NCBI GenBank assembly: GCA_050246755.1
Contig: JBFWVL010000005.1
Span: 96,001 to 160,000 of the forward strand
DNA length: 64,000 bases
From: Bacteriovoracia bacterium
Lineage (GTDB): Bacteria > Bdellovibrionota > UBA1018 > CAIPTA01
Direction: 5' to 3'
The translations under genes were made by a program, and so were the position numbers. The notes below the pieces were generated by a model. It worked only from the letters and a program-made list of their open reading frames with translations, ran no database searches and was not told the origin of the DNA. This document shows positions 1-64,000 of the stretch, one piece after another; within the stretch, counting starts at the first letter, position 1; each line of letters starts with the position of its first letter.

Positions 1-2
1 AA

Positions 3-623
3 GTTTGGCTGCCTCCGATCGGCTCTTCCACCGCGTATATTTTTGGCAACCCGCAGAACCTCGCCGACACGAAAGTGGAGCTTACCTGCCGCGTGCACGA
101 CGAATGCAACGGCTCCGACGTATTCGGCTCCGATATCTGCACTTGCCGCCCCTACCTCATGTACGGCATCGAGGATGCCGCCCGCACCGCGCAGCGCGGG
201 GGCGTGGGCATCATCGTTTACTACCGCAAAGAGGGCCGCGCCCTCGGAGAAGTGACGAAGTTTCTCGTGTACAATGCGCGTAAGCGCCAAGAGGGCGGGG
301 ACACCGCCGCAACCTACTTCCGCCGCACCGAATGCGTGGCCGGTGTGGAGGACGCGCGCTTCCAGGAATTCATGCCCGACGTATTGCACTTCTTCGGGAT
401 CAAGAAAATCCATAACCTCCACTCGATGAGTAACATGAAATACGACGCCATCGTGGGCGGCGGCATCAAAGTGGTGAACCGCATCTCGATTCCCGATAAT
501 CTGATCCCCCAGGATGCCCAGGTGGAAATGGAAGCCAAGAAGGCGGCCGGCTATTTTACAAAAGAGAAAAGAAAATCGAAAGAAGAGCTGAAGAAGGTGA
601 AGGGGCGCAAAATTGAAGAATGA
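3..623 (+). CDS. GTP cyclohydrolase II-like protein, URC1 type (5' truncated by window edge)
   Basis: RVHDEC...SDICTC zinc motif, KEGRALG, SMSNMK; frame is open upstream of the listed ORF to base 3 (VWLPPIGSSTAYIFGNP); overlaps the DUF1688 gene. Confidence 0.9.
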   Translation, partial: VWLPPIGSSTAYIFGNPQNLADTKVELTCRVHDECNGSDVFGSDICTCRPYLMYGIEDAARTAQRGGVGIIVYYRKEGRALGEVTKFLVYNARKRQEGGDTAATYFRRTECVAGVEDARFQEFMPDVLHFFGIKKIHNLHSMSNMKYDAIVGGGIKVVNRISIPDNLIPQDAQVEMEAKKAAGYFTKEKRKSKEELKKVKGRKIEE

Positions 624-1830
624 GCTGAGCCTTTCCCCGTCCGAAATTGATTTTATCCTTTCGCCCGCCGCGATTCGCGAGCGCGCGCAAAAACTATTTG
701 CCCGCACCGAAGCGGCCCAGGGTGCTTTTGCGTATCACCCCGAAAAGCTTGCGTCCACCGTGAGCTACGTACTCGAAGTGATCCGAAAGAATTACCCTTC
801 ACTGGAAATTCCCTTTCATTCCCGCTGGGGGCATTTCCGCGCCGGCGGCGTGGATCGCACCAAGCTTCTCAACGATAAGCTTGCTCCGCTCAAGCCTCTC
901 GAGCGTGCCCGTGTGAAGATCGATCTCGTGATTCCCTCGGTACTTCTCGATGCTGGCGCCGGGCCGAGATGGAAATTTCGTGACCAAGACGACAAGTACT
1001 ACGGGCGTTCCGAAGGCCTTGGGCTCGCGAGTTTCTATATGTTTCTGGACGGCGCGATGAGCGCCACCGGCCGGGCGCTTCGCGCGGAAAAAGACGGGCT
1101 CAAGAACATCACCGCCGTTCAGCTCGAGAGAAGCTTCCAGGTAGACGAGCATAATCCGCTCGTGGGCGTGGAAGGCCGCGTGCAGTTGCTCAATAATCTC
1201 GCGCGCGCGCTTGAGAACAAGGAGATTTTCGCCAAGGGCCGCCCCGGCGACCTCGTGGATTATCTCCAAGGGAAATATGGGCAAGAAATTCCGGCCACTG
1301 GTTTGCTCCGCGCCGTGCTCGATGGGCTGGGGCCGATCTGGCCGGGAAGAATCGTGGCGAACGGCACCAACCTCGGCGACGTTTGGCGCCACTCCGCCCT
1401 CGGCGAGGGAATCGAGGCCCTCGTTCCTTTCCATAAGCTTTCGCAGTGGATGACCTATTCCCTCATTGAGCCCATAGAAGAGGCGGGCCTGAAAGTTACC
1501 GGCGTGGAAAATCTCACCGGCCTCGCCGAGTATCGCAATGGCGGGTTATTCATCGATTCGGGCTTGATCTCCTTCCGGAATCCCGGCGATGCCGAGAAAA
1601 CCTGGGCTCCCGATTCCGACCTCATCATCGAGTGGCGCGCCCTCACCGTGCACTTCCTCGATATCGTGGGCGCCGAAGTGCAAAAGGCCCTCGGAAAAAC
1701 TCCCCAGAACTTTCCTCTGGCGAAAGTGCTCGAGGGCGGAACTTGGTGGGCCGGGCGCTTCCTCGCGCAGAAGAACCGCGAGAGCGGCGAGCCCCCGATT
1801 AAAATTAAGAGCGACGGTACCGTTTTTTAG
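613..1830 (+). CDS. DUF1688 / URC4-family protein
   Basis: IPFHSRWGHF, SVLLDAGAG, RSEGL, FHKLSQW, TGLAEYRNGGL, LEGGTW, C-terminal SDGTVF. Confidence 0.92.
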   Translation: MKNELSLSPSEIDFILSPAAIRERAQKLFARTEAAQGAFAYHPEKLASTVSYVLEVIRKNYPSLEIPFHSRWGHFRAGGVDRTKLLNDKLAPLKPLERARVKIDLVIPSVLLDAGAGPRWKFRDQDDKYYGRSEGLGLASFYMFLDGAMSATGRALRAEKDGLKNITAVQLERSFQVDEHNPLVGVEGRVQLLNNLARALENKEIFAKGRPGDLVDYLQGKYGQEIPATGLLRAVLDGLGPIWPGRIVANGTNLGDVWRHSALGEGIEALVPFHKLSQWMTYSLIEPIEEAGLKVTGVENLTGLAEYRNGGLFIDSGLISFRNPGDAEKTWAPDSDLIIEWRALTVHFLDIVGAEVQKALGKTPQNFPLAKVLEGGTWWAGRFLAQKNRESGEPPIKIKSDGTVF

Positions 1831-1839
1831 GAAATAAAC

Positions 1840-2472
1840 ATGAAGAAAAATCTCATCCTCCTCGATCACCCTCTCCTTAAGCATAAGCTCGGCTACTTGC
1901 GCGATAAGAATACCCGCTCCGCCGAGTTCCGCGAGCTCGTGAAAGAAATCAGCCGTAGCCTGGCCTACGAGGCCATGAGCGATTGGACGGACATGGCCTC
2001 CGTTTCCATCGAGACACCGATCGCCCGCACCAAGGTGGACCGCATCCAGAATCCTCCCGTGGTGGTCTCGATCATGCGCGCCGGAAACGGGATGCTCGAT
2101 CCCGTGCTCTCGATGATCCCCTTCGCCTCGGCGGGCTTCATCGGGATTTACCGCGATAAGTTCATCAACAATACGGTGGAATACTATTTCAAGATGCCTG
2201 CCGACATCGCGGGGCGCCTCGCGATCCTCTGCGATCCCCTGGTTTCCACCGCCGATACCATGATCGCCGCCATCGATCGCCTGAAGAGCTACGAGGTGAA
2301 GAATATCAAGGTTCTATCGATCCTGATCTCGAGCTTCGCGGTGGAGAAAATCCACCATTTCCATCCCGACGTGCAGATCTTCGCTCTCGGCGTGGAAAAA
2401 GAAATCAACGAGCTCGGCTACCTCGTTCCCGGCCTAGGAGATGCGGGTGACCGGCTCTACCAAACCAAGTAA
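1840..2472 (+). CDS. upp: uracil phosphoribosyltransferase
   Basis: HPLLKHKL...LRD, IMRAG, PRPP loop DPLVSTA, YLVPGLGDAGDRLY. Confidence 0.93.
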   Translation: MKKNLILLDHPLLKHKLGYLRDKNTRSAEFRELVKEISRSLAYEAMSDWTDMASVSIETPIARTKVDRIQNPPVVVSIMRAGNGMLDPVLSMIPFASAGFIGIYRDKFINNTVEYYFKMPADIAGRLAILCDPLVSTADTMIAAIDRLKSYEVKNIKVLSILISSFAVEKIHHFHPDVQIFALGVEKEINELGYLVPGLGDAGDRLYQTK

Positions 2473-3079
2473 GCCTTTTTTGCTAGGCGTGGCCGGCGGC
2501 AGCGGGTCGGGGAAAACCTTTTTCGCGCGCGCTTTGCGCGAACGGCTCGGCCCTCACGCCTGCGAAATTATTTATCAGGATAATTTTTATTTCGATCAAT
2601 CGAAACGTTTTGATTTCGACGGCGGCTCCGTGAACTTCGACCACCCTGACGCCATCGACTTCGCGCGCCTAGCTTTGAGCCTGCGCACTTTGAAGTCCGG
2701 CCAGGCTACCGAAATTCCCATCTACGATTTCAAGACGCATAGCCGCTCTCCGTCCACTTTACGCGTGGAGCCCCTGCGCGTGATCGTCACCGATGGTATC
2801 CTTATTTTTCACTCTTCCGAAGTGCGCGCGCTCTTCGACGAGCTAGTCTTTTTCGATACTCCCGAGGAACTGCGCTTTATGCGCCGTCTGGAGCGCGATG
2901 TGGCCGAGCGCGGGCGCACGCCCGAGGGCGTGAAGAATCAGTTTTATAAACAGGTGAAGCCCATGCATGATCAATTCGTGGCGCCCTCGAAGGAGTTCGC
3001 GCACCACGTGGTGATGGACATCGGAGGCTGCGATCAGGCGCTGGAGAGTTACTGTGAGAGACTCCGCGGCGGTGCCTGA
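2441..3079 (+). CDS. udk: uridine kinase
   Basis: P-loop GGSGSGKT, NFDHPDA, IPIYDF, RRLERDVAERGR, VKPMH; start could be the GTG at 2447. Confidence 0.93.
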   Translation: MRVTGSTKPSKPFLLGVAGGSGSGKTFFARALRERLGPHACEIIYQDNFYFDQSKRFDFDGGSVNFDHPDAIDFARLALSLRTLKSGQATEIPIYDFKTHSRSPSTLRVEPLRVIVTDGILIFHSSEVRALFDELVFFDTPEELRFMRRLERDVAERGRTPEGVKNQFYKQVKPMHDQFVAPSKEFAHHVVMDIGGCDQALESYCERLRGGA

Positions 3080-3864
3080 AACCAGCCCGCCATCGAGCGC
3101 GCCTGGCAAGGCGCGTATTCGAATTTCGCCTTGAAGTCCCACTTCGCGAGATCAACGCGTGCCTCAACGGCATCCTCGTTCTTCATCCCGTGCAGGAAAT
3201 CCAATCGCGCAAATGCCTCGAGCTGATCCACGGGCATCGCGTAGCTCGCGGAAAGCTGATCGGCATCGGTCGGGATCAGGAGCGCCATCGCCTGGCCGGT
3301 TTGCGTGGCGAGCACTTTGTAAAAATATTTGGGTACGGCCACGTTGCCGCCGCCGATGGAATCGAGCCCGCCTTGCAGCACGGGGCCGGTGGTCACCCAT
3401 AGCCCGCCCGTTCGCATCGCCCACGCGCGCACGAGGCTTTCGAGACGGCTCCAGAGCCCGCGGTTAAATTTTGGCGGCTGCGGGCTGATATTCGAGAGCA
3501 GGAAGGATTCGTTCATCGCGTCGTCCGACCATTTATTGTCGCCCGCGGGGCTGAGATGCCCGCGGTCGAGGCCGGAGCCTTTATAGTCGCTGAGTTGCGC
3601 CGACTGTCCGCGCGGTACTTGGGGGTCGGGGCGGAAATTGCTCGGGCGATCGTAGCAATCCTGCAGTTGATCGGGGCCGAGGGAGTAAAATACCCAGTCG
3701 GATTGTTTATAGCTGGGATTGTAGGAGAGGGTAAGCGCGGTCTTTTTCAGCGCGAAGCTCCCCTCCGGAACGATCGGGGTGGGAGAACCAGCGGCGGCGT
3801 TGCCGGCGGCCAGCAAGAGAGCTAGCGCAAACGTCCGCGATATCCGTAACCATCCTTGGTGCAT
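3049..3864 (-). CDS. secreted DNA/RNA non-specific endonuclease (NucA/EndoG family)
   Basis: signal peptide; DRGH motif, SF.LSNI.PQ, FNRGLW..LE, VPKYFYKV. Confidence 0.92.
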   Translation of the reverse strand: MHQGWLRISRTFALALLLAAGNAAAGSPTPIVPEGSFALKKTALTLSYNPSYKQSDWVFYSLGPDQLQDCYDRPSNFRPDPQVPRGQSAQLSDYKGSGLDRGHLSPAGDNKWSDDAMNESFLLSNISPQPPKFNRGLWSRLESLVRAWAMRTGGLWVTTGPVLQGGLDSIGGGNVAVPKYFYKVLATQTGQAMALLIPTDADQLSASYAMPVDQLEAFARLDFLHGMKNEDAVEARVDLAKWDFKAKFEYAPCQARSMAGWFQAPPRSLSQ

Positions 3865-3918
3865 CGGAACCTCTTGTCACCAGTGTAGCAAGGCGAAGCC
3901 AGAAAGATAGGTTAGGAT

Positions 3919-4289
3919 TTAGTTATAGTTAAAAATAGTGGTTAATCTGCGGCACCGCGTGCTGCGCGCCCAGGCCCACTTGCTGGGCTTCCTTGCCTTT
4001 GCCGTTAGCAAGGCCGATGCAGTGGTCGAAGAATAGTAGTCGTGGAAGGATTTCTCGTCGAGCGAGCCGTTTTTTACGGCTTTCGCGGCCGCGAAGGAGA
4101 GGCCGAATTCACAGGCGTCTTTCCATGGGCGGGCGAAGGTGGCTACGTCGAGTGTATTCTTCGCGCCTTCGCCGTTCACAAAGTCTTACGATTGCCGCAG
4201 TATTTGTCGACGATCTAGTCGTAGGCCGGAATGGCCAAGGCATTCTGACGAAAAAGCAACACGGCAGCCGGTAAGGAGAGAGTTCTCAT
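3919..4289 (-). pseudogene. degraded gene for a small secreted protein
   Basis: ATG at 4289 gives signal-like MRTLSLPAAVLLFRQNALA, then an in-frame TAG and a frame change into the 3919..4179 ORF. Confidence 0.4.
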
Positions 4290-4418
4290 TCCTTCCTGAT
4301 CGTAGCTAAGTTGCTTGCTCTTGAGCTAGGTCAAAATACTTACACGGAAGCGCTAAGGTTTGGAAATCTTGCATGAACTTACATTAAGCCGAGCCGGTTC
4401 TCTGCCGAAGAGTAGCCA

Positions 4419-5558
4419 ATGATTCAGCGCTTATTCATTCTCACTTCATTGCTGGTGGCGCTCGCCATCTCGCTCGGCGTGGCCCAGGCGGCTCCCGCGA
4501 GGTATCCCATCAAGGTGAAAGTGAGTGTTTCGGGGGCCGAGAGCACCACGGTGTATATCATTCCGCCCGAAAAAAAATATTCTCTCTCGGTTAATAATTC
4601 CGAACAGAAGCGCACGAAGATTGCCCTGTACGATAAAGACGGAAATAAAAAAGAAGGGCTCTACTGGATCGCTAACGCGGACCTTGAAAAAGTAATGCGG
4701 AAACCGATCGCCGACGTATTGACTACGCTCCAAAATCGTCCAACGGCCGCTCCCTGCGCCAACTGTGGAGTCGACGATGCGCAGAATCGTCCTGAGCCCA
4801 CCGCGGAACCCGCCAACGCTCCGGCGCCCGCTTCGGTTTCATCTTCCGCGAATCCCCTTTGCAATCGTTTCCACGAATTCGTGAAAAAAGGCGTGCCCGA
4901 AGCTCCGCTGAAACAAGCCTTGCTTTACTATAGCCGTTTTAAGAAAAAATTCGCGGGCAACGATCGCTATATCAGCATAGCGGATTATTCCCAGCGTTCG
5001 AACAAAAAGCGTTTTTATATGCTCGACCTGAAAACCGGGGAGCTGATGAACGAAAAAGTTTCTCACGGCAGCGGCATGTCGCGCGGGCGTATCGTAAGCG
5101 ATCCTAATAACGACGGCATGGTGGACCGCTGTGAACATCCCGACCGGGTGCTCGCCGCCAAAAGAAATCCTCGCCGCGCCTATAAGACCCGCGAAAATAT
5201 GACGAGACCGGGTTTTTTTGCCACCGGATCCCTGAACCTTTCCGTGGCCCATGCCCGCAAATGGCCGCGCGTAACGAGTCGTACCAATAGTCTTTTACTA
5301 AACGGCCTTTCGGGAAAGATCAACGGCTCCGCCCGCCAAGACGGGGTGTTCATGCACGAAACCTACTATAATTTCGACGGCCCGGGCCTCATGGGAAAAA
5401 CCTTCGGCTGCCCGGGATTCGTGCAGAGAAAAGGTACGCCGATCTTCAAGAAGATCGTGGGCGGGAGTCTCTATTATTCCTACGTACCCGTCTGCAAAGA
5501 CGATATGGACTACGTGCTCCAGGACATCAAGGACTGGGACAAATTCTGCGAAGAATAG
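4419..5558 (+). CDS. exported murein L,D-transpeptidase (YkuD_2-like)
   Basis: signal peptide; IADYSQ.S..KR.Y..DL, VSHGSG, catalytic H...GKTFGC. Confidence 0.82.
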   Translation: MIQRLFILTSLLVALAISLGVAQAAPARYPIKVKVSVSGAESTTVYIIPPEKKYSLSVNNSEQKRTKIALYDKDGNKKEGLYWIANADLEKVMRKPIADVLTTLQNRPTAAPCANCGVDDAQNRPEPTAEPANAPAPASVSSSANPLCNRFHEFVKKGVPEAPLKQALLYYSRFKKKFAGNDRYISIADYSQRSNKKRFYMLDLKTGELMNEKVSHGSGMSRGRIVSDPNNDGMVDRCEHPDRVLAAKRNPRRAYKTRENMTRPGFFATGSLNLSVAHARKWPRVTSRTNSLLLNGLSGKINGSARQDGVFMHETYYNFDGPGLMGKTFGCPGFVQRKGTPIFKKIVGGSLYYSYVPVCKDDMDYVLQDIKDWDKFCEE

Positions 5559-5584
5559 CTTTGCGCTGCCAACTTGATAAATAA

Positions 5585-6466
5585 TTATTCGCCCGAAGCG
5601 AAGAGACGTGGATATTTTCCGCCGGTGATTTTATTCAGGCGGGATTTAATCCCTAGATCCAGCCTGGTTTGTGCGCTGATTAAGTCGCGGTTCTGAATTT
5701 CCATATTGCGGCCATAGCATTCGATCATGGCCGTCTGAAACTTAGAGAAGGGATCCCACTGGGTTTCGAACGTACGTACGATCTGGATCATCCAGAGTGG
5801 GATCTTGCGTTCGCACTTCAGCTCCAGAATAGCATAGCGGCTCTGGTACTGGTCCTCAAAGGTTTCGTTATGGTCGTAGTGGCTCATCCGGCTTTCGTCG
5901 GGTTTTACGTTGTAGGTATTTTCTTCCATGTAACGGAGGTCGCGATCAATGGTCACGCGTGCGTACTCGTCGTGGCGGGAAAGCCAGGCGCGGCGGCGGT
6001 ATTGGCTGAGCACTTGGGGCTGAAGGCCGAAGGTTTCGTGCTTCTCCAAAAAATCGCGCATATTCTTGTCCGCGTAGGGATCGAAATCCTTAATGGCCGA
6101 AGGATTTTCGAAAAGATCCGAGATATTTTCGAGGGGAAATTTCGAGCGGCGTTTTTTACAGAAGTTTTCGATTTTCTGTTTGCTCTCGAGGTAATAAGGA
6201 GGCTTGGGATCAGCCCCATAAGAGCGGATGCGGAAGCTGGAATAGGCGAACTCGATCCCGAGCGGGCGCCGCATCATGATGCGGTTCATGCTGTCGAGGT
6301 AGAGGCTATTGATAATGTAGAAACCGCCGGGCGAGATTTGGGAATAGTAATCCATCTCGCAGTATTGGTTCACGTAGTCGGTGATCGGCTCGATCAGCGA
6401 AATCGGAATGCGGTACTTTAGCTCGTAGCGATCCAGGTTCAGGGGTGATACGGCTTTAGCGGTCAT
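5585..6466 (-). CDS. VTC-domain (polyphosphate polymerase-like, TTM fold) protein
   Basis: RYELKY, Y.INSLYLD, RIRSY, LESK, YRRRA, RVTIDR, ILELK, FSKF. Confidence 0.9.
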   Translation of the reverse strand: MTAKAVSPLNLDRYELKYRIPISLIEPITDYVNQYCEMDYYSQISPGGFYIINSLYLDSMNRIMMRRPLGIEFAYSSFRIRSYGADPKPPYYLESKQKIENFCKKRRSKFPLENISDLFENPSAIKDFDPYADKNMRDFLEKHETFGLQPQVLSQYRRRAWLSRHDEYARVTIDRDLRYMEENTYNVKPDESRMSHYDHNETFEDQYQSRYAILELKCERKIPLWMIQIVRTFETQWDPFSKFQTAMIECYGRNMEIQNRDLISAQTRLDLGIKSRLNKITGGKYPRLFASGE

Positions 6467-7803
6467 GCGCCTATCCTCCGGTTCGTTTTCGAGAGGTGGT
6501 TCAGGTCAGCGTCTTCGGCCAAGCGGCCCGTTTCGTAGAGAAATTCGATATAGAGCGTGCGGATCTCGCCCAGAAGCTTGATCCGGTAGAGGCGCTTGGA
6601 AATGCTGGCGCGTTGGAGCTCCATCGCGAGCGCGGGATCGTTGCGGAGCAAGCTGTCGGTGATATTGGCTTTGCCTTCGCTGGAATTCAGGTAGGCGGCC
6701 ACTTTTTCTTTCACGATTTCGCGCAGGGCGGCCGCATGCTCCCCGGCTTCGTCGGATTCCACCTGGGCCTCCACTTCGAGGCGCGCCACTTTAATGCGGT
6801 CACGCTGTTCGTCTAGGTCGCCGGCCGCGAGGAAAGGCAGGTTGAACGTGATGCCGAGGCTATAGGAGGTTCCGCGGCGCGTTTCGTTGGGAAACTGGTT
6901 AGAGTCCGGAATGGTGGCGCCGTCGAATTGGTACTGGTCGTAGCGGTGGCTTTTAATGGAATCCACTCCTTTGCCAACGGAAAATTTGATTCCGTCGATC
7001 CATTTGGAATTTTTCTCCAGGCCGTACTTATGTCGCGCGCGCTCCACCGTGAGGTCGTTCAGCACGTCTTCGCTGGTTAAGCTGGAGATGTCGGTCATGC
7101 CTTTGAGGCGCTCGCCGATATCCTGGGCCGATACCACTTGGTCGATCTCGAGTTCGTTCAGCGTTAGGCCGCGGCGGGAGAGGCTATGATTCACGCCCGC
7201 GATGATGCTGGAGATTTCCGCCATTTCATTTTTGGCTTTATCGATTTCCCCGGCGGCTTTCAGCACGGCTTTCGCGTCGCCCTCCGAGCGGGCGGTGATT
7301 CCGCTGAGGCGCTGTGAGCGATCGAGCACGAGATTCCATTCGTTGAGCAGGGCCTGCTCTTCACGGGCCTGTGCGGCCCGGGCCAAAAGCTCGTGGGCGG
7401 CCTTGGCGCTTTTCGACTGCAGGATTTTTCGCTCGAGCGCGGTACGCGATTTGAGGGTCTTCTCGTATTTATAATAAGAGATGGCCTCGAATATTCCCTT
7501 GGGCTTCAGCTCGAGGGACAGCTTATTAGCATACTCGCTCTCATCGCGGTCGCGAATGCGGGTCTTGATACGGTCGGTCGGGGTGTTTCCGTACACGAGC
7601 GTTTCCGAGCGGCCGAGGGAATCGCCCCAGGAATGCTCGAATCCTAGCTTGATTTCCGATACCGGATTCAAAAATTGCCGAGAGGTGGCCTCCTCTAGTT
7701 CAGGCACGCGCGCGGCCGATTTCTGGAGCAGTAGCTCCGGAGTATAGGCCGCCGCGTTCTGAGCGGCGAGTAGCGCGGTTACGGTGAGGGCAAGGCGAAG
7801 CAC
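6463..7803 (-). CDS. TolC-like outer-membrane efflux protein (divergent)
   Basis: signal peptide, long helical segments alternating with beta-strand segments (SYSLGITFNLPF); follows a HlyD-like gene; AGGAG RBS before GTG. Confidence 0.6.
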   Translation of the reverse strand: MLRLALTVTALLAAQNAAAYTPELLLQKSAARVPELEEATSRQFLNPVSEIKLGFEHSWGDSLGRSETLVYGNTPTDRIKTRIRDRDESEYANKLSLELKPKGIFEAISYYKYEKTLKSRTALERKILQSKSAKAAHELLARAAQAREEQALLNEWNLVLDRSQRLSGITARSEGDAKAVLKAAGEIDKAKNEMAEISSIIAGVNHSLSRRGLTLNELEIDQVVSAQDIGERLKGMTDISSLTSEDVLNDLTVERARHKYGLEKNSKWIDGIKFSVGKGVDSIKSHRYDQYQFDGATIPDSNQFPNETRRGTSYSLGITFNLPFLAAGDLDEQRDRIKVARLEVEAQVESDEAGEHAAALREIVKEKVAAYLNSSEGKANITDSLLRNDPALAMELQRASISKRLYRIKLLGEIRTLYIEFLYETGRLAEDADLNHLSKTNRRIGA

Positions 7804-7815
7804 AGGATTCTCCTA

Positions 7816-9594
7816 CTAACGGCCCGAACGTGGTCCGGTGATCGTAGTGATTTTTGAACCACGCGATCCCAGGTCGAAGGTGATCAAGAACAGATTTTTC
7901 TCGGCGTTATAAGCCACGCCTTCCGGGCTGTCGGCCTTGAACTTGCGGATCAGCTTGGGCTTAAGCTCGTTCTCACTGAGGCTCCAGAAGCCGCCGCAAG
8001 ACTCGCTTTTGCAGGAAGTGGTAAAGTACGCGGTATTGCCCACGAACGTGAGGTCCGTCATGCGGTAGGTGGAGCCGTCGTTCTCGTCGAACTTCACGGT
8101 TTTCCAAACTTCGAGCTCGGTATTTTCACCCTTGGCGGTGAACAAGGCATCCACGCTCGGCACGCGCAGGATGAGGGAAGCGTTATCGGCGGTCTGCGGG
8201 GCCTTGAGGCCGATATAGAGCGCGCCGTCGCGGATATCGTGGGCTTCCACCTCGAATTTGTCCATGCCGTCTTCGGCCATGGCCTGCAGCAGCGGATGTT
8301 CAGAATTTTTGATGAGCTTGCGAACCAGCTTGCCGAGGTTTACTTCCTGGGTGTCGGAGAGAACCACGCCCTTGCGTTTCATGCGCACAAAGAGGTTGCG
8401 GGCTTTTTTGATATCGCTTTCCTTCTTCGCGGTGAGGGAGGTCATCACGTAGAGGTAATCGCCCGCCACGCTCACCGATTCCATGTCGTTGATTTCTTTC
8501 ACGCCGGGAATGCGCAGGGTTTGCTCGTCCACTTCTCCGTCCTGCGACATCAGGAAGAGCCAAGGCGCGTTCGATTCGTCGGTATCGTCCGATACCACGA
8601 GGTATTTCTTGAGGTCGGGCAGATACACCGCGCCGGAAGCCTCGAAGCTGGATTTGTCGGAGAGCGAGGGGGGTAGCTTCACTTGCACGGGCGCCTGGCC
8701 TTCGGCCTTAGCGGCGGCGTCTTCGTCGTCGGCTCTGGCCACGAGGGCAGGCAGCAGGGAAACCACGGGGGAAATCTGCACTTTTTCGCCGAGGATAATA
8801 TTGCTCTCTTTAGGAATTTCAATCATCACTTCGCGGCCCCAGATGGGCACGCCGTTGCGGCCGCCGGAAGTGGGCGCTAAGCGGAGGGGAAGCTCCACGA
8901 ATCGGGCGCCCACGCTGACCACCTTGCCGTCTACCGAGCTGCCGTTATTAGTGAGCGAGCTGATGCGCACGTGGCTGCCGGGATGCACGCTGGTTTGCAG
9001 CGCTTCGTTCACAAAGCCTTGCACGAAGGTGGGGCTATCGGGGGAAATGGTCACGAGCGAAGAGAAAGCGGGCGCGCGTTCGCCGCGCTTGAAGTTCACG
9101 CTGCCCACGATGCCGTCGATTTCGGCGAACACGTAGAGGTTATTGCGCTGGCGTTCCAGGAAGCCGCGCTCTTCTTCGAGCTCGCGGAGCTCTACCGATA
9201 AAGGATCTTCTCCCACGGCGAGGCTAGTATTGCCCACGGCCTTGTTCATCTGTTCGCGCACCGAGCGCTCGGCGCGGAGCTTTTGCACTTGGGCGGTGAG
9301 CTGACGGATCTGGGTATTGAGCTCGGTCTGATTGAGCTCAATCAGGAGGTCGCCTTTTTGTACGCGTTGCCCTTGGATCACGTGCACACGCTTGATTTCC
9401 ACTGGGTACTCGAAGTTAACGTTGGATTCGCGCGAGCCGGCCACGCCGTGGAAGCTGAGATCGGGGGAGTTCAGGTAGAAACCCATGCCCACGATCACCA
9501 CCACCGCCGCGAGGATGCACCAGGCGTGGAAGGTATTTTCGGAACCGATGATTTCGTCTTTGATAAAAGTAAGGGGATTGAATCTTTTTTTCAT
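7816..9594 (-). CDS. HlyD-family periplasmic adaptor fused to a C-terminal beta-propeller (DUF3616/SdiA-regulated-like)
   Basis: N-terminal TM, V.V.QGQRVQKGDLL lipoyl half, coiled coil, A.IDG.V half; C-terminal FEASG, VVSDD, DMES, EVEA, PEGV blade motifs. Confidence 0.8.
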   Translation of the reverse strand: MKKRFNPLTFIKDEIIGSENTFHAWCILAAVVVIVGMGFYLNSPDLSFHGVAGSRESNVNFEYPVEIKRVHVIQGQRVQKGDLLIELNQTELNTQIRQLTAQVQKLRAERSVREQMNKAVGNTSLAVGEDPLSVELRELEEERGFLERQRNNLYVFAEIDGIVGSVNFKRGERAPAFSSLVTISPDSPTFVQGFVNEALQTSVHPGSHVRISSLTNNGSSVDGKVVSVGARFVELPLRLAPTSGGRNGVPIWGREVMIEIPKESNIILGEKVQISPVVSLLPALVARADDEDAAAKAEGQAPVQVKLPPSLSDKSSFEASGAVYLPDLKKYLVVSDDTDESNAPWLFLMSQDGEVDEQTLRIPGVKEINDMESVSVAGDYLYVMTSLTAKKESDIKKARNLFVRMKRKGVVLSDTQEVNLGKLVRKLIKNSEHPLLQAMAEDGMDKFEVEAHDIRDGALYIGLKAPQTADNASLILRVPSVDALFTAKGENTELEVWKTVKFDENDGSTYRMTDLTFVGNTAYFTTSCKSESCGGFWSLSENELKPKLIRKFKADSPEGVAYNAEKNLFLITFDLGSRGSKITTITGPRSGR

Positions 9595-9595
9595 A

Positions 9596-10279
9596 CTAAA
9601 TCTCCACCACCGCTTCTTGCATCATGAGGTTCACGCTTTTGGCGCCCTCGATGTTTTTCACTTCGCGCACGAATGCTTCGCGCCCGGCGTCTTTCTTAAA
9701 TTTCACGTGGTAAGCGAAATCGATGATATTGCCCTGGCCCATCTCTCGCAGGGAGACGAGGTTATAGTTTTTGCAGTGGGTATTGAGCACTTGCTCGAGC
9801 TCACGCTGCTGCTTCTCGGTGGCGGTAAGATTCAGGCGGAGGAGGGCATCGTACTGTGGACCGTGCGCGAAGGGAGTTTTCGCGAGAATCACCACCGCAA
9901 TGCCGAAGCAGATCGCGCCCATGGCGGCTACCGAGTAGTTGTGCACTCCGCAAGCGAGGCCCACCGAGAGGGCGGCGAAGATAAAGAGCATATCGCGGGG
10001 GTCTTTGATGTCGGTGCGGAAGCGCAGGAGCGAGATCGTGCCCACCATGCCGATACCGCGGGCCACGTTGTCGCCGATGGCTTGCATGGCTACGGCCGTG
10101 AGGATGGGACAGAGCACGAGGCAGTGAAGGAAGTTACGCGAATAGGAAAGGCCACGGAAAGTTTTGATATAGAGAATCGTGATCCCGCTGCCCAATACGA
10201 AAGACAATAAGAAGGCGTAGAACACCGTGAAAAGCGTTGGGTTCGCAACGGCGGACGAGAGGGATTGAATATCAAGCAT
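9596..10279 (-). CDS. DUF4956 membrane protein
   Basis: IGDNVARGIGMVGTISLLRFRTDIKDPRD, LSVGLACG, C-terminal ACT-like domain; start MLDIQ at 10279 preferred. Confidence 0.88.
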   Translation of the reverse strand: MLDIQSLSSAVANPTLFTVFYAFLLSFVLGSGITILYIKTFRGLSYSRNFLHCLVLCPILTAVAMQAIGDNVARGIGMVGTISLLRFRTDIKDPRDMLFIFAALSVGLACGVHNYSVAAMGAICFGIAVVILAKTPFAHGPQYDALLRLNLTATEKQQRELEQVLNTHCKNYNLVSLREMGQGNIIDFAYHVKFKKDAGREAFVREVKNIEGAKSVNLMMQEAVVEI

Positions 10280-10321
10280 GCGGACTGGCCTCGAGCTACA
10301 AAGTTTGCTGCGGTGCAATAT

Positions 10322-10338
10322 ATTAGGAAATTGTTAGG
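10322..10338 (-). promoter_or_regulatory. candidate OmpR/PmrA-type tandem box upstream of the VTC operon
   Basis: minus strand CCTAAC-AATTT-CCTAAT, an 11-bp-period direct repeat about 43 bp before the DUF4956 start. Confidence 0.4.
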
Positions 10339-10393
10339 AAGTAAAGTTAAATAGTCGGAAATTATGCTCTAGTCGATTATAGAAGCGTTAGAC

Positions 10394-10538
10394 CTGGCCT
10401 AGTTGATTGTTGATGGACACCGCTAACCAATTGTAGTTATTGAATAATTTCTAAAATAGTTTCTGATTTATACCAGTTGAAGCTAAGTTTGCGAAACAGC
10501 GCGCGAATGGCCGTAAAAACAACAATTAAGTAGACCAG
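10394..10538 (+). repeat. 145-bp MITE/ERIC-like element, copy 1
   Basis: ends CTGGCCTAGTTGATTGTTG ... CAACAATTAAGTAGACCAG; internal blocks shared with copies 2 and 3. Confidence 0.88.
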
Positions 10539-10580
10539 CTAGTGACAAATACCTTAGCAAAATGATAATGCATTGCATCA

Positions 10581-11942
10581 ATGCGTGTAAGTTTTCAATA
10601 TTCCGCTCTTTTCTTGATTGCCAGCCTAGTCACCGGTTGCGCGGGCGGTTTGCAATTGGACGGCAAAACTTCGCCGCGCTCGAATCGAACCGTGGTGCTT
10701 TTCCTGGTGGACGGACTGGGCGCCAAGCTCCTTCAGAGCGGAATTTCTTCGGGACTCATGCCCAATACGCGTCGTTTTTTTCTGAAAAATAAAACGGCCT
10801 TCGCGCAAGGGCAGGCCGCCTTTCCCTCGCTCACGTACCCCAATCTTTCGGGAGTTCTCACCTCGAAGGCGGTGGGCGATCAGCCCGTAACCTCCAATAA
10901 GGTGGCCGTGAACGGAAAAGTGGTGAATTATGAATCTCCTTTCCACCACGATGATCTCGAGCGGGCGGTCCGGCCCCAGAGTATTTTCACGCGTCTCGCG
11001 AGCCAGGGAAAAACCAGCGCCAGCTTTTCCTTCGTGCTCGGAGAGGATGCCACCGACCATATGGCCGTGGGCCTGCGCGAAGGCCTTGAATACCAAAGCC
11101 ATGAGTACCGCGAGCTCGACGAGCGGCTGCTCACGAATCTTGAAGAATATCTGGCCGACAAGGAAAACCCCGCCACCTGGCCTTCCTTCATCTACGTGCA
11201 TCTCGTGGGAGTAGATGGAACAGCCCACCATTTCGGCGTGCGCTCCCGGCAAACCCGCGAATACCTGGCTTGGCTCGATCGGCGGTTGGCGCCGGTTTTT
11301 AAAATCCTCGTCGCGGCCGAAAAACGCAAACAAGTAACCAGTATCCTCACGGCTGATCACGGCTTCGTGGACACGGAACGCTTCGTGGATTTGGAAAAAT
11401 TCGTCCGTAAGACCGATAAGACCCTGCTCGTGACCAACGAGAGCCGTTTCTTGGGCCTCTACCGCAAGCCCGGAGCTCGGCCCGAAGCCCTCGAAGAGCT
11501 GCTTGTCCATATTCGCTCCGTGCCCGGCGTGGAGCTCACCGTTTTGCGAAAAGAAAATCGTCTTGAATTCTCCACGGCGCGCCAAACCTTAGCCTTCGGG
11601 TATGGCCCGGCCTTATGCGAGTCCGCTAGTTTTTCGCTCGCTCCTGCAAATGAGAGCGCGAGCCTCGCCTCCGGCACGTTTCGCTGCCCGGATGAGCTCA
11701 ATCCCGTGATCCAGCCCTATCCCTTTCTCGTGAGCGGTCTCTCGCGCTACCTGAATGCCCCTAATCATCCCGACGCGGTGGTGATCGCCAAGCCCGATAC
11801 CTCGTTCACCAAAGACCATAAGGGCAACCATGGCGGCCCCACTGCCGACGAAATGCTCGTTCCCATCCTTTTGCGTAACGCGGCCATCGCCGGAGCGTTT
11901 CCTCACACTAGTGACTTGCTGAAAACCCTCGATAAGCTTTAA
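10581..11942 (+). CDS. alkaline-phosphatase superfamily nucleotide pyrophosphatase/phosphodiesterase lipoprotein
   Basis: lipobox VTGC; VDGLG, FPSLTYPN, VDGTAH, TADHG, GNHGG. Confidence 0.88.
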   Translation: MRVSFQYSALFLIASLVTGCAGGLQLDGKTSPRSNRTVVLFLVDGLGAKLLQSGISSGLMPNTRRFFLKNKTAFAQGQAAFPSLTYPNLSGVLTSKAVGDQPVTSNKVAVNGKVVNYESPFHHDDLERAVRPQSIFTRLASQGKTSASFSFVLGEDATDHMAVGLREGLEYQSHEYRELDERLLTNLEEYLADKENPATWPSFIYVHLVGVDGTAHHFGVRSRQTREYLAWLDRRLAPVFKILVAAEKRKQVTSILTADHGFVDTERFVDLEKFVRKTDKTLLVTNESRFLGLYRKPGARPEALEELLVHIRSVPGVELTVLRKENRLEFSTARQTLAFGYGPALCESASFSLAPANESASLASGTFRCPDELNPVIQPYPFLVSGLSRYLNAPNHPDAVVIAKPDTSFTKDHKGNHGGPTADEMLVPILLRNAAIAGAFPHTSDLLKTLDKL

Positions 11943-11954
11943 TCTCCGCTTTCT

Positions 11955-13784
11955 ATGTCGGAAAACCTCCTCCAGCTCCAATCGGCCGCCAAATCCTACG
12001 GCTCTCGCTTTCTCTTCGAGAACGCCACTTTTTCCGTGAACAGCGGGGAGCATATCGGCGTGATCGGCCCCAACGGGGCGGGCAAAACCACGATGTTCAA
12101 GATCCTGGCTCAGCAGGAAGAGATGGACCACGGCCAGCTCATCCGCTCCAAAAAACTTTCCCTGGGCTATCTCTCGCAGCACGATAAGTGGGAGCCGGAA
12201 GAAACCGGCAATTCCTTCCTCGAGCGCGTAACGCAGATCCCGATCTGGGAACTAAAAGCCCGCGGCCGCGAGCTGCAGGTAACGGAAGAACTGCTCGACC
12301 GGCAAATCGTCTCGCTCAGCGGCGGCTACCGCATGCGCATCAAGCTGATGGGCCTGCTCGGTTCCGCGCCTAACCTCATGCTGCTCGACGAGCCCACCAA
12401 CTATTTGGATCTCGAAACCACGCTTCTGCTCGAGCGCTTCCTGCAAGGCTACGAAGGTGCATTCCTCTTAATCTCCCACGACCGCGAATTCCTCCGCCGC
12501 ACCACCGATCATATCCTCGAGGTAGAGGGCGGCGATATGACCAAGTACAATGGGAATATCGACGACTACTTCGAGCAGAAAGAATTGTTGCGTACCCAGC
12601 TCGAAGCGAGCGCTGCCGGCCAAGCCAAGAAAAAAGAAGCCATCATGGACTTCGTGAACCGCTTCGGCGCGAAAGCCACGAAGGCCAAGCAGGCGCAATC
12701 TCGGTTAAAAAGTTTGGCGAAAATGGAAACGATCGAGATCAAGCCCCTGCCGAACGCCACCGTGATCAATATTCCCCCGCCCGCGAAAACCGGCAAAGCC
12801 ATTCTCTCGGTGGAAAACGCGCGTTTCGGCTACGGCGAAAAAACGATTCTCTCCGACGTGACCCTCACCGTAATGAAGGGCGATCACGTGGCGGTGGTGG
12901 GGCTGAACGGCGCTGGGAAATCCACGCTGCTCAAAGGCATCTCCGGAACCCTGTCTCCGCTCACCGGTAAGTTCGAGTTCGGCCTCGACGTGAAAATCGC
13001 TTTCTTCGCCCAGCACGTGATCGAGGCCCTCGACGCGGAAGACACCGTCTACCGCTCCCTCGAGAAAGCCGCCCACAAAGACGTGAAGCCCCAGGAGATC
13101 CTGAACCTCGCGGGCTCCCTATTATTTTCCGGCGACGACGTGAAGAAACCCGTTTCGGTGCTTTCGGGCGGCGAAAAATCCCGCGTGGCCCTCGGGCGCG
13201 TGCTTTTGCAAAAAGCTCCCTGTCTCGTACTCGATGAGCCCACCAACCATTTGGATTTCCAAACCGTGGAAGCGCTCACGAATGCGCTGCGCGCGTATGA
13301 GGGCACGGTAATCGTGGTGAGCCACGACCGTGGTTTCATCCGGCGCGTGGGCACTAAGATCCTCGAAGTGGCCAATGGAAAAGTGCGGCTTTACCCCGGC
13401 ACCTACGAAGAGTACGTATGGAGCGTACAGCAGGGATTGGCGGCGGGTGATAGTCCTGAAGAGAAGCCGGCGAAGAAGAAAACCGTAGTGGTGGAAGCCG
13501 TGGTGGAGCAGGCCAAGCCCACGAACTGGAAAGACCAGAAGAAGCAGCTCGAGAGGGAACTGAAATCCTGCGAGAGAAAATTCCGCGACTGCGAGAAAGA
13601 GCTCACCGATCTGCAAACCGAGAACGAAGAGCTGAATAAAAAACTCATGGAAGCCGTGGACATGACCCTCGTGCGCCGGATGACCGCGAACGGGTCCCGC
13701 ATCGCCGAGCTCGAGGCGCTATGGCTGCAATTAGCCGAAGAGAAAGAGCGCTGGGCTAAGGCCGTGGAAGAGATGAAGGGTTAA
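11955..13784 (+). CDS. ABC-F family ATPase
   Basis: two NBDs (GPNGAGKT, GLNGAGKS; LSGG; DEPTN), no TM segments, C-terminal coiled coil. Confidence 0.95.
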   Translation: MSENLLQLQSAAKSYGSRFLFENATFSVNSGEHIGVIGPNGAGKTTMFKILAQQEEMDHGQLIRSKKLSLGYLSQHDKWEPEETGNSFLERVTQIPIWELKARGRELQVTEELLDRQIVSLSGGYRMRIKLMGLLGSAPNLMLLDEPTNYLDLETTLLLERFLQGYEGAFLLISHDREFLRRTTDHILEVEGGDMTKYNGNIDDYFEQKELLRTQLEASAAGQAKKKEAIMDFVNRFGAKATKAKQAQSRLKSLAKMETIEIKPLPNATVINIPPPAKTGKAILSVENARFGYGEKTILSDVTLTVMKGDHVAVVGLNGAGKSTLLKGISGTLSPLTGKFEFGLDVKIAFFAQHVIEALDAEDTVYRSLEKAAHKDVKPQEILNLAGSLLFSGDDVKKPVSVLSGGEKSRVALGRVLLQKAPCLVLDEPTNHLDFQTVEALTNALRAYEGTVIVVSHDRGFIRRVGTKILEVANGKVRLYPGTYEEYVWSVQQGLAAGDSPEEKPAKKKTVVVEAVVEQAKPTNWKDQKKQLERELKSCERKFRDCEKELTDLQTENEELNKKLMEAVDMTLVRRMTANGSRIAELEALWLQLAEEKERWAKAVEEMKG

Positions 13785-13788
13785 CCTT

Positions 13789-14037
13789 TTACTCGCACGC
13801 ATCCACTTTGCCTTCACCGAACGAGCAGTCGTACGAAGTGGGCCAGCATTCGGATCCCCATACCTTCACGCGCTGGTCGTTGGCTTCCAGCACGGCATAG
13901 CAGCGGTAAACATTTTCTTGGGGAAAATGGCGCTTTTGGCAGTAGTTAGGTTCGTGGCTCCAGCTTTGTTCCACCACTTTGCAGTCGGAGGCGAAAGAAG
14001 AGTGGACGAAGAGGCTAACGAAAAGAAAAGTGAGCAT
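13789..14037 (-). CDS. small secreted six-Cys protein
   Basis: MLTFLFVSLFVHSSFA signal at 14037; 6 Cys in about 66 mature residues. Confidence 0.65.
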   Translation of the reverse strand: MLTFLFVSLFVHSSFASDCKVVEQSWSHEPNYCQKRHFPQENVYRCYAVLEANDQRVKVWGSECWPTSYDCSFGEGKVDACE

Positions 14038-14163
14038 ACAGTCTTCTTGTCTCCTGATAGTACCCGAAAGCCGAATTGTAACTTCCTTACGTGGAGGCGT
14101 CGCGTCAATTTTTCTTGCCTCCTCCAATTCCCGGTGCTATTCCTCCTCCAACTGGAGTTCCCC

Positions 14164-14475
14164 ATGCTTATTCTTTCTCTGCTCGCTTTCGCCACCGCCG
14201 CTCACGCCGACGTGATCCTCCTCGATTGCAATGTGGAAGGAGGGGATCAGCAAGTGCGCGTATCGGATGGCGCCCTCGGCCTCGAACTGCAGGAGCTCAC
14301 GAGTAAAGGTTCCTGGAAAACCCGCTCCCTTTCGGCCAAAGAGTGGGAATCGAAAAATATCCGCCTCCAGAGCAGCCCCGGCGAAACGTACGTGCTGTAT
14401 TTTCAAGACAAGGCCTGGCTCTACCAGAGCGTAGGCTCGGGATTCCGCCAGTCCGGCTTCGCCGACTGCAATTAG
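14164..14475 (+). CDS. small secreted hypothetical protein
   Basis: GGAG RBS; MLILSLLAFATAAHA signal; one Cys near each end of the mature chain. Confidence 0.7.
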   Translation: MLILSLLAFATAAHADVILLDCNVEGGDQQVRVSDGALGLELQELTSKGSWKTRSLSAKEWESKNIRLQSSPGETYVLYFQDKAWLYQSVGSGFRQSGFADCN

Positions 14476-14531
14476 TCACCGCCCTCCGTGTAAACCCTCA
14501 ATTCTCCTGCGCTAAAAGACGATAAGCCCTC

Positions 14532-16316
14532 GTGGACAAACGTCTTTTTCAGCTATTGCTGGCGCTCTGGCTTCTCGCCGCGCCCTTTGCCTTCGCCGCG
14601 CGTGACGTGGAAAAGCTTCTGCGCGAAGAAGGTGCCCGCGCAAAAGCAAATGCCGGTCTCTACTACGACGAAATTTTCGATCGAGACGGCCAGCTCCGCC
14701 CTCAATACAAAGATATTTACCCGCGCTTGCTCGAAAAAGAGCCCAGCGAACTGAAGAAAATCCGCGCGCTCACCAAAAAAGATTTCTTGGGTGACAACGC
14801 GCTTTCTCCCGTGGCCCTCATCACCGAAAAATCCGAGCACGATCTGAAGCGCCAAGGCGTGGCGCAGCGGGGGCGCGCCTTGCTGGAATTCCTGAAGGAT
14901 CACTATTCTGGCAAAAAAACCTATAGTGAGGTGATGCACCCCGCCCTCGTAGACCGCATCATCGCCCGCACCGGGGAAACCAGCTACGCGGGCCACATCA
15001 ATCCCGAGAGCATTCGCTTTATGTACGGCCCCGACATCATCCGCGATGCCGATGGGGTATTCCGCGTGCTTGAGGACAATACGAATTTTCTCGGCGGGCA
15101 GGGCGATCTGGTGAAGGCCCGTGAGTCGCTCTGGAAGCGGCTGCCAGAATACGCCACCGCTTTGGACAAAGAGGAAATTGCGCAGCCGATGGATTTTTAT
15201 AAAAGTCTCCTGACGCGCTACCGCCGCGAGATGCCGGATCCGAAAGCGCCGGTGGTTTTTTTCAGCGTTCCGCCTTATCCCGATAACGAAGATGTGCGCC
15301 TCAACAAAATCTGGAAAGAGCTCGGCGTAGAAACGGTTACCCCTTTCACGCGCAATCCTAAGCTGGTGAAGAAGAAAGACGGCCTTTACCTGGAGCGTAA
15401 AGTAGGCGCGAAAGTTCGCGCGGAGAAAATCGGCTACCTAATCCTCAATACCGAGTTCGGCGGCCTCGATCCCGGTTTTGCGCCGTCTCATCATCAGTTT
15501 TTGTTTGAAGCGGCAAAAGAGCATCTCGGCGCCAAAGGCCGGGAAGCGATTTCCAGGAAAAATAGGGAAGCGCTGGAAAAGGCGCTTGTGCCCGATCCCA
15601 GCGGAAACATCGACTATGCGGAAGTGGAGAACGTCTTGCGCAAGAAACTTGGCCTATCTCATTTCACCGAAGGCACGGAACGGGGCCTGGTGGAGGCGAT
15701 CGTGAAAGGCCAGGTGCTCTCGAACAATACTCCCGGGATCGATTTCATCAACGATAAAGAATTCAATATTTACGTGGAAGATCTGATCCGCCACTACCTG
15801 AAAGAAGAGCCCATTCTGCGCAATCTTCCCGCCCGCCGCCTGTATGCCGTGAATAAGGCCGGGGAGCGAGTGGTGGACGAGAAAGTTTTCCGTGACCTCG
15901 AGCGAGATACCGGTAAGTACGTGGTGAAGGTGGTGGATGGGCGCGGGGGAGAGGGCGTGTGGGTGGGGCCGAGGCTGAGCGCCGAGGGGCGGGCCGCGAT
16001 GCTGCAGAAACTGCAAGAGGATACAGGCCGTGAGGTGATTGTGCAGGAATACCGGCACCCCTCGGTGTTGGCGGGAGATATCGTGGATGAACGCGTGCTC
16101 GCGCAAGTGGGTCCCCGCGAGATTGGCGGAAAATTCGTGGAGGTTTCGGAAACGGGATGGTCGCGGGGTGTGAGCATGGCCGGAGACGGAAAAGTGAACC
16201 TCAGTGCCGGCAAGGCCCATGAGGTGACGGTCCTGCAACGGAGGCTAGATGTGAAAACGGGGCTTCCCGTTCGGCCGCGTTCCTGTTCCGAGCTTTACCG
16301 CGAGGCGCTTTATTAG
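14532..16316 (+). CDS. circularly permuted type-2 ATP-grasp protein with N-terminal signal peptide
   Basis: YDEIFD.DG..RP.Y, GVAQR..AL..FL.D.Y, GPDIIR..DG.FRVLEDN, NTPG....NDK, VVK.VDG.GG.G, KVN.S.G. Confidence 0.85.
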   Translation: MDKRLFQLLLALWLLAAPFAFAARDVEKLLREEGARAKANAGLYYDEIFDRDGQLRPQYKDIYPRLLEKEPSELKKIRALTKKDFLGDNALSPVALITEKSEHDLKRQGVAQRGRALLEFLKDHYSGKKTYSEVMHPALVDRIIARTGETSYAGHINPESIRFMYGPDIIRDADGVFRVLEDNTNFLGGQGDLVKARESLWKRLPEYATALDKEEIAQPMDFYKSLLTRYRREMPDPKAPVVFFSVPPYPDNEDVRLNKIWKELGVETVTPFTRNPKLVKKKDGLYLERKVGAKVRAEKIGYLILNTEFGGLDPGFAPSHHQFLFEAAKEHLGAKGREAISRKNREALEKALVPDPSGNIDYAEVENVLRKKLGLSHFTEGTERGLVEAIVKGQVLSNNTPGIDFINDKEFNIYVEDLIRHYLKEEPILRNLPARRLYAVNKAGERVVDEKVFRDLERDTGKYVVKVVDGRGGEGVWVGPRLSAEGRAAMLQKLQEDTGREVIVQEYRHPSVLAGDIVDERVLAQVGPREIGGKFVEVSETGWSRGVSMAGDGKVNLSAGKAHEVTVLQRRLDVKTGLPVRPRSCSELYREALY

Positions 16317-16461
16317 TTGGTCTACTTGATTGTTGTTTTTACGGCGATTCGCGCGTGAATTCATGGACCTGCATCTATCTAGTATAAATCTGAAACCATT
16401 TTAAAAATTGTCTAGTGACTGCACGTGGTTAGCGGATTTCACCAACAATTAAGTAGACCAG
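16317..16461 (-). repeat. 145-bp MITE/ERIC-like element, copy 2 (opposite orientation)
   Basis: begins directly after the ATP-grasp TAG; TTGGTCTACTTGATTGTTG ... CAACAATTAAGTAGACCAG; its reverse complement aligns with copies 1 and 3. Confidence 0.88.
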
Positions 16462-16519
16462 ATTTTAGTATTTACATGATGCGTCAATTCGTTTATACCT
16501 CCCTTCAGTTGAGGGACGA

Positions 16520-16993
16520 ATGCACCGTTTTCTACTTTTCGTTTTAACCGTGATTTCGCTGAGCCCTTCTGCTCAGGCCAAGCTCGAGATCCATAATCCG
16601 CATCACTACGATATCCTCAAGCCTAACTCTTCGCTGGAGTGCCGCTTCGTCGCCGACAATTCCTTCGGCTATTTGTTCGAGCGCGGCGGCGATGACCGCA
16701 TTCAGGTAAGCTTAATCACGAACGGCGTGAATGAGGGAAGTAAGAGTGCTTTCACCGTGGCCATCAAAGCGCAGGAAGCCATCGGTCTGCACCTCTATCT
16801 TTATGAGCGAACGGGGCAATTTGGCCGCTTCGTGGAGTTCGAGCTCCGTAATCAGCGCGACTCTTTCCTGAAATACGATTTTCCCGGACTGGCGATGCAA
16901 GTGAGCGCCATGTACGAGCCCGACGGTAAGGGCGGCGAGAAAGAAAATCTTTACCCCGACCTCATGAAGCGGATGGCTTGCCGCATTCTCTAA
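16520..16993 (+). CDS. secreted hypothetical protein
   Basis: GAGG RBS, signal peptide ending AQA, two Cys. Confidence 0.75.
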   Translation: MHRFLLFVLTVISLSPSAQAKLEIHNPHHYDILKPNSSLECRFVADNSFGYLFERGGDDRIQVSLITNGVNEGSKSAFTVAIKAQEAIGLHLYLYERTGQFGRFVEFELRNQRDSFLKYDFPGLAMQVSAMYEPDGKGGEKENLYPDLMKRMACRIL

Positions 16994-17056
16994 GTTATTT
17001 GCAAAGCGACCCGCATTGCCTTATTTCTGAATGGGCCTGGATTTCCGGAGGTTACG

Positions 17057-17299
17057 ATGGACGAAGATTTCGAAAAACTAAAGACCCGTGCTAAGCGCAT
17101 GGCCGAAGAAGCCACCGCCGGCGTGAAGGAAAAGCTGGAGGGCCTGCAGGATTCGGAAGAGTGGGAAGAAATTCGCGCCATGGCCACCGGCATGGCTAAA
17201 GATGCTGCCGAGCTAGTGCGTAAATATCCTTTGCAGTCCGTGCTCGGCGCCGCCGCCGCCGGATTTCTTTTAAGTTCACTTTTAAACCGCAAACGCTAA
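17057..17299 (+). CDS. ElaB/YqjD (DUF883) tail-anchored protein
   Basis: C-terminal VRKYPLQSVLGAAAAGFLL...RKR; GGAGG RBS. Confidence 0.85.
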   Translation: MDEDFEKLKTRAKRMAEEATAGVKEKLEGLQDSEEWEEIRAMATGMAKDAAELVRKYPLQSVLGAAAAGFLLSSLLNRKR

Positions 17300-17309
17300 G
17301 GAGCCCGCG

Positions 17310-17735
17310 ATGAAATGGATCCCTCTTCTCCTGCAGCTGGTTTTATTTCGTAAAAATTGGCTCGAGTCCCAAACGATGGTGGAAACGGCGCAGGCGATGG
17401 CCGAGAAGAGCAAGCGCGTAGCGATTTTGCTCGTGGGTCTTTTTTTCTCCTCTATTTTTCTTATCTCCGGCATCGTCGTGGCCGTGCTCGAACTCGGCAC
17501 GCAGATCGATCGCGGGAACGGCATTCACTATTCGGGGATCATGATCTCCGCCACGATCCTGCTTTTCCTGGGGCTCGCGATCGTGGCCTTCGCGGTCTTT
17601 TCAGGCCCTAAAGTTCCCCAAAGAGCGGAACGCGCGCCGAGCGGAGATCGCCTGAAGGATCTCGCCGAAGAATGCATTTCGGTTTTCCTCACGCAGCTGC
17701 GTAAGCCTTCCGATCGGAATCCTCCGCAGGGCTAG
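17310..17735 (+). CDS. two-TM membrane protein (YqjE/holin-like partner of YqjD)
   Basis: two hydrophobic helices; directly downstream of the DUF883 gene; AGGAG RBS. Confidence 0.6.
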   Translation: MKWIPLLLQLVLFRKNWLESQTMVETAQAMAEKSKRVAILLVGLFFSSIFLISGIVVAVLELGTQIDRGNGIHYSGIMISATILLFLGLAIVAFAVFSGPKVPQRAERAPSGDRLKDLAEECISVFLTQLRKPSDRNPPQG

Positions 17736-18850
17736 CCGTGCAGTCGTAGAAGGGTAATTTCGGCGGGCACCCAGAGCCGCAGTGGTGGTCCCCAGAATCC
17801 CGTGCCCACGTTCACGTACACCTGCAAGTGCTCGTGCTGATTCAGTCCCTTGCTGTAGGGATTGAATTTTCCTACCAGTAAATTGAACGGAAAAAATTGT
17901 CCGTTATGGGTATGCCCGGAGAGCATGAGATCGAAGCCCGCCTTGGCGGCAGCGAATACGCTTTTGGGCTGGTGGGCCAGCAGGATTTTCGGCATGTCGG
18001 CGGCGGATTTTTTTGGCAATGCCTTTTCCGGCTGAGAGGCGTTACCGGCAGAGTAGTCGGGCACGCCGCCGATCCAAAGGTGGCCATTTCCGTGAGCTAT
18101 TTTTTCTCCTTCATTGAAGAGCACGTGAAATCCGAGCGCTCGTCCCGCTTTCATCCAGGATTGGGCATTCCAATAATACTCGTGGTTGCCGATCACGTAG
18201 AAGGTTCCGTGCCGCGATCGGATATCACGCAGCGAAGCTAAATCCTCGGTAAGCTCGTGCACGAAGCTATCGCCGAGGTCACCCGTCACTGCCACCGCAT
18301 CGGCGTGGAGGGCGTTGAGCTTGGCCACCACTTTTTCCACGTACGGTTTTTTAATCAGCGGCCCCACGTGCAGGTCGCTGATCTGCGCGAGCAGAAACGG
18401 CGGTGCTCCGCTGGGCCAGTGTGGCAGCTTCACGTTGATCTCGACCACCGCGGGGCCCGCCCAGGCGGTGCGCACTCCCCAGAGATTTCCTAGCGCCGCG
18501 ATCGCGAAAGTGGCGAGAGAAATTTGGCGCTGCCCGGCGGAAGAGAATAAGAAATCACCGTAGGGAGAATAGCTGAGGGCGAGGAGCAATACGTCTTTGG
18601 CGAGCGTGGCCACGAACAGCTGAGCCATAAGCCCGAGCAGCAGGTAGGTAACGAGCTGGAGGCCGCGGCGATCATGAAAAAAATCGTGGAGGAGCCAGCG
18701 GGCGGGCTGTAGGCCAAAGGAGACGAAGAAAAAAGCGGCCAAGGGAATTTGCAGGGCGGCCGGAGGGGTAGCTGGGCTCACGAGCCGGAACCAGATATAG
18801 AGCCAGACGAAAGCCAGTACGGAGGTAATGATGAGCACAAAAGTTCGCAT
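17732..18850 (-). CDS. membrane-anchored metallophosphoesterase (YkuE/YaeI-like)
   Basis: SDLH, TGD, GNHE, LLAHQP, SGHTH.GQ, GTGFWGPPLR. Confidence 0.93.
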   Translation of the reverse strand: MRTFVLIITSVLAFVWLYIWFRLVSPATPPAALQIPLAAFFFVSFGLQPARWLLHDFFHDRRGLQLVTYLLLGLMAQLFVATLAKDVLLLALSYSPYGDFLFSSAGQRQISLATFAIAALGNLWGVRTAWAGPAVVEINVKLPHWPSGAPPFLLAQISDLHVGPLIKKPYVEKVVAKLNALHADAVAVTGDLGDSFVHELTEDLASLRDIRSRHGTFYVIGNHEYYWNAQSWMKAGRALGFHVLFNEGEKIAHGNGHLWIGGVPDYSAGNASQPEKALPKKSAADMPKILLAHQPKSVFAAAKAGFDLMLSGHTHNGQFFPFNLLVGKFNPYSKGLNQHEHLQVYVNVGTGFWGPPLRLWVPAEITLLRLHG

Positions 18851-18914
18851 ATCGGACCAGTATAGCAGGCTTTAGGGATTTGGGGCTTTTCCCGGCAAAT
18901 GTTATCTTACGAAG

Positions 18915-19550
18915 ATGAGCGCCTCCTTTTCCTATGCCGTCCATCTTCCTGCCGCGGGGTTTACGCGTGTTCCCTGGAAAAATGGCGAGGGCATTAGTTC
19001 CGAAATCGCCATTTTTCCGCCCGGCACGAGCTTGAAAGGTGGCGACTTCCTCTGGCGGCTCAGCGCGGCCGAAATAAACCAGCCAGGGGATTTTTCCGCG
19101 TTCCCGGGATTCGAGCGGGTTCTTGCCTTGGTGGCTGGTAGGGAGTTGGTATTGCGCACGGCGGACCAAATGGTGGCTTTGTCGCAGGGGGAAGTATTTC
19201 GTTTTTCCGGGCAGGACGCCTTCCGCTCGGAGCTCACCCATGGGCCGGTGAAAGATTTTGGCGTCATCTTCCGTGCCTCCGCGGTAAAGGTGGAGATGAA
19301 GGTGCTGGATTTTCAGAAGCGTGCGCGCTCTTTCACCTTGCCGTCGGCCACCAATTTTTTCTTCGTGGTGGCGGGGGAGTTCTCGGCGGAAGCCTATCCC
19401 GGCGAGCTCACGTTTCCGCTTGGTCCGGGCGATGCACTCCGCGTTAATCCCCTCGAAGGAGAGCGTATCGTTCTGCTCCAGCCAAATGCGAAACAGGGCC
19501 GCATCGTGGCGGTGGAGATCGTGGATTTAGGCGAGGCCATCAGCAATTAG
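18915..19550 (+). CDS. HutD/Ves family cupin protein
   Basis: PWKNG.G.S.EI, WRLS.A.I..PG.FS.FPG..R. Confidence 0.88.
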   Translation: MSASFSYAVHLPAAGFTRVPWKNGEGISSEIAIFPPGTSLKGGDFLWRLSAAEINQPGDFSAFPGFERVLALVAGRELVLRTADQMVALSQGEVFRFSGQDAFRSELTHGPVKDFGVIFRASAVKVEMKVLDFQKRARSFTLPSATNFFFVVAGEFSAEAYPGELTFPLGPGDALRVNPLEGERIVLLQPNAKQGRIVAVEIVDLGEAISN

Positions 19551-19600
19551 GGGCCGATTTTTTCCTCCGGCAATGGTAGTAAAGAGCAGAGGGAAACATC

Positions 19601-20653
19601 GTGAAATCACCCGCCGTGCAAAGATTCGTCCGCATCGCGATCGCCATTTTGGTTTTCGTGCTGTTCGCTACCATTTTCATTCCGTTTTTTAAGGCAATTC
19701 TGATGGCGGCACTCTTCGCCTTTGCGCTGGATCGCTTGATCAGCCGTTTTTCGGTGAAGCGCTCCACGCGATTCATGCCTACTTTCTTGGTATTGGTGGC
19801 ATTTTTTCTGATTATTGCGAGCCCGATCGCGCTCGTCGCTTTTCGTCTTACCTCCTCCGTGCGCGGGCTCACCCAGAGTGGCTTCGCGAATTCGGCCGCT
19901 TATAAGTCTTTGAATGAGCTCGCCGGCAAAGCCGAGACCATTTCTCATTTCGTAATCCGTATTTTAAAGCTTCCTCCGGAAGCCATGGCCGGCCCCCAGG
20001 ATTTCGTCAAGAACGCCGGTACTTGGCTGCTCACCGGCTTAGGTACGCTCGCGGCCACCGCGCCCGAACTCGTGATGGATCTTTTTATTTTTAGTATCGC
20101 ACTCTATTTCTTTCTCACTGAAGCCAAGAGTATCCGCAAAACCGTTTCGAGTCTGAAGATCCTCACCGAAAGGGAGCTGGATCAAATCATTCTCGTGATC
20201 CAGCGAAGCAGTTATTTCACCCTGGTGGTTTCGGCGGCGGTGGGCGCAGTACAGGCTCTGATCGTCGCGCTCGGCGGCGTATTTTTCGGGTACTACGAAT
20301 TTCTACTGCTCTTCGCGATCACGTTTTTTACTTCCTTCATCCCGGTGATCGGCGCGGCCCCCGTGGCCATTCTCCTGGCGCTCTTTAGCCTTATTCAGGG
20401 GGAAGTGGGGGCGGCCATTGGCCTCGGCGTGGTGGCGCTGGTGGCGGGCAGTATCGACAATTTGCTCAAGCCCTACTTGGTGTCTTCGGGTTCGGAAGAG
20501 TCCCTCAATCCGGTCGTCTCGCTGCTCGCCATCATCGGGGCAGTAATCGTCTACGGGCTTCCGGGCCTTTTGCTCGGGCCCGTGCTCATGGAGCTCGCGA
20601 TAAAAATCATTCCTATTTTATTTGGCGATGAGGAAGAAGTGAATGGCGCTTAG
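19601..20653 (+). CDS. AI-2E family transporter
   Basis: multi-TM; FIPVIG, IDNLLKP, GLLLGP. Confidence 0.9.
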   Translation: MKSPAVQRFVRIAIAILVFVLFATIFIPFFKAILMAALFAFALDRLISRFSVKRSTRFMPTFLVLVAFFLIIASPIALVAFRLTSSVRGLTQSGFANSAAYKSLNELAGKAETISHFVIRILKLPPEAMAGPQDFVKNAGTWLLTGLGTLAATAPELVMDLFIFSIALYFFLTEAKSIRKTVSSLKILTERELDQIILVIQRSSYFTLVVSAAVGAVQALIVALGGVFFGYYEFLLLFAITFFTSFIPVIGAAPVAILLALFSLIQGEVGAAIGLGVVALVAGSIDNLLKPYLVSSGSEESLNPVVSLLAIIGAVIVYGLPGLLLGPVLMELAIKIIPILFGDEEEVNGA

Positions 20654-20933
20654 CATTCCCGCCGAATCCAGATTTGCGCCCGCCGAGAATATTCGTTCCC
20701 GCCAAGTGGAGGGAGAAGTGGTGGTGGTGAATATGACGAGCGGGAACTACTACGTGCTCGATGAGGTAAGCACTTTTCTGTGGCGGCAGCTCGAAGAGAA
20801 GCCGGTTCGCGTGAGGGAAATGCTTGAGAATCTTCTCGCGGAATACGAAACCACGCCCGAGGAATGTCTGGGAAATATCGAAAATTTCTGCCGCTATATG
20901 CTCGAAGAAAAGCTGGTGATGGTTAAAAGCTAG
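20643..20933 (+). CDS. PqqD-family / RiPP recognition element protein
   Basis: VEGEVVVVNM.SG.YY.LDEV..FLW..L, L..EY......C. Confidence 0.85.
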   Translation: MALSIPAESRFAPAENIRSRQVEGEVVVVNMTSGNYYVLDEVSTFLWRQLEEKPVRVREMLENLLAEYETTPEECLGNIENFCRYMLEEKLVMVKS

Positions 20934-23127
20934 ATTTTTCCTTAGGATTCGCGAACTGCAGATCGGTATTTTTGTGATTCGCTTCCAAGTAAGCCATCGC
21001 CCGTTTTCCCCATTTGAAAATAAACCGGCTCATTCCCTGCTCCAGGATTTTTAGGCGATTCATGGAGTTTCCTTCGAACGACATATTGCCGAAGTGATGC
21101 ACGTACACGTCCTTCGCGCATACTAGCTTCAGCCCGGCATCCGAAACGCGCAGGCAGTAATCGTCGTCCTCGAAGTAGCCGATACCGAAGCCTTCGTCGA
21201 GGAGCCCCACTTTTTCGATCGTATTCCGCGGAAGGTAGAAACAGAGCCCGCTCACCTTCGTGATCACGTCCCATGCTCCTCCGCTTTTTTCGTGGAGAAT
21301 TTCGTTGTAGCCGAAAAATTCTGCCACCGAATTATACCGCGCGCCCGGCACCGACTGGGCCGGCTCGGTATTCGTGCTGGGACCCAGCAGGCCGAGATCG
21401 GGAATCGTGCGCGCGTGGCGTAGCAGCCTTTCCAGCCAGCCAGGTGAAACCACCGTGTCGTTATTCAGCAGCACGACGTCCCGGCCTTTGGCCGCGCGGA
21501 TGCCCACGTTATTTCCCGCCGCGAAACCTAGGTTCTTGGCATTTTTGATCACGCGCAGGTTGGGGATCTTGGCCGCGAGTCTGGCGGTGCCGTCGGCGGA
21601 GGCGTTGTCTACGAGCAGAAACTCCGCCTTGAGGCCCGGGCTTTGTTTCTGGGCGTAAGCGAGGCTGCGCAGGCAAAGTTCGGTTACCGGCCACTGGTTA
21701 TAGGTGAGTAGGATCACGGTGATATCAGGTTTGGCTACTTTTGCGAATTTGGCGGGCGGCAGAACGATTTTCTTATTTTTTTTGGCCTTCTTCGCCAGCT
21801 GATAGCTCCGGATTTTCTCCAGAGAGAAAGAGCCGAGGAATTTTTCGCGAATAACGGGCGCGATTTTGTCTCGGGAGTAGGTGCCGATGAAGCTCTGTGC
21901 ATTTTTCTGAAGTTTTTCCCAGAGGGATTTGTCTTCGTAGAGACGCCGGATCTGGCCGGCGAACGCCTCGGCATTCTCTCCCACCAGACAGTTTTCTTCC
22001 GCGGTGAGGCTCATTAATGCGGCTCCTAGGGGGGTGGTCACCACCGGTAGCCCGGCGGCCATTGCTTCGCCGATTTTCTGGCTCATCCCGGAATCGAAGA
22101 ATACGGGAGCCAAGCTAACCCGGGCGCGGCGCAGAAAAATGCCCAGGTCTTTCACGTAGCCCGTCACTTTCAGCGCGCCCGCGAAGGCGCCGTATTTTTG
22201 CATCGTCTTCACGAGATAGATCGGATTATTGCCCACGAAGGTGAGGGGGCCGTGGGTCGTGGGATCGAGCAGGGGCGCCACTTCGTGCTTCAGAAAGATG
22301 GCCGCCGAAACATTGGGATGGTGGTCGAAATTTCCGATCAGCACCGCGCCTTTCCGTTTTTCCCAGCCGGGCGGATTTATTTCGTTTGGTTCGTAGGTAT
22401 TCGGGAAGAGCAAAACTTTTTCGGCGGGGAAACGCTCGCGCAGCTTTTCCTGATCGTCGGCGCTCGCCGCGACCACTACGTCGGCCTGGGCATATACTCG
22501 AAGCTCGTCCGCCTTCACTTGCCGGGCGTAGGAATAGTGCTCCGCCACTTTGGCGTGGTAGGCCTCGCCCAGTTCCTCTTTTTCCTGCTTCACGTTCACC
22601 ACGAACTTCACCGTTTTGTCGAGGTGCGTGGCCTGCCGTTCCAGGCGTAGGTAGTGGAGATCCACCGTGTCTACGTATACCTTTGCCCAAGGCTGAAAGC
22701 GGCGGATCTCGCTCAGGTAACGGTCGGCGATATAGAAATACTCTATCCACACGAGGTCGTAGATTTTCGCTTCGAGAAACTCGCGGAGGTCGTAGTCGTT
22801 CGTGGGGCGCAGGGTGAGAGGGCGGGGGAAGGGATCATTTAGGGGATTTACGTTTATGCTTCGTAGATCCTCAAAGTAGCCTTTCTCGATGAAATCGAAG
22901 CGCTCGCGGCGGAAATTTCCGTCCCGGACGGCGTAGTAGGCGTCAGTTTTATTGATTTTCTCTTCAAGGTTATGCATCACGTGGTTGGTGGCCACGAAGT
23001 CGATGTCTATTTCCGGAGAAAGCGCGCGCAAGATCTCAAATAGCCTTCGGTCGCTGCCGGAGCGGTCGTGCATCACGGGTGTCTTCCCGATCACTAGCAT
23101 TCTGGGTTTATGGCTTCCGGCTTTCAT
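20923..23127 (-). CDS. two-domain glycosyltransferase (GT4-like plus GT2)
   Basis: DTVDLHYLR, GNF.HHPN, KIGEAMAAGLPVVTT; C-terminal VDNASADG, NLGFAAGNN, LLNND, EDDDYC. Confidence 0.9.
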   Translation of the reverse strand: MKAGSHKPRMLVIGKTPVMHDRSGSDRRLFEILRALSPEIDIDFVATNHVMHNLEEKINKTDAYYAVRDGNFRRERFDFIEKGYFEDLRSINVNPLNDPFPRPLTLRPTNDYDLREFLEAKIYDLVWIEYFYIADRYLSEIRRFQPWAKVYVDTVDLHYLRLERQATHLDKTVKFVVNVKQEKEELGEAYHAKVAEHYSYARQVKADELRVYAQADVVVAASADDQEKLRERFPAEKVLLFPNTYEPNEINPPGWEKRKGAVLIGNFDHHPNVSAAIFLKHEVAPLLDPTTHGPLTFVGNNPIYLVKTMQKYGAFAGALKVTGYVKDLGIFLRRARVSLAPVFFDSGMSQKIGEAMAAGLPVVTTPLGAALMSLTAEENCLVGENAEAFAGQIRRLYEDKSLWEKLQKNAQSFIGTYSRDKIAPVIREKFLGSFSLEKIRSYQLAKKAKKNKKIVLPPAKFAKVAKPDITVILLTYNQWPVTELCLRSLAYAQKQSPGLKAEFLLVDNASADGTARLAAKIPNLRVIKNAKNLGFAAGNNVGIRAAKGRDVVLLNNDTVVSPGWLERLLRHARTIPDLGLLGPSTNTEPAQSVPGARYNSVAEFFGYNEILHEKSGGAWDVITKVSGLCFYLPRNTIEKVGLLDEGFGIGYFEDDDYCLRVSDAGLKLVCAKDVYVHHFGNMSFEGNSMNRLKILEQGMSRFIFKWGKRAMAYLEANHKNTDLQFANPKEKSSF

Positions 23128-24888
23128 CTAGAGCTTAAGCTTGGCAGGCACGGGAAAAAAATGATCGCGCATGGCGTTCATTTCCAGGCGGAGAAAGGGG
23201 GTGATTTCGGTCCAGAGATCGCTGCTCGCTTGCATTGCCTTCAGGCGGTCGTTGATTTTCTGCACTTTGAGCGCCTCGAGCTGGGCCTTCACCACGCTCG
23301 CACGCTGGGGGTGCGTGCTCGCCAGGCGATTAGCCGCCTGAATCGTCTCTTCCCAAAAGGCGTCTTCTTCTTCGTTGCAGAGATTTAGGTAGCGGCCCAC
23401 TTGCTCGCGCACGTAGTCGGCGCGAGTGGGATGGCGCTCGGAATATTTTTCGAGCGCAGCATAGAAATCGGTGGCGATGAGATTGTGCTCTTCGGCCACC
23501 CGCAGCTGGATCACGAGATTGATCATACTTTCGATCACGTAGGAAAAATCGGGTGGAGGCTGAAAGCGGAGGGCCAGCGAAACTTCGGAGAAGGTTTTCT
23601 GCAGCATATTCTGCGGCAGGGTATTGGCTTTGCTGGTGAAGGCCGAAGAACGCACGCGGCCGTTGCTTTCGATCTCCATGCTCTGGTGCTCATGAAACGC
23701 GTGAAAGGGATTGTCGAGGAACGAGGTGCGCTCTACTTCGGCGAGGGTGCGCTCGCTGAGCGGGATCGCCACGCTGCTTTGGTCGAAGGAGCCGCCGGCC
23801 TCGCGGAGATCCGTGAGTACTTCCCGCATCTTTTCCAGGCTGGGCTCTTTGTTGAAGGGAAAAAATATGTGCGTGGTGGATCCGGAAACGAGGGTGCGAT
23901 GGATATGCTCTTTGTGGCGCAGGATCATACGCTCGGTGAAAAGCTCGCGCACGGCGTAGGAGTATTTATTGTCTTTGCCGAAGCGGTTATTCGAGGAGTG
24001 AGGAGTAAAGTGCACCACGGCTTCGCTGCTTTCTCCGTGCAGAGCCTCGGCGATTTCATGCAAGCAGAGGTAGGCGCGGTGGATGAGCGCGCTGAATAGG
24101 GCGAAGAGCTCCTCGCCTTGAAGCATCGGTTCTTTCAATTCCAGGAAGGCCCGCAAAGGCTGAAGGTTTCCGTACGTGGCCGGCAGGAGGGAGATCGCTT
24201 CCACGCGCCCGGCTTTCCAGAGTGGATCAAGCTCGGCTTTCGGCAAAGGGCGCAGAAAAGAGTAGTGCATGCGGAAAATATCCACCGCAGCTTTGGCGGC
24301 ATGCCGGAACTGGAGCGCAGGAAGATCGCTAGCGGAAAAAACCAGGTTCGGTTCGTGGAGGAGTGGACCGAGCAAGGCCCAGTAGGATTTCATGGTTTCC
24401 GAAAGCACGTCTCGCAGGTGGGGCAGGGCGGGGGAAGCCAGCTTTTCCAGCGTGGGCTCGCCCCAGAGGAGCTGCCAGGAGTATTTTGCCTCGAAGGCGC
24501 GCACCGTGGGCGTGGACCCCCAATTTGCTAATTCGTTGCGATCGGCCATCAGAGTTTCGCCGAGAAAGGGGAAGATTTTTTTCCAGGCGCGGAACTTCTC
24601 CCAAAAATTTTTCAGGAGAGTCATTTCGGTTTGCGCGTCGAGTTCTTCCAGCACTAAGAAAAAATCCAGGTCGCTGGCGCCCGGCACGAGCTCCCCGCGT
24701 CCTCCCCCTCGCCGTAAATAAACCGAAACCACGGGCGCTTTGGCGAATTGTCGGTTCAGGCGCACGGTAAACCGCAAAAATACTTTGGTGGCGAGTGAAT
24801 AGGCAAAACCGAAAAGGGCGCGAAAAAGGGCGGCCTTTCGCAGGGAAAGGAGGAAGCGATGCAGTGCTTCTCTATGTTCGGGTTTCAT
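23128..24888 (-). CDS. polymerase-beta-superfamily nucleotidyltransferase-domain protein
   Basis: VYLRRG...G.LVPG.SDLDF motif near the N-terminus; abuts the GT gene. Confidence 0.65.
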   Translation of the reverse strand: MKPEHREALHRFLLSLRKAALFRALFGFAYSLATKVFLRFTVRLNRQFAKAPVVSVYLRRGGGRGELVPGASDLDFFLVLEELDAQTEMTLLKNFWEKFRAWKKIFPFLGETLMADRNELANWGSTPTVRAFEAKYSWQLLWGEPTLEKLASPALPHLRDVLSETMKSYWALLGPLLHEPNLVFSASDLPALQFRHAAKAAVDIFRMHYSFLRPLPKAELDPLWKAGRVEAISLLPATYGNLQPLRAFLELKEPMLQGEELFALFSALIHRAYLCLHEIAEALHGESSEAVVHFTPHSSNNRFGKDNKYSYAVRELFTERMILRHKEHIHRTLVSGSTTHIFFPFNKEPSLEKMREVLTDLREAGGSFDQSSVAIPLSERTLAEVERTSFLDNPFHAFHEHQSMEIESNGRVRSSAFTSKANTLPQNMLQKTFSEVSLALRFQPPPDFSYVIESMINLVIQLRVAEEHNLIATDFYAALEKYSERHPTRADYVREQVGRYLNLCNEEEDAFWEETIQAANRLASTHPQRASVVKAQLEALKVQKINDRLKAMQASSDLWTEITPFLRLEMNAMRDHFFPVPAKLKL

Positions 24889-24994
24889 TCGTGCGGGAAC
24901 GTATCGTAAGCCGCACTTGGACGCGGAGTGTTATTCCTCACCCGCCCGGCTAAATTCACCTGGGCAAGCGGGAACTCTGCTAAACTGAATCTTT

Positions 24995-26254
24995 ATGATT
25001 TACGCGATCGATTTCGGAACCTCCAATTCGCTCCTGAGCGCCGCCACCGAGCAGGAGCTATTTCAGGCTATTCCCCTCGATCCCGACGCAAAGGATCCGA
25101 GCATTATGCGCTCGATCTTGTACCTCCCGGATGCGCAGCGCTGTTATTTCGGCGCAAAGGCCACCCAGGAATACGTGAGCAACGACATGGAAGGGCGGCT
25201 CATCCGCTCGATCAAAAAATTCCTGCCGGTGCGTTCCTTTCTCGGCACCTTCGTGAACGATAAGGCTTTTTATATCGAAGACATCATCGCCACTTTTCTG
25301 GGCGAGATGCGCCGCCGGGCCAATACCCATTTTAATAAAGACGTGGACTCTGTTTTATTAGGCCGGCCCGCGCGGTTTGCCGAAGACGACGCTGATGACC
25401 GCTTTGCCCAGGATCGCCTCGAGACCGCGGCCAACCGCGCCGGCTTCAAGCACGTGGAGTTTTGCCCGGAACCGCTCGCGGCCGCGTATGAATTCAAGGC
25501 TACGATCACCGAGCCCAAAATTATTTTCGTGGCCGATTTTGGGGGAGGAACCTCCGATTTCACCGTGATCCGCCTCACGCCCGAATCCACCAATGAAGTG
25601 GAAGTGCTGGCTCTCGGCGGGGTGTCGGTGGCGGGAGACGCACTCGACGGATCGCTGATGCGAGGCCGGATCGCCAAGCATTTTGGCGCCGAAGTGCAGT
25701 ACCAGGTTCCCTTTGGCTCAAACGTGCTCACGATGCCCAAGCACCTCATGGAAAAAATCTGCTCGCCCGCCGAAATCTCCGTTTTACGCGAGCGCGATAC
25801 CCAGGAGTTTTTCCGGAACGTAAAAAGCTGGTCCCTCGGGCCTGAAGACCACCAGAAGATGGACAATCTTTTCAGCCTGATTCACGAGCAGATCGGCTTT
25901 TCGGTCTTCGAGGAAATCGAGGGTACTAAGCGCCGCCTGTCTGATGCAGAGGTGGCCGAGTTCGTGTTCAAATATTCCGGGATGGACCTAAGGGAGAAAT
26001 TCACACGCACGCAATTCGAGGAATATGCGGGCATCGTGATCCGCCGTATCCTGCGCTCGATGGATGATACGATGCGGGCCGCGGGTTTGCAGTATGGCGA
26101 CGTAGATCTCGTTTGCGCCACCGGCGGAACGGCGAAGGTCTTCGCGCTCCGAGCCGCGCTTTCCGAGCGGTTTGGCGAAGAGAAAATCCAGCAGCACAAA
26201 AACTTTCACTCGATCGTGTATGGTCTCTCTCGCGTGGCGCAGGGAATGCTCTAA
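24995..26254 (+). CDS. yegD: Hsp70-family protein YegD
   Basis: IDFGTSNS, GRP..F, EP.AAA, DFGGGTSDF, TGGT; no substrate-binding domain. Confidence 0.88.
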   Translation: MIYAIDFGTSNSLLSAATEQELFQAIPLDPDAKDPSIMRSILYLPDAQRCYFGAKATQEYVSNDMEGRLIRSIKKFLPVRSFLGTFVNDKAFYIEDIIATFLGEMRRRANTHFNKDVDSVLLGRPARFAEDDADDRFAQDRLETAANRAGFKHVEFCPEPLAAAYEFKATITEPKIIFVADFGGGTSDFTVIRLTPESTNEVEVLALGGVSVAGDALDGSLMRGRIAKHFGAEVQYQVPFGSNVLTMPKHLMEKICSPAEISVLRERDTQEFFRNVKSWSLGPEDHQKMDNLFSLIHEQIGFSVFEEIEGTKRRLSDAEVAEFVFKYSGMDLREKFTRTQFEEYAGIVIRRILRSMDDTMRAAGLQYGDVDLVCATGGTAKVFALRAALSERFGEEKIQQHKNFHSIVYGLSRVAQGML

Positions 26255-26262
26255 GGGTAAGT

Positions 26263-26580
26263 CTACTTGGCTTTATGTTGGCGCAGGATCGAGTCGAGCA
26301 AACCGGGAAAACGCTTATTTAGCTCTTCTTGCCTTAGGCAATTAATTACCGCCACGCCTTTTTTTTCCGAACGGATCAGGCCGCTTTCGCGCAGCACCTT
26401 GTGGTGAAAAGAGATCGTGGAGGGGGAGAGGTTAGGGCAAGAAGCGCCCGAGCAGCTCATGCCTTCTCTATCGCCCAATAATTTTAGCACGATATCGCGG
26501 CGGACCGAATCGGAGAGGGCGTGCAGGATTCCATCCAGGGTAATGTCTTTCGCGGCGGGATGGGCAAATGCTCTGGGCAT
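26263..26580 (-). CDS. ArsR/SmtB-family regulator
   Basis: HALSD.VR..I, S.STISFH.KVLRESGLI, RFPGLL; divergent from the ene-reductase gene. Confidence 0.9.
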   Translation of the reverse strand: MPRAFAHPAAKDITLDGILHALSDSVRRDIVLKLLGDREGMSCSGASCPNLSPSTISFHHKVLRESGLIRSEKKGVAVINCLRQEELNKRFPGLLDSILRQHKAK

Positions 26581-26640
26581 GTCCTTATTATAAGGGGCGT
26601 GGAATTTTTTGGCCAGGCCAATATTTCATTAATATAATAC

Positions 26641-26655
26641 TTCAATAATATTGAA
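26641..26655. promoter_or_regulatory. palindromic operator, probable ArsR site
   Basis: TTCAAT-AAT-ATTGAA in the divergent arsR/nemA spacer. Confidence 0.6.
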
Positions 26656-26715
26656 ATATGAGTCGGCCCGGTATAGGATAGGTTTAATCAGTCTTGATTT
26701 AACCCAGAGGTAGCA

Positions 26716-27768
26716 ATGTCCGTCTTGTTCGAACCCATAACCGTCGGTGATCTTACTCTCCCCAACCGCATCGTGATGGCTCCGCTCACGCGCAGCCGAG
26801 CCGGCCAAGAAAGAATTCCCAATCAGCTGATGCGCGATTATTACGTACAGCGCGCCGGAGCCGGGCTCATTCTCACCGAGGCCACCGCGATCGATCCCAT
26901 GGGCGTCGGCTATGCCGATACGCCGGGCATCTGGTCGGAAGAGCAAGTGGCGGGCTGGAAAAATATCGTGGAGGGGGTGCACGCCGCCGGCGGGAGAATT
27001 TTTTCCCAGCTCTGGCATGTGGGCCGCATCTCAGATCCCTCTTTTTTGAACGGCGCAGTCCCGGTAGCACCCAGCGCGCTCGCCGCGCAGGGGAACGTGA
27101 GCCTCCTCCGCCCCCAGCGCCCCTTCGTTACTCCGCGGGCGCTAGAGCATGGCGAGGTAGTGGCCCTCGTGGAGAAATACCGCCAGGGAGCTCTCCACGC
27201 CAAGAAAGCGGGCTTCGACGGCGTGGAGATCCACGGCGCGAATGGATACCTACCCGATCAGTTCCTGCAAGACGGAAGCAATCAGCGCACCGACGAGTAC
27301 GGCGGCAGCATCGAGAATCGCGCGCGTTTTCTCCTGCAAATCACCGATGCGGCAATTTCCGTGTTCGGTGCCGGTCGGGTGGGCGTGCACCTCTCGCCCC
27401 GCAGCGATTCAAACTATATCAGCGATTCGAAGCCGCTGGAGACCTTCCCTTACGTGGCGCGAGAGCTGGCGAAGCGTAAAATCGCGTTTCTCTTTACCCG
27501 CGCAAAACAAGGCGAAGATGGCCTGGGCGCGAAGATGAAGGAAGCTTTCGGCGGTCCTTTCATCGCGAATGAAGGACTAACCTTCGAAGAAGCGGAACGT
27601 ATCGTAAAAAAAGGCGAAGCGGATCTAGTTTCCTTCGGAAAGCTTTTCATCGCCAATCCTGATTTAGTGAAGAGGCTGAAAGAAAAGGCGCCTTTAAATG
27701 CGCCGGATCCGAGCACTTTCTATTCTACCGGAGCCAAAGGCTATACCGATTATCCCGTCTTGGGATAG
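26716..27768 (+). CDS. nemA: old yellow enzyme alkene reductase
   Basis: NRIVMAPLTR, QLWHVGR, EIHGANGYL.DQF, N.RTDEYGGS.ENR.R, GYTDYP. Confidence 0.92.
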   Translation: MSVLFEPITVGDLTLPNRIVMAPLTRSRAGQERIPNQLMRDYYVQRAGAGLILTEATAIDPMGVGYADTPGIWSEEQVAGWKNIVEGVHAAGGRIFSQLWHVGRISDPSFLNGAVPVAPSALAAQGNVSLLRPQRPFVTPRALEHGEVVALVEKYRQGALHAKKAGFDGVEIHGANGYLPDQFLQDGSNQRTDEYGGSIENRARFLLQITDAAISVFGAGRVGVHLSPRSDSNYISDSKPLETFPYVARELAKRKIAFLFTRAKQGEDGLGAKMKEAFGGPFIANEGLTFEEAERIVKKGEADLVSFGKLFIANPDLVKRLKEKAPLNAPDPSTFYSTGAKGYTDYPVLG

Positions 27769-28022
27769 CGCCGCTTTACTTCGCCTTGCAGGCAATGCAG
27801 CTGGTCGATGAGGTGCAGGATCACGGGCACCGCGGCGTCGTTTACGCCGAAATCGCGCTGCAGCTCCGCAATCAGGCGCGCCCGGGAAACGTCTTCTTCG
27901 TCGAGGAGCAATTGCTCGGGATCGGCTGGGCTCAGCCAAGAAAAAGAAATGAAGCGCAGCACGAGATCTTGGCTCAGGCCACATTCTTCCGCCGCTTCGT
28001 TTACCAGTTTTTTCCCAGCCAT
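27750..28022 (-). CDS. cbpM: chaperone modulator CbpM
   Basis: MerR-like; LQRDFGVN......IL.L.DQ; directly downstream of cbpA. Confidence 0.85.
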   Translation of the reverse strand: MAGKKLVNEAAEECGLSQDLVLRFISFSWLSPADPEQLLLDEEDVSRARLIAELQRDFGVNDAAVPVILHLIDQLHCLQGEVKRRYPKTG

Positions 28023-28024
28023 CG

Positions 28025-28924
28025 CTATGCCCTCGGATTATAAGAAAACTTTTCCTGCCATTCCCGCATCGATTTTTCGAGCTCTTCGGGAAGCTTTTTC
28101 GGCATCGCCACCCTGAGGCTCACGATCTGGTCGCCCCGCGTGCCGCTTGCGGAGCCGACGCCCTTACCCTTCACACGGAGCCGGCTGCCCGAGCTCACTC
28201 CCGGAGGAATTTTTAACGCCACCATTCCATCAATGGTGGGAACTTGGATTTCTGCGCCGAGGCCGGCCTCGAGAAAGCTGATCGGCACTTCCGTTTCAAT
28301 GTCTTTCCCTTTGCGCACGAAGCCGGCGAGCGGGCGCACGTTGATCTGTACGTAGGCGTCTCCCGAAGGCCCCTTTCCGATACCCGGCCCCCCTTGCCCG
28401 CGAAACCGGAGCCGCGCTCCAGTTTCCACGCCGGCCGGAATTTTTATCTGCAGCTTTTTCCCGCCCGGAAGCGTGATTTCCCGCTGGGCACCCAGCGCGG
28501 CGTCGCGAAATTCCACGTCCATCTGGTAGAGTTGATCTTCGCCCGGTAAATCACTGGAGCGCGCATGCATGCGCCCGCCGCGCCCGGCTTGGCGGAAGAG
28601 GTTTTCAAAAAAGTCGTCGTCCATGCCTCCGCCGAAATTAGACGAATAGCGACCGCCCTGGTTCTGGTAGTAATGCGCGCCCCCGCCGTATTGCTCTTGC
28701 ATTTGTTCGTCGGTTTCTCCGCGATCGAATTTCGCGCGCGCCTCAGCTTCGCCTATTTTTTCGTAAGCGGAAGCAATGTCCTTGAACTTGGCCTCACGTT
28801 CCTTGTTTCCTGGATTTAAGTCGGGATGGTATTTTTTTGCGAGGGAACGGTAGGCATTTTTAATGGCTTCCTGGGAAGCATCTTTCGAAACGCCGAGGAT
28901 TTGATAGGGGTCTTTCATGGCCAC
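28025..28924 (-). CDS. cbpA: DnaJ class II co-chaperone CbpA
   Basis: J domain with HPD, G/F region, CTD, no Cys-rich zinc finger. Confidence 0.88.
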   Translation of the reverse strand: MAMKDPYQILGVSKDASQEAIKNAYRSLAKKYHPDLNPGNKEREAKFKDIASAYEKIGEAEARAKFDRGETDEQMQEQYGGGAHYYQNQGGRYSSNFGGGMDDDFFENLFRQAGRGGRMHARSSDLPGEDQLYQMDVEFRDAALGAQREITLPGGKKLQIKIPAGVETGARLRFRGQGGPGIGKGPSGDAYVQINVRPLAGFVRKGKDIETEVPISFLEAGLGAEIQVPTIDGMVALKIPPGVSSGSRLRVKGKGVGSASGTRGDQIVSLRVAMPKKLPEELEKSMREWQEKFSYNPRA

Positions 28925-29032
28925 TCCTTACCTTACCAATATGGGCATGAAACCCCCGTTGGCAAGATGCCGCGAATGCCCGACTAGAAAGCCTTTTTTT
29001 ATGGTAAGCGTAGGGAGTTAAAGGGGAAGCGC

Positions 29033-30466
29033 GTGCCGGTTGCCACTGATTCCGTAAAAAAACTTTTGCCCTGGTTGGTGGCCGTGGCCTTCTTCATGGA
29101 AGCCCTCGATACCACGATCTTGAATACGGCGGTTCCCCTAATTGCCGAAGCGCTCCACGTTCCTCCGCTCAGCATGAAGTCCGTGCTGAGTAGTTATACG
29201 CTCAGTCTCGCGGTTTTTATCCCGATTTCCAGCTGGATGGCCGATCGCTTCGGCACCAGAAAAGTTTTTGCCGCCGCAATCGGCACCTTCACCCTTGGCT
29301 CCTTACTATGCGGCATTTCCAATAGTATCCATTTGCTCGTTTTTTGCCGAATCCTGCAGGGCTGCGGCGGCGCGATGATGGTGCCGGTGGGGCGGCTCAC
29401 CTTAGTCCGCACCTTCCATAAATCTGAGCTTATCCGGGCGATGAGCTTCGTGGCTTTTCCGGCACTGATCGGTCCTCTGCTCGGTCCCTTGGCGGGTGGC
29501 TTGATCGTGGGTTACCTCCACTGGCGCATGATCTTCTTCGTGAATATTCCCATCGGGTTGGTGGGTCTTTATCTTGTGCACAAACATCTCCCTGACTACC
29601 GGGCTAAGCGCACGGATAAGATGGACGTGCTTGGGCTGATTCTTTTTGGATCCGGGATCGCGCTTTTTTCCTATGTGCTCGAGGTTTTTGGCGAGCATAC
29701 CCTCGGGACGCGGGAAATATTGGGGCTGCTGGCGATCTCGATTGCTTTGCTCGGGGGCTACGGCCTGCATGCCACGCAGGTAGCGCATCCCTTGCTACGC
29801 CTCGGTTTACTGCGCATCCGCACCTTGCGCATCGCCGTCACGGGTAGCCTGCTCACGCGCCTGGGCGTGGGAGGAATGCCTTTCCTCTTGCCGCTGCTCT
29901 ACCAGGTGGGGCTAGGGTATACCCCTTTGCAGTCCGGCTTATTGATCGTGCCGCAGTCGCTAGCGGCCATGGCGCTGAAGGTCGTGGTGGAACCTATCCT
30001 CGCGCGCCATGGATTCCGCCGCGTGCTCGTGGCGAATACATTGGTGATTGGCCTGCTGATCGTTCTTTTCGCCACGATTCGGGAAGGCACCCCCGTCTGG
30101 CTGATTCTGGCCCAGGCCTGCCTCTTCGGATTTTTCTCTTCGCTGCAGTTCACCAGCATGAATACGCTCGTGTACGCCGATATCACGGAGGAGGATACGA
30201 GTATGGCTTCCACCATCGTGAGCACCATGCAGCAGATGTCGTTGAGTTTCGGCGTGGCCGTCGCCTCGCTCGCCACCAGCTTTTTTGTGTCCAATCAGTT
30301 TCACTCTGAGCCGCACGAGATGATCCACGGCTTGCACCGGGCCTTCTACGTTTTAGGAGCGATCACGATGCTCTCGGCACTGATTTTCCGTGAGCTGCGT
30401 TCCGAGGATGGAAACAATATCAGCCTGCACAAGGCCGGGGCGGGCGTGGCGGATTCAGCGAAATAA
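29033..30466 (+). CDS. DHA2-family MFS efflux transporter
   Basis: LDTTILNTA.P, ADRFG, RILQG.GGAMM.P, WR.IFFVNIPIG; about 14 TM. Confidence 0.93.
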   Translation: MPVATDSVKKLLPWLVAVAFFMEALDTTILNTAVPLIAEALHVPPLSMKSVLSSYTLSLAVFIPISSWMADRFGTRKVFAAAIGTFTLGSLLCGISNSIHLLVFCRILQGCGGAMMVPVGRLTLVRTFHKSELIRAMSFVAFPALIGPLLGPLAGGLIVGYLHWRMIFFVNIPIGLVGLYLVHKHLPDYRAKRTDKMDVLGLILFGSGIALFSYVLEVFGEHTLGTREILGLLAISIALLGGYGLHATQVAHPLLRLGLLRIRTLRIAVTGSLLTRLGVGGMPFLLPLLYQVGLGYTPLQSGLLIVPQSLAAMALKVVVEPILARHGFRRVLVANTLVIGLLIVLFATIREGTPVWLILAQACLFGFFSSLQFTSMNTLVYADITEEDTSMASTIVSTMQQMSLSFGVAVASLATSFFVSNQFHSEPHEMIHGLHRAFYVLGAITMLSALIFRELRSEDGNNISLHKAGAGVADSAK

Positions 30467-30844
30467 ATCGCGCCCGAACAGGCTCGGGTTGAACACGTCT
30501 TTTTGTTCCAGGTAAATTCCCCAGCGGCATTTGGCGGTCAGCTCAATTCCTACCGAACTGGATTCTGCATTCCCTTTAGGCACCACGATTTCAATTCCCG
30601 TCTCGGCCTCCGGCTTTTCGCAGGGACTCTGATCGAGAGTCAAATACAGCAGTGGAGCGCCGGGCAGGGCGAGGGGCTCGATACCCAGGAGCTGAAGTTT
30701 GGTTCCTTCCGAAAAGGAAAGGCCAGTTTTGCCAAGTTCTACGTTCTGGCTGAGCACCAGGCGATCGCCCGTTTCCACTTCACTCCAGGGAATGGTGGGG
30801 GAGCTAAGGGGGAGCAACAGGGCGGCGAGCATCCAAGGTTTCAT
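30455..30844 (-). CDS. secreted hypothetical protein
   Basis: GGAG RBS, short hydrophobic N-terminus, two Cys. Confidence 0.65.
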   Translation of the reverse strand: MKPWMLAALLLPLSSPTIPWSEVETGDRLVLSQNVELGKTGLSFSEGTKLQLLGIEPLALPGAPLLYLTLDQSPCEKPEAETGIEIVVPKGNAESSSVGIELTAKCRWGIYLEQKDVFNPSLFGRDLFR

Positions 30845-30950
30845 GGCGTTTCTCCAGATTCTTCCGAAATCTTAAAGGCAGAAGAAAGAGAATACAACGC
30901 CAGCTATGAGGCTATTTGACGTGGCATTTCGGCTATACTAAATTTCCGGA

Positions 30951-32078
30951 ATGGGCTGTCAAATCGAGATCGTGATTCGGGGGCAAAAGGCCGGAGGGGA
31001 AACGCTCAGCCTTTTCCTTGAGCCCACCGAAATTCCCCTAGCCAAGCGCTGGACGCGGGAGCTCAAACGGGTCCTCCGCGGCCCTCATATTCTCGAAAAG
31101 GACCAGTCTTTTTGTGGCTTTCCGCAGTCCGCGCGGAACGAAGCCCTCCTCTGCGCGGAGCTGAACCGAACCTGCGAAATTATCCGTAACTTTCGCGGCC
31201 CCGGCGTTTGGCAGCAGGGCTATAAGATCGAAGAGATCGCCTCCACCGAAAATCTTTCCAACGATCTCCTTAACGCCTACCACCACCATTTCGAGATGCT
31301 GCGCGGGCAAGCCTGGGATCCCAGCCCTTACTACTTGGCGGCCCAAAAATTTCTCGACGTCGACAACGCCATTCGGCAGCTCAATGTGCTGGTGCACCAG
31401 CTCGAAGGCATCATGCAATCGCGAAAGCTCGTCGCGGCCGGCGAAAGATTTTTCCCTTTCAGCGTATTTCATTTTCTCACGCCCGATTCCGATATCCGCT
31501 TGCCCCTGCACGACGAGGATTATGATTATTTTTCTTTCGAAGAAGACTTCGGCTTGGTGCAGATGCTCTACTGCCAGGTTGGCAAGACGCATTACCAGGC
31601 CTGGTGCGACGGCGACAAAGGCATCTTGGAAGATTACATGAATAATCTCCGCTACTATACCAGCGGCTTCATGATTTCCTGGGGAGAATTTACTAAGGGC
31701 ATCAAGAGTTCCGATTTATTTTTGCAGTGGCTGAAGGAAAGCGGAACCGACCTGCGCCACCGCACCTATTTCTACGATCGTAAAGGGAACAAGCAGGGCT
31801 TAGGTTTTTTGAACGTAGCGCGGGTCCCGTTCCGCCAGTTCGGCTCACGCAGCGTGCGCGAAGTGCAAGAGCTTCTCGCCCAGTACGACGACGTGTACAA
31901 GGTGCGCGTGCATGAAAATGGAAAGGTAGTGGAGCACAGCTACGAGTACCGGCTTTCTGACCCCAACTACCAGCAGATCGTGGCCCATCGGTTCAATTCC
32001 CGGAACCTCGGAATCCTTCCCAAGATCACGCGGCCCCTGAAGAAAACCAGTATCTACCGGATGCTGATGCGCCAGTAA
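30951..32078 (+). CDS. cytoplasmic hypothetical protein
   Basis: 375-aa ORF with host-like codon use; His-rich motifs LNAYHHHFE and LN..VHQLE. Confidence 0.75.
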   Translation: MGCQIEIVIRGQKAGGETLSLFLEPTEIPLAKRWTRELKRVLRGPHILEKDQSFCGFPQSARNEALLCAELNRTCEIIRNFRGPGVWQQGYKIEEIASTENLSNDLLNAYHHHFEMLRGQAWDPSPYYLAAQKFLDVDNAIRQLNVLVHQLEGIMQSRKLVAAGERFFPFSVFHFLTPDSDIRLPLHDEDYDYFSFEEDFGLVQMLYCQVGKTHYQAWCDGDKGILEDYMNNLRYYTSGFMISWGEFTKGIKSSDLFLQWLKESGTDLRHRTYFYDRKGNKQGLGFLNVARVPFRQFGSRSVREVQELLAQYDDVYKVRVHENGKVVEHSYEYRLSDPNYQQIVAHRFNSRNLGILPKITRPLKKTSIYRMLMRQ

Positions 32079-32094
32079 TGGGGTAAAAGGAGGG

Positions 32095-32895
32095 ATGATG
32101 ATTCTTTCTTTGCTCCTGTCTTTCTTGTTCTCTTCCGCCCAAGCTCGCGTGCCGCGGCCCTCCGAATGCCCCGATCTAGACAAGCTCTACCCCAAGCTCG
32201 AGGCCACCTACGTGCGCAAGGCGCCCCTGTTCGCCAAGGCGGGTTGGGGCAAGCTCCAGGATTGGACCGGAGACGATTTTGAAGATTTCCGCCTCACCAT
32301 CCTGCGCTGCCGCGAGCGGGGATTCCTGAAAAAATTCGATCCCGTTTTTCTCGAGTCCGACGTGGAAAAGAAAATTCAGGAAATGAAGCGCGAAGCCTCC
32401 CGCCTCAAGGACGATAAAAAAATCGCCGCCACCCTGGCCGAATACCGCGCCAAGATCGACTCGCTCGCCAAGAATCTAAACGAAGAGAAGGCCGCGGAGC
32501 TGAAAGACCTCAAGGTGCTCCTGCAGAGGATTACGGGCTTAGACGAATCCAGCTACTTCAATGAATCGGCGAAACTCCAAAATAGGATCGACCTCATCCT
32601 GAAGAAGAATCCCGCGGCCAAGAAAGAAGCTCCGCCGAAGACGGAAATCGTTACCGAGGATTTGGAAAAGGCTAGAAAGGCCGAACCGGATAGATTCCAA
32701 AAGTGCGAAAGCCTCCGGGCGGACTACGAAGCCCTCGTAGCTGAATCGCTAAGCATTGACAAAAGGAATCTAGCCGAAAAGGAAGTAGAGGCCATGAAAG
32801 CGTTGGCCAAGCAAAAGGAAGATGTTTTGCACAAGCTCGAGAGCCTCACCATCCAGATGCGTGAGCTCACCTGCGCGAAGTATTTAGGCAAGTAG
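32095..32895 (+). CDS. secreted coiled-coil hypothetical protein
   Basis: GGAGG RBS, signal peptide, K/E-rich helices, four Cys. Confidence 0.75.
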   Translation: MMILSLLLSFLFSSAQARVPRPSECPDLDKLYPKLEATYVRKAPLFAKAGWGKLQDWTGDDFEDFRLTILRCRERGFLKKFDPVFLESDVEKKIQEMKREASRLKDDKKIAATLAEYRAKIDSLAKNLNEEKAAELKDLKVLLQRITGLDESSYFNESAKLQNRIDLILKKNPAAKKEAPPKTEIVTEDLEKARKAEPDRFQKCESLRADYEALVAESLSIDKRNLAEKEVEAMKALAKQKEDVLHKLESLTIQMRELTCAKYLGK

Positions 32896-32899
32896 TGGG

Positions 32900-33985
32900 C
32901 TATTGCAGGGATTTTCTCGTGGAGAAAATTTTCTCGAGTCCCAGAGGTTCCGGGGAGCCCCATTCGATTCCAGCCTGATCCGTTTCGAGGGCGGTGGTCA
33001 GCTTCCATTTGCGGGTCCTTTTGTCCCGGTTGTAGAGGCGTACCTGCATGTCTCCCGTGAGCGCTTCGTAGTCGTAGAACATCGCGCCCCGCGGGGTGGT
33101 GAAGGAGAGAAGCAGGAATTTTTCCTGGGGGGCGAAGGCCGAGATCTCTATCTTCTGGCCGTGCTTATTGATCGCAGTTATTTCCCACTTACCCCAGCGG
33201 ATATCGAACTTCACGTTGTCGCCGTCGGTGGTGCGGAAAATATAGTCTTTGCCCTCGTGGTGCAGGCCGATGCAAAGGCCGGCGAAAAGAGAGAAAGCAG
33301 AAAAAATCTTCGGTTTGCCGCCGCCGGCCGCGAGGGTGGTGCCGGGAGAATTCTTAAAATTATTGGAAACGAGCCAGCTCCACCATTCGGGAAACTTTCT
33401 TCCCCAGTTCCGGTCCTGGTAGGCGGGGGCGTCCTTTAGGTCGTAGTCGCGGCCGCGGAAGTGGATGGTTCCGGTCATCGTAGCGCCGGCCTGGGCGGGA
33501 TACCAGTAAATGCTCGAAAGCTCGGGCACGCGCATCGCCCAGCCCATCGCATCGAAGGTCCAGTTCTTCTTGATGTCGAGATTCCAGGAAATAGGGTTGC
33601 CTTGCTCGTCCACGATGGAGCCCGTGATGTTCTTGTCGGAGGCGGTATTGCCGGCGATATCCACCGCGGTGGCGTCTTTGCGCGCGCTGAAGTCGGTGAG
33701 GGGAAACGCTTTTTCGACCGAGATTTTCTGCGAAAAGGAACCGGCCTGCACGAGGCTCTTCGTGCCGCCTTTTTTCCCCGTTTTGTCTCCAGGATTTACG
33801 ATGCCGTAGGTGAAGAAGAAGGCTTCGTTGGTAACGGGATCCACCACTTTGTAGTACCACCACTCGTACCAGTCGCCCTTGTCGCCCGCCTTGTAGCGGT
33901 AGGTATTGAAGGGATCGGCCTTCTCGGCGGCGATCACGGAAAGCGGTAAAAACGATAGGGCCAGCAACAGCGCGAATATTTTCAT
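32900..33985 (-). CDS. tocopherol-cyclase-family protein with signal peptide
   Basis: YEWWYYKV, FF.YG..NP, Y.DRNWG..FP..W.W. Confidence 0.78.
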   Translation of the reverse strand: MKIFALLLALSFLPLSVIAAEKADPFNTYRYKAGDKGDWYEWWYYKVVDPVTNEAFFFTYGIVNPGDKTGKKGGTKSLVQAGSFSQKISVEKAFPLTDFSARKDATAVDIAGNTASDKNITGSIVDEQGNPISWNLDIKKNWTFDAMGWAMRVPELSSIYWYPAQAGATMTGTIHFRGRDYDLKDAPAYQDRNWGRKFPEWWSWLVSNNFKNSPGTTLAAGGGKPKIFSAFSLFAGLCIGLHHEGKDYIFRTTDGDNVKFDIRWGKWEITAINKHGQKIEISAFAPQEKFLLLSFTTPRGAMFYDYEALTGDMQVRLYNRDKRTRKWKLTTALETDQAGIEWGSPEPLGLEKIFSTRKSLQ

Positions 33986-34203
33986 CTTAGAAAAGTATCG
34001 ACGCGCAGCAGAGCTTCGTTAACTAAAAATTAGTTAATTTACCGGGTGGGCAGGTTGATTTCGGGTGGATTTCTTTCTCTTCGCCTAAATTATTCCTGTT
34101 CCGGTCCGAACCTGTAATCTTTTCCAACGCTCTGCGTTGATGGTGGGATTTCTGGCCTTTTCCGAATTCCTTCCCATACACTGAATCCTCACGGAGGGAT
34201 TTT

Positions 34204-35238
34204 ATGAAAGCATTGTTTTTACTCGTAGGGATTCTCATTGGCTCGGCGGCCTCCGCCTCTTCGGGACTGGTGATCCACACCGCTGAATTCGGCGTGGGCA
34301 AGTTTCACCGCCAGGATAATAAAGTGCATCGCTACGAAGCCGGCAATGCTTGGTCCTCTTTTATTCTGAAAGAAGGCGCGGATACCAACCGCCCGCTTAC
34401 CCAAAAAAATGCCGACGGTTCTTTCACCGTATTTTTTTCTACCCTCGATGAGCTGATCGCGAATGTGACGGCGATTGCGAAGAGCGAAAACAAGAAAGTT
34501 TCCGTGCTCAACGTGCACGGGCACGGAATGCCCGGTGCGATGTGGTTTCCGGCCAATGAGCAAGACCTCCGGGGCATCGCCTGCTGGCAGTGGTCGAACG
34601 CCGCGAGTGGCAGCGATATGGACAACTACAACCAGTACTATTCGGCCGTATCCGTAGACGATATCCGCCAGATGCGCCAGATCTCGAATAATCCCACTCT
34701 GCGCATGGGCTGCACCGTGGGCCTGCCCGAGTGGCAGCAGGGCGTGGCGAAGGCCCCCGAGTTCAAGAATATTTTCGCCGAAGACGCCCAGATCCATTTC
34801 GTTTCCTGCATCGTGGGCTTGGGCACTCGGGGCGATGCGTTTACGAAAGGCGTGGCCGAGCTTCTCTTGCCTAAGGGCGGCCGGGCTTATTCCTCGATGA
34901 ATTTTGGTCTCGGCGATTGGTCGATGCCCCAAGGCATGGGCTTCTGGGACATGCAAAGCGAAGAGCAAGTGAACCGCGACGGCGTTACGTACGTAGCGAA
35001 TAAGCGCGACAGCGAGATCGCCCAGAAAGGCACGATTCGCGTGGCCTCCAATAACGGGGCCGCGTGGGTGAGCGCGCTGCTCGCGAACCGCGATTTCTTG
35101 CTCCTCAGTGCGGAGCCGGCCGCGTTTTTGTCTTCGTCGGAAGAGATTTCCGTTTTCGATACCGGCTCGCTGGAAGCGCTTCCTAGTTCCGTGCGCGTTC
35201 CGGGAACGAATGCCTACGTCGGTGTCGAGCTTCGCTAG
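34204..35238 (+). CDS. secreted protein with caspase/clan-CD-like His-Cys dyad (DUF4347-like)
   Basis: signal peptide; LNVHGHG.PG and IHFVSCIVG. Confidence 0.6.
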   Translation: MKALFLLVGILIGSAASASSGLVIHTAEFGVGKFHRQDNKVHRYEAGNAWSSFILKEGADTNRPLTQKNADGSFTVFFSTLDELIANVTAIAKSENKKVSVLNVHGHGMPGAMWFPANEQDLRGIACWQWSNAASGSDMDNYNQYYSAVSVDDIRQMRQISNNPTLRMGCTVGLPEWQQGVAKAPEFKNIFAEDAQIHFVSCIVGLGTRGDAFTKGVAELLLPKGGRAYSSMNFGLGDWSMPQGMGFWDMQSEEQVNRDGVTYVANKRDSEIAQKGTIRVASNNGAAWVSALLANRDFLLLSAEPAAFLSSSEEISVFDTGSLEALPSSVRVPGTNAYVGVELR

Positions 35239-35239
35239 C

Positions 35240-37099
35240 CTAGGGCTTCAGCTTTCGCAGGTAAAAATCCTGGCCGAGGTCAATATCCCCGGCCCGGGGT
35301 TTTTCCAGCGACGAATGAAAGAAAAACCAGTCGGCGCTTGGTGGAATATTCAGCAGGCCACGGTCGAAATCATTGGTGGGCAGCACCACGCGGCTTAGCT
35401 TGGGCCCAAATAAAATATATTCGGGTTGGTCACCGGGAATTCTCGTAGCCAGCTGGCCTCGTTCGGGCAAGTTCTGTTCGAGTTTTTGGTATACGGAGAG
35501 AAAGTTGCCCCGGTTCCGCATCATTTGCTCAAGGCGAGAGCCCTGCGGGAAAAAGCTTTGGTTGTTTCGGTGGGCAATAGAGTAAACGTTCTGCGCGTAG
35601 AGAAATGCCAGGAGCACTACGCTAATAGTCCGCAGGCTTTTACTTCGCCAGGCGAGCTCCAGCCCTCTCGCGAGCAAGGGCACCAAAAAAATCAGCGCCG
35701 CCGAGAAATGTCGACCGTGCCAGGGATCATACCAAACCGTAAAGGAGTGAAAAAGGAAAAGGCCGAGGGCAGGCATGGACCAAGCCAGTAAAGTGGCTTT
35801 TTGCTCTTCCTTGCGAAGAAAAATAGCCACCGCGTATAGGGCAAGCAAGACGTACACAAACCCCGAATAAACCGGGTCTTCGTGGGCCAGCGAGGGCCGC
35901 TCGATGGTAAATTCTCCGCTGAGTTTGCCGGCGCGCAAGTCTTGGCCGAGAATTTTATTTCCTAGGTTAAGTCCGGCCGAGCGCCAGGCCTGTACCAGCC
36001 AATCCGCGGCCTTTATGCCGGGCCAGCCGTCGGGCGTGAGAGCATCAATCCCAAAGCGAAAAACGTTTTTGGTGCCTTCTTCGAGCATGTCCCCCGAGGT
36101 CAGCTTGTGCTGGGCTATCACGTCGGCCGGGCCGATTAGGCTGCCGTAGCGGAAAATATTCTTTCCGTACCCACAGCTGAAAAATAAAACCGCGGCGAGC
36201 AGGGCGCCCACGCAAGTACCAGGCGTTAGTTTTATTTTTTTATTTTTGTCGCGCATCACGTACGCCGCCACCGCCCAAACGGGAATTAAGGGCAGTGCCG
36301 TGCCTTTGGCGGCCGTGGCGAGTGCTAGGGAAATCAGCGAAATCGCGTTGGCCTGGCGGTGCTGGGAAAATAGGAAATAAAACGAGATGGCGCCGTAAGC
36401 CGTAACTAGCACATCGTTTCTTTCCGCCGTGGCGCCTAGCATCTGAATCAACGGGAAAAGAGAGAGGCTGGCAACCAGAAAAGCGCGCAGCGGAGTGCTG
36501 GCTTCTGCGTGTCCGGTGCGAGGAAAGAGGGCTTTCGCTATTCCGTAAATGGCCAGCGCGGTGATCATCCAGGCTAGGAACTGGGGTAGGAAGAGGAAGT
36601 GTTCGTTCGCGCCCACCAGGATGGAAAAAATCAGCCAGGCGGGGCCAAGCGTGGGATGCGTGATTTGCGGCCAGTAGGGCGTGGGGTAGGAGGCAAAGGA
36701 ATCAAACTGTAAAAAATAGAGCGCGCGGGGGAGATGGTAGGAAAGTACGTCCCAGTTGCCCGGTACGTTGAGCATGGCGGAAAAAAAATTCAGGGCCGCG
36801 AGAAAAAGAATCGGAATCGCCCAAAGTAGAGAATTACTTTTCCAGGATAAGGCACCCGCATCCGCCTGGAGCCTTATTTTCCACGGTTCGGCGAGAAAGG
36901 AGAAGGTAGCGCTCGCCATGAGCCACCACAGTGGATGAGAGAGGTTTTCGGCGAGGGATAGCAGGAGGGCGGTCCCGTAGACCTCCAGCGTAAAAGCTAG
37001 AAATACCAAAAGCATCCGTTCGATTGCTTCTTCCGCAAAGCGCAATGCAAAAGAACCGGCGGAGAAGGCAAAGAGGGAAAAAATCAGCAGGCCGAGCAT
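35240..37099 (-). CDS. GT-C (ArnT/PMT-like) membrane glycosyltransferase
   Basis: many TMs; NWD.LSYHLPR loop, ND, A..AKGT; start MLGLL preferred. Confidence 0.75.
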   Translation of the reverse strand: MLGLLIFSLFAFSAGSFALRFAEEAIERMLLVFLAFTLEVYGTALLLSLAENLSHPLWWLMASATFSFLAEPWKIRLQADAGALSWKSNSLLWAIPILFLAALNFFSAMLNVPGNWDVLSYHLPRALYFLQFDSFASYPTPYWPQITHPTLGPAWLIFSILVGANEHFLFLPQFLAWMITALAIYGIAKALFPRTGHAEASTPLRAFLVASLSLFPLIQMLGATAERNDVLVTAYGAISFYFLFSQHRQANAISLISLALATAAKGTALPLIPVWAVAAYVMRDKNKKIKLTPGTCVGALLAAVLFFSCGYGKNIFRYGSLIGPADVIAQHKLTSGDMLEEGTKNVFRFGIDALTPDGWPGIKAADWLVQAWRSAGLNLGNKILGQDLRAGKLSGEFTIERPSLAHEDPVYSGFVYVLLALYAVAIFLRKEEQKATLLAWSMPALGLFLFHSFTVWYDPWHGRHFSAALIFLVPLLARGLELAWRSKSLRTISVVLLAFLYAQNVYSIAHRNNQSFFPQGSRLEQMMRNRGNFLSVYQKLEQNLPERGQLATRIPGDQPEYILFGPKLSRVVLPTNDFDRGLLNIPPSADWFFFHSSLEKPRAGDIDLGQDFYLRKLKP

Positions 37100-37263
37100 T
37101 CCAGCTATTCTAGTAGAACAAAAAGAAATTGTAGATATTCTTAATAGGTAATCGTCGACGAGCGACGCCAAGAATTCGGGCGATTTGCCGATCTGGCCAT
37201 CCCCGGCCGTGGCGGACGTTTCGGCGCCATCGGCAGGAACGATATTCTAGTGACCCCGGGGCT

Positions 37264-37653
37264 CTACTGCAGGGGCGTCTCGGTATGGTGGGCGCAAGCC
37301 CATTTTCCGCTTTTTCTTACCCAGGTGGAAGTGTCCACGGCGTTCAGGGACTGCTCCTTCCCTTTGACGGTCATATCTGCCTTCACCTGATACGCGATTA
37401 CGGCGAGGTTTTCGTTTATCAGGCGCACGGTTGGCTCGTCTTTGAAAGCCACGTGCACGGGATTATCTTTTTGGCTTTCGAACATCTCTTCGAATTGTTT
37501 CCGGTCTACTAAGCGGGCGCCCTGAGGGCCCGCCAAAAGGCAGGGAAAATCCGTCAGATCCAGCGCAGCATTCAGGTCGTGGTCCTGCATGGCTTGCCAG
37601 TATTTCTTTTCCAGGCCGATGAGTTCATTTGTCAATGGGGAATTTTTTTCCAT
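37264..37653 (-). CDS. NTF2-like / DUF4440 protein
   Basis: LEKKYWQAM..HD, A.IAY.V, TSTWVR..G.W....H.ET. Confidence 0.88.
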   Translation of the reverse strand: MEKNSPLTNELIGLEKKYWQAMQDHDLNAALDLTDFPCLLAGPQGARLVDRKQFEEMFESQKDNPVHVAFKDEPTVRLINENLAVIAYQVKADMTVKGKEQSLNAVDTSTWVRKSGKWACAHHTETPLQ

Positions 37654-37799
37654 AGTGCCTCCAAATTAGGGTTCTTGCGCGAAGGCGTGCATTGCATATG
37701 CCACACACGCACGAAAGCCCCGGGAACGGCAAATCGCCCATATTGCAGGGCCTTCCCAAATTCTTGATATGCTTCGTCGTTTATGGTCAGTTGAGGTTC

Positions 37800-39029
37800 A
37801 TGTGGACGAGTCTTTCCCTCCTGCGCCCAAAATTTCTGGGAATTTTCCTTCTGCTGGGTTTTGTGTCGGGGTTTTGGGTTGTGCCGCGGATTATCCGGAT
37901 TCCGGAGCCACAAAATGAAGCCCGTTTTCATCACCACCTGGGAGATGGATTCACCGAGCTTGGCGTGGTCAACGCCCATTTGTACTGGAAGCAAAATGGG
38001 TATGCGGCCACTAGTTTTTTACCGTGCATAACCGATTCCCACTTGGGTAGAAATGATTGCCCTCTCTATACGCATTACCCGGCGGGATTTTATTTATTTT
38101 CCTCCCTGCTGCTCGATGGCTTTGAAAAACTATTCGATGCAAGCACGGCGCTCCAGGCCACGCGGTATTTTTTGTACTTTCTTTCTCTCTCGCTGTCTGC
38201 CCTGGCGCTATTTCTTTTGTCCGAAGCATTGGGCCTGGGCATGCTTGCGACCGTCGTGGCCACCGCGACCCTCGGCCTATCGCGGGGTTTCTGGCTCTTT
38301 GCCGACAATCTATTCGGCAATGGTTTCGTGCTTTCGCTCTTTGGCATTCTAGTAGCCCTTATGCTCGGAAAGAAAAATCGCTTCGGGTGTTTTTTTCTCC
38401 TCTCGATAACCACAACGTTTTTTTCCGTGGAGCTGATTCCCGCGCTCTTTCTGTTGCCTGGGCTGCGGTGGATTTTTGCGCGTGAAATTAAAAAAAGAGA
38501 ACTTTTCTGCTACTGGGCGCTGGCCGCCGGCGCCGTGGCACTCATTATGGGAATTCGTATTTTGCAGAATGCCTGGTACGTGGGCAATCTCGGGAGCGCT
38601 GTGAGCGACTGGGTAGGCGTGGTGCGGTTTCGGGTGGCGGGCGGCACCTACGCAACCGCACCGGCCGAGCAGCGCATCGACGTTGCCTTCGACGAAAAGT
38701 TTTTCCGGAGTTTTCTCCCGGTATGGGTGGATCACCAGAGGCTTTTGGTCACCAAGCTGGGCCTATTGCTGCTATGGGGCGGGCTAGGTTTTTTGGCCGC
38801 TTTTCGGCAAAAGCGGGAGTTTCTGCTGTTGTTCGCTACTTATTTAATTGCTCTGCAATGGAGCTTCCTTTTTGTGCAGCATTCTATGATTCATCTATTC
38901 ACCGTTCGTTACGTAATCTGGGCGCTCGCGCTCAGCGCGGCGCTACTCACGGAGTTTATGGCGAGGCATTTAGGAATTTCTAGGGTTGAATCGCATACGA
39001 AAAATGATCAAACCGAAGTGGCGGTGTAG
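37800..39029 (+). CDS. polytopic membrane protein, probable GT-C
   Basis: GAGG RBS before ATG 37800; first loop YTHYP, about 9-10 TMs, HS.IH.F. Confidence 0.62.
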   Translation: MWTSLSLLRPKFLGIFLLLGFVSGFWVVPRIIRIPEPQNEARFHHHLGDGFTELGVVNAHLYWKQNGYAATSFLPCITDSHLGRNDCPLYTHYPAGFYLFSSLLLDGFEKLFDASTALQATRYFLYFLSLSLSALALFLLSEALGLGMLATVVATATLGLSRGFWLFADNLFGNGFVLSLFGILVALMLGKKNRFGCFFLLSITTTFFSVELIPALFLLPGLRWIFAREIKKRELFCYWALAAGAVALIMGIRILQNAWYVGNLGSAVSDWVGVVRFRVAGGTYATAPAEQRIDVAFDEKFFRSFLPVWVDHQRLLVTKLGLLLLWGGLGFLAAFRQKREFLLLFATYLIALQWSFLFVQHSMIHLFTVRYVIWALALSAALLTEFMARHLGISRVESHTKNDQTEVAV

Positions 39030-39081
39030 TAAAGCTGGGGTGTTTCTTGAGAAAATGCCTGGCCGAGCTTATTCTCCTCGA

Positions 39082-40119
39082 ATGATCAAAACCAAAGGTT
39101 ACGCCGCCACTTCCGCCAATGCCCCCCTGATGCCCTACGAGTTCGAGCGCCGCGAGCCCCGGCCCGACGACGTAGTAATCGAGATCAGCCACTGTGGCAT
39201 TTGCCATTCCGATATCCATACCGTGCGCAGCGAGTGGGGGCCGGCCGAATACCCTTGCGTGCCGGGCCACGAGATCGTGGGCCACGTGGTGCAAGTTGGC
39301 AAAAAAGTGAAGCGCTTCAAGGTTGGGGATCTCGCCGGCGTGGGCTGTCTCGTGAATTCCTGCGGGAAATGCCCGGCATGCAAAGCCAACGAGGAGCAAT
39401 TCTGCCCGAACGGAGTTTTCACCTACGACCGTAAAGATTACGACGGCACCGTTACCAAGGGCGGTTACTCCACCTGCATCGTGGTGCGCGATAAGTTCAC
39501 GCTCAAGATAAAAAAAGACCAGCCGCTCGAGCGGATCGCGCCGCTTCTCTGCGCGGGCATCACCACCTATTCCCCGCTCAAGCGCTTCGGCACCAAAAAA
39601 GGCAAAAAAGTAGGCGTGGTTGGTTTGGGCGGCTTAGGGCATATGGCCGTCAAGATCGCGGCCGCCATGGGCGCGGAAGTAACGGTATTCAGTACCTCGC
39701 CCGATAAAGAAAAAGACGCGCGGAAGCTCGGCGCGAAGAAGTTCGTGGTCACCCGGGATCCGAAAAATTTTGCTTCCCTAGCCGGATCCCTCGATCTCAT
39801 CATCGACACCGTGTCCGCGAGGCACGATTTCACGCCCTACCTCGGCACACTGAAAACGGGCGGCACGCACGTGTTGGTGGGGGCTTCCCCGGATCCGAAC
39901 GAGGTGCAGGCCTTCGCGCTGATCTTCGGGCGCAAGCATCTTGCGGGTTCCTTGATCGGCGGATTGAAAGAGACCCAAGAAATGCTGGATTTCTGTGCGA
40001 AGAAAAAAGTATTCGCCGATATCGAGCTGATCCCCGCTTCGCGGATCAATGAGGCCTACGAGCGCACTATCAAGAGCCAGGTGAAGTACCGCTTCGTGAT
40101 CGACGCGAAAACTTTCTAG
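39082..40119 (+). CDS. Zn-dependent NADPH alcohol dehydrogenase (YahK/CAD type)
   Basis: CGICHSD, PGHEIVG, structural-Zn Cys cluster, LLCAGITTYSPL, GLGGLG, YRFVID. Confidence 0.95.
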   Translation: MIKTKGYAATSANAPLMPYEFERREPRPDDVVIEISHCGICHSDIHTVRSEWGPAEYPCVPGHEIVGHVVQVGKKVKRFKVGDLAGVGCLVNSCGKCPACKANEEQFCPNGVFTYDRKDYDGTVTKGGYSTCIVVRDKFTLKIKKDQPLERIAPLLCAGITTYSPLKRFGTKKGKKVGVVGLGGLGHMAVKIAAAMGAEVTVFSTSPDKEKDARKLGAKKFVVTRDPKNFASLAGSLDLIIDTVSARHDFTPYLGTLKTGGTHVLVGASPDPNEVQAFALIFGRKHLAGSLIGGLKETQEMLDFCAKKKVFADIELIPASRINEAYERTIKSQVKYRFVIDAKTF

Positions 40120-40127
40120 CGGGGAAC

Positions 40128-42596
40128 TTATTGTTCGCTATTTCCCTCGGAAGTATCCGGTTCTTCTTCCGGTGGGTTTTCCTCGGGGATATCTTGTTCC
40201 CGGATGATGGGTTCGTCGTAGGGCTCTAAGCCAAAGATTTGCTTGTAGCCTTTGGAGTCCGGATCGTTTTTGTCCCAGCTTTTCATTTGATTCTTGTGCT
40301 CTTTAAGGATGTATTTTGCCAAAGCTTCGGGGAAGGGGCCGCCGAAACGGTCTCCCGTAAGCATGTCGTTGGTATCGTTCATACGCGTTTCATTAAAGGG
40401 ATAATAAAACTTTTCCTTCCCGAAAAGCTGGAAGAAACGTGGGCTGGCGTCGGAATCGTCGCGGATATCGTATTGGGAGAAGTCGAAGTACTGTTTGGCT
40501 AGAGCTTCGTATCGATCGAAAGCGTGGCGGCCTGGATTGGCCTCGTCGAAAGCTTGCACTACCGCGGGAGTAAAGTATTTGGCCGCTCCCGATTTTCCGT
40601 CGGGAAAATTAGCGTAGGAACTCGGGCTTTCATCCGTGGAAGAAAGAAAAGGAATGAGGGCCGCCACGGTGGTGGGAGCGAGGCGGAGCTTGGTTTCCAC
40701 TTCCGCGTCCACGCCGCCATGCTCTTTGCTGCTCCCGATTTTTCCTCCCGGGTCCTTTTCTTTTTCTTTGGGCGAAACGAGCGTGTCTTCGTGCCCTTCG
40801 GGCTGGTGGAACTGCCCCACGTAGCCACTTTTTATGTCGCCGTCTAAGTAGAGCACCATATCCTTGGGGCCTAGCGCGGTCTTGGGCTGGTAGAGAAACA
40901 TTTCCTCGTCTTTGAAAAGCAAGGTGCGAAGGGCCTTATAGCCTTCGTGATCGTAATCATTGATATAAGAAGAGCTCTCTTCCAAGAAGGGATAGAGCTC
41001 GCGCCACGGGGGCTTGGAGAATAGTCTTCCCACCGAAACGCGTTTTTCCTTCGGTAAATTATCCAGAAAGTTCAAAAAGGTAATGGGATCGTTTTGAAGC
41101 TTCTCGTCGAGATTGCTGATCATTTCGAAGATGCGGGTAAGTAATGGGTGCGGCGTCATCATATACTGGCGCGTGTAGTTATGGGTGAGAACTTCACGCT
41201 GCTCGGCATTCATTTCATCCAGAAGATCGGCCATGGCCTTTAGGTCTTCGGCGCGGTAGGTGGCGGCTTTTTCGGGATGCTGGGCGAATTTTTGCAAGAG
41301 CTGACCCGCCGGAGTGGCTAGCTTCTTGTCGATGCGCTGGTGGCTGCGTTTGTCCTGGCACTTTTGGTAAGATTCGAACGTGAGCTGGCTCAGCTCTTCT
41401 TTGCAGAGAGCGGCGATCTTGGCGGAAGCCGTAATTTCTTTGTCGCTCGCATCCACCGTGAGGTCGTAGTCGCTATCGTCCCTTTTTGCTTCCACCACTA
41501 ATTTCAGGGCGGAGAAATCTATTTTTATTTGTGGCCGTTCTGGCGCGCGTTCGCGCCCGAGAAAGCTTTGCGACATTCCTTCGCGGCCCATTTCGGTGGA
41601 TTCCGGTATCGGTTGCCCGTTACCAAAAGAGCCCTTGCCGCCCGTGAAATCGGTATTGCTGTCGATTTTTCCGGTCATGGGCCCGGAAGGCTCACCGGCG
41701 GCCGCGTCGCTTGCATCCGCGATCAGGAGGTCGGCGTAGGTGGCTTCCGGCTTTACTCCCATATTGGTGAGCAGGCCATGGAAAAGAAGCGCGGGATCGT
41801 AGACCGGAGCACTCGGCGCGGCCTGTTCTTTATTCGTCACGAGGTCGAGAACGCGTTTCGTCTTTTTCTCGATCAGCACTGGTGCGATGTGGTCCGTATA
41901 GAGCTGCGCGCCGAGCTGAAAATCTTGAGGGGGATAGAGGCCAGCGTCTTGCAGGTGGGCCAACACCAGCTTCGTATTCGATTGGCAGTTACCGCATTTC
42001 TCTTTGGCGAAAAAGTTCGTGAGGTTGCCGTAGTCGCGGCAGTAGTGACGGAAAAAATTCTGGTGCAGGTAGCTCACGGCCTTCTCGATTTTTTCCAGCT
42101 GCTTGAGCTTGGAATCGTTGTAGATTCGCTTAAGCACCGTTTGGTCTTTTTTGTAGCGGCGCAGGGCTTGGGTGAGCAGGGTAAGGTCCGGCGGTTCTTT
42201 GCTCCTTATTTCCGATTGGATCAGGAGCTCGCCGTAAGAATATTTGTGGCCACGCTTCTTTTTGGCGGACAGTAAATTGTCTTGGGCCTTTTCTACGATC
42301 GTTTCCCTGGAGAGCAGCCGGCTCAAGGGGAGGTCTTCTTCTTTCGAAAAATATTTCTCGATCGCGCTCTTGGTAGGTTTTTTCGCCAGGGGCTTCTTCG
42401 GCTCGGGTTGCAGAGCCACGTAGGCACTAAGGCCGGCCGCGTGCACGCCGGCCGAAGCGGCCAGAATTTTTTTGTAGGGAGATTTAAGTTTGGCGTAGTG
42501 ATTCGCGCAGGAACGTTCGCCCACGCGCACTTCGAGGGCCTTGGCCGCGAAGGCGGGAAGCGGACATAGGAGGATGGCCAGCCAGGCAAATCGCAT
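40128..42596 (-). CDS. large secreted protein with transglutaminase-like Cys-His-Asp core
   Basis: signal peptide; GNCQSNTKL...DHIAPV...VLDL; acidic C-tail. Confidence 0.6.
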   Translation of the reverse strand: MRFAWLAILLCPLPAFAAKALEVRVGERSCANHYAKLKSPYKKILAASAGVHAAGLSAYVALQPEPKKPLAKKPTKSAIEKYFSKEEDLPLSRLLSRETIVEKAQDNLLSAKKKRGHKYSYGELLIQSEIRSKEPPDLTLLTQALRRYKKDQTVLKRIYNDSKLKQLEKIEKAVSYLHQNFFRHYCRDYGNLTNFFAKEKCGNCQSNTKLVLAHLQDAGLYPPQDFQLGAQLYTDHIAPVLIEKKTKRVLDLVTNKEQAAPSAPVYDPALLFHGLLTNMGVKPEATYADLLIADASDAAAGEPSGPMTGKIDSNTDFTGGKGSFGNGQPIPESTEMGREGMSQSFLGRERAPERPQIKIDFSALKLVVEAKRDDSDYDLTVDASDKEITASAKIAALCKEELSQLTFESYQKCQDKRSHQRIDKKLATPAGQLLQKFAQHPEKAATYRAEDLKAMADLLDEMNAEQREVLTHNYTRQYMMTPHPLLTRIFEMISNLDEKLQNDPITFLNFLDNLPKEKRVSVGRLFSKPPWRELYPFLEESSSYINDYDHEGYKALRTLLFKDEEMFLYQPKTALGPKDMVLYLDGDIKSGYVGQFHQPEGHEDTLVSPKEKEKDPGGKIGSSKEHGGVDAEVETKLRLAPTTVAALIPFLSSTDESPSSYANFPDGKSGAAKYFTPAVVQAFDEANPGRHAFDRYEALAKQYFDFSQYDIRDDSDASPRFFQLFGKEKFYYPFNETRMNDTNDMLTGDRFGGPFPEALAKYILKEHKNQMKSWDKNDPDSKGYKQIFGLEPYDEPIIREQDIPEENPPEEEPDTSEGNSEQ

Positions 42597-42682
42597 ACTT
42601 AGGTATCGGTTTTAGGGCCTTTGGACTGGAGAAATCTCGCCGGGAAAATACCGTTTTCATCGTTTACACGGTTGCGGGAGCC

Positions 42683-43228
42683 TTAGTGTTTATGAGCCCC
42701 TAGGTGATTTTCAAGTTTATTGAACATCTCAGACCACCCTTGGCGACAGTCTTTTTGTAATTCGCTCGGAATACCCTCCTGAGAAAGTTTTACGCGGCTC
42801 CTATTTTCATCGAGGGAAGTGAAGTCGAACGTAATATAAACAAATTCTGGCCATATTCCGGGCATTTTTGCTTCTTGGGGCGAAATCGCGCGTCCGTTTT
42901 CGTCGGCAAACTGATCGGACATGACGATGAGCTCGTCTTCGATGATCTCCTTAAATTCACCGGTCATTCCGCCACCGCCGTCGGTGCCGTTTACCTTGCC
43001 TTTCATGTTGATGAAATACCTACCGCCTTCCCGAAAATCGAGTTCGGCTAGATCTGTTCGGAGTCCGTTGGGCCACCACCACGCTTTTATCTCCTTCGGG
43101 GTCTTGAACGCCGCGAAGAGCCGGCTTACCGGCACGCTGAATTCCCGTTCCAGCTCGAGCAGCGGGGCGGCGGGCGTGGAATTTTTATGGTTTTCTGGGC
43201 GACCGTTTTTCTCTTGAGATACTTGCAT
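42683..43228 (-). CDS. SRPBCC/AHSA1-domain protein
   Basis: LEREF..P...LF.AF..P.....WW, DFREGG.Y, GW......L; AAGGAG RBS. Confidence 0.9.
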   Translation of the reverse strand: MQVSQEKNGRPENHKNSTPAAPLLELEREFSVPVSRLFAAFKTPKEIKAWWWPNGLRTDLAELDFREGGRYFINMKGKVNGTDGGGGMTGEFKEIIEDELIVMSDQFADENGRAISPQEAKMPGIWPEFVYITFDFTSLDENRSRVKLSQEGIPSELQKDCRQGWSEMFNKLENHLGAHKH

Positions 43229-43423
43229 GGCGCTCCTTATGCTTTTTGTTTCTGAACCAGAGGCCTGCAAATTGCTGGCCTAACGAATAGGCGCTATTAA
43301 GTTAAGTTATTTTGGATTTAGAATTTCTTGAGGCTTCCTGCCCCGGGTGACGTTCGAAATTGCCTAGCATAGGCGTGGCTGGTTTTATCTATTAGGGGCT
43401 GCCGAGCTCTTAATCCGCATTAG

Positions 43424-43569
43424 CTGGCCTACTTGATTGTTGTTGGGAACCGCTAACCACATGCAGTCATTCGGCAATTCTTATAATGGTTTCGGATTTA
43501 TACCACCTAAGAGCTAGGTCAGCGAACTCACGCGCGAATCGCCATAAAAACAACAATCAAGTAGGCCAG
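43424..43569 (+). repeat. 146-bp MITE/ERIC-like element, copy 3
   Basis: perfect 21-bp terminal inverted repeat CTGGCCTACTTGATTGTTGTT. Confidence 0.9.
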
Positions 43570-43595
43570 GTCTTAATCATTGAGGTAGGTATGGT

Positions 43596-44255
43596 GTGTC
43601 GAGCCAAGACCGACTATTACCAGTGGCTATGAAGTTGTTTTTGGAGCGTGCACGCGAAATCGTTCTTTCGGTTTATCTCTACAACGAAGGACGCGGTTAC
43701 ATTTATCTAGAGGAGCTTCTACGTGTATTCGCATTGAAATACCCGCAAGAAGCGCAGCTTATTGCTTCGATCCGAAAGCATGCCGATGACGAACGCCGCC
43801 ATCATTCGCTATTCCAATCTTATTTTCGCGATAGGAACCGAAAGCCGTTTCAGGTGGGATCGTGGTACGGCTACTGCGATCAGATCGTCGCGCGGATTTT
43901 TGGAAAAACCCTCGATCAGCTGGAGCCCAGTGAGGTAATTCACGACGACAAGAAGTTTTTCCAGCTTTGCCGGCTCATTATGATTACCGAACTACGCGGA
44001 ATGAAGCAGGTGAATCTCATTCTGCGCAGTCCCCTGGTGCGAACTGAACCGGAGCTCGTGAAAATATTCTCGGTCGTTCAGCGCGACGAGCCTTCCCACT
44101 GCTATCCGTATCAGGCGTGGCTGAGGCGCCATGGCGAGCACGAGCCTTCGCTTCGGGAGAAGTTAGCGGACTGGAACGTGCACTATTCTTTGATGCTGCT
44201 AAAGCTGCCCGTTTTGTTTTTCAATCCATGGCTGCGGCGGCGAGAGGTTTTTTAA
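43596..44255 (+). CDS. ferritin-like di-iron protein
   Basis: YNE.RG, DERRH, TE.RG, DEPSH: paired E...DExxH motifs. Confidence 0.82.
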   Translation: MSSQDRLLPVAMKLFLERAREIVLSVYLYNEGRGYIYLEELLRVFALKYPQEAQLIASIRKHADDERRHHSLFQSYFRDRNRKPFQVGSWYGYCDQIVARIFGKTLDQLEPSEVIHDDKKFFQLCRLIMITELRGMKQVNLILRSPLVRTEPELVKIFSVVQRDEPSHCYPYQAWLRRHGEHEPSLREKLADWNVHYSLMLLKLPVLFFNPWLRRREVF

Positions 44256-44415
44256 GGGGTTTGGTCTATGGGCCAAGCGCCTACTGCAGATTTCGGGCGT
44301 CTCTCGGCAAGCAGGCCGGATGGTCGCGAACCCGCGCGTCATAGTGGCCGTAGTCCTTGATTTGTTATGGTGGGCCGCTTAAATTAATAAGCTAATTCTA
44401 TCTCGGGGGAGCAAA

Positions 44416-45465
44416 ATGAAACTTCGAAACAGCCTCTTTCTTGGCCTATTCTTTCTCGCCATCACCGCCCATGCATCTACCCAGCTGAAGTGGATTTTCG
44501 CTCATGGGCCCGTGGACGAGCAGGTTCTAGATTTGATGAAGAAGTACTCTCGAAGCATCAGCGCGCAGTCTCAAAAAAAGATTACCGTGCAACTGGAGAA
44601 TCTGCCCCTTAATACCTGGGATTCGCATAAGGGATGGGTATATCGCTGGAACGAGGCGCTCAAAAAACTTTCCGATGGCTCAGTGGATGTGGGGCAAATT
44701 TATACCGATGAGCTGGTAGATAAATTACCTAAGTTAGAGGTATTTGATTTGCCTTTTTTGTTTCGCGATCACGAGCACGTAGAGAAGGTTTTGAATGGTG
44801 AGATTGGGCGCGAGTTACTCGCCGAACTAACCGCGGCGTCGGCGGGAAAAATGCGCGCCATTGCGTTCACTTATAGCGGTGGATTTCGCGTGGTGGCTAG
44901 TTCCCGTGAGATCAAAACCGCGGACGCCTTTAAGGACATGAGAATTTCCGAGGAGAGCACCCGCTATCGTTCTGGGACGAAAGTATTGCGCTTGGAGACG
45001 TTTAAGGCATTGGGTTCCAATCTCGTAAGTCCGGACAGCGTGGAGGGGCATATCTCTCTCTTCGCCAAGAAGAAGATCGATATGTATACCGCTCCTTGGA
45101 AAGAGGTCTTGTATGACTCGAAGCACTTCACGCCATCCACGCCGAAGTTCGTGAGCGACGACCGCATGAGCCTCTTCACCACGGTAATTTTGGTGAGCGA
45201 AAACGCGTTTCAAAAGCTCTCCCGTGGCGAGCAGAAGATCTTAACCGACGAAATCAACTCTTTGGCCAGAGAAGAACGCGAGCTTTTCATTAGAGAGGCC
45301 GTGGACGCAAAGGCGGAGCTGCAGAAGATGGGTGTGAAGACGGTCTCCATGGAAGCAACTGAGATAGAAAAAATGCGTCGGCTCGCTCAGCCCATTTATT
45401 TGAGTTTCACTCAAGCCTCCGAGGGGAACGACAGCTTGGTGAAGCGTATTCAATCCGTGAAATAG
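44416..45465 (+). CDS. TRAP transporter solute-binding protein (DctP type), orphan
   Basis: signal peptide; FDLPFLFRD.EH...VL.G.IG, FTYSGGFR, F..LS..EQ. Confidence 0.85.
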   Translation: MKLRNSLFLGLFFLAITAHASTQLKWIFAHGPVDEQVLDLMKKYSRSISAQSQKKITVQLENLPLNTWDSHKGWVYRWNEALKKLSDGSVDVGQIYTDELVDKLPKLEVFDLPFLFRDHEHVEKVLNGEIGRELLAELTAASAGKMRAIAFTYSGGFRVVASSREIKTADAFKDMRISEESTRYRSGTKVLRLETFKALGSNLVSPDSVEGHISLFAKKKIDMYTAPWKEVLYDSKHFTPSTPKFVSDDRMSLFTTVILVSENAFQKLSRGEQKILTDEINSLAREERELFIREAVDAKAELQKMGVKTVSMEATEIEKMRRLAQPIYLSFTQASEGNDSLVKRIQSVK

Positions 45466-45481
45466 ACGCGGGCGGATAGAA

Positions 45482-46642
45482 GTGGATCGTCGCGATTTTC
45501 TTAAAACCACTGTTCTCCTGGCCGTCCCCGGCCTTCTGCTCGAGGGCTGTGCCCATTTTAATTTTTCCGAACCTTCTTCTTCCGGCGATGTCCTGCTCTT
45601 ACCTATGGTAGGTTCGCTGGGCATCTACCGCCCCAAGATCGATGAACTTCGTTTTATCGCCGTTCCCAATGTAAATACCCATTCGGTGGTCCCTAATCCC
45701 GCACGTCCGAGAGAGGTGCTTGTTTTGGACCAGGTTGAGACCCACGCTAGCCTGGTGGACATAGCTCAGGAGCGGCTATTAGCCACATGCTCGCCGGTGG
45801 ATGGTTTTGTATTTTCCGGGCATGGTTGCATCAGCGCCGATGGGCGCTATCTTTTCCTCTGTGAGAATCATAAGGACAATCAATCCCCGAGTGTGAAGAA
45901 AAAAATTCCCGGTCATATTACGGTGAGAGATGCATCTTCGCTTCAAGTGCTGCGGACGATTCCCGCTCACGGAGCGTGGGCGCACAACGTAATGTTCATG
46001 CGGGGTGAATCCATTCTAGCCGTCGGCTACCAAGCGACGGAAGGGGCCGCGAATGAGCCGAAGCGTGGGGCGGAGATGCTTTTTTTGTCGGCCTCAGAGG
46101 GTGCGATCCTCGAGCGTTTCGTTCCGCCGGACACTCATTGGTCGCTGAATCATTTCGATTTCACTCACGACGATAAAATTATTGTCGCGGCTCAAACGAC
46201 CTATGTCGATGGAGCGAAGGCTAGTGGCGACCTGGTTATTAAAGATCTCGTCGCTCCTGTGCTCATGGGAAAGCCAGGGCAAAAAAATTGGACGCAGAAC
46301 ATGCCGCCTTCTTTGGCGTCGAGCATGATTCGCAACCATACGGTTTTTGTAGACCGTGAGCGGAGGCGGGCTTTAGTTGCCCACCAATTGGGCGGCCACG
46401 TGAGTGTGTGGGATACGGATAAAGAGCAGTTAATTTCCGCACTGGAGATCGATAACCCTCAGGGTATCTGTGCCACGCTCGACGGCAGATATTATGTTGT
46501 GGTGAACAAAGAAAAGACGATTATTTTCTTGGAAGCCGAGACATTAAAAATTAGTAGACGAATCGATGGTCGGAATATGTCCCGTGCCGGTTTGGATGGG
46601 CCGCAACATATTGCCATGATTAAGGGTGGCGCTTCTGTTTAG
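45482..46642 (+). CDS. Tat-exported DUF1513 beta-propeller lipoprotein
   Basis: DRRDFLK twin-arginine signal, LEGC lipobox, F.GHG..S.DG..L...EN, HG..AH, S.NH. Confidence 0.75.
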   Translation: MDRRDFLKTTVLLAVPGLLLEGCAHFNFSEPSSSGDVLLLPMVGSLGIYRPKIDELRFIAVPNVNTHSVVPNPARPREVLVLDQVETHASLVDIAQERLLATCSPVDGFVFSGHGCISADGRYLFLCENHKDNQSPSVKKKIPGHITVRDASSLQVLRTIPAHGAWAHNVMFMRGESILAVGYQATEGAANEPKRGAEMLFLSASEGAILERFVPPDTHWSLNHFDFTHDDKIIVAAQTTYVDGAKASGDLVIKDLVAPVLMGKPGQKNWTQNMPPSLASSMIRNHTVFVDRERRRALVAHQLGGHVSVWDTDKEQLISALEIDNPQGICATLDGRYYVVVNKEKTIIFLEAETLKISRRIDGRNMSRAGLDGPQHIAMIKGGASV

Positions 46643-48399
46643 AGAGCTTCGGGCAAGGAAAGGCCGGTTTGCCGAGCGGTTTCCTGGGCCGTCTCTCGAT
46701 AGAGGTGAATCCAAGGCAAATCGTAGCCCATCGCCCAGGGTTTCAAGGCGGTAGTGAAATGAAGCACCTTGGGCCAACGAAGAGGGTTGTCATGCACTTC
46801 CGAAAATGCAGAACTGCGCCTCTGGTAATCGGCCATTTGATAGTTCCACTCGGGGTCTAATTCCTGGATTCGGCCGTGAAGCTGCACGTTGATCAGGTGT
46901 TGATCACAAAGGCCCGTGAGCTCGGGATGTCTGCGGGCCAGCCCGAAGCACTTTTCCACGAGCCGTTCTTTTCGCCAAATACCTAGATTAATTACGAGCA
47001 CGCCGGAATTGAAGTGGGCATCGTTTCCGTGAATTCCAAAGTTCGAGAGGTCGGGCAGATAGAGGCCCGGATGGCCAAAGCTTGCGAGGTAATCTTTGGC
47101 AGCCGCTAAAACATTCACGTGCCGCGCTTGCTCAATCAGGGAGGAAATACAGCCGAGAAAAAAAATATCGCAGTCGAAATAGACGCAATGATCGCCTTCG
47201 ATCGGAAGATTTGGAATTAATAGACGGGCATAGTTGCTTGGAGAAAAATGGTAATCGGTACGAAGATTGGAAAGGTCCATCGATGATACTGAGTGGATTT
47301 TGTAGCGAAAACGAGGATCTCGCGAAAAAGATTTTTTCAAAAGGGCGGAATTGGCGGCGAGGGTCCCGCAGGCCAGCACGTTGATAACGAGAGCCTCGGG
47401 CGAACGGTAGTTTTGGCTCAACGATTGTAGGGCTACTGCAAACGGAAAAAGGAAGCGTTCGTCCAGGGCGAAAGCGATTTCTACAGAGGGTTTCTCTTTC
47501 TTGATTTCTGTCTCAGCGCTTAGGTGCGATCGAGAAAAGTTTCCTACTCCTAAGGTGACAACCCGTTCGAGCCCATCCAGCTTGGCGTAGATCTGATTCT
47601 GATGGAGGGATTGGGTTACGAGGTTTCCGAAGAGAGCGTCACCTTCATTCGCTGCGCGGCGAACCCACTCCGCCTTCACTTTCAGGAGCTCCACATAACG
47701 GTATCTCTCATATTCCCGAACGAGGCCCCAATCCACGCCAGAGGGGCAATCGTTCAGCACGCTGAAATCTGCCGAAGTGCTCTCGCAGAAGGCAATCTCT
47801 TCGCGAAACCCTAAGCGGCCGGCTAATTCATACACTTCAAAAATTCGTGTACTTCCGGAAAATCTGAATTTTTCCCAGGATTGGCGGCGAATGAGGAAGG
47901 AGGGAGGCTCAAAAATAGGCGATTCGAGTAACCGCCAAGGAGTGATGATTCCGTTCCACCAGGGGCTATAAAGTTCGCGGCCGCGAACTTCCAGGCGGCC
48001 GTTTTCTATCAGGGTACGCGAATAATAAGACCGGCAGCAAACCGCAGATTTATCGCCCACCGCGGCCAGCATTTCGGCGAGAAAGCTCTCGGGCCACCAG
48101 TTGGTGTCGTCGAGCACGGCGATAAAGGCGCCACTGCCCTTGGCGGCCGCAAAATTGAGCTGCTCACCGTGAGGGTGGCCGTTGGTTGGAGCATCGTGCA
48201 GAATTTTTACCCGATCGGGATCGAGTTTCAGCGTCGCAACCAATGCCGAGATTGCGGCTTGATCACCACCATCATTCACGAGAAATAAGCGCCAATTGGA
48301 GTAAGTTTGCGCCCGCAGAGAAAGAAGGGCTCGCTCCAGCAGAGGCAGGCGATCCCGGGTCCGGGTGATCACATCGACAACGATGCTTGGGTGTTCCAC
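46639..48399 (-). CDS. GT2-GT8 fusion glycosyltransferase
   Basis: ITRTRDR...L, VNDGG; C-terminal YARL.IP, YFDCD, FNSGV, DQ..IN, WNYQ, HFT...KPW. Confidence 0.85.
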   Translation of the reverse strand: MEHPSIVVDVITRTRDRLPLLERALLSLRAQTYSNWRLFLVNDGGDQAAISALVATLKLDPDRVKILHDAPTNGHPHGEQLNFAAAKGSGAFIAVLDDTNWWPESFLAEMLAAVGDKSAVCCRSYYSRTLIENGRLEVRGRELYSPWWNGIITPWRLLESPIFEPPSFLIRRQSWEKFRFSGSTRIFEVYELAGRLGFREEIAFCESTSADFSVLNDCPSGVDWGLVREYERYRYVELLKVKAEWVRRAANEGDALFGNLVTQSLHQNQIYAKLDGLERVVTLGVGNFSRSHLSAETEIKKEKPSVEIAFALDERFLFPFAVALQSLSQNYRSPEALVINVLACGTLAANSALLKKSFSRDPRFRYKIHSVSSMDLSNLRTDYHFSPSNYARLLIPNLPIEGDHCVYFDCDIFFLGCISSLIEQARHVNVLAAAKDYLASFGHPGLYLPDLSNFGIHGNDAHFNSGVLVINLGIWRKERLVEKCFGLARRHPELTGLCDQHLINVQLHGRIQELDPEWNYQMADYQRRSSAFSEVHDNPLRWPKVLHFTTALKPWAMGYDLPWIHLYRETAQETARQTGLSLPEAL

Positions 48400-48773
48400 C
48401 GCTCGAAATTATTCTACCCTAAGAGCGAACGCAAAGAATTTATAACTTCGAATGAAGATTAGTGCTTGGACCGAAATGCTTTCGTGAGCGTAGATGCGGC
48501 CTTCCTGTAGGAAGAGAAAGTAAATTTATTACCCTCAAAATTAAGGGATGACAGACCGAGAATATTTAAAAAAATAGGCAAAAATGTGGCGAGGCTATCG
48601 AAAATAGAAGGGCCATTCGCAAGACCGGCTTTATTTAGAGGCTGGCTTTTCTCGTGGTACGGTTTCGAAAGTAGAGAATGGGAAGGTAAATCTTCAGGTT
48701 CTAGCTTTACGACGAATTGCTGAAACCATCGGCGTATCCATAGAAGCGTTTTTTAAATTTTAGCTTAATGAAG

Positions 48774-49586
48774 CTACCTTTCGTTGCCGATGTTAAAAAA
48801 ATCAACTGCATAGCAGTAAAGTTCCTCTTCCTTTGAGGCCTTTATCACCTCTATATTTTCCTTCATGTTCGCGAGAATAAGGTCTTTCACTTTTATAACG
48901 TCGGTTTTTGAGAGGCTAACCACCGCCGAATAGTGAAGTTCCCGAATGTCTTCCTTATCTAATGAGTCGAGGGCGCGCAGCCGCCAGTTTGTATGGTGTT
49001 TGATAATATTTTCCGATTCATTTCCGAGCCGAATTTGTGTTGGCCCAGGAGACAATTTCCCGGCTTCTTCCTTTATCAGTCCAGTCTTTTCCAAAAAATC
49101 TAATACTTCCCGCATTCTTTTTTTGGGCACTCGTAGAACTGAAGAAAGTCTTTCTCGTGATTGCAACTCTGGGATGGTCACTGCAATATGGGCGGCGGCA
49201 TAGTGCCAGGAGCTATAGTAAATCGATTGATCCTCTTTCGTGAGGGCTTTCCCGTGGCCCAAACGTTCTTTTACAGTAAGTCTTTTTTCTAATAATTCTT
49301 GGAGACGTTCAGAAAAATGGGCTTTCAATTCGTTTGTGCCGGCCCGATCTTTTTGCACGAGTGCGAGAAAATAATTTTGTTCCTCTTTAGATAATCCCAA
49401 AAACCTAGCGGCTTTTTCCGCCTGCTCCAGAGAGAAGTCCGCGGAGCTGTGAACGACTTGCGAGATATAGGTGGGCTGACATCCCAGGGCTTTAGCGAGC
49501 GCACTTTTTTGCCCTTTTCGCTGTTTCTTTCCGCCTAAAGTAGCCTGCAAAAAATCCTTATAAGTTTTATATTCAAATACTGTCAT
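48774..49586 (-). CDS. TIGR02147/DUF4423-family HTH protein, copy A
   Basis: VFEY..YK.FL, LAK.L.C...YISQV, YYSSW.Y.A.H, HH.NWR, LHYS.V, EE.Y....DFF. Confidence 0.85.
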   Translation of the reverse strand: MTVFEYKTYKDFLQATLGGKKQRKGQKSALAKALGCQPTYISQVVHSSADFSLEQAEKAARFLGLSKEEQNYFLALVQKDRAGTNELKAHFSERLQELLEKRLTVKERLGHGKALTKEDQSIYYSSWHYAAAHIAVTIPELQSRERLSSVLRVPKKRMREVLDFLEKTGLIKEEAGKLSPGPTQIRLGNESENIIKHHTNWRLRALDSLDKEDIRELHYSAVVSLSKTDVIKVKDLILANMKENIEVIKASKEEELYCYAVDFFNIGNER

Positions 49587-49738
49587 AACTCTTTCTAATC
49601 GAGTGGTTGGCTCTACAACTTAAGTATAGCTGCCTTAATATTGATTGTTTTCAGTAAAATCATCTATCTCCCGCGTCATCCATGAATTAAAACCGTCAAG
49701 AATTAAAGCGCAGCACCCGATAGGTGCAGGAGAAAGCT

Positions 49739-51052
49739 ATGAAATTACTTGGAAAAAGAAATCTGCTTTTAATGATAACCCTGGCTGTTGGCCTAACGTC
49801 TGCCGTGTCCACCTGGGCTAGAGAAGAAGGCGGTGTCTCCGACGGCGGTGGCAGCCAAGACGCCCAAACTGGCCGGATGGTCGATGCCTATTTGGAGCAG
49901 CATCGGTTCGTTGAGGGCATTCGGATAGCCTATAACCACGCTTATGCTGGAAATCCCGGTCCGCCTAATACGCCCGTAGAGGTTTTTCCATATGGCCCTA
50001 AGCGCGGCCTGTATTTTATTTTTATGAACGGCCTTATGCCGGCGGTTGTCGAAGCATTTACTACCCTGAACGATGTGAGTCTGAAAAAACCTTGGTACCT
50101 TGTTCCATTCGATAAAAAGCTTCTTAAAAAGGTAAATGAGCGCACCAGGACCGATTTGATTAATTCCGGATTTTTGCGAAATACGAATCAAGTTGCCATT
50201 CAAACTCCAGGTTACGTTCTAATCGACAAAAATTACTTTGATGCGCAAGTGCGCCGACTAAAGGCCAAAAATGAAAAGGTTCGTGACGAAGCATTCGATA
50301 ATATAGTGACGCTTGTGCTTCACGAAATGGTTCGCGATATGGAACTAAAGTCGCGTCGTGCTCCTGGGGAAACCGATGAGCAAGCAGTTGGTAAAGGGGG
50401 ATACCACAGGTACGGCATGCCTCCCATGACAGAAGAAAATGTCCTCATCATTACGGAGGGACTAAAAAAGACAGCTGCTATGATGGAAGAATATACCGAA
50501 ATGAATCGTAAGGAAAAGCGTGGCACTGGAGATGGAACAGAAGAAGCTCAGGGTGCCGTGGCAACTTTCGTTCAAGACTTACTGGCAAAAAATAATTACG
50601 GATATTATCTCAGCCGTAAAGTTCAGTGGGGCGACTTCAATCAAAAAGCCGAGCTTATTAATCATCGGATTGAAAAAGCTTGCGACGATAAAGACTACGG
50701 CACGATTCTCGATCAGCTTTTAGATTTACAGACTATCGCGCGCAGTGAATTGATTGGCGATAAACTCGGCGCATCGGGTTGGGCCAATTGGCCAAAATTA
50801 AAAGTCGCCGAGCGCGTGGAATATTTTGAGCTTTTAAACTCTTATTTGGCGGTTACGAAGCAAGGCCGCCTCAAAAAGTTTGAAGGACAATTTCAAGAAG
50901 ATGAAAACACGGCAAAGCAAATTTGCCGAGGTATCCGGATGGCCGATTTCGTAAGAAATCCTCTGCCGAAGGATATTGAGGGCGCAAAAAAAGAAGTTGA
51001 AAAGTCTTCCGCTCAAGGCGAAGCGGACAACCTTCTAATCCCTCAAGAATAG
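49739..51052 (+). CDS. secreted hypothetical protein with post-signal GGxxxGGG and LHE motif
   Basis: AGGAG RBS; signal peptide, EGGVSDGGG, VAIQ...LID, LVLHEM. Confidence 0.8.
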   Translation: MKLLGKRNLLLMITLAVGLTSAVSTWAREEGGVSDGGGSQDAQTGRMVDAYLEQHRFVEGIRIAYNHAYAGNPGPPNTPVEVFPYGPKRGLYFIFMNGLMPAVVEAFTTLNDVSLKKPWYLVPFDKKLLKKVNERTRTDLINSGFLRNTNQVAIQTPGYVLIDKNYFDAQVRRLKAKNEKVRDEAFDNIVTLVLHEMVRDMELKSRRAPGETDEQAVGKGGYHRYGMPPMTEENVLIITEGLKKTAAMMEEYTEMNRKEKRGTGDGTEEAQGAVATFVQDLLAKNNYGYYLSRKVQWGDFNQKAELINHRIEKACDDKDYGTILDQLLDLQTIARSELIGDKLGASGWANWPKLKVAERVEYFELLNSYLAVTKQGRLKKFEGQFQEDENTAKQICRGIRMADFVRNPLPKDIEGAKKEVEKSSAQGEADNLLIPQE

Positions 51053-51123
51053 TACCGATAAAAAAGATTTTTTAATTCGCCGGTTCCGGCAACGGTGCGG
51101 CTTTACCCAAAAAAGGAAAAACC

Positions 51124-51654
51124 ATGACACGATACTTATTTTTATTACTCTTGATTGCGGTTGGCGGCTCTGCCGAAGGCGCGAACATTAACAAAGGAAA
51201 TTGGGAGGCGTCCGGATCATTCGACTTTTCTCATAATTTTCAGGCAGACTGGGACTACAATAGTTATTCTAATTATGGAAAAAATTCTTTGAGTCTGGGT
51301 GGTGGCGCGCAGTATTTTTTGAGAGATCATTTTTCCGTGGGACTCGACGCTTCTTTTTTTTCGGCTGGCCGATATACTAATGGTGGCTCGATTGGTCCTG
51401 TGGCTACCTATTATTTCATGACACAAGAACGCATCGCCCCTTACATTCAATTGTCTCCGTTGCGAGTTTGGAAAATGGAGGGAACCACTAACCAGAATAT
51501 CTCGTTAGCTAGAGTCGGGACGAAATTCTTTTTTTATGATTCAGTCGCATTTGGACCTGCCCTTCAGTACCAGCATACTTGGCCACGAACCAACTATTCG
51601 AGTACCGGTAAGGACATGTTGAGTATCTTGGGATTATTCTCTATTCATCTCTAA
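51124..51654 (+). CDS. small outer-membrane beta-barrel protein
   Basis: signal peptide, about 8 amphipathic strands (GAQYF, GPVATYYF, GTKFFF, LGLFSIHL). Confidence 0.8.
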   Translation: MTRYLFLLLLIAVGGSAEGANINKGNWEASGSFDFSHNFQADWDYNSYSNYGKNSLSLGGGAQYFLRDHFSVGLDASFFSAGRYTNGGSIGPVATYYFMTQERIAPYIQLSPLRVWKMEGTTNQNISLARVGTKFFFYDSVAFGPALQYQHTWPRTNYSSTGKDMLSILGLFSIHL

Positions 51655-51666
51655 AAAATGAACGGA

Positions 51667-51689
51667 TGCCTGGCGGGACTCGCCAGGCA
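51667..51689. terminator. GC-rich hairpin between convergent ORFs
   Basis: TGCCTGGCG-GGACT-CGCCAGGCA, 9-bp perfect stem. Confidence 0.6.
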
Positions 51690-51691
51690 AA

Positions 51692-51976
51692 TTAGGTTGG
51701 CATTAGGTGACTTATGCTTTTGACCCATTCGGTTAAGGATTGTGCCGCTGTAGAATTTTCTGGCTCATGAGCTACAGCCTTCCTTTTGGGATATAGGTAT
51801 TCGCAGGCAGCCATTGCGGCACGAGCGCGAAGCTCTGGAGAAATAGAGTCTCGGGGGATATTGAGCGCTTCTGCATCCCCGTTAGCGAACAGTAAGAGAA
51901 TCGAAAACGGATCAATTCCCAACGCCGAGGCCAGTTCCGCCTGACATTCAGTTTTTTTATTCGGGGTGACCAGCCT
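51692..51976 (-). pseudogene. phage terminase small subunit-like relic
   Basis: frame extends upstream as TPNKKT...ELASALGIDP, then LR..AA....EYLYPKRKAV; no start codon before the upstream TGA; no large subunit nearby. Confidence 0.55.
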
Positions 51977-52335
51977 TTTGCAGATGGTGCAGTACGGAAA
52001 GGATGAATTTGGGCGTGCCCAAATAGCTTTACTTCATTTGTACGCCAGCGGTCGCCGGATGGGGCGGAATGACTACTTCCCAGCGCGAAACTTAAAAGGT
52101 TCCAGGGATGCCACTCTCCTCTGAGGGCAATATCTGTAGTGGGCTGAGTACGATAGGTGGAATCGAATTCGGTTATACCTAAGCCAGCTCCTAAGGAGAA
52201 TCTCGAGTTTTCAGTTAAGTCGTCGGCAAGGGCAGATTGAGTTAGAAAAAGTGAAATTAGTAGTAACTTGGCTAATTTTGCAAAAGAACCCCCTGAGTCT
52301 TAGTTGAATCATTACGGCTAACGAAAGTTTTGAAT

Positions 52336-53775
52336 TTAGAGCTGCGGCATGCGGAGGCCGTCAGGATCCACCGACATATTTTCAGTTCTGGTTGCCTTGT
52401 AGGCGATCAAGTCGTCGAGCCAGTAGTGCCATTCCGTAAAACGGCCGTCAGGCGACTCGCGCGTGAAAAGGTCTTCGAAAGAAACGATTGGGTAGGCAAG
52501 AGGCGATTTCTGCCTACGGCGTTGCTCTAGCTGCTCTTCAGTACCTACTGCCTCGGCTTTCAGCTTGATCTCTTGAAAGATAGGACCATTTATTAGGTTC
52601 AGCCAAGCATCGATCTGCTGGGTTGGGATATACCCGAGCTGAACTAAGCGATCCCTGAGATGGTTTGAGCTCAGTTTTTTACTTAGTTGCGAAATGGTGA
52701 ATCTTGCCCGCTCAGCAATAATCGCATTGAGTTCTCCGCGCAGTGCTTCGCGCTTCTCGGATGGCGGTAAGAGATCAACATAAGCTATGGCTTTATTCGC
52801 GTTGAATCGGCGCGTTTCGCGATTCTCCACACCATTTTCTCGCATGAGGGCGAGCACCTCAGCAGAGACTTCCCCTTCGGTGCGAGAACTAGGAGCAGCG
52901 CGGAAGCCATCGTCCATCCAGATCGGGGTTAGTTCTCGATCATAGGGATGAAGAATATAGGCCAATTCGGAAACCAGATGCAGTTGAGCGTAGGGATGCA
53001 GCTTCTGGATGGCGGGTGTGGAATCAACGAAGCCGATATCTTTCAATCTCTCAAGCACATCTACAATTCGCACATCGGGGGCGTTTTGCATCATCCAGCC
53101 CACTGCCAGGCGAGTGCGGCTACTATCGGTTTGGCCTAACTTCCGGCCCATGGCGTAGAGAAACTCATGGATAAAGAGGGCTGCCTTACTTTGCTCCGAA
53201 TGCTTGGGGTGGAAGAAAAGGCGGTCATCAATGAATAGGCGAAGATCAAAGCCCTCGCCCTCTTGCACGGCTAGCGGCACGAGAGTGCAATTCCCACCAA
53301 ATCGTATGGGAGTGCCTTCGTCGCCGAGGTGCACTAGGCTTGTGCCAGTCCATTCTATGTTTCGGCCGATGATATGGGTGAAGATGCTTTGGTAAGTATA
53401 AAGATAGTTACCGATCCCGCCTTCCAACGATGAGGAATGTGAGCCGATGGTATTATAGGCACGATCGGTGATGCGTTTTACGAAGCTCGTGTATTTCTCG
53501 CCTGGCATTGGCTCGGCAAGCGGAAGATTCGGAGTGCCTTCCATTCCGCGCGGGCGCTTCCATTCAAAGAGATCGAGCATCTCGATCGATTCGATATCAT
53601 TGAGCTCTTCAGCCATTACCATTCCGCTTCGCGCCTTTACGCGCGCAACGATATTTGGATCATTAAAGCAAACCACAGCCGAGCCGCCTCCACTGCTCCA
53701 AGAGCCAGCGAATGCGGAACCAGCAGTGGCGAACAGTATAAGTGAAAGTAGCAGGATGGATTTCTTAAGCTTCAT
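52336..53775 (-). CDS. secreted hypothetical protein with post-signal GxxxxGGG and IHE motif
   Basis: signal peptide, AGSWSSGGG.AVVC, LAVQ...FID..LF, AALFIHEF. Confidence 0.82.
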   Translation of the reverse strand: MKLKKSILLLSLILFATAGSAFAGSWSSGGGSAVVCFNDPNIVARVKARSGMVMAEELNDIESIEMLDLFEWKRPRGMEGTPNLPLAEPMPGEKYTSFVKRITDRAYNTIGSHSSSLEGGIGNYLYTYQSIFTHIIGRNIEWTGTSLVHLGDEGTPIRFGGNCTLVPLAVQEGEGFDLRLFIDDRLFFHPKHSEQSKAALFIHEFLYAMGRKLGQTDSSRTRLAVGWMMQNAPDVRIVDVLERLKDIGFVDSTPAIQKLHPYAQLHLVSELAYILHPYDRELTPIWMDDGFRAAPSSRTEGEVSAEVLALMRENGVENRETRRFNANKAIAYVDLLPPSEKREALRGELNAIIAERARFTISQLSKKLSSNHLRDRLVQLGYIPTQQIDAWLNLINGPIFQEIKLKAEAVGTEEQLEQRRRQKSPLAYPIVSFEDLFTRESPDGRFTEWHYWLDDLIAYKATRTENMSVDPDGLRMPQL

Positions 53776-53912
53776 TTCGAACCCCTTCTATAGCTCATTC
53801 GACGCGCCACAACAATGGCCGACTTCGAGAGCCAACCTAACGAATAGGGGAGATGGAGTAAATTAAAAAGAAATCATTTTACATGCTGGAGTTTCTTTTT
53901 TAGAAACACCTA

Positions 53913-54737
53913 ATGAATATTTTCTCCCATGAATCCTATGTATCGCTCATTGAAGCTGCCGTGGAGGCGCGCAAAAAAACGGAACCGAGCTTTAGCTTTC
54001 AGAGACTGGCCACCATAGCCAATATCCAAAAATCTTATTTATCCAAGGTACTTCATGGCCGCGCTCATCTTAATTCGGATCAATTATATTCGATCGCGGA
54101 TTACCTCGGCTGGAAAGTGGAAGAGCAGTCGTTCGCCAATCTTCTGCTTGAACACAGTAGAAGCGGGCTAGCCACGCGCCGGAAGAAAATCGGCGAACAA
54201 ATTGCGGCCATCCGTGAGGCTAAACTGCAAACTAGTCATCATATCGAGGCCGGGGCCGTGAGTCTCTCCGCGGATGCCACGATGGAACTTTACCTACGGC
54301 CCTGGCTTCAGCTGGTGCACGTGGCCTTGGCGATTCCCCGGCTCCGTGCCTCATTGCCCAAGCTCGGCGAGTGTTTTGGACTAGAGCTCGAGGCAGTTAC
54401 CCAAGCGGTGGAACGGCTCACGCAGATAGGCATGGCAGAGTGGAAGGATAAAAAGATCGTACAAAAAAATCCCCACCTGCACTTGGGCAAAGACTCTCCC
54501 TACTATCAGGCATGGAGAAACCAGATGCGTATGATCTGCTTACAGCGCTTGCACTCTCACGAACAAGACGACGACTATAGCTTTAGTGTTACGTTTACCG
54601 CTGATCCCACAACGAGAAACTGGCTTCAGCAAGAGTTTCTGGCATTACTTTCGCGGGCGGAAACGCGCGTGAAAAATGCTGCGGATCAAGAAGTTTATCA
54701 GATGAACTTCGATCTCTTCCGCTGGACGAAAAAATAA
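53913..54737 (+). CDS. TIGR02147/DUF4423-family HTH protein, copy B
   Basis: IFSH.SY, LA..A.IQKSYLSKV, Y..PW..LVH, W......, SFSVTF, VYQMNFDLF. Confidence 0.85.
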   Translation: MNIFSHESYVSLIEAAVEARKKTEPSFSFQRLATIANIQKSYLSKVLHGRAHLNSDQLYSIADYLGWKVEEQSFANLLLEHSRSGLATRRKKIGEQIAAIREAKLQTSHHIEAGAVSLSADATMELYLRPWLQLVHVALAIPRLRASLPKLGECFGLELEAVTQAVERLTQIGMAEWKDKKIVQKNPHLHLGKDSPYYQAWRNQMRMICLQRLHSHEQDDDYSFSVTFTADPTTRNWLQQEFLALLSRAETRVKNAADQEVYQMNFDLFRWTKK

Positions 54738-54746
54738 TATTTCAGA

Positions 54747-54974
54747 TTATCTGCGCTTGATCTTCTTCGAGCCACAAACCGAGCAATACCAACCGCAAAA
54801 TTTGATTGCTGAACCAATCCAGACGAATAGCCACAGACCGAACGAAACTAGGGTTAAGAGGAAATGGAGAACGTGATTGGTGCGCGCTTGCAGAATTCGA
54901 TATATTGTTTCCGAAGGGCAGGACGTAATGGATGCAGACAAGGAGATCGTGCAAAACGCACTCATTGAGCACAT
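54747..54974 (-). CDS. small membrane Zn-ribbon protein, possibly degraded
   Basis: TNHVLHFLLTL...GLW..VW...W.CSVCG; the expected N-terminal CxxC is not evident. Confidence 0.5.
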   Translation of the reverse strand: MCSMSAFCTISLSASITSCPSETIYRILQARTNHVLHFLLTLVSFGLWLFVWIGSAIKFCGWYCSVCGSKKIKRR

Positions 54975-55054
54975 GGTTAAATTCGAGCGTGTTTTGAAGT
55001 CTCGCATTAAGGATTTGGAATTCGACTCTACCGATGCAGCTTAGCTAAAAAAGG

Positions 55055-56071
55055 TCAACTCAGGCTTTGGCTGGCTGCGATTGAATCGGTGATTACTTGT
55101 GAAAATCTCCCAAGAACATCCTCGTCAAACATCGAAGCTTTTCTTTTCAGTAGGCTTCTTTCCGGTCTGCTGATGTCGAGATGAGCTCTTAGAAATTCAT
55201 GCGCCTTACATGGAATGATTTCTTGGAGGACTGGGTATTGCTGTTTGATTAGCGCAATCTGCTCCTCGCCAAGCCCGAATCCTGTTCCCACCACAAACTG
55301 CCCATGCCCGGAATTAAAATCGTAGCCAAGCACATTCATATTTGCCTCGTGGTAGGCCACACCCAAAAAAACGATCGTATTCGAAGCTTTTAGAATTTCG
55401 CCCAGCTCTTTTCGGGGCTCAATATCATCTCCGATGAAGTCAAAGTTTGACGCACGAAAGAGGTTTTCGAAGACCTCATCATCCCTCATGGTTTGCTCAA
55501 TCCTGATCTCCAGCGAGCCGTCATTGGGGAATTCGTAATGAAACTCCCCACTGTACATATTTTCAGTTCCGTAATTGTGATAGCGCCGTGGATTGCGTTG
55601 CCGATTTAGGTCCTCGTGTCCGAGTGGGGCTAGGCGTCCATGAACGTGGATAATTTGTGCCCTGATCTTGTTCCGCTGATCTGTTTCGATTGAATTTAGG
55701 CGGTGAACCAAATAGGGAAGGCTACGGTCGTAGTTGTAGGTAATGATATTTACTTGATCGCCCTTTGATTCTGCTTTGGCGACCTGCCGTAAAAGAAGCT
55801 TATAGGTGTTGTCGTCGTTTCTAACTAGCTTTTGTACGTCTTCGCGGTCCCGAAGTATTTTCGCAACGATTCTACGGATTCTGTCTGCGTGCTTACTATA
55901 TCTCTTGGCGACTTCATCGACGGTCAGCGCGTAGCTGATCTGTAGGATTTCTTTTAGTTCCTTTTCCCGATCTTCGAGCTCATTCACGATCAGATTGCGA
56001 AGTTCCGTGCCGTCCGGGAAGCCGTATTCTTTGCCGAGTCCGGCTCCTAAAATAAAAGTTGTGGTCGCCAT
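55055..56071 (-). CDS. SIR2-like NADase-family protein, candidate anti-phage effector
   Basis: FILGAG......FP, ITYNYD, HVHG.L, IVFLG.AY. Confidence 0.8.
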   Translation of the reverse strand: MATTTFILGAGLGKEYGFPDGTELRNLIVNELEDREKELKEILQISYALTVDEVAKRYSKHADRIRRIVAKILRDREDVQKLVRNDDNTYKLLLRQVAKAESKGDQVNIITYNYDRSLPYLVHRLNSIETDQRNKIRAQIIHVHGRLAPLGHEDLNRQRNPRRYHNYGTENMYSGEFHYEFPNDGSLEIRIEQTMRDDEVFENLFRASNFDFIGDDIEPRKELGEILKASNTIVFLGVAYHEANMNVLGYDFNSGHGQFVVGTGFGLGEEQIALIKQQYPVLQEIIPCKAHEFLRAHLDISRPERSLLKRKASMFDEDVLGRFSQVITDSIAASQSLS

Positions 56072-56087
56072 GTTAGAGTCTCGTTTA

Positions 56088-56180
56088 ACTTTTTAACCTT
56101 TGAAGAAAATTTTTCTCTTCTACAAAAACAAAAACCCCCGAATTATCGGAGGTTTGTAGAAATCTCAAAGGTTAAAAAGT
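56088..56180. repeat. perfect 16-bp inverted repeat enclosing a terminator hairpin
   Basis: ACTTTTTAACCTTTGA at 56088-56103 and its reverse complement at 56165-56180. Confidence 0.85.
56124..56154 (-). terminator. intrinsic terminator downstream of the tRNA 3' fragment and integrase
   Basis: minus strand AAACCTCCGA-TAAT-TCGGGGGTTT followed by TTGTTTTT. Confidence 0.65.
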
Positions 56181-56194
56181 GGTTGCGGGGGCCG
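56180..56194 (-). other. att core equal to the 3' end of initiator tRNA-Met
   Basis: minus strand CGGCCCCCGCAACCA matches the canonical tRNA-fMet 3' end including CCA; about 85 bp beyond the integrase stop; the rest of the tRNA is absent. Confidence 0.8.
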
Positions 56195-56279
56195 ACCCTC
56201 AGTAACTTCAAGGGGTTAAATACCCTAGAAGCCACCGGAAGCCAATCTCCCGCATCTTCAGTTAAAAAGACTGCCTTAG

Positions 56280-57545
56280 TCATACTTGCTGAAGTTTCCT
56301 TGTGGCAAGAGGTTCTACGCTCTTCATTTCCTGCTCCGTTGGCCGGTAATGTTCGCCCACGGCCTGCATCATCGTTCGATTCGGACTGATCTGAGCCTCG
56401 GGGCTCGAAAAATCCAGGGCATCGGTCACGCCTTTGACGTTGATGCCTGAGAGCCGAACGTAATGGGTCATAGACTTCATATCCGCCCAACCGCCGACGG
56501 CCTGAACCTTAATTTGCGGCACGCCGCGCCTTAAGAGTTCCGTCGCGAAGCAGGCCCGAAGAGAGTGAAAGCAGATCGTCGAAATGCCGATCTCTTTGCA
56601 AAACTCCCTCAGCACCTTGGCCTGATAGCCATTTTGCCAAGTCCCAGGACGCGGAAGCACAAACTCAGACTGTGCCTTACTCGTCCTTGTGACCTCGTGG
56701 ATGTGCCAGCGCTTTAGCTCCTGAATCACTTCAAGAAGCGGCTGACAAATCGGAATCTCTCTCGATTCCCCAGTCTTCGTCTCTTTGTATTCTCTCGTCC
56801 GTTTGTTGTAGGACTGCTGAACACGAATCAACGGACTGTTTTCATCCATATCGAGGTCCGACCACTTCAGCGCGTAGAGTTCGCCGTTTCTCAAGCCCGT
56901 ATAAACCGCAAAAGACCAAATAAAGTACCACTGCGGCTCATACATTTTGGCGTAGACGAGGAGCTTTTTGATCTCCTCGCGGCTCAAGATTTCATCGCGC
57001 TTTCGTCGTCTCGACTTGATCGAGATGCCGGTCGTCGGGTTTCTCGAAATGCCTTTGATCTCGTGCAAGAGCGCAAGATCGAAGACCTTCCGTAAGTCGC
57101 CCAAGAAGCGAACGACCGTGGACCCAGCGAGCCCATCGGCTTCGAGCTTGTGAAGTAGCCTCGTCACGTTGACGGGAGCTATTTCCGAAGCTCTTAAGTC
57201 CAACCACTCCGTAGTGAAGCGATTGAGGCTTGAGAGCGAATCCTTAAAGCAGGGTTCGCGCTGCGACCAAGTGCCGTTTTTTAGACCCTTGAAACCTTCA
57301 GTTTCGTAAAATTCTAGTAACCGCCGCCAAGACATTCCTAACGATTCAGTCTCATAAACCAGCCTGTCGGCTTCGCGCTGAAGCCTTGCTTCTTCGCGAA
57401 CCGCTTTCTCCTCAGTCATCTTTTCGTCGATGACATCGTAGCGCTGTTTTTTCTGTTTCCGGACCGTTGGATCAATCTTGCTTCTTACATTGACCGTAAT
57501 CATACATTTCTTACGGCCTTCTTCTTCGTACCAAGTTATCGCCAT
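56280..57545 (-). CDS. tyrosine recombinase / integrase
   Basis: TGLRNGEL, TKTG, HSLRA, GGW, HY catalytic set; GGAG RBS. Confidence 0.95.
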   Translation of the reverse strand: MAITWYEEEGRKKCMITVNVRSKIDPTVRKQKKQRYDVIDEKMTEEKAVREEARLQREADRLVYETESLGMSWRRLLEFYETEGFKGLKNGTWSQREPCFKDSLSSLNRFTTEWLDLRASEIAPVNVTRLLHKLEADGLAGSTVVRFLGDLRKVFDLALLHEIKGISRNPTTGISIKSRRRKRDEILSREEIKKLLVYAKMYEPQWYFIWSFAVYTGLRNGELYALKWSDLDMDENSPLIRVQQSYNKRTREYKETKTGESREIPICQPLLEVIQELKRWHIHEVTRTSKAQSEFVLPRPGTWQNGYQAKVLREFCKEIGISTICFHSLRACFATELLRRGVPQIKVQAVGGWADMKSMTHYVRLSGINVKGVTDALDFSSPEAQISPNRTMMQAVGEHYRPTEQEMKSVEPLATRKLQQV

Positions 57546-57548
57546 GTT

Positions 57549-57782
57549 CTATCTCCCTTCGTTGGAGACGCCCACTAGGCGATCAAGGTCCTTTTTCAGA
57601 AACCGATTGAGCTTGCCGAATTTTTTCGGGAAAACTTCTCCGCGATAAATTCGGTTCTTCAAGCTGCCAATCGAAATCCTTAAGTAAGCAGCGGCTTCCT
57701 TTGTAGACAGCCATATTAACTTGTCAAAGAACTCAGGCGTTTGTCCGCAATTTGGACAAACAATTCCTATCGAATTGACCAT
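57549..57782 (-). CDS. excisionase-like HTH protein
   Basis: WLSTKEAAAYL.IS...L......G......FG...RF...DL; N-terminal CPNC; 3 bp from the integrase start. Confidence 0.85.
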   Translation of the reverse strand: MVNSIGIVCPNCGQTPEFFDKLIWLSTKEAAAYLRISIGSLKNRIYRGEVFPKKFGKLNRFLKKDLDRLVGVSNEGR

Positions 57783-57841
57783 AGCAAACTCCTCTGAAAA
57801 TTCAATTCAAAACGATTTTTTTGCGCTGAATTTTTCATGCG

Positions 57842-58240
57842 TTACGCTTCGATTTTTCGCTCGGATACTGCTGCATTTTCGTCTTTGTTTTTTGCAGCAT
57901 CGGCGCGCAAAATTTGCGGCACTGCTTGTGCGGAAATGACGCCAAGAAATTCGTCCATCGTGATCGTGCCGAACTTCGCGCAGTATGCTTTGAAGTTCTG
58001 CTCCAGGCGGTCACGGCCCGAGAGACTTGCTTCCTGAAGCTCCAGCACGTCTTTGGCCGTGAGTTTCGGAAGAAGTACACCAAGGAGCGCGTCTATCTTG
58101 ACGCGTTTGCCTTGGGCCTTCTTGTTGATCTTGGCGAGTTCCGCGAGCAGTCGCTTTCGCGTATCGTTTGAAACGCGAATTGCGGAAGAAGACGATTTCT
58201 TGGCCTGCTTCGCAGGCTTTTGTGCATTGGTGGATTCCAT
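57842..58240 (-). CDS. small DNA-binding protein (RHH-like)
   Basis: AIRVS..TR..L..L...ID.LL..LL pattern; GGAG RBS. Confidence 0.55.
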   Translation of the reverse strand: MESTNAQKPAKQAKKSSSSAIRVSNDTRKRLLAELAKINKKAQGKRVKIDALLGVLLPKLTAKDVLELQEASLSGRDRLEQNFKAYCAKFGTITMDEFLGVISAQAVPQILRADAAKNKDENAAVSERKIEA

Positions 58241-58341
58241 AAACGGATTACTCCAGTTCGTGAAACCCCCGCCGCCGTTTGTGGTAGGTCGAGGATTGAA
58301 TTTTGTGCGCCTCGCGCTTGTGCCGCGTGGGCGAAAACTAA

Positions 58342-60186
58342 CTACAGACTGAAATCAGGGCCGCGCGCTTTGCTGCGCGCTCGCCCAGGCTCAAACGCCT
58401 GAACGTGTATGTCGAACGGGTTGAACCGTTCTTGGAACTTTTGCTGCGCCTTCTGGTCGTGCTCTCGCTCTTCCGCTCGCGCGGAATGCGCAAGATGCAC
58501 TTCCGAAATGTGGCGATTCGTAGCTAAAAGCTCATCGAGCCTGTGATGCGAACCCGCATCCAGCATTGCGAAATGGCTGGCTCCTCCTGCTGGAGAAACC
58601 GCGCCTTTTCCGTGCTGCAAAATGAATTCAAACGGATCGCGGTGGACGACGATTTGTTTTCCCTTTCCAATCGACTCAAAGAAGGCGCCAGACGGCTTGC
58701 CGTGGCGCTTGCCGCGCCACTGGCCGTTTGGCTCTTCACGAAACTCCATCGCCGATTCGTTCTTTTCTCCCATGAGCCAAATGCTGCGGTCGTGGCCGAC
58801 GTGCAGCCGATCGCTCTTAAGGAGCGTGTCGGCTGCGTCGCTCGCCATGCCACGCGCACGCGTAAACGCCGCCAGCGTTTTGCGTGCCTCGGGCGGCGAT
58901 GCCGCCCTCGGTTTTGGCACAAAGAAGGATTGAAACCCGCGCTTGTATTCGCCCATGACAGGCTCAAGTAGCAAGAGCCTCGGGTTCTTATTGATTTTCG
59001 CAACTGCGCGCAAATAGCTGGTCTCGTCGTGAATCGCAACGAAATCAATAATGGTGCCCTTCGTTTGGTTCTTCGTGTTCGTCCACTCGGAATTTCCGAG
59101 CACGACGAATTCTTTTCCGGCGAGCACCGTCTGACCTTTAGCATTCTGCTTTGTCTTGATCTTGTGTTCCGCGCAGTAGTCGAAAATGCTCATTTCGCGC
59201 GCTCGTTTCATCTCCTGATATAAAACGCCGCCGCGCTCATCAAAAATTGCAGGCAGATCAGCGCGAGCACGACTACGCTCAATTTTCGTAAACTGCCCAT
59301 AATCCTTGCTTCCGCCGCGTTGGTGGCTTCTTGATTCCAAAAGTAGATCGCTTGGAGTTCCCAGAGGATTTCCTTTTCCGTCAAAGGCGGCTCCAATGTC
59401 GGATCGGATTCGTTCTCGCAGGCCTGGCTGTTGTGCGAATTTTTCATCGTTCTCCTTGAAGACTTTCATCAAGCCTTCTTTGTCAAACTTGGTTCCCAGA
59501 CTTTTCCCGCGAACGCCCTTCGTGCGTTCACCGTAAAAGTAGGTAATGTTTTTGTCTTCAATGTGAGCGTCCACCCCGAGCGTTTTCAATTGGCCGCGAA
59601 GCTCATCGAAGCTTGTGCTTGCCGATCTTGCGTAGTCGATCTTATCGACCATATCGAGCACCCAAGATTTCTTTCCCTTCGCGATTAGTTTTCGGACGCC
59701 ATCGGGTAACTTCGCTTCGAGGTCCTTCGTGCGCTTCTGCATTTCGCGCATCCCATTTTCTCTCGCTAGTTCGTTGCTTATGTCGTGGAGCTTTTTTAGC
59801 TCTTTACGCGTATGAACGAGACCCTTTCCGGTTTGAGAATTGATCGCACAAATAACGATATGGTTGTGAACGTGGTCCTTGTCTGTGTGCGTGACCACCC
59901 AGGCCATGTGGCCGGGTGCCCACCGCTCGGCAAGTGTTTTCCCGAGCGCATTGAACTCTTCTATCGTTTTCATTCCGGCTTCTTCTGGATGCCAAGATTG
60001 ATAGATCGTGTACGCGAGGTTCTTTACGCGGCTCTGCGGGAATCGTGAATGCTCATTGCGAATCTCTTGAGCCATATTTTCTCCGGCCCCGTCGGGGTTA
60101 GAGACTTCGATGCCTTTCTCTTCCTTCGTGATGTATCGCGCGTAATCGTCCAAATCGTCCACCTTTTGAAATTCAACGTATGGCAT
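58342..60186 (-). CDS. MOBP-type relaxase with C-terminal primase-like region
   Basis: motif I Tyr (ARYI), motif II (QSWHPEE), motif III HTDKDHVHNH; C-terminal W.......G.IIDFV......Y..AV. Confidence 0.9.
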   Translation of the reverse strand: MPYVEFQKVDDLDDYARYITKEEKGIEVSNPDGAGENMAQEIRNEHSRFPQSRVKNLAYTIYQSWHPEEAGMKTIEEFNALGKTLAERWAPGHMAWVVTHTDKDHVHNHIVICAINSQTGKGLVHTRKELKKLHDISNELARENGMREMQKRTKDLEAKLPDGVRKLIAKGKKSWVLDMVDKIDYARSASTSFDELRGQLKTLGVDAHIEDKNITYFYGERTKGVRGKSLGTKFDKEGLMKVFKENDEKFAQQPGLRERIRSDIGAAFDGKGNPLGTPSDLLLESRSHQRGGSKDYGQFTKIERSRARADLPAIFDERGGVLYQEMKRAREMSIFDYCAEHKIKTKQNAKGQTVLAGKEFVVLGNSEWTNTKNQTKGTIIDFVAIHDETSYLRAVAKINKNPRLLLLEPVMGEYKRGFQSFFVPKPRAASPPEARKTLAAFTRARGMASDAADTLLKSDRLHVGHDRSIWLMGEKNESAMEFREEPNGQWRGKRHGKPSGAFFESIGKGKQIVVHRDPFEFILQHGKGAVSPAGGASHFAMLDAGSHHRLDELLATNRHISEVHLAHSARAEEREHDQKAQQKFQERFNPFDIHVQAFEPGRARSKARGPDFSL

Positions 60187-60526
60187 GGTTCACCGAAAAG
60201 ATGCTTCGGAGCTCGACGAGCTGGCGCGCAATTGCGCTCAAGGCCTGACTCCATCCGGTCATCAGGCCCGAGTTCATTTTATGCGCGATCTGGTTCACAT
60301 TATTGCCGATGCGTTTCAGCTCAGTGATGATGCGATCTGCGTGCTCGCGGTCGTAGAGCGGGCGTTCAAGATCGACGCGATTGAACGTATTTCTCCTGAG
60401 AATTTCTGCGCGCGAGAATCCGGTCGCATGCTCCATTTTCTGAATCCTTGCGTATTCCAGTTCAGACACGCGCACGCAAATCCGTGGGCCGCGTTCGCTC
60501 TCTGGTTTGTGTTTCCGTTCGGTCAT
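60173..60526 (-). CDS. mobC: relaxosome accessory protein MobC
   Basis: RHH start I.VRVS..E, ELKRIGNNVNQIAH..N; overlaps the relaxase start. Confidence 0.92.
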   Translation of the reverse strand: MTERKHKPESERGPRICVRVSELEYARIQKMEHATGFSRAEILRRNTFNRVDLERPLYDREHADRIITELKRIGNNVNQIAHKMNSGLMTGWSQALSAIARQLVELRSIFSVNHAIR

Positions 60527-60635
60527 GGTCGTTTTCCTTTTGATTGAAAAGGAATCCTCGCTTGTCGTCGGACCCCGAATTGCCTTGCTTCATTTTTCCC
60601 TTCCCTGCGGGATCGGGACGCCCTCTATCTGGCGT

Positions 60636-60815
60636 TCACTTGAACGCGGCGATGAGTGCTTTGAAAATCGTTGTGAGCCAGCCTTTGACCTCCTCGTGAT
60701 CGACTCCGGTTTGAGCCGCGGCTTTCGCCGCGTCCTTGACCGTCGCTCCGAGTTCGCCAGCGGCGCGTACAACTTCTTCGCCTGCATCAACGCTCGCTTC
60801 TTGCACTTCGCTCAA
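60636..60815 (-). CDS. 59-aa acidic protein not in the ORF track
   Basis: GGAGGT RBS 5 nt before TTG; MSEVQEASVDAGEEVVRAAGELGATVKDAAKAAAQTGVDHEEVKGWLTTIFKALIAAFK. Confidence 0.65.
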   Translation of the reverse strand: MSEVQEASVDAGEEVVRAAGELGATVKDAAKAAAQTGVDHEEVKGWLTTIFKALIAAFK

Positions 60816-61152
60816 TTTCCACCTCCTTTTCGTCTTGTTTCATTAGTTTCATCGTCACGATCTCGTTTGCTTTGATGATCTCGTCGAGAGCGAGTGCGAG
60901 GTGCGCTTCGGCTTTCTTCAAGCTCTCGCTTTGAAGGACAGCCTGACTGACCTCTGGTTGCGCACGCTCTAACTTCACCTTTTGCAGAAGCACATTTTCC
61001 TTCGTCAGAATCTCGTGAACGGTTTGCTCCTTTCGGTCGATGCTGGCGCAGCCTGTGAGTAGAACCTGTAAGGTCAAACCTGCGGTGATTAGAATTGGAA
61101 TCGTTCGTTTTAAAAGTTGGTCTGTGCTGTTAATAAATTTGGGTTGTTGCAT
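60787..61152 (-). CDS. small helical lipoprotein
   Basis: AGGAG RBS before ATG 61152; hydrophobic stretch and LTGC lipobox. Confidence 0.7.
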   Translation of the reverse strand: MQQPKFINSTDQLLKRTIPILITAGLTLQVLLTGCASIDRKEQTVHEILTKENVLLQKVKLERAQPEVSQAVLQSESLKKAEAHLALALDEIIKANEIVTMKLMKQDEKEVEIERSARSER

Positions 61153-61207
61153 TTTTCTCCTTTGGTTTGTTTGGTTTCTTGTTTGCTTCTTTTTTGGGCA
61201 TTTTGGG

Positions 61208-61302
61208 TCCGGGCAAGATAGTGTGTGGGCGCCCACCACACGAAAAAAAGTGAGGGCCTTGCCCCCACACCCCCACGGGAGGGCGCTTGCAGCGCCCTCC
61301 CG
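61208..61302 (-). promoter_or_regulatory. origin of transfer (oriT), RP4/MOBP-like nic
   Basis: minus strand CTATCTTG^CCCGG (RP4 nic is TATCCTG^CCCGG) next to palindrome GTGGGCGCCCAC (61225-61236) and a perfect 12-bp hairpin at 61276-61302. Confidence 0.75.
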
Positions 61303-61319
61303 AAATACAAAGAGCGGGT

Positions 61320-62855
61320 TCATAGAACCGCTCCCGCAGCGCCAGCGGCGGCGCTGCTAAGACCTCCGGTTGCGGCGCCGGGCACCGCACCGGAGACGGG
61401 TTCGAGGAAGTCGGGTTTTGCTTCCGCTTGGCCTTCCGACAACATGGGCTTGAGGAACATGAACGCCGATCCGGTGGTGAGTGTTGCGATCAGGAGCTGC
61501 ACCCAGGAGTAGATCGAATACATATAGTAGAGGCGATGGTTCACTAGGCTTGCCGAGTACAGCGATACTCCGTCGTTCATGTCGCCAAAGGCGCTCATCA
61601 CATCGGCAGACATCGCGATTCCGAGCATGACGTGATAGAGAAGCGTCCACAGCGGCGTCCAAAGAAGGACGGAGAAGTAAATCCAAAACCAGACGATCAA
61701 AACGCGGTAGTGGCCGGCCACTACGAAAAAGATCAGCCACGGAAAAATCGCTACCAGGATCATGCGAACGAAGCCCGCAACGTGTGGAGCCCGCGCCAGG
61801 TGTTCACTGAACTCCTGCGAACGCTTGGCAGCTTCCGCTGCTCCTTGGGTGTCGCGAAACCCAAACGTCCCGAGTAGGCCATCCCAGCTAAAGAAGCGGT
61901 TCATCGTTTGAAAGAATGAGCCCGCGCTGCCCGGAAGTTCGCTGGCCTTTTGAATGCCCATGCGGCCCTCGCGCTGATCGGCGTAGTAGTCCACCAGAGC
62001 CGATGAAACCGCATAGTTCTTGTAGTAGGACGGGTCGATCTTCGCGCCGTATCCGAGCGCCATCGCGGCCCCGCCAGGGATTCGGTCAGAGAACCCTTTG
62101 GTTTTTTCCGTCGCGTATTGGTTGAGTTTCTGAACCGTGGATTCCTTCACTTCAAGGCAGTTGGTCTGCTTTCCATTCCCAAGGTCGAGCGTCACGTCGG
62201 CTAGATCGCGGTCAAGTTTCTGGCCGGTCTTGAACATACCGTCTATCGCTGCCTGATTCTTGAATTCCTGGACGAACGGCAAAACCTTGGTGAAGCACTC
62301 GTCGGTATAGAATTGGAGCTGATCGCGCAGCTCGGGGTCTTCGATGCTAGTGGTGCCCGCGTACATGATCGCTTTGTAGAAGAGGTTCGGGGCCGTGAGC
62401 TGCGAGTTTCCAACCGCGAACACTTGGTCGATCACGCGTGCTAGAAGGCTCGTTAGCTCTTCAGCCGTGTGGCTGATGAGCTGAAAGACAACGCTGACCT
62501 TGTACTGGCCCTGCACGCCTTGGAAGCGGCCTTGAACGTAGGGGTTATCCGCCCAATTCTTGCCCTGGTAGTCGGACACTTGGGCCGTCGTACCAACACG
62601 CAAGATCGCGAGCCCCAGGAAGAGGCACGCGATCACCTTGACGAATTTTGAGAGTGGCAAGTGCCGACGCTCAACAAGTGAGCCCGGCACATAGCGGGAG
62701 ATAAATTTGAGCGCGGTCATGAAGAAACCCGCGCCGAAGATGAGTAGGATAAGGCCCTTGAAGAATGCCTCACCCGTAATCACTTCGATGAACTTCGCGT
62801 GCAGTTCAAGGCCGAGGATTTGATAGAGTGCCTCATAGGCGGTATTGGAAAACAT
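61320..62855 (-). CDS. traG: TraG N-terminal-domain protein (F-type mating-pair stabilisation)
   Basis: AGGAGG RBS; N-terminal TMs, periplasmic region with F...C and C, then P...G......IFP......, Y....LW..LW TM block. Confidence 0.7.
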   Translation of the reverse strand: MFSNTAYEALYQILGLELHAKFIEVITGEAFFKGLILLIFGAGFFMTALKFISRYVPGSLVERRHLPLSKFVKVIACLFLGLAILRVGTTAQVSDYQGKNWADNPYVQGRFQGVQGQYKVSVVFQLISHTAEELTSLLARVIDQVFAVGNSQLTAPNLFYKAIMYAGTTSIEDPELRDQLQFYTDECFTKVLPFVQEFKNQAAIDGMFKTGQKLDRDLADVTLDLGNGKQTNCLEVKESTVQKLNQYATEKTKGFSDRIPGGAAMALGYGAKIDPSYYKNYAVSSALVDYYADQREGRMGIQKASELPGSAGSFFQTMNRFFSWDGLLGTFGFRDTQGAAEAAKRSQEFSEHLARAPHVAGFVRMILVAIFPWLIFFVVAGHYRVLIVWFWIYFSVLLWTPLWTLLYHVMLGIAMSADVMSAFGDMNDGVSLYSASLVNHRLYYMYSIYSWVQLLIATLTTGSAFMFLKPMLSEGQAEAKPDFLEPVSGAVPGAATGGLSSAAAGAAGAVL

Positions 62856-62863
62856 CGAACCTC

Positions 62864-63103
62864 CTAATCCCGAACGGGCATGAGAGCCCGCGCGCGAAGT
62901 CCTGGACGAAGACCGATCTCGACTCCATCTTCCCAGCTTAAGAAGCGGAGGATCGCGTCTGAGGAGCGCTGCACGAGCCCTAAGAGCCACGCACCACTAA
63001 GGCAGAGTTCGAGCACCGTGCCGGTCTTCAACAGCTCATTCTCAAGCTTCCAGGCGTTCGGGCCTGCGGCTTCGAGAACGCCTTCAACGGATTTCACTTT
63101 CAT
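62864..63103 (-). CDS. small hypothetical protein in the tra operon
   Basis: GGAGG RBS; start overlaps the upstream stop (TGATG). Confidence 0.55.
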   Translation of the reverse strand: MKVKSVEGVLEAAGPNAWKLENELLKTGTVLELCLSGAWLLGLVQRSSDAILRFLSWEDGVEIGLRPGLRARALMPVRD

Positions 63104-63999
63104 CAGTGACCTCCTTCGCAAAGGACGCCATCGGCACAGTCGAAGTAGCGGGATCGGGCGTTCGACGACTCCAGAGCCGATTCATCTCTTTGGATTCTGT
63201 CGGCAGACAGACTTGCGCGAAGGCTTCCACCTTCTTGATTGATCTGCGCGACTACTTGATTCAGCGGCGCATTTTTCTCCCGCTGTAATTCCAAGGTGGC
63301 GTCAATAGACTGTTTCAGCGATTCTCGTTTGTCGGCGATTTCTTTCCGTCTACGGTCCGGCAGATTCGGGTTCTGGCTGGCTACAGCGAGCACGTCGAGC
63401 GAGCGGTTCATGTCTTCCGAAAACCGCGATGCTGCAATCGAATTGGCGAGCCGTTGGCAGTAGAGAGCCCGCGTTTTGAATGGCATAACCGCAAGGTTTC
63501 GCAGTGTCTGTCGATCGAGAACCGTTTGGTCGGTGCCGGTTATCGCCTTCAAATCAGCCGTGCGAATGAGAGTATTGGTTTGACTCGGATCAGAACCGTC
63601 AATCTTACCCATGAGGCCTGAGCAGAGCTTACTCTGAACGTCGCGCTCGATGCCCGCCAGGTGCGTTCGCGGGGTGATGCCGAAAGGCTTGTCGCCGTAA
63701 TTTACGGAGACATTTCCGCGGGCGATAACCGTGTCACCAACGAGACTCTGCACGAGTTTGATCGAGTCTTTGCCACCTTCTTGCGTGTCGAATCCTGCCC
63801 ACTTTGCAGAGCTGCCAATCAATTCATTGGAACTGCTCTTTTCGCCGTACTTTGATCCTGACCAGTTCGCGATGTCGGTGTTGAACATACTGCCGGAGTT
63901 ACAAGCCTGCATTGCGGCCTCGATGTTGCCGCCATTTTGCTCGATCTGTTTGTGTACGCAGGACTGGCGTTCTTCGTAGTAATCGGAAACCCGCGAGTC
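63103..63999 (-). CDS. TraH-like F-type pilus assembly protein (5' beyond window)
   Basis: frame open to the window end; several Cys, SLVGD motif, C-terminal coiled coil; lies upstream of traG as in F-type systems. Confidence 0.55.
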   Translation of the reverse strand, partial: DSRVSDYYEERQSCVHKQIEQNGGNIEAAMQACNSGSMFNTDIANWSGSKYGEKSSSNELIGSSAKWAGFDTQEGGKDSIKLVQSLVGDTVIARGNVSVNYGDKPFGITPRTHLAGIERDVQSKLCSGLMGKIDGSDPSQTNTLIRTADLKAITGTDQTVLDRQTLRNLAVMPFKTRALYCQRLANSIAASRFSEDMNRSLDVLAVASQNPNLPDRRRKEIADKRESLKQSIDATLELQREKNAPLNQVVAQINQEGGSLRASLSADRIQRDESALESSNARSRYFDCADGVLCEGGH

Positions 64000-64000
64000 C

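Follow-up and report, generated by a model that had tools for sequence, protein, structure and literature searches.

The window analyzed here, a 64,000-nucleotide stretch of a Bacteriovoracia bacterium contig, carries four minus-strand open reading frames at 5585..10338, and rereading the sequence confirmed the predicted arrangement, with gaps of 1, 12, and -4 bp. They encode an inner-membrane protein of the DUF4956 family (9596..10279, 227 aa), a membrane-fusion adaptor of the HlyD/EmrA type (7816..9594, 592 aa; Pfam and alignment), a putative divergent TolC-fold outer-membrane factor (6463..7803, 446 aa; it begins at a GTG preceded by AGGAG), and a VTC enzyme, i.e., a Vtc4-like triphosphate-tunnel protein (5585..6466, 293 aa; Pfam and residue matches). 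The DUF4956 gene is also open from a TTG at 10318 (240 aa); the ATG at 10279 is probably its start, since alignments to relatives begin at that point and extend over 227 aa. The Pfam matches were to DUF4956 (E 1.9e-15), HlyD_D23/HlyD_3 (E 3e-10/7e-10), and VTC (E 2.8e-35). As predicted, Pfam found no ABC, RND, or MFS gene within the operon, and none of the four proteins matched the SPX domain. An AT-rich divergent intergenic stretch (10280..10580) is the probable promoter region; its sigma-70-like matches were at chance level (5 seen, 3.8 expected), and no promoter or terminator motif around the cassette rose above that level. The flanking genes are a convergent YkuD-type gene and a divergent gene of the phosphodiesterase/alkaline-phosphatase family. 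The host genome already carries ppk1 and ppk2 for internal polyphosphate (polyP).

The four-gene order was conserved, as the original proposal requires: the complete set was present in 63 of 80 GTDB loci, a further 15 being interrupted by contig ends, and the order was kept across records from Bdellovibrionota, Desulfobacterota, Fibrobacterota, Spirochaetales, and Myxococcia. Among 401 genomes of the phylum, the adaptor was found in 45 and the channel subfamily (E<=1e-20) in 43, with a VTC gene present in every one of these. At E<=1e-30 the channel subfamily comprised 636 clusters at 50% identity. Many genomes had VTC and DUF4956 without the adaptor, and some of these adaptor-less loci adjoined glycosyltransferase or O-antigen ligase genes. 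Across the surveyed neighborhoods, neither a pump family nor glycan genes recurred beside the adaptor-type cassette. We found no published description of the cassette in the literature. It can be tested directly, since cultured Bdellovibrio bacteriovorus strains carry it (records L106, L109, L113, L115, and L120).

The 446-aa protein had no Pfam match, including to PF02321 (OEP), the cut-off of which was passed by 1 of 21 and 2 of 26 orthologues (L057, L135, and L165). By eye, its N-terminus resembles a signal peptide that is cleaved off, and no lipoprotein cysteine was seen there. A monomer model built from a 27-sequence alignment reached a pLDDT of 83 (42 for the single-sequence model) and superimposed on six outer-membrane factors with Z scores of 16.9 to 17.9 (rmsd 4.5 to 5.1 A over 360 to 383 residues), the next unrelated structure having a Z score of 7.6. 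Foldseek likewise matched the model to the TolC family (E 6e-10, prob 1.0). Identity to TolC-family structures in the structural alignments was 5 to 11%; when the channel alignments were run as sequence profiles against the PDB, TolC was not among the matches, and pairing the profile with that of one canonical OEP gave a weak score (prob 18%). The predicted fold of this protein is thus that of a TolC protomer, with beta-hairpins and long helical hairpins, an assignment drawn solely from structure prediction, fold search, and the Atlas; for the monomer model, it bears out the TolC-like character first proposed.

The adaptor, whose closest relatives are MacA and EmrA (PDB matches E 2e-12 to 2e-8), has one N-terminal hydrophobic anchor centered on residues 29 to 35, lipoyl halves, a 65-residue hairpin, and a beta-barrel with conserved P236-x-R238 and G253-R254-E255; HlyD_D23 was matched by 45/45 members. 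Its C-terminus, from about residue 300 to 592, is a predicted beta-propeller with conserved acidic residues (E318, D336, D370, E372, E450, D514, E558, and D574), and 36 of 45 aligned members carry such a propeller as part of the adaptor. The propeller region of the window protein had no Pfam match, and its orthologues matched DUF3616 (14/45), DUF6929 (11/45), Phytase-like (9/45), or SdiA-regulated (2/45).

The adaptor hairpin was 55 to 147 aa long in all 101 channel-bearing cassettes. It was reduced to 0 to 14 aa in three of nine channel-less cassettes, which belong to three separate clades, and was still full length in the other six; for records L178, L249, L231, and L194, the channel was looked for at the locus only, and an unlinked copy may lie elsewhere. 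Where channel and hairpin were both gone, the cassette still had DUF4956 and VTC along with the remainder of the adaptor, and in L249 the adaptor had shrunk to a 164-aa remnant with its anchor and beta-barrel still beside DUF4956 and VTC. This co-loss, with DUF4956 and VTC kept, ties the adaptor to both ends and supports, at the level of sequence, a real duct that includes DUF4956.

The VTC protein scored 122 bits against PF09359 (cut-off 23), has neither an SPX nor a membrane domain, and in profile searches of the PDB matched only Vtc4, Vtc2, and Vtc3 (E 2e-16 to the catalytic tunnel domain). The nine residues that yeast Vtc4 requires (bioRxiv 2023.01.27.525886), K200, R264, R266, K281, Y359, R361, E426, S457, and K458, are all present in the window protein as K17, R79, R81, K96, Y156, R158, E215, S241, and K242 and are invariant in 110/110 adaptor-type sequences. 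Such matches can mislead, because AtTTM3 is a hydrolase although it shares tunnel residues with Vtc4 (PMC4641920). In TTM hydrolases, the water-activating site is a second metal site of three glutamates (E4, E6, and E162 in YgiF; PMC4641920), and the corresponding positions, located from motifs by way of the Vtc4 alignment and not from a structure, read R13, E15, and K217 in 110/110 sequences. Two of the three glutamates are therefore basic, which favors a polymerase. The third, E15, is a hydrolase-type glutamate that is absent from Vtc4 (T198 there) and lies at the acceptor end of the tunnel. The equivalents of Vtc4 R196, K294, R296, R373, and K428 are all invariant; basic residues replacing the acidic patch of the hydrolases are said to guide polyP (PMC4641920). 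None of 45 VTC members matched CYTH. The active site thus appears polymerase-like rather than that of a two-metal triphosphatase, contrary to the concern that the protein might be a mere triphosphatase, and the enzyme probably makes polyP from ATP.

DUF4956 has about five hydrophobic segments of the MgtC type followed by a soluble C-terminal domain, labeled ACT in the streptococcal homologue (PMC12345266), and an invariant R86-F87-R88 motif after a Gly-rich segment. The score against PF02308 (MgtC) was 18.8 bits, below the cut-off of 31.4 (best member E 1.7e-5); 40/45 members matched MgtC, making the family, on its sequence, a distant relative of MgtC. Homology to Vtc1 was ruled out, as 0/45 members matched DUF202, which we take to be the Vtc1 family, and no Vtc1 match was found in the PDB. 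The cassette is therefore not a yeast VTC complex, and because DUF4956 is not homologous to the Vtc1/Vtc4 channel, the yeast analogy is mechanistic only. A complex prediction for VTC and DUF4956 scored 0.00, gave no answer, and was weighed neither way. We consider it quite likely that the adaptor has DUF4956 as its partner in the inner membrane.

A gene for CotH, a Fam20C-like protein (a label given from the Atlas and a motif), or a signal-bearing PPDK_N lay <=4 kb away in 17 of 41 dereplicated loci; such a kinase-like neighbor was absent from 19 of the 41 and from this window. HlyD/TolC and CotH had been posed as alternative partners, a view that the neighborhood survey overturned, since both occur together in many loci. 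CotH was not found in the host genome, which is 95.7% complete. The Fam20C-like family had no PDB or Pfam match and no profile match to CotH, and it also occurs in 27 of 356 adaptor-less genomes, including the single-contig G024, in which VTC had no match. A 1,100-aa neighboring family (L136:4411-7854 and kin) shows kinase-like motifs by eye; as Pfam, the PDB, profile comparisons (prob <2%), and a homologue search did not confirm it as a kinase, it was counted apart. Phosphate-scavenging neighbors comprised the divergent phosphodiesterase-family gene in the window, a metallophosphoesterase gene, and PhoX, PHO4 transporter, and phytase-like genes at one locus each.

We put at about even the chance that the cassette is a dedicated synthase-coupled polyP exporter. 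The Vtc4-like enzyme would use ATP to make polyP where DUF4956 faces the cytoplasm; oligomers of DUF4956 may form a pore lined by R74/R86/R88, and the chain would cross DUF4956, the adaptor, and the TolC-fold channel outward; the shorter channel-less cassettes would deliver it to the periplasm only. Of the original prediction that VTC and DUF4956 replace the pump, the parts concerning the predicted TolC fold, gene order, and polymerase-like site stood and were joined by the co-loss of channel and hairpin, but DUF4956 lacks homology to the yeast channel. The ppk1 and ppk2 genes of this genome and the kinase-like neighbors at 17 loci also speak for the exporter; the invariant E15, the full hairpin in six channel-less cassettes, the loci with no kinase-like neighbor, the Fam20C-like genes of adaptor-less genomes, and the kinship of DUF4956 with the regulator MgtC speak against it. 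Outside the cytoplasm, the product might bind cations as a surface polymer or, most attractively, donate phosphoryl groups to secreted kinases. The fuller proposal, that polyP is a cross-envelope phosphate donor for secreted CotH, Fam20C-like, and PPDK_N/ATP-grasp kinases in the periplasm or beyond the cell, where ATP is scarce, with polymer synthesis as the TolC engine, is more doubtful than likely.

The same genes could serve uptake, the duct importing polyP or another phosphate polymer and VTC running backwards to pass phosphate to ADP or release it for phosphate or energy scavenging. The scavenging genes recurring near cassettes, the phytase-like propellers, and the invariant E15 are in keeping with this, but those neighbors vary between loci, the two basic positions in the hydrolase site point the other way, and adaptor-TolC assemblies are known exporters, so that we regard import as unlikely. 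A role for DUF4956 as a regulator or scaffold akin to MgtC, and not as a pore, is also improbable; VTC would then produce polyP in the cytoplasm or a short phosphate signal, and the adaptor and channel would serve a pump encoded elsewhere. Besides the MgtC matches, PMC6658541 describes MgtC as a regulator that binds and activates PhoR, deletion of streptococcal DUF4956 altered Pel levels (PMC12345266), and VTC with DUF4956 is common without the adaptor; however, in the 401 genomes neither the adaptor nor the channel subfamily was seen apart from VTC, no pump family recurs next to the cassette, and after channel loss the adaptor anchor and beta-barrel stay beside DUF4956 and VTC, even in the 164-aa remnant. 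Finally, a synthase-coupled exporter might carry tripolyphosphate, a nucleotide, or a phosphorylated glycan or small molecule instead of long-chain polyP. E15 in place of T198, the adaptor-less loci with glycan genes, and the Pel polysaccharide locus adjoining Gram-positive VTC-DUF4956-CotH sets (PMC7112168) fit such a cargo; the invariant basic residues thought to guide polyP and the lack of recurring glycan genes beside the adaptor-type cassette make it a poor prospect.

If the polyP exporter reading is true, bacterial VTC proteins gain a function, polyP is made and secreted apart from PPK1/PPK2, and there is a possible answer to where secreted bacterial kinases obtain their phosphate donor. 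With the eukaryotic VTC complex (Vtc4/Vtc3/Vtc1; PDB 3g3q, 7ytj, 8i6v), the cassette shares a homologous catalytic tunnel domain, the nine essential residues, and the proposal that synthesis is coupled to passage across the membrane. Unlike that complex, its enzyme is separate, soluble, and without SPX, with E15 replacing T198; its membrane partner is MgtC-like, unlike the three-helix Vtc1-type domain that forms a pentameric channel; and it adds an adaptor and an outer-membrane channel. The cassette enzyme belongs to one tunnel fold family with the TTM/CYTH tripolyphosphatases (YgiF and AtTTM3) and has metal site 1 in common with them, but it differs in its second metal site and in matching no CYTH profile. 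The accessory genes for CotH, polyP polymerase, and DUF4956 that accompany Gram-positive pel loci (PMC7112168; PMC12345266) contain the same VTC and DUF4956 families, often with secreted CotH adjoining, but no adaptor or channel, and this trio was not found outside pel loci in the S. intermedius study; it occurs without pel in the present loci. In the streptococcal system, aggregation remained after deletion of the VTC homologue and was reduced by deletion of DUF4956 or CotH (PMC12345266), and hence VTC and DUF4956 need not form one unit there. EmrAB-TolC, MacAB-TolC, and HlyBD-TolC share with the cassette an anchored MacA/EmrA-like adaptor and a TolC-fold channel, whereas the cassette has no ABC, RND, or MFS gene, a dedicated and very divergent channel, and a propeller-fused adaptor. 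Known TolC-dependent exporters have ABC, RND, or MFS engines; an MgtC-like protein with a polymerase would be a new, fourth type. Alginate, cellulose, and Pel secretion is synthase dependent, and the proposed logic is common to both, i.e., polymerization at the inner membrane with extrusion through a dedicated envelope channel, although the cassette has no glycosyltransferase, its proposed polymer is inorganic, and its predicted duct has a TolC fold rather than being a porin.

The four genes lie on the minus strand at window positions 5585..10338 with gaps of 1, 12, and -4 bp, as had been described, and matched, in operon order, the Pfam families DUF4956, HlyD_D23/HlyD_3, none (the 446-aa protein), and VTC. 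Their GC3 was 0.68 to 0.75, versus 0.64 to 0.76 in three flanking genes. The host genome (3.55 Mb, 95.7% complete; nearest named relatives labelled Bdellovibrionales, Oligoflexia, or Bdellovibrionota) encodes a single VTC gene and both ppk1 and ppk2, and gave no match to CotH. A divergent gene at 10581-11942 (+) encodes a phosphodiesterase/alkaline-phosphatase-superfamily protein with a lipoprotein-like N-terminus; its link to the cassette is probably incidental, since a homologue was found in only one other locus among those searched (L094). A cluster at 75-3079 (+) was read from translations alone as uracil salvage/catabolism, presumably comprising a GTP-cyclohydrolase-II-like gene end, a URC4-like gene, a uracil phosphoribosyltransferase, and a uridine kinase.

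We found the set to be a real, widespread, and dedicated four-gene envelope-spanning cassette. VTC was matched in 77 of the 401 sampled genomes of the phylum, and 60 of these places were fetched, picked for spread: 23 held the adaptor-type cassette and the other 37 had VTC, mostly with DUF4956, together with CotH or different neighbours. The N-terminal part of the adaptor occurred in 45 of the 401 genomes and the channel subfamily (E<=1e-20) in 43, VTC being present in each (45/45 and 43/43), although these counts, like those over loci, include kin and are hence non-independent. Four further adaptor matches were to the propeller only, and one of five weaker channel matches (1e-11 to 1e-12) was a cassette gene. 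When GTDB was scanned using an alignment of adaptor-type DUF4956 proteins as query, 175 loci were obtained; the best 80, a sample biased toward the query's own clade, included Desulfobacterota, Fibrobacterota, Spirochaetales, and Myxococcia records and held all four genes in 63 cases, 56 in the window order and 7 with DUF4956 shifted to the end, the rest being cut by a contig end (15) or showing no channel (one) or no VTC in view (one). The four-gene order, whose absence from other genomes would have counted against the original prediction, is conserved. Among 80 metagenome loci, 36 had complete sets, 7 lacked the channel, and the remainder were partial, mostly on short contigs. Two loci (L156 and L212) showed DUF4956-adaptor-channel with VTC absent from the fetched stretch.

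The 446-aa protein, previously called TolC-like, is a TolC-fold channel by its predicted structure. The monomer model, built from 27 sequences (pLDDT 83, pTM 0.75), matched six outer-membrane factors, CusC, TolC, MtrE, CmeC, and VceC among them, with Z 16.9-17.9 over 360-383 residues and a seventh with Z 12.6, the best unrelated chain reaching Z 7.6; Foldseek (TolC-type match, E 6e-10) and the Atlas (an OEP cluster at TM 0.69) concurred. Its sequence sets the channel apart as a subfamily of its own, with 636 clusters at E<=1e-30, and only 3/47 scanned orthologues passed the Pfam OEP cut-off.

DUF4956, adaptor, and VTC could all be seen in 110 distinct cassettes; among these, the adaptor hairpin measured 55-147 residues in all 101 with a channel gene, and 0, 7, and 14 residues in three of the nine without a channel match (L249, L033, and L178). 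These three fell into separate clades of a DUF4956+VTC tree (109 rows), L033 in the window's own, and the other members of these clades mostly retain both parts; the genome of L033 (G215; 96% complete, 210 contigs) had no cognate channel elsewhere. Because both parts were lost jointly in three separate clades, the hairpin and the channel are, on this sequence pattern, a working pair. The adaptor anchor and beta-barrel persist once these are gone, so they serve some function alongside DUF4956 and VTC that outlasts channel loss. There is no clean rule: six of the nine channel-less loci, as seen in the fetched stretches, kept the hairpin, namely L078, which has a 334-aa ORF without assignment at the channel position, L191, L194, L195, and L198, close kin of loci with a channel gene downstream of VTC, and L231. 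Hairpin length was bimodal (~55-73 aa in 57/101 cassettes; 136-147 aa in 39/101, mainly outside Bdellovibrionota), which may reflect periplasm width. In the adaptor, R238 and R254 of the barrel loop were near-invariant. The propeller has conserved acidic residues; it is fused to the adaptor in 36/45 aligned members and in others is either encoded apart or missing. The propeller is its own gene within the cassette in L151 and L160, and stand-alone homologues occur in five genomes (G355:C1:288226-289065, G200, G168, G166, and G215), three without a VTC match.

The VTC profile matched only Vtc4, Vtc2, and Vtc3 in the PDB, and 0/45 members matched CYTH. The nine Vtc4 residues that, when mutated, reduce polyP in yeast, as given in the accessible part of bioRxiv 2023.01.27.525886, map to K17, R79, R81, K96, Y156, R158, E215, S241, and K242, and showed no variation in 110/110 adaptor-type sequences and hardly any in 41 further ones. 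The available portion of PMC4641920 describes AtTTM3 as having the same tunnel residues as Vtc4, yet being a hydrolase, so common tunnel residues alone are no proof of synthesis; it also states that E4, E6, and E162 of the hydrolase YgiF bind a second, water-activating metal, a site lacking in Vtc4. The window counterparts, placed by motif via the Vtc4 alignment, are R13, E15, and K217: R13 and K217 are basic like Vtc4 R196 and K428, and E15 is an invariant, hydrolase-like glutamate. Because two of the three positions are basic, as in Vtc4, the enzyme is probably a polymerase, E15 notwithstanding, rather than only the triphosphatase that had been considered.

Neighbours of the cassette vary and are often secreted kinase-like genes (CotH, Fam20C-like, PPDK_N). 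CotH, often with lamin-tail domains, adjoins it in Desulfobacterota and Fibrobacterota. A secreted-looking Bdellovibrio family without a Pfam match, carrying an invariant D-x4-Q-x-DR-x-GN...DND motif, was tied by the Atlas, at a feature score of 0.91 and TM 0.53/0.66, to kinases of the Fam20C/Four-jointed type; it often adjoins the cassette in Bdellovibrio. Family members include L114:12347-13696 (-), L105:6350-7996 (+), and G000:C1:1652192-1653676 (L252:3193-4680). Present in 64/401 phylum genomes, it was enriched in adaptor genomes (37/45 versus 27/356 others), strongly confounded by kinship, and its presence in those 27 indicates that it is clearly not cassette-dependent in every genome. 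PPDK_N (ATP-grasp) proteins, ~520-700 aa long and judged by eye to start with a signal-peptide-like stretch, lie near the cassette in several lineages (L034:11339-12898); a further copy is G000:C1:1578750-1580321 (L253). In 41 loci, dereplicated at 80% from 109 and flanked by 2 kb or more, one of these three families lay within 4 kb in 17, or 22 when a candidate 1,100-aa family was also counted, the families having been picked because they were seen at these loci, so that the count carries a selection bias; for a rough comparison, the window's own genome (G000) holds two such genes in 3.55 Mb, the Fam20C-like and PPDK_N genes above, both away from the cassette. None adjoins it in the window. 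CotH lies directly upstream in L033 and L249, and a Fam20C-like gene downstream in L178. The Pfam-less proteins of 1,100-1,300 aa (L136:4411-7854, L057:7966-11292, and L091:8352-11849) accompany adaptor-type and adaptor-less VTC loci, sometimes as two divergent copies; candidate kinase-like motifs were seen by eye, and further comparisons gave no confirmation. Outside Bdellovibrionota, secreted Cthe_2159 beta-helix and multi-lamin-tail-domain proteins recurrently flank the cassette (L157:473-2914, L157:8110-10476, L166:4410-6890, L170:12048-13868, and L151:12883-14958) and are candidate polyP- or cation-binding partners.

The best reading of the cassette is putative polyP synthesis and export. 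In the most likely mechanism, to which we give about an even chance, VTC would polymerise phosphate from ATP at DUF4956, and the chain would traverse the inner membrane via a DUF4956 oligomer, enter the adaptor, whose barrel loop bears R238 and R254, and exit by the TolC-fold channel; a possible role of the propeller is cation binding or processing of the polymer within the periplasm. DUF4956 R86-F87-R88, C-terminal to a glycine-rich segment, was invariant in 110/110 adaptor-type sequences and found in nearly all of 36 others, and we infer that R86 and R88 line a pore. That DUF4956 is instead a regulator, the pump being borrowed, may be argued by analogy, since MgtC acts by binding PhoR (PMC6658541, as far as available), and seems quite improbable. 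A phosphorylated cargo other than polyP is given a similarly small chance, and uptake by these envelope-spanning parts, instead of export, is unlikely.

In the literature searched, mostly open papers without supplements, we saw no account of VTC/DUF4956 paired with an adaptor or a TolC protein. Gram-positive CotH-VTC-DUF4956 genes lie beside pel loci (accessible parts of PMC7112168; PMC12345266); in PMC12345266, loss of DUF4956 or of CotH lowered aggregation in one medium to less than half, and none of the four accessory-gene mutants stopped aggregating. The portions of PMC13318637 and PMC7332688 available held nothing further on bacterial VTC. DUF4956 was rejected as a homologue of the yeast polyP channel: 40/45 members matched MgtC weakly and 0/45 matched DUF202, which we take to be the Vtc1 family. 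The architecture also differs from that of the yeast VTC channel, as DUF4956 has about five hydrophobic segments, whereas the yeast pore is, in the available parts of its descriptions, a pentamer of three-helix domains with a basic-residue lining (PMC9911596; bioRxiv 2023.01.27.525886).
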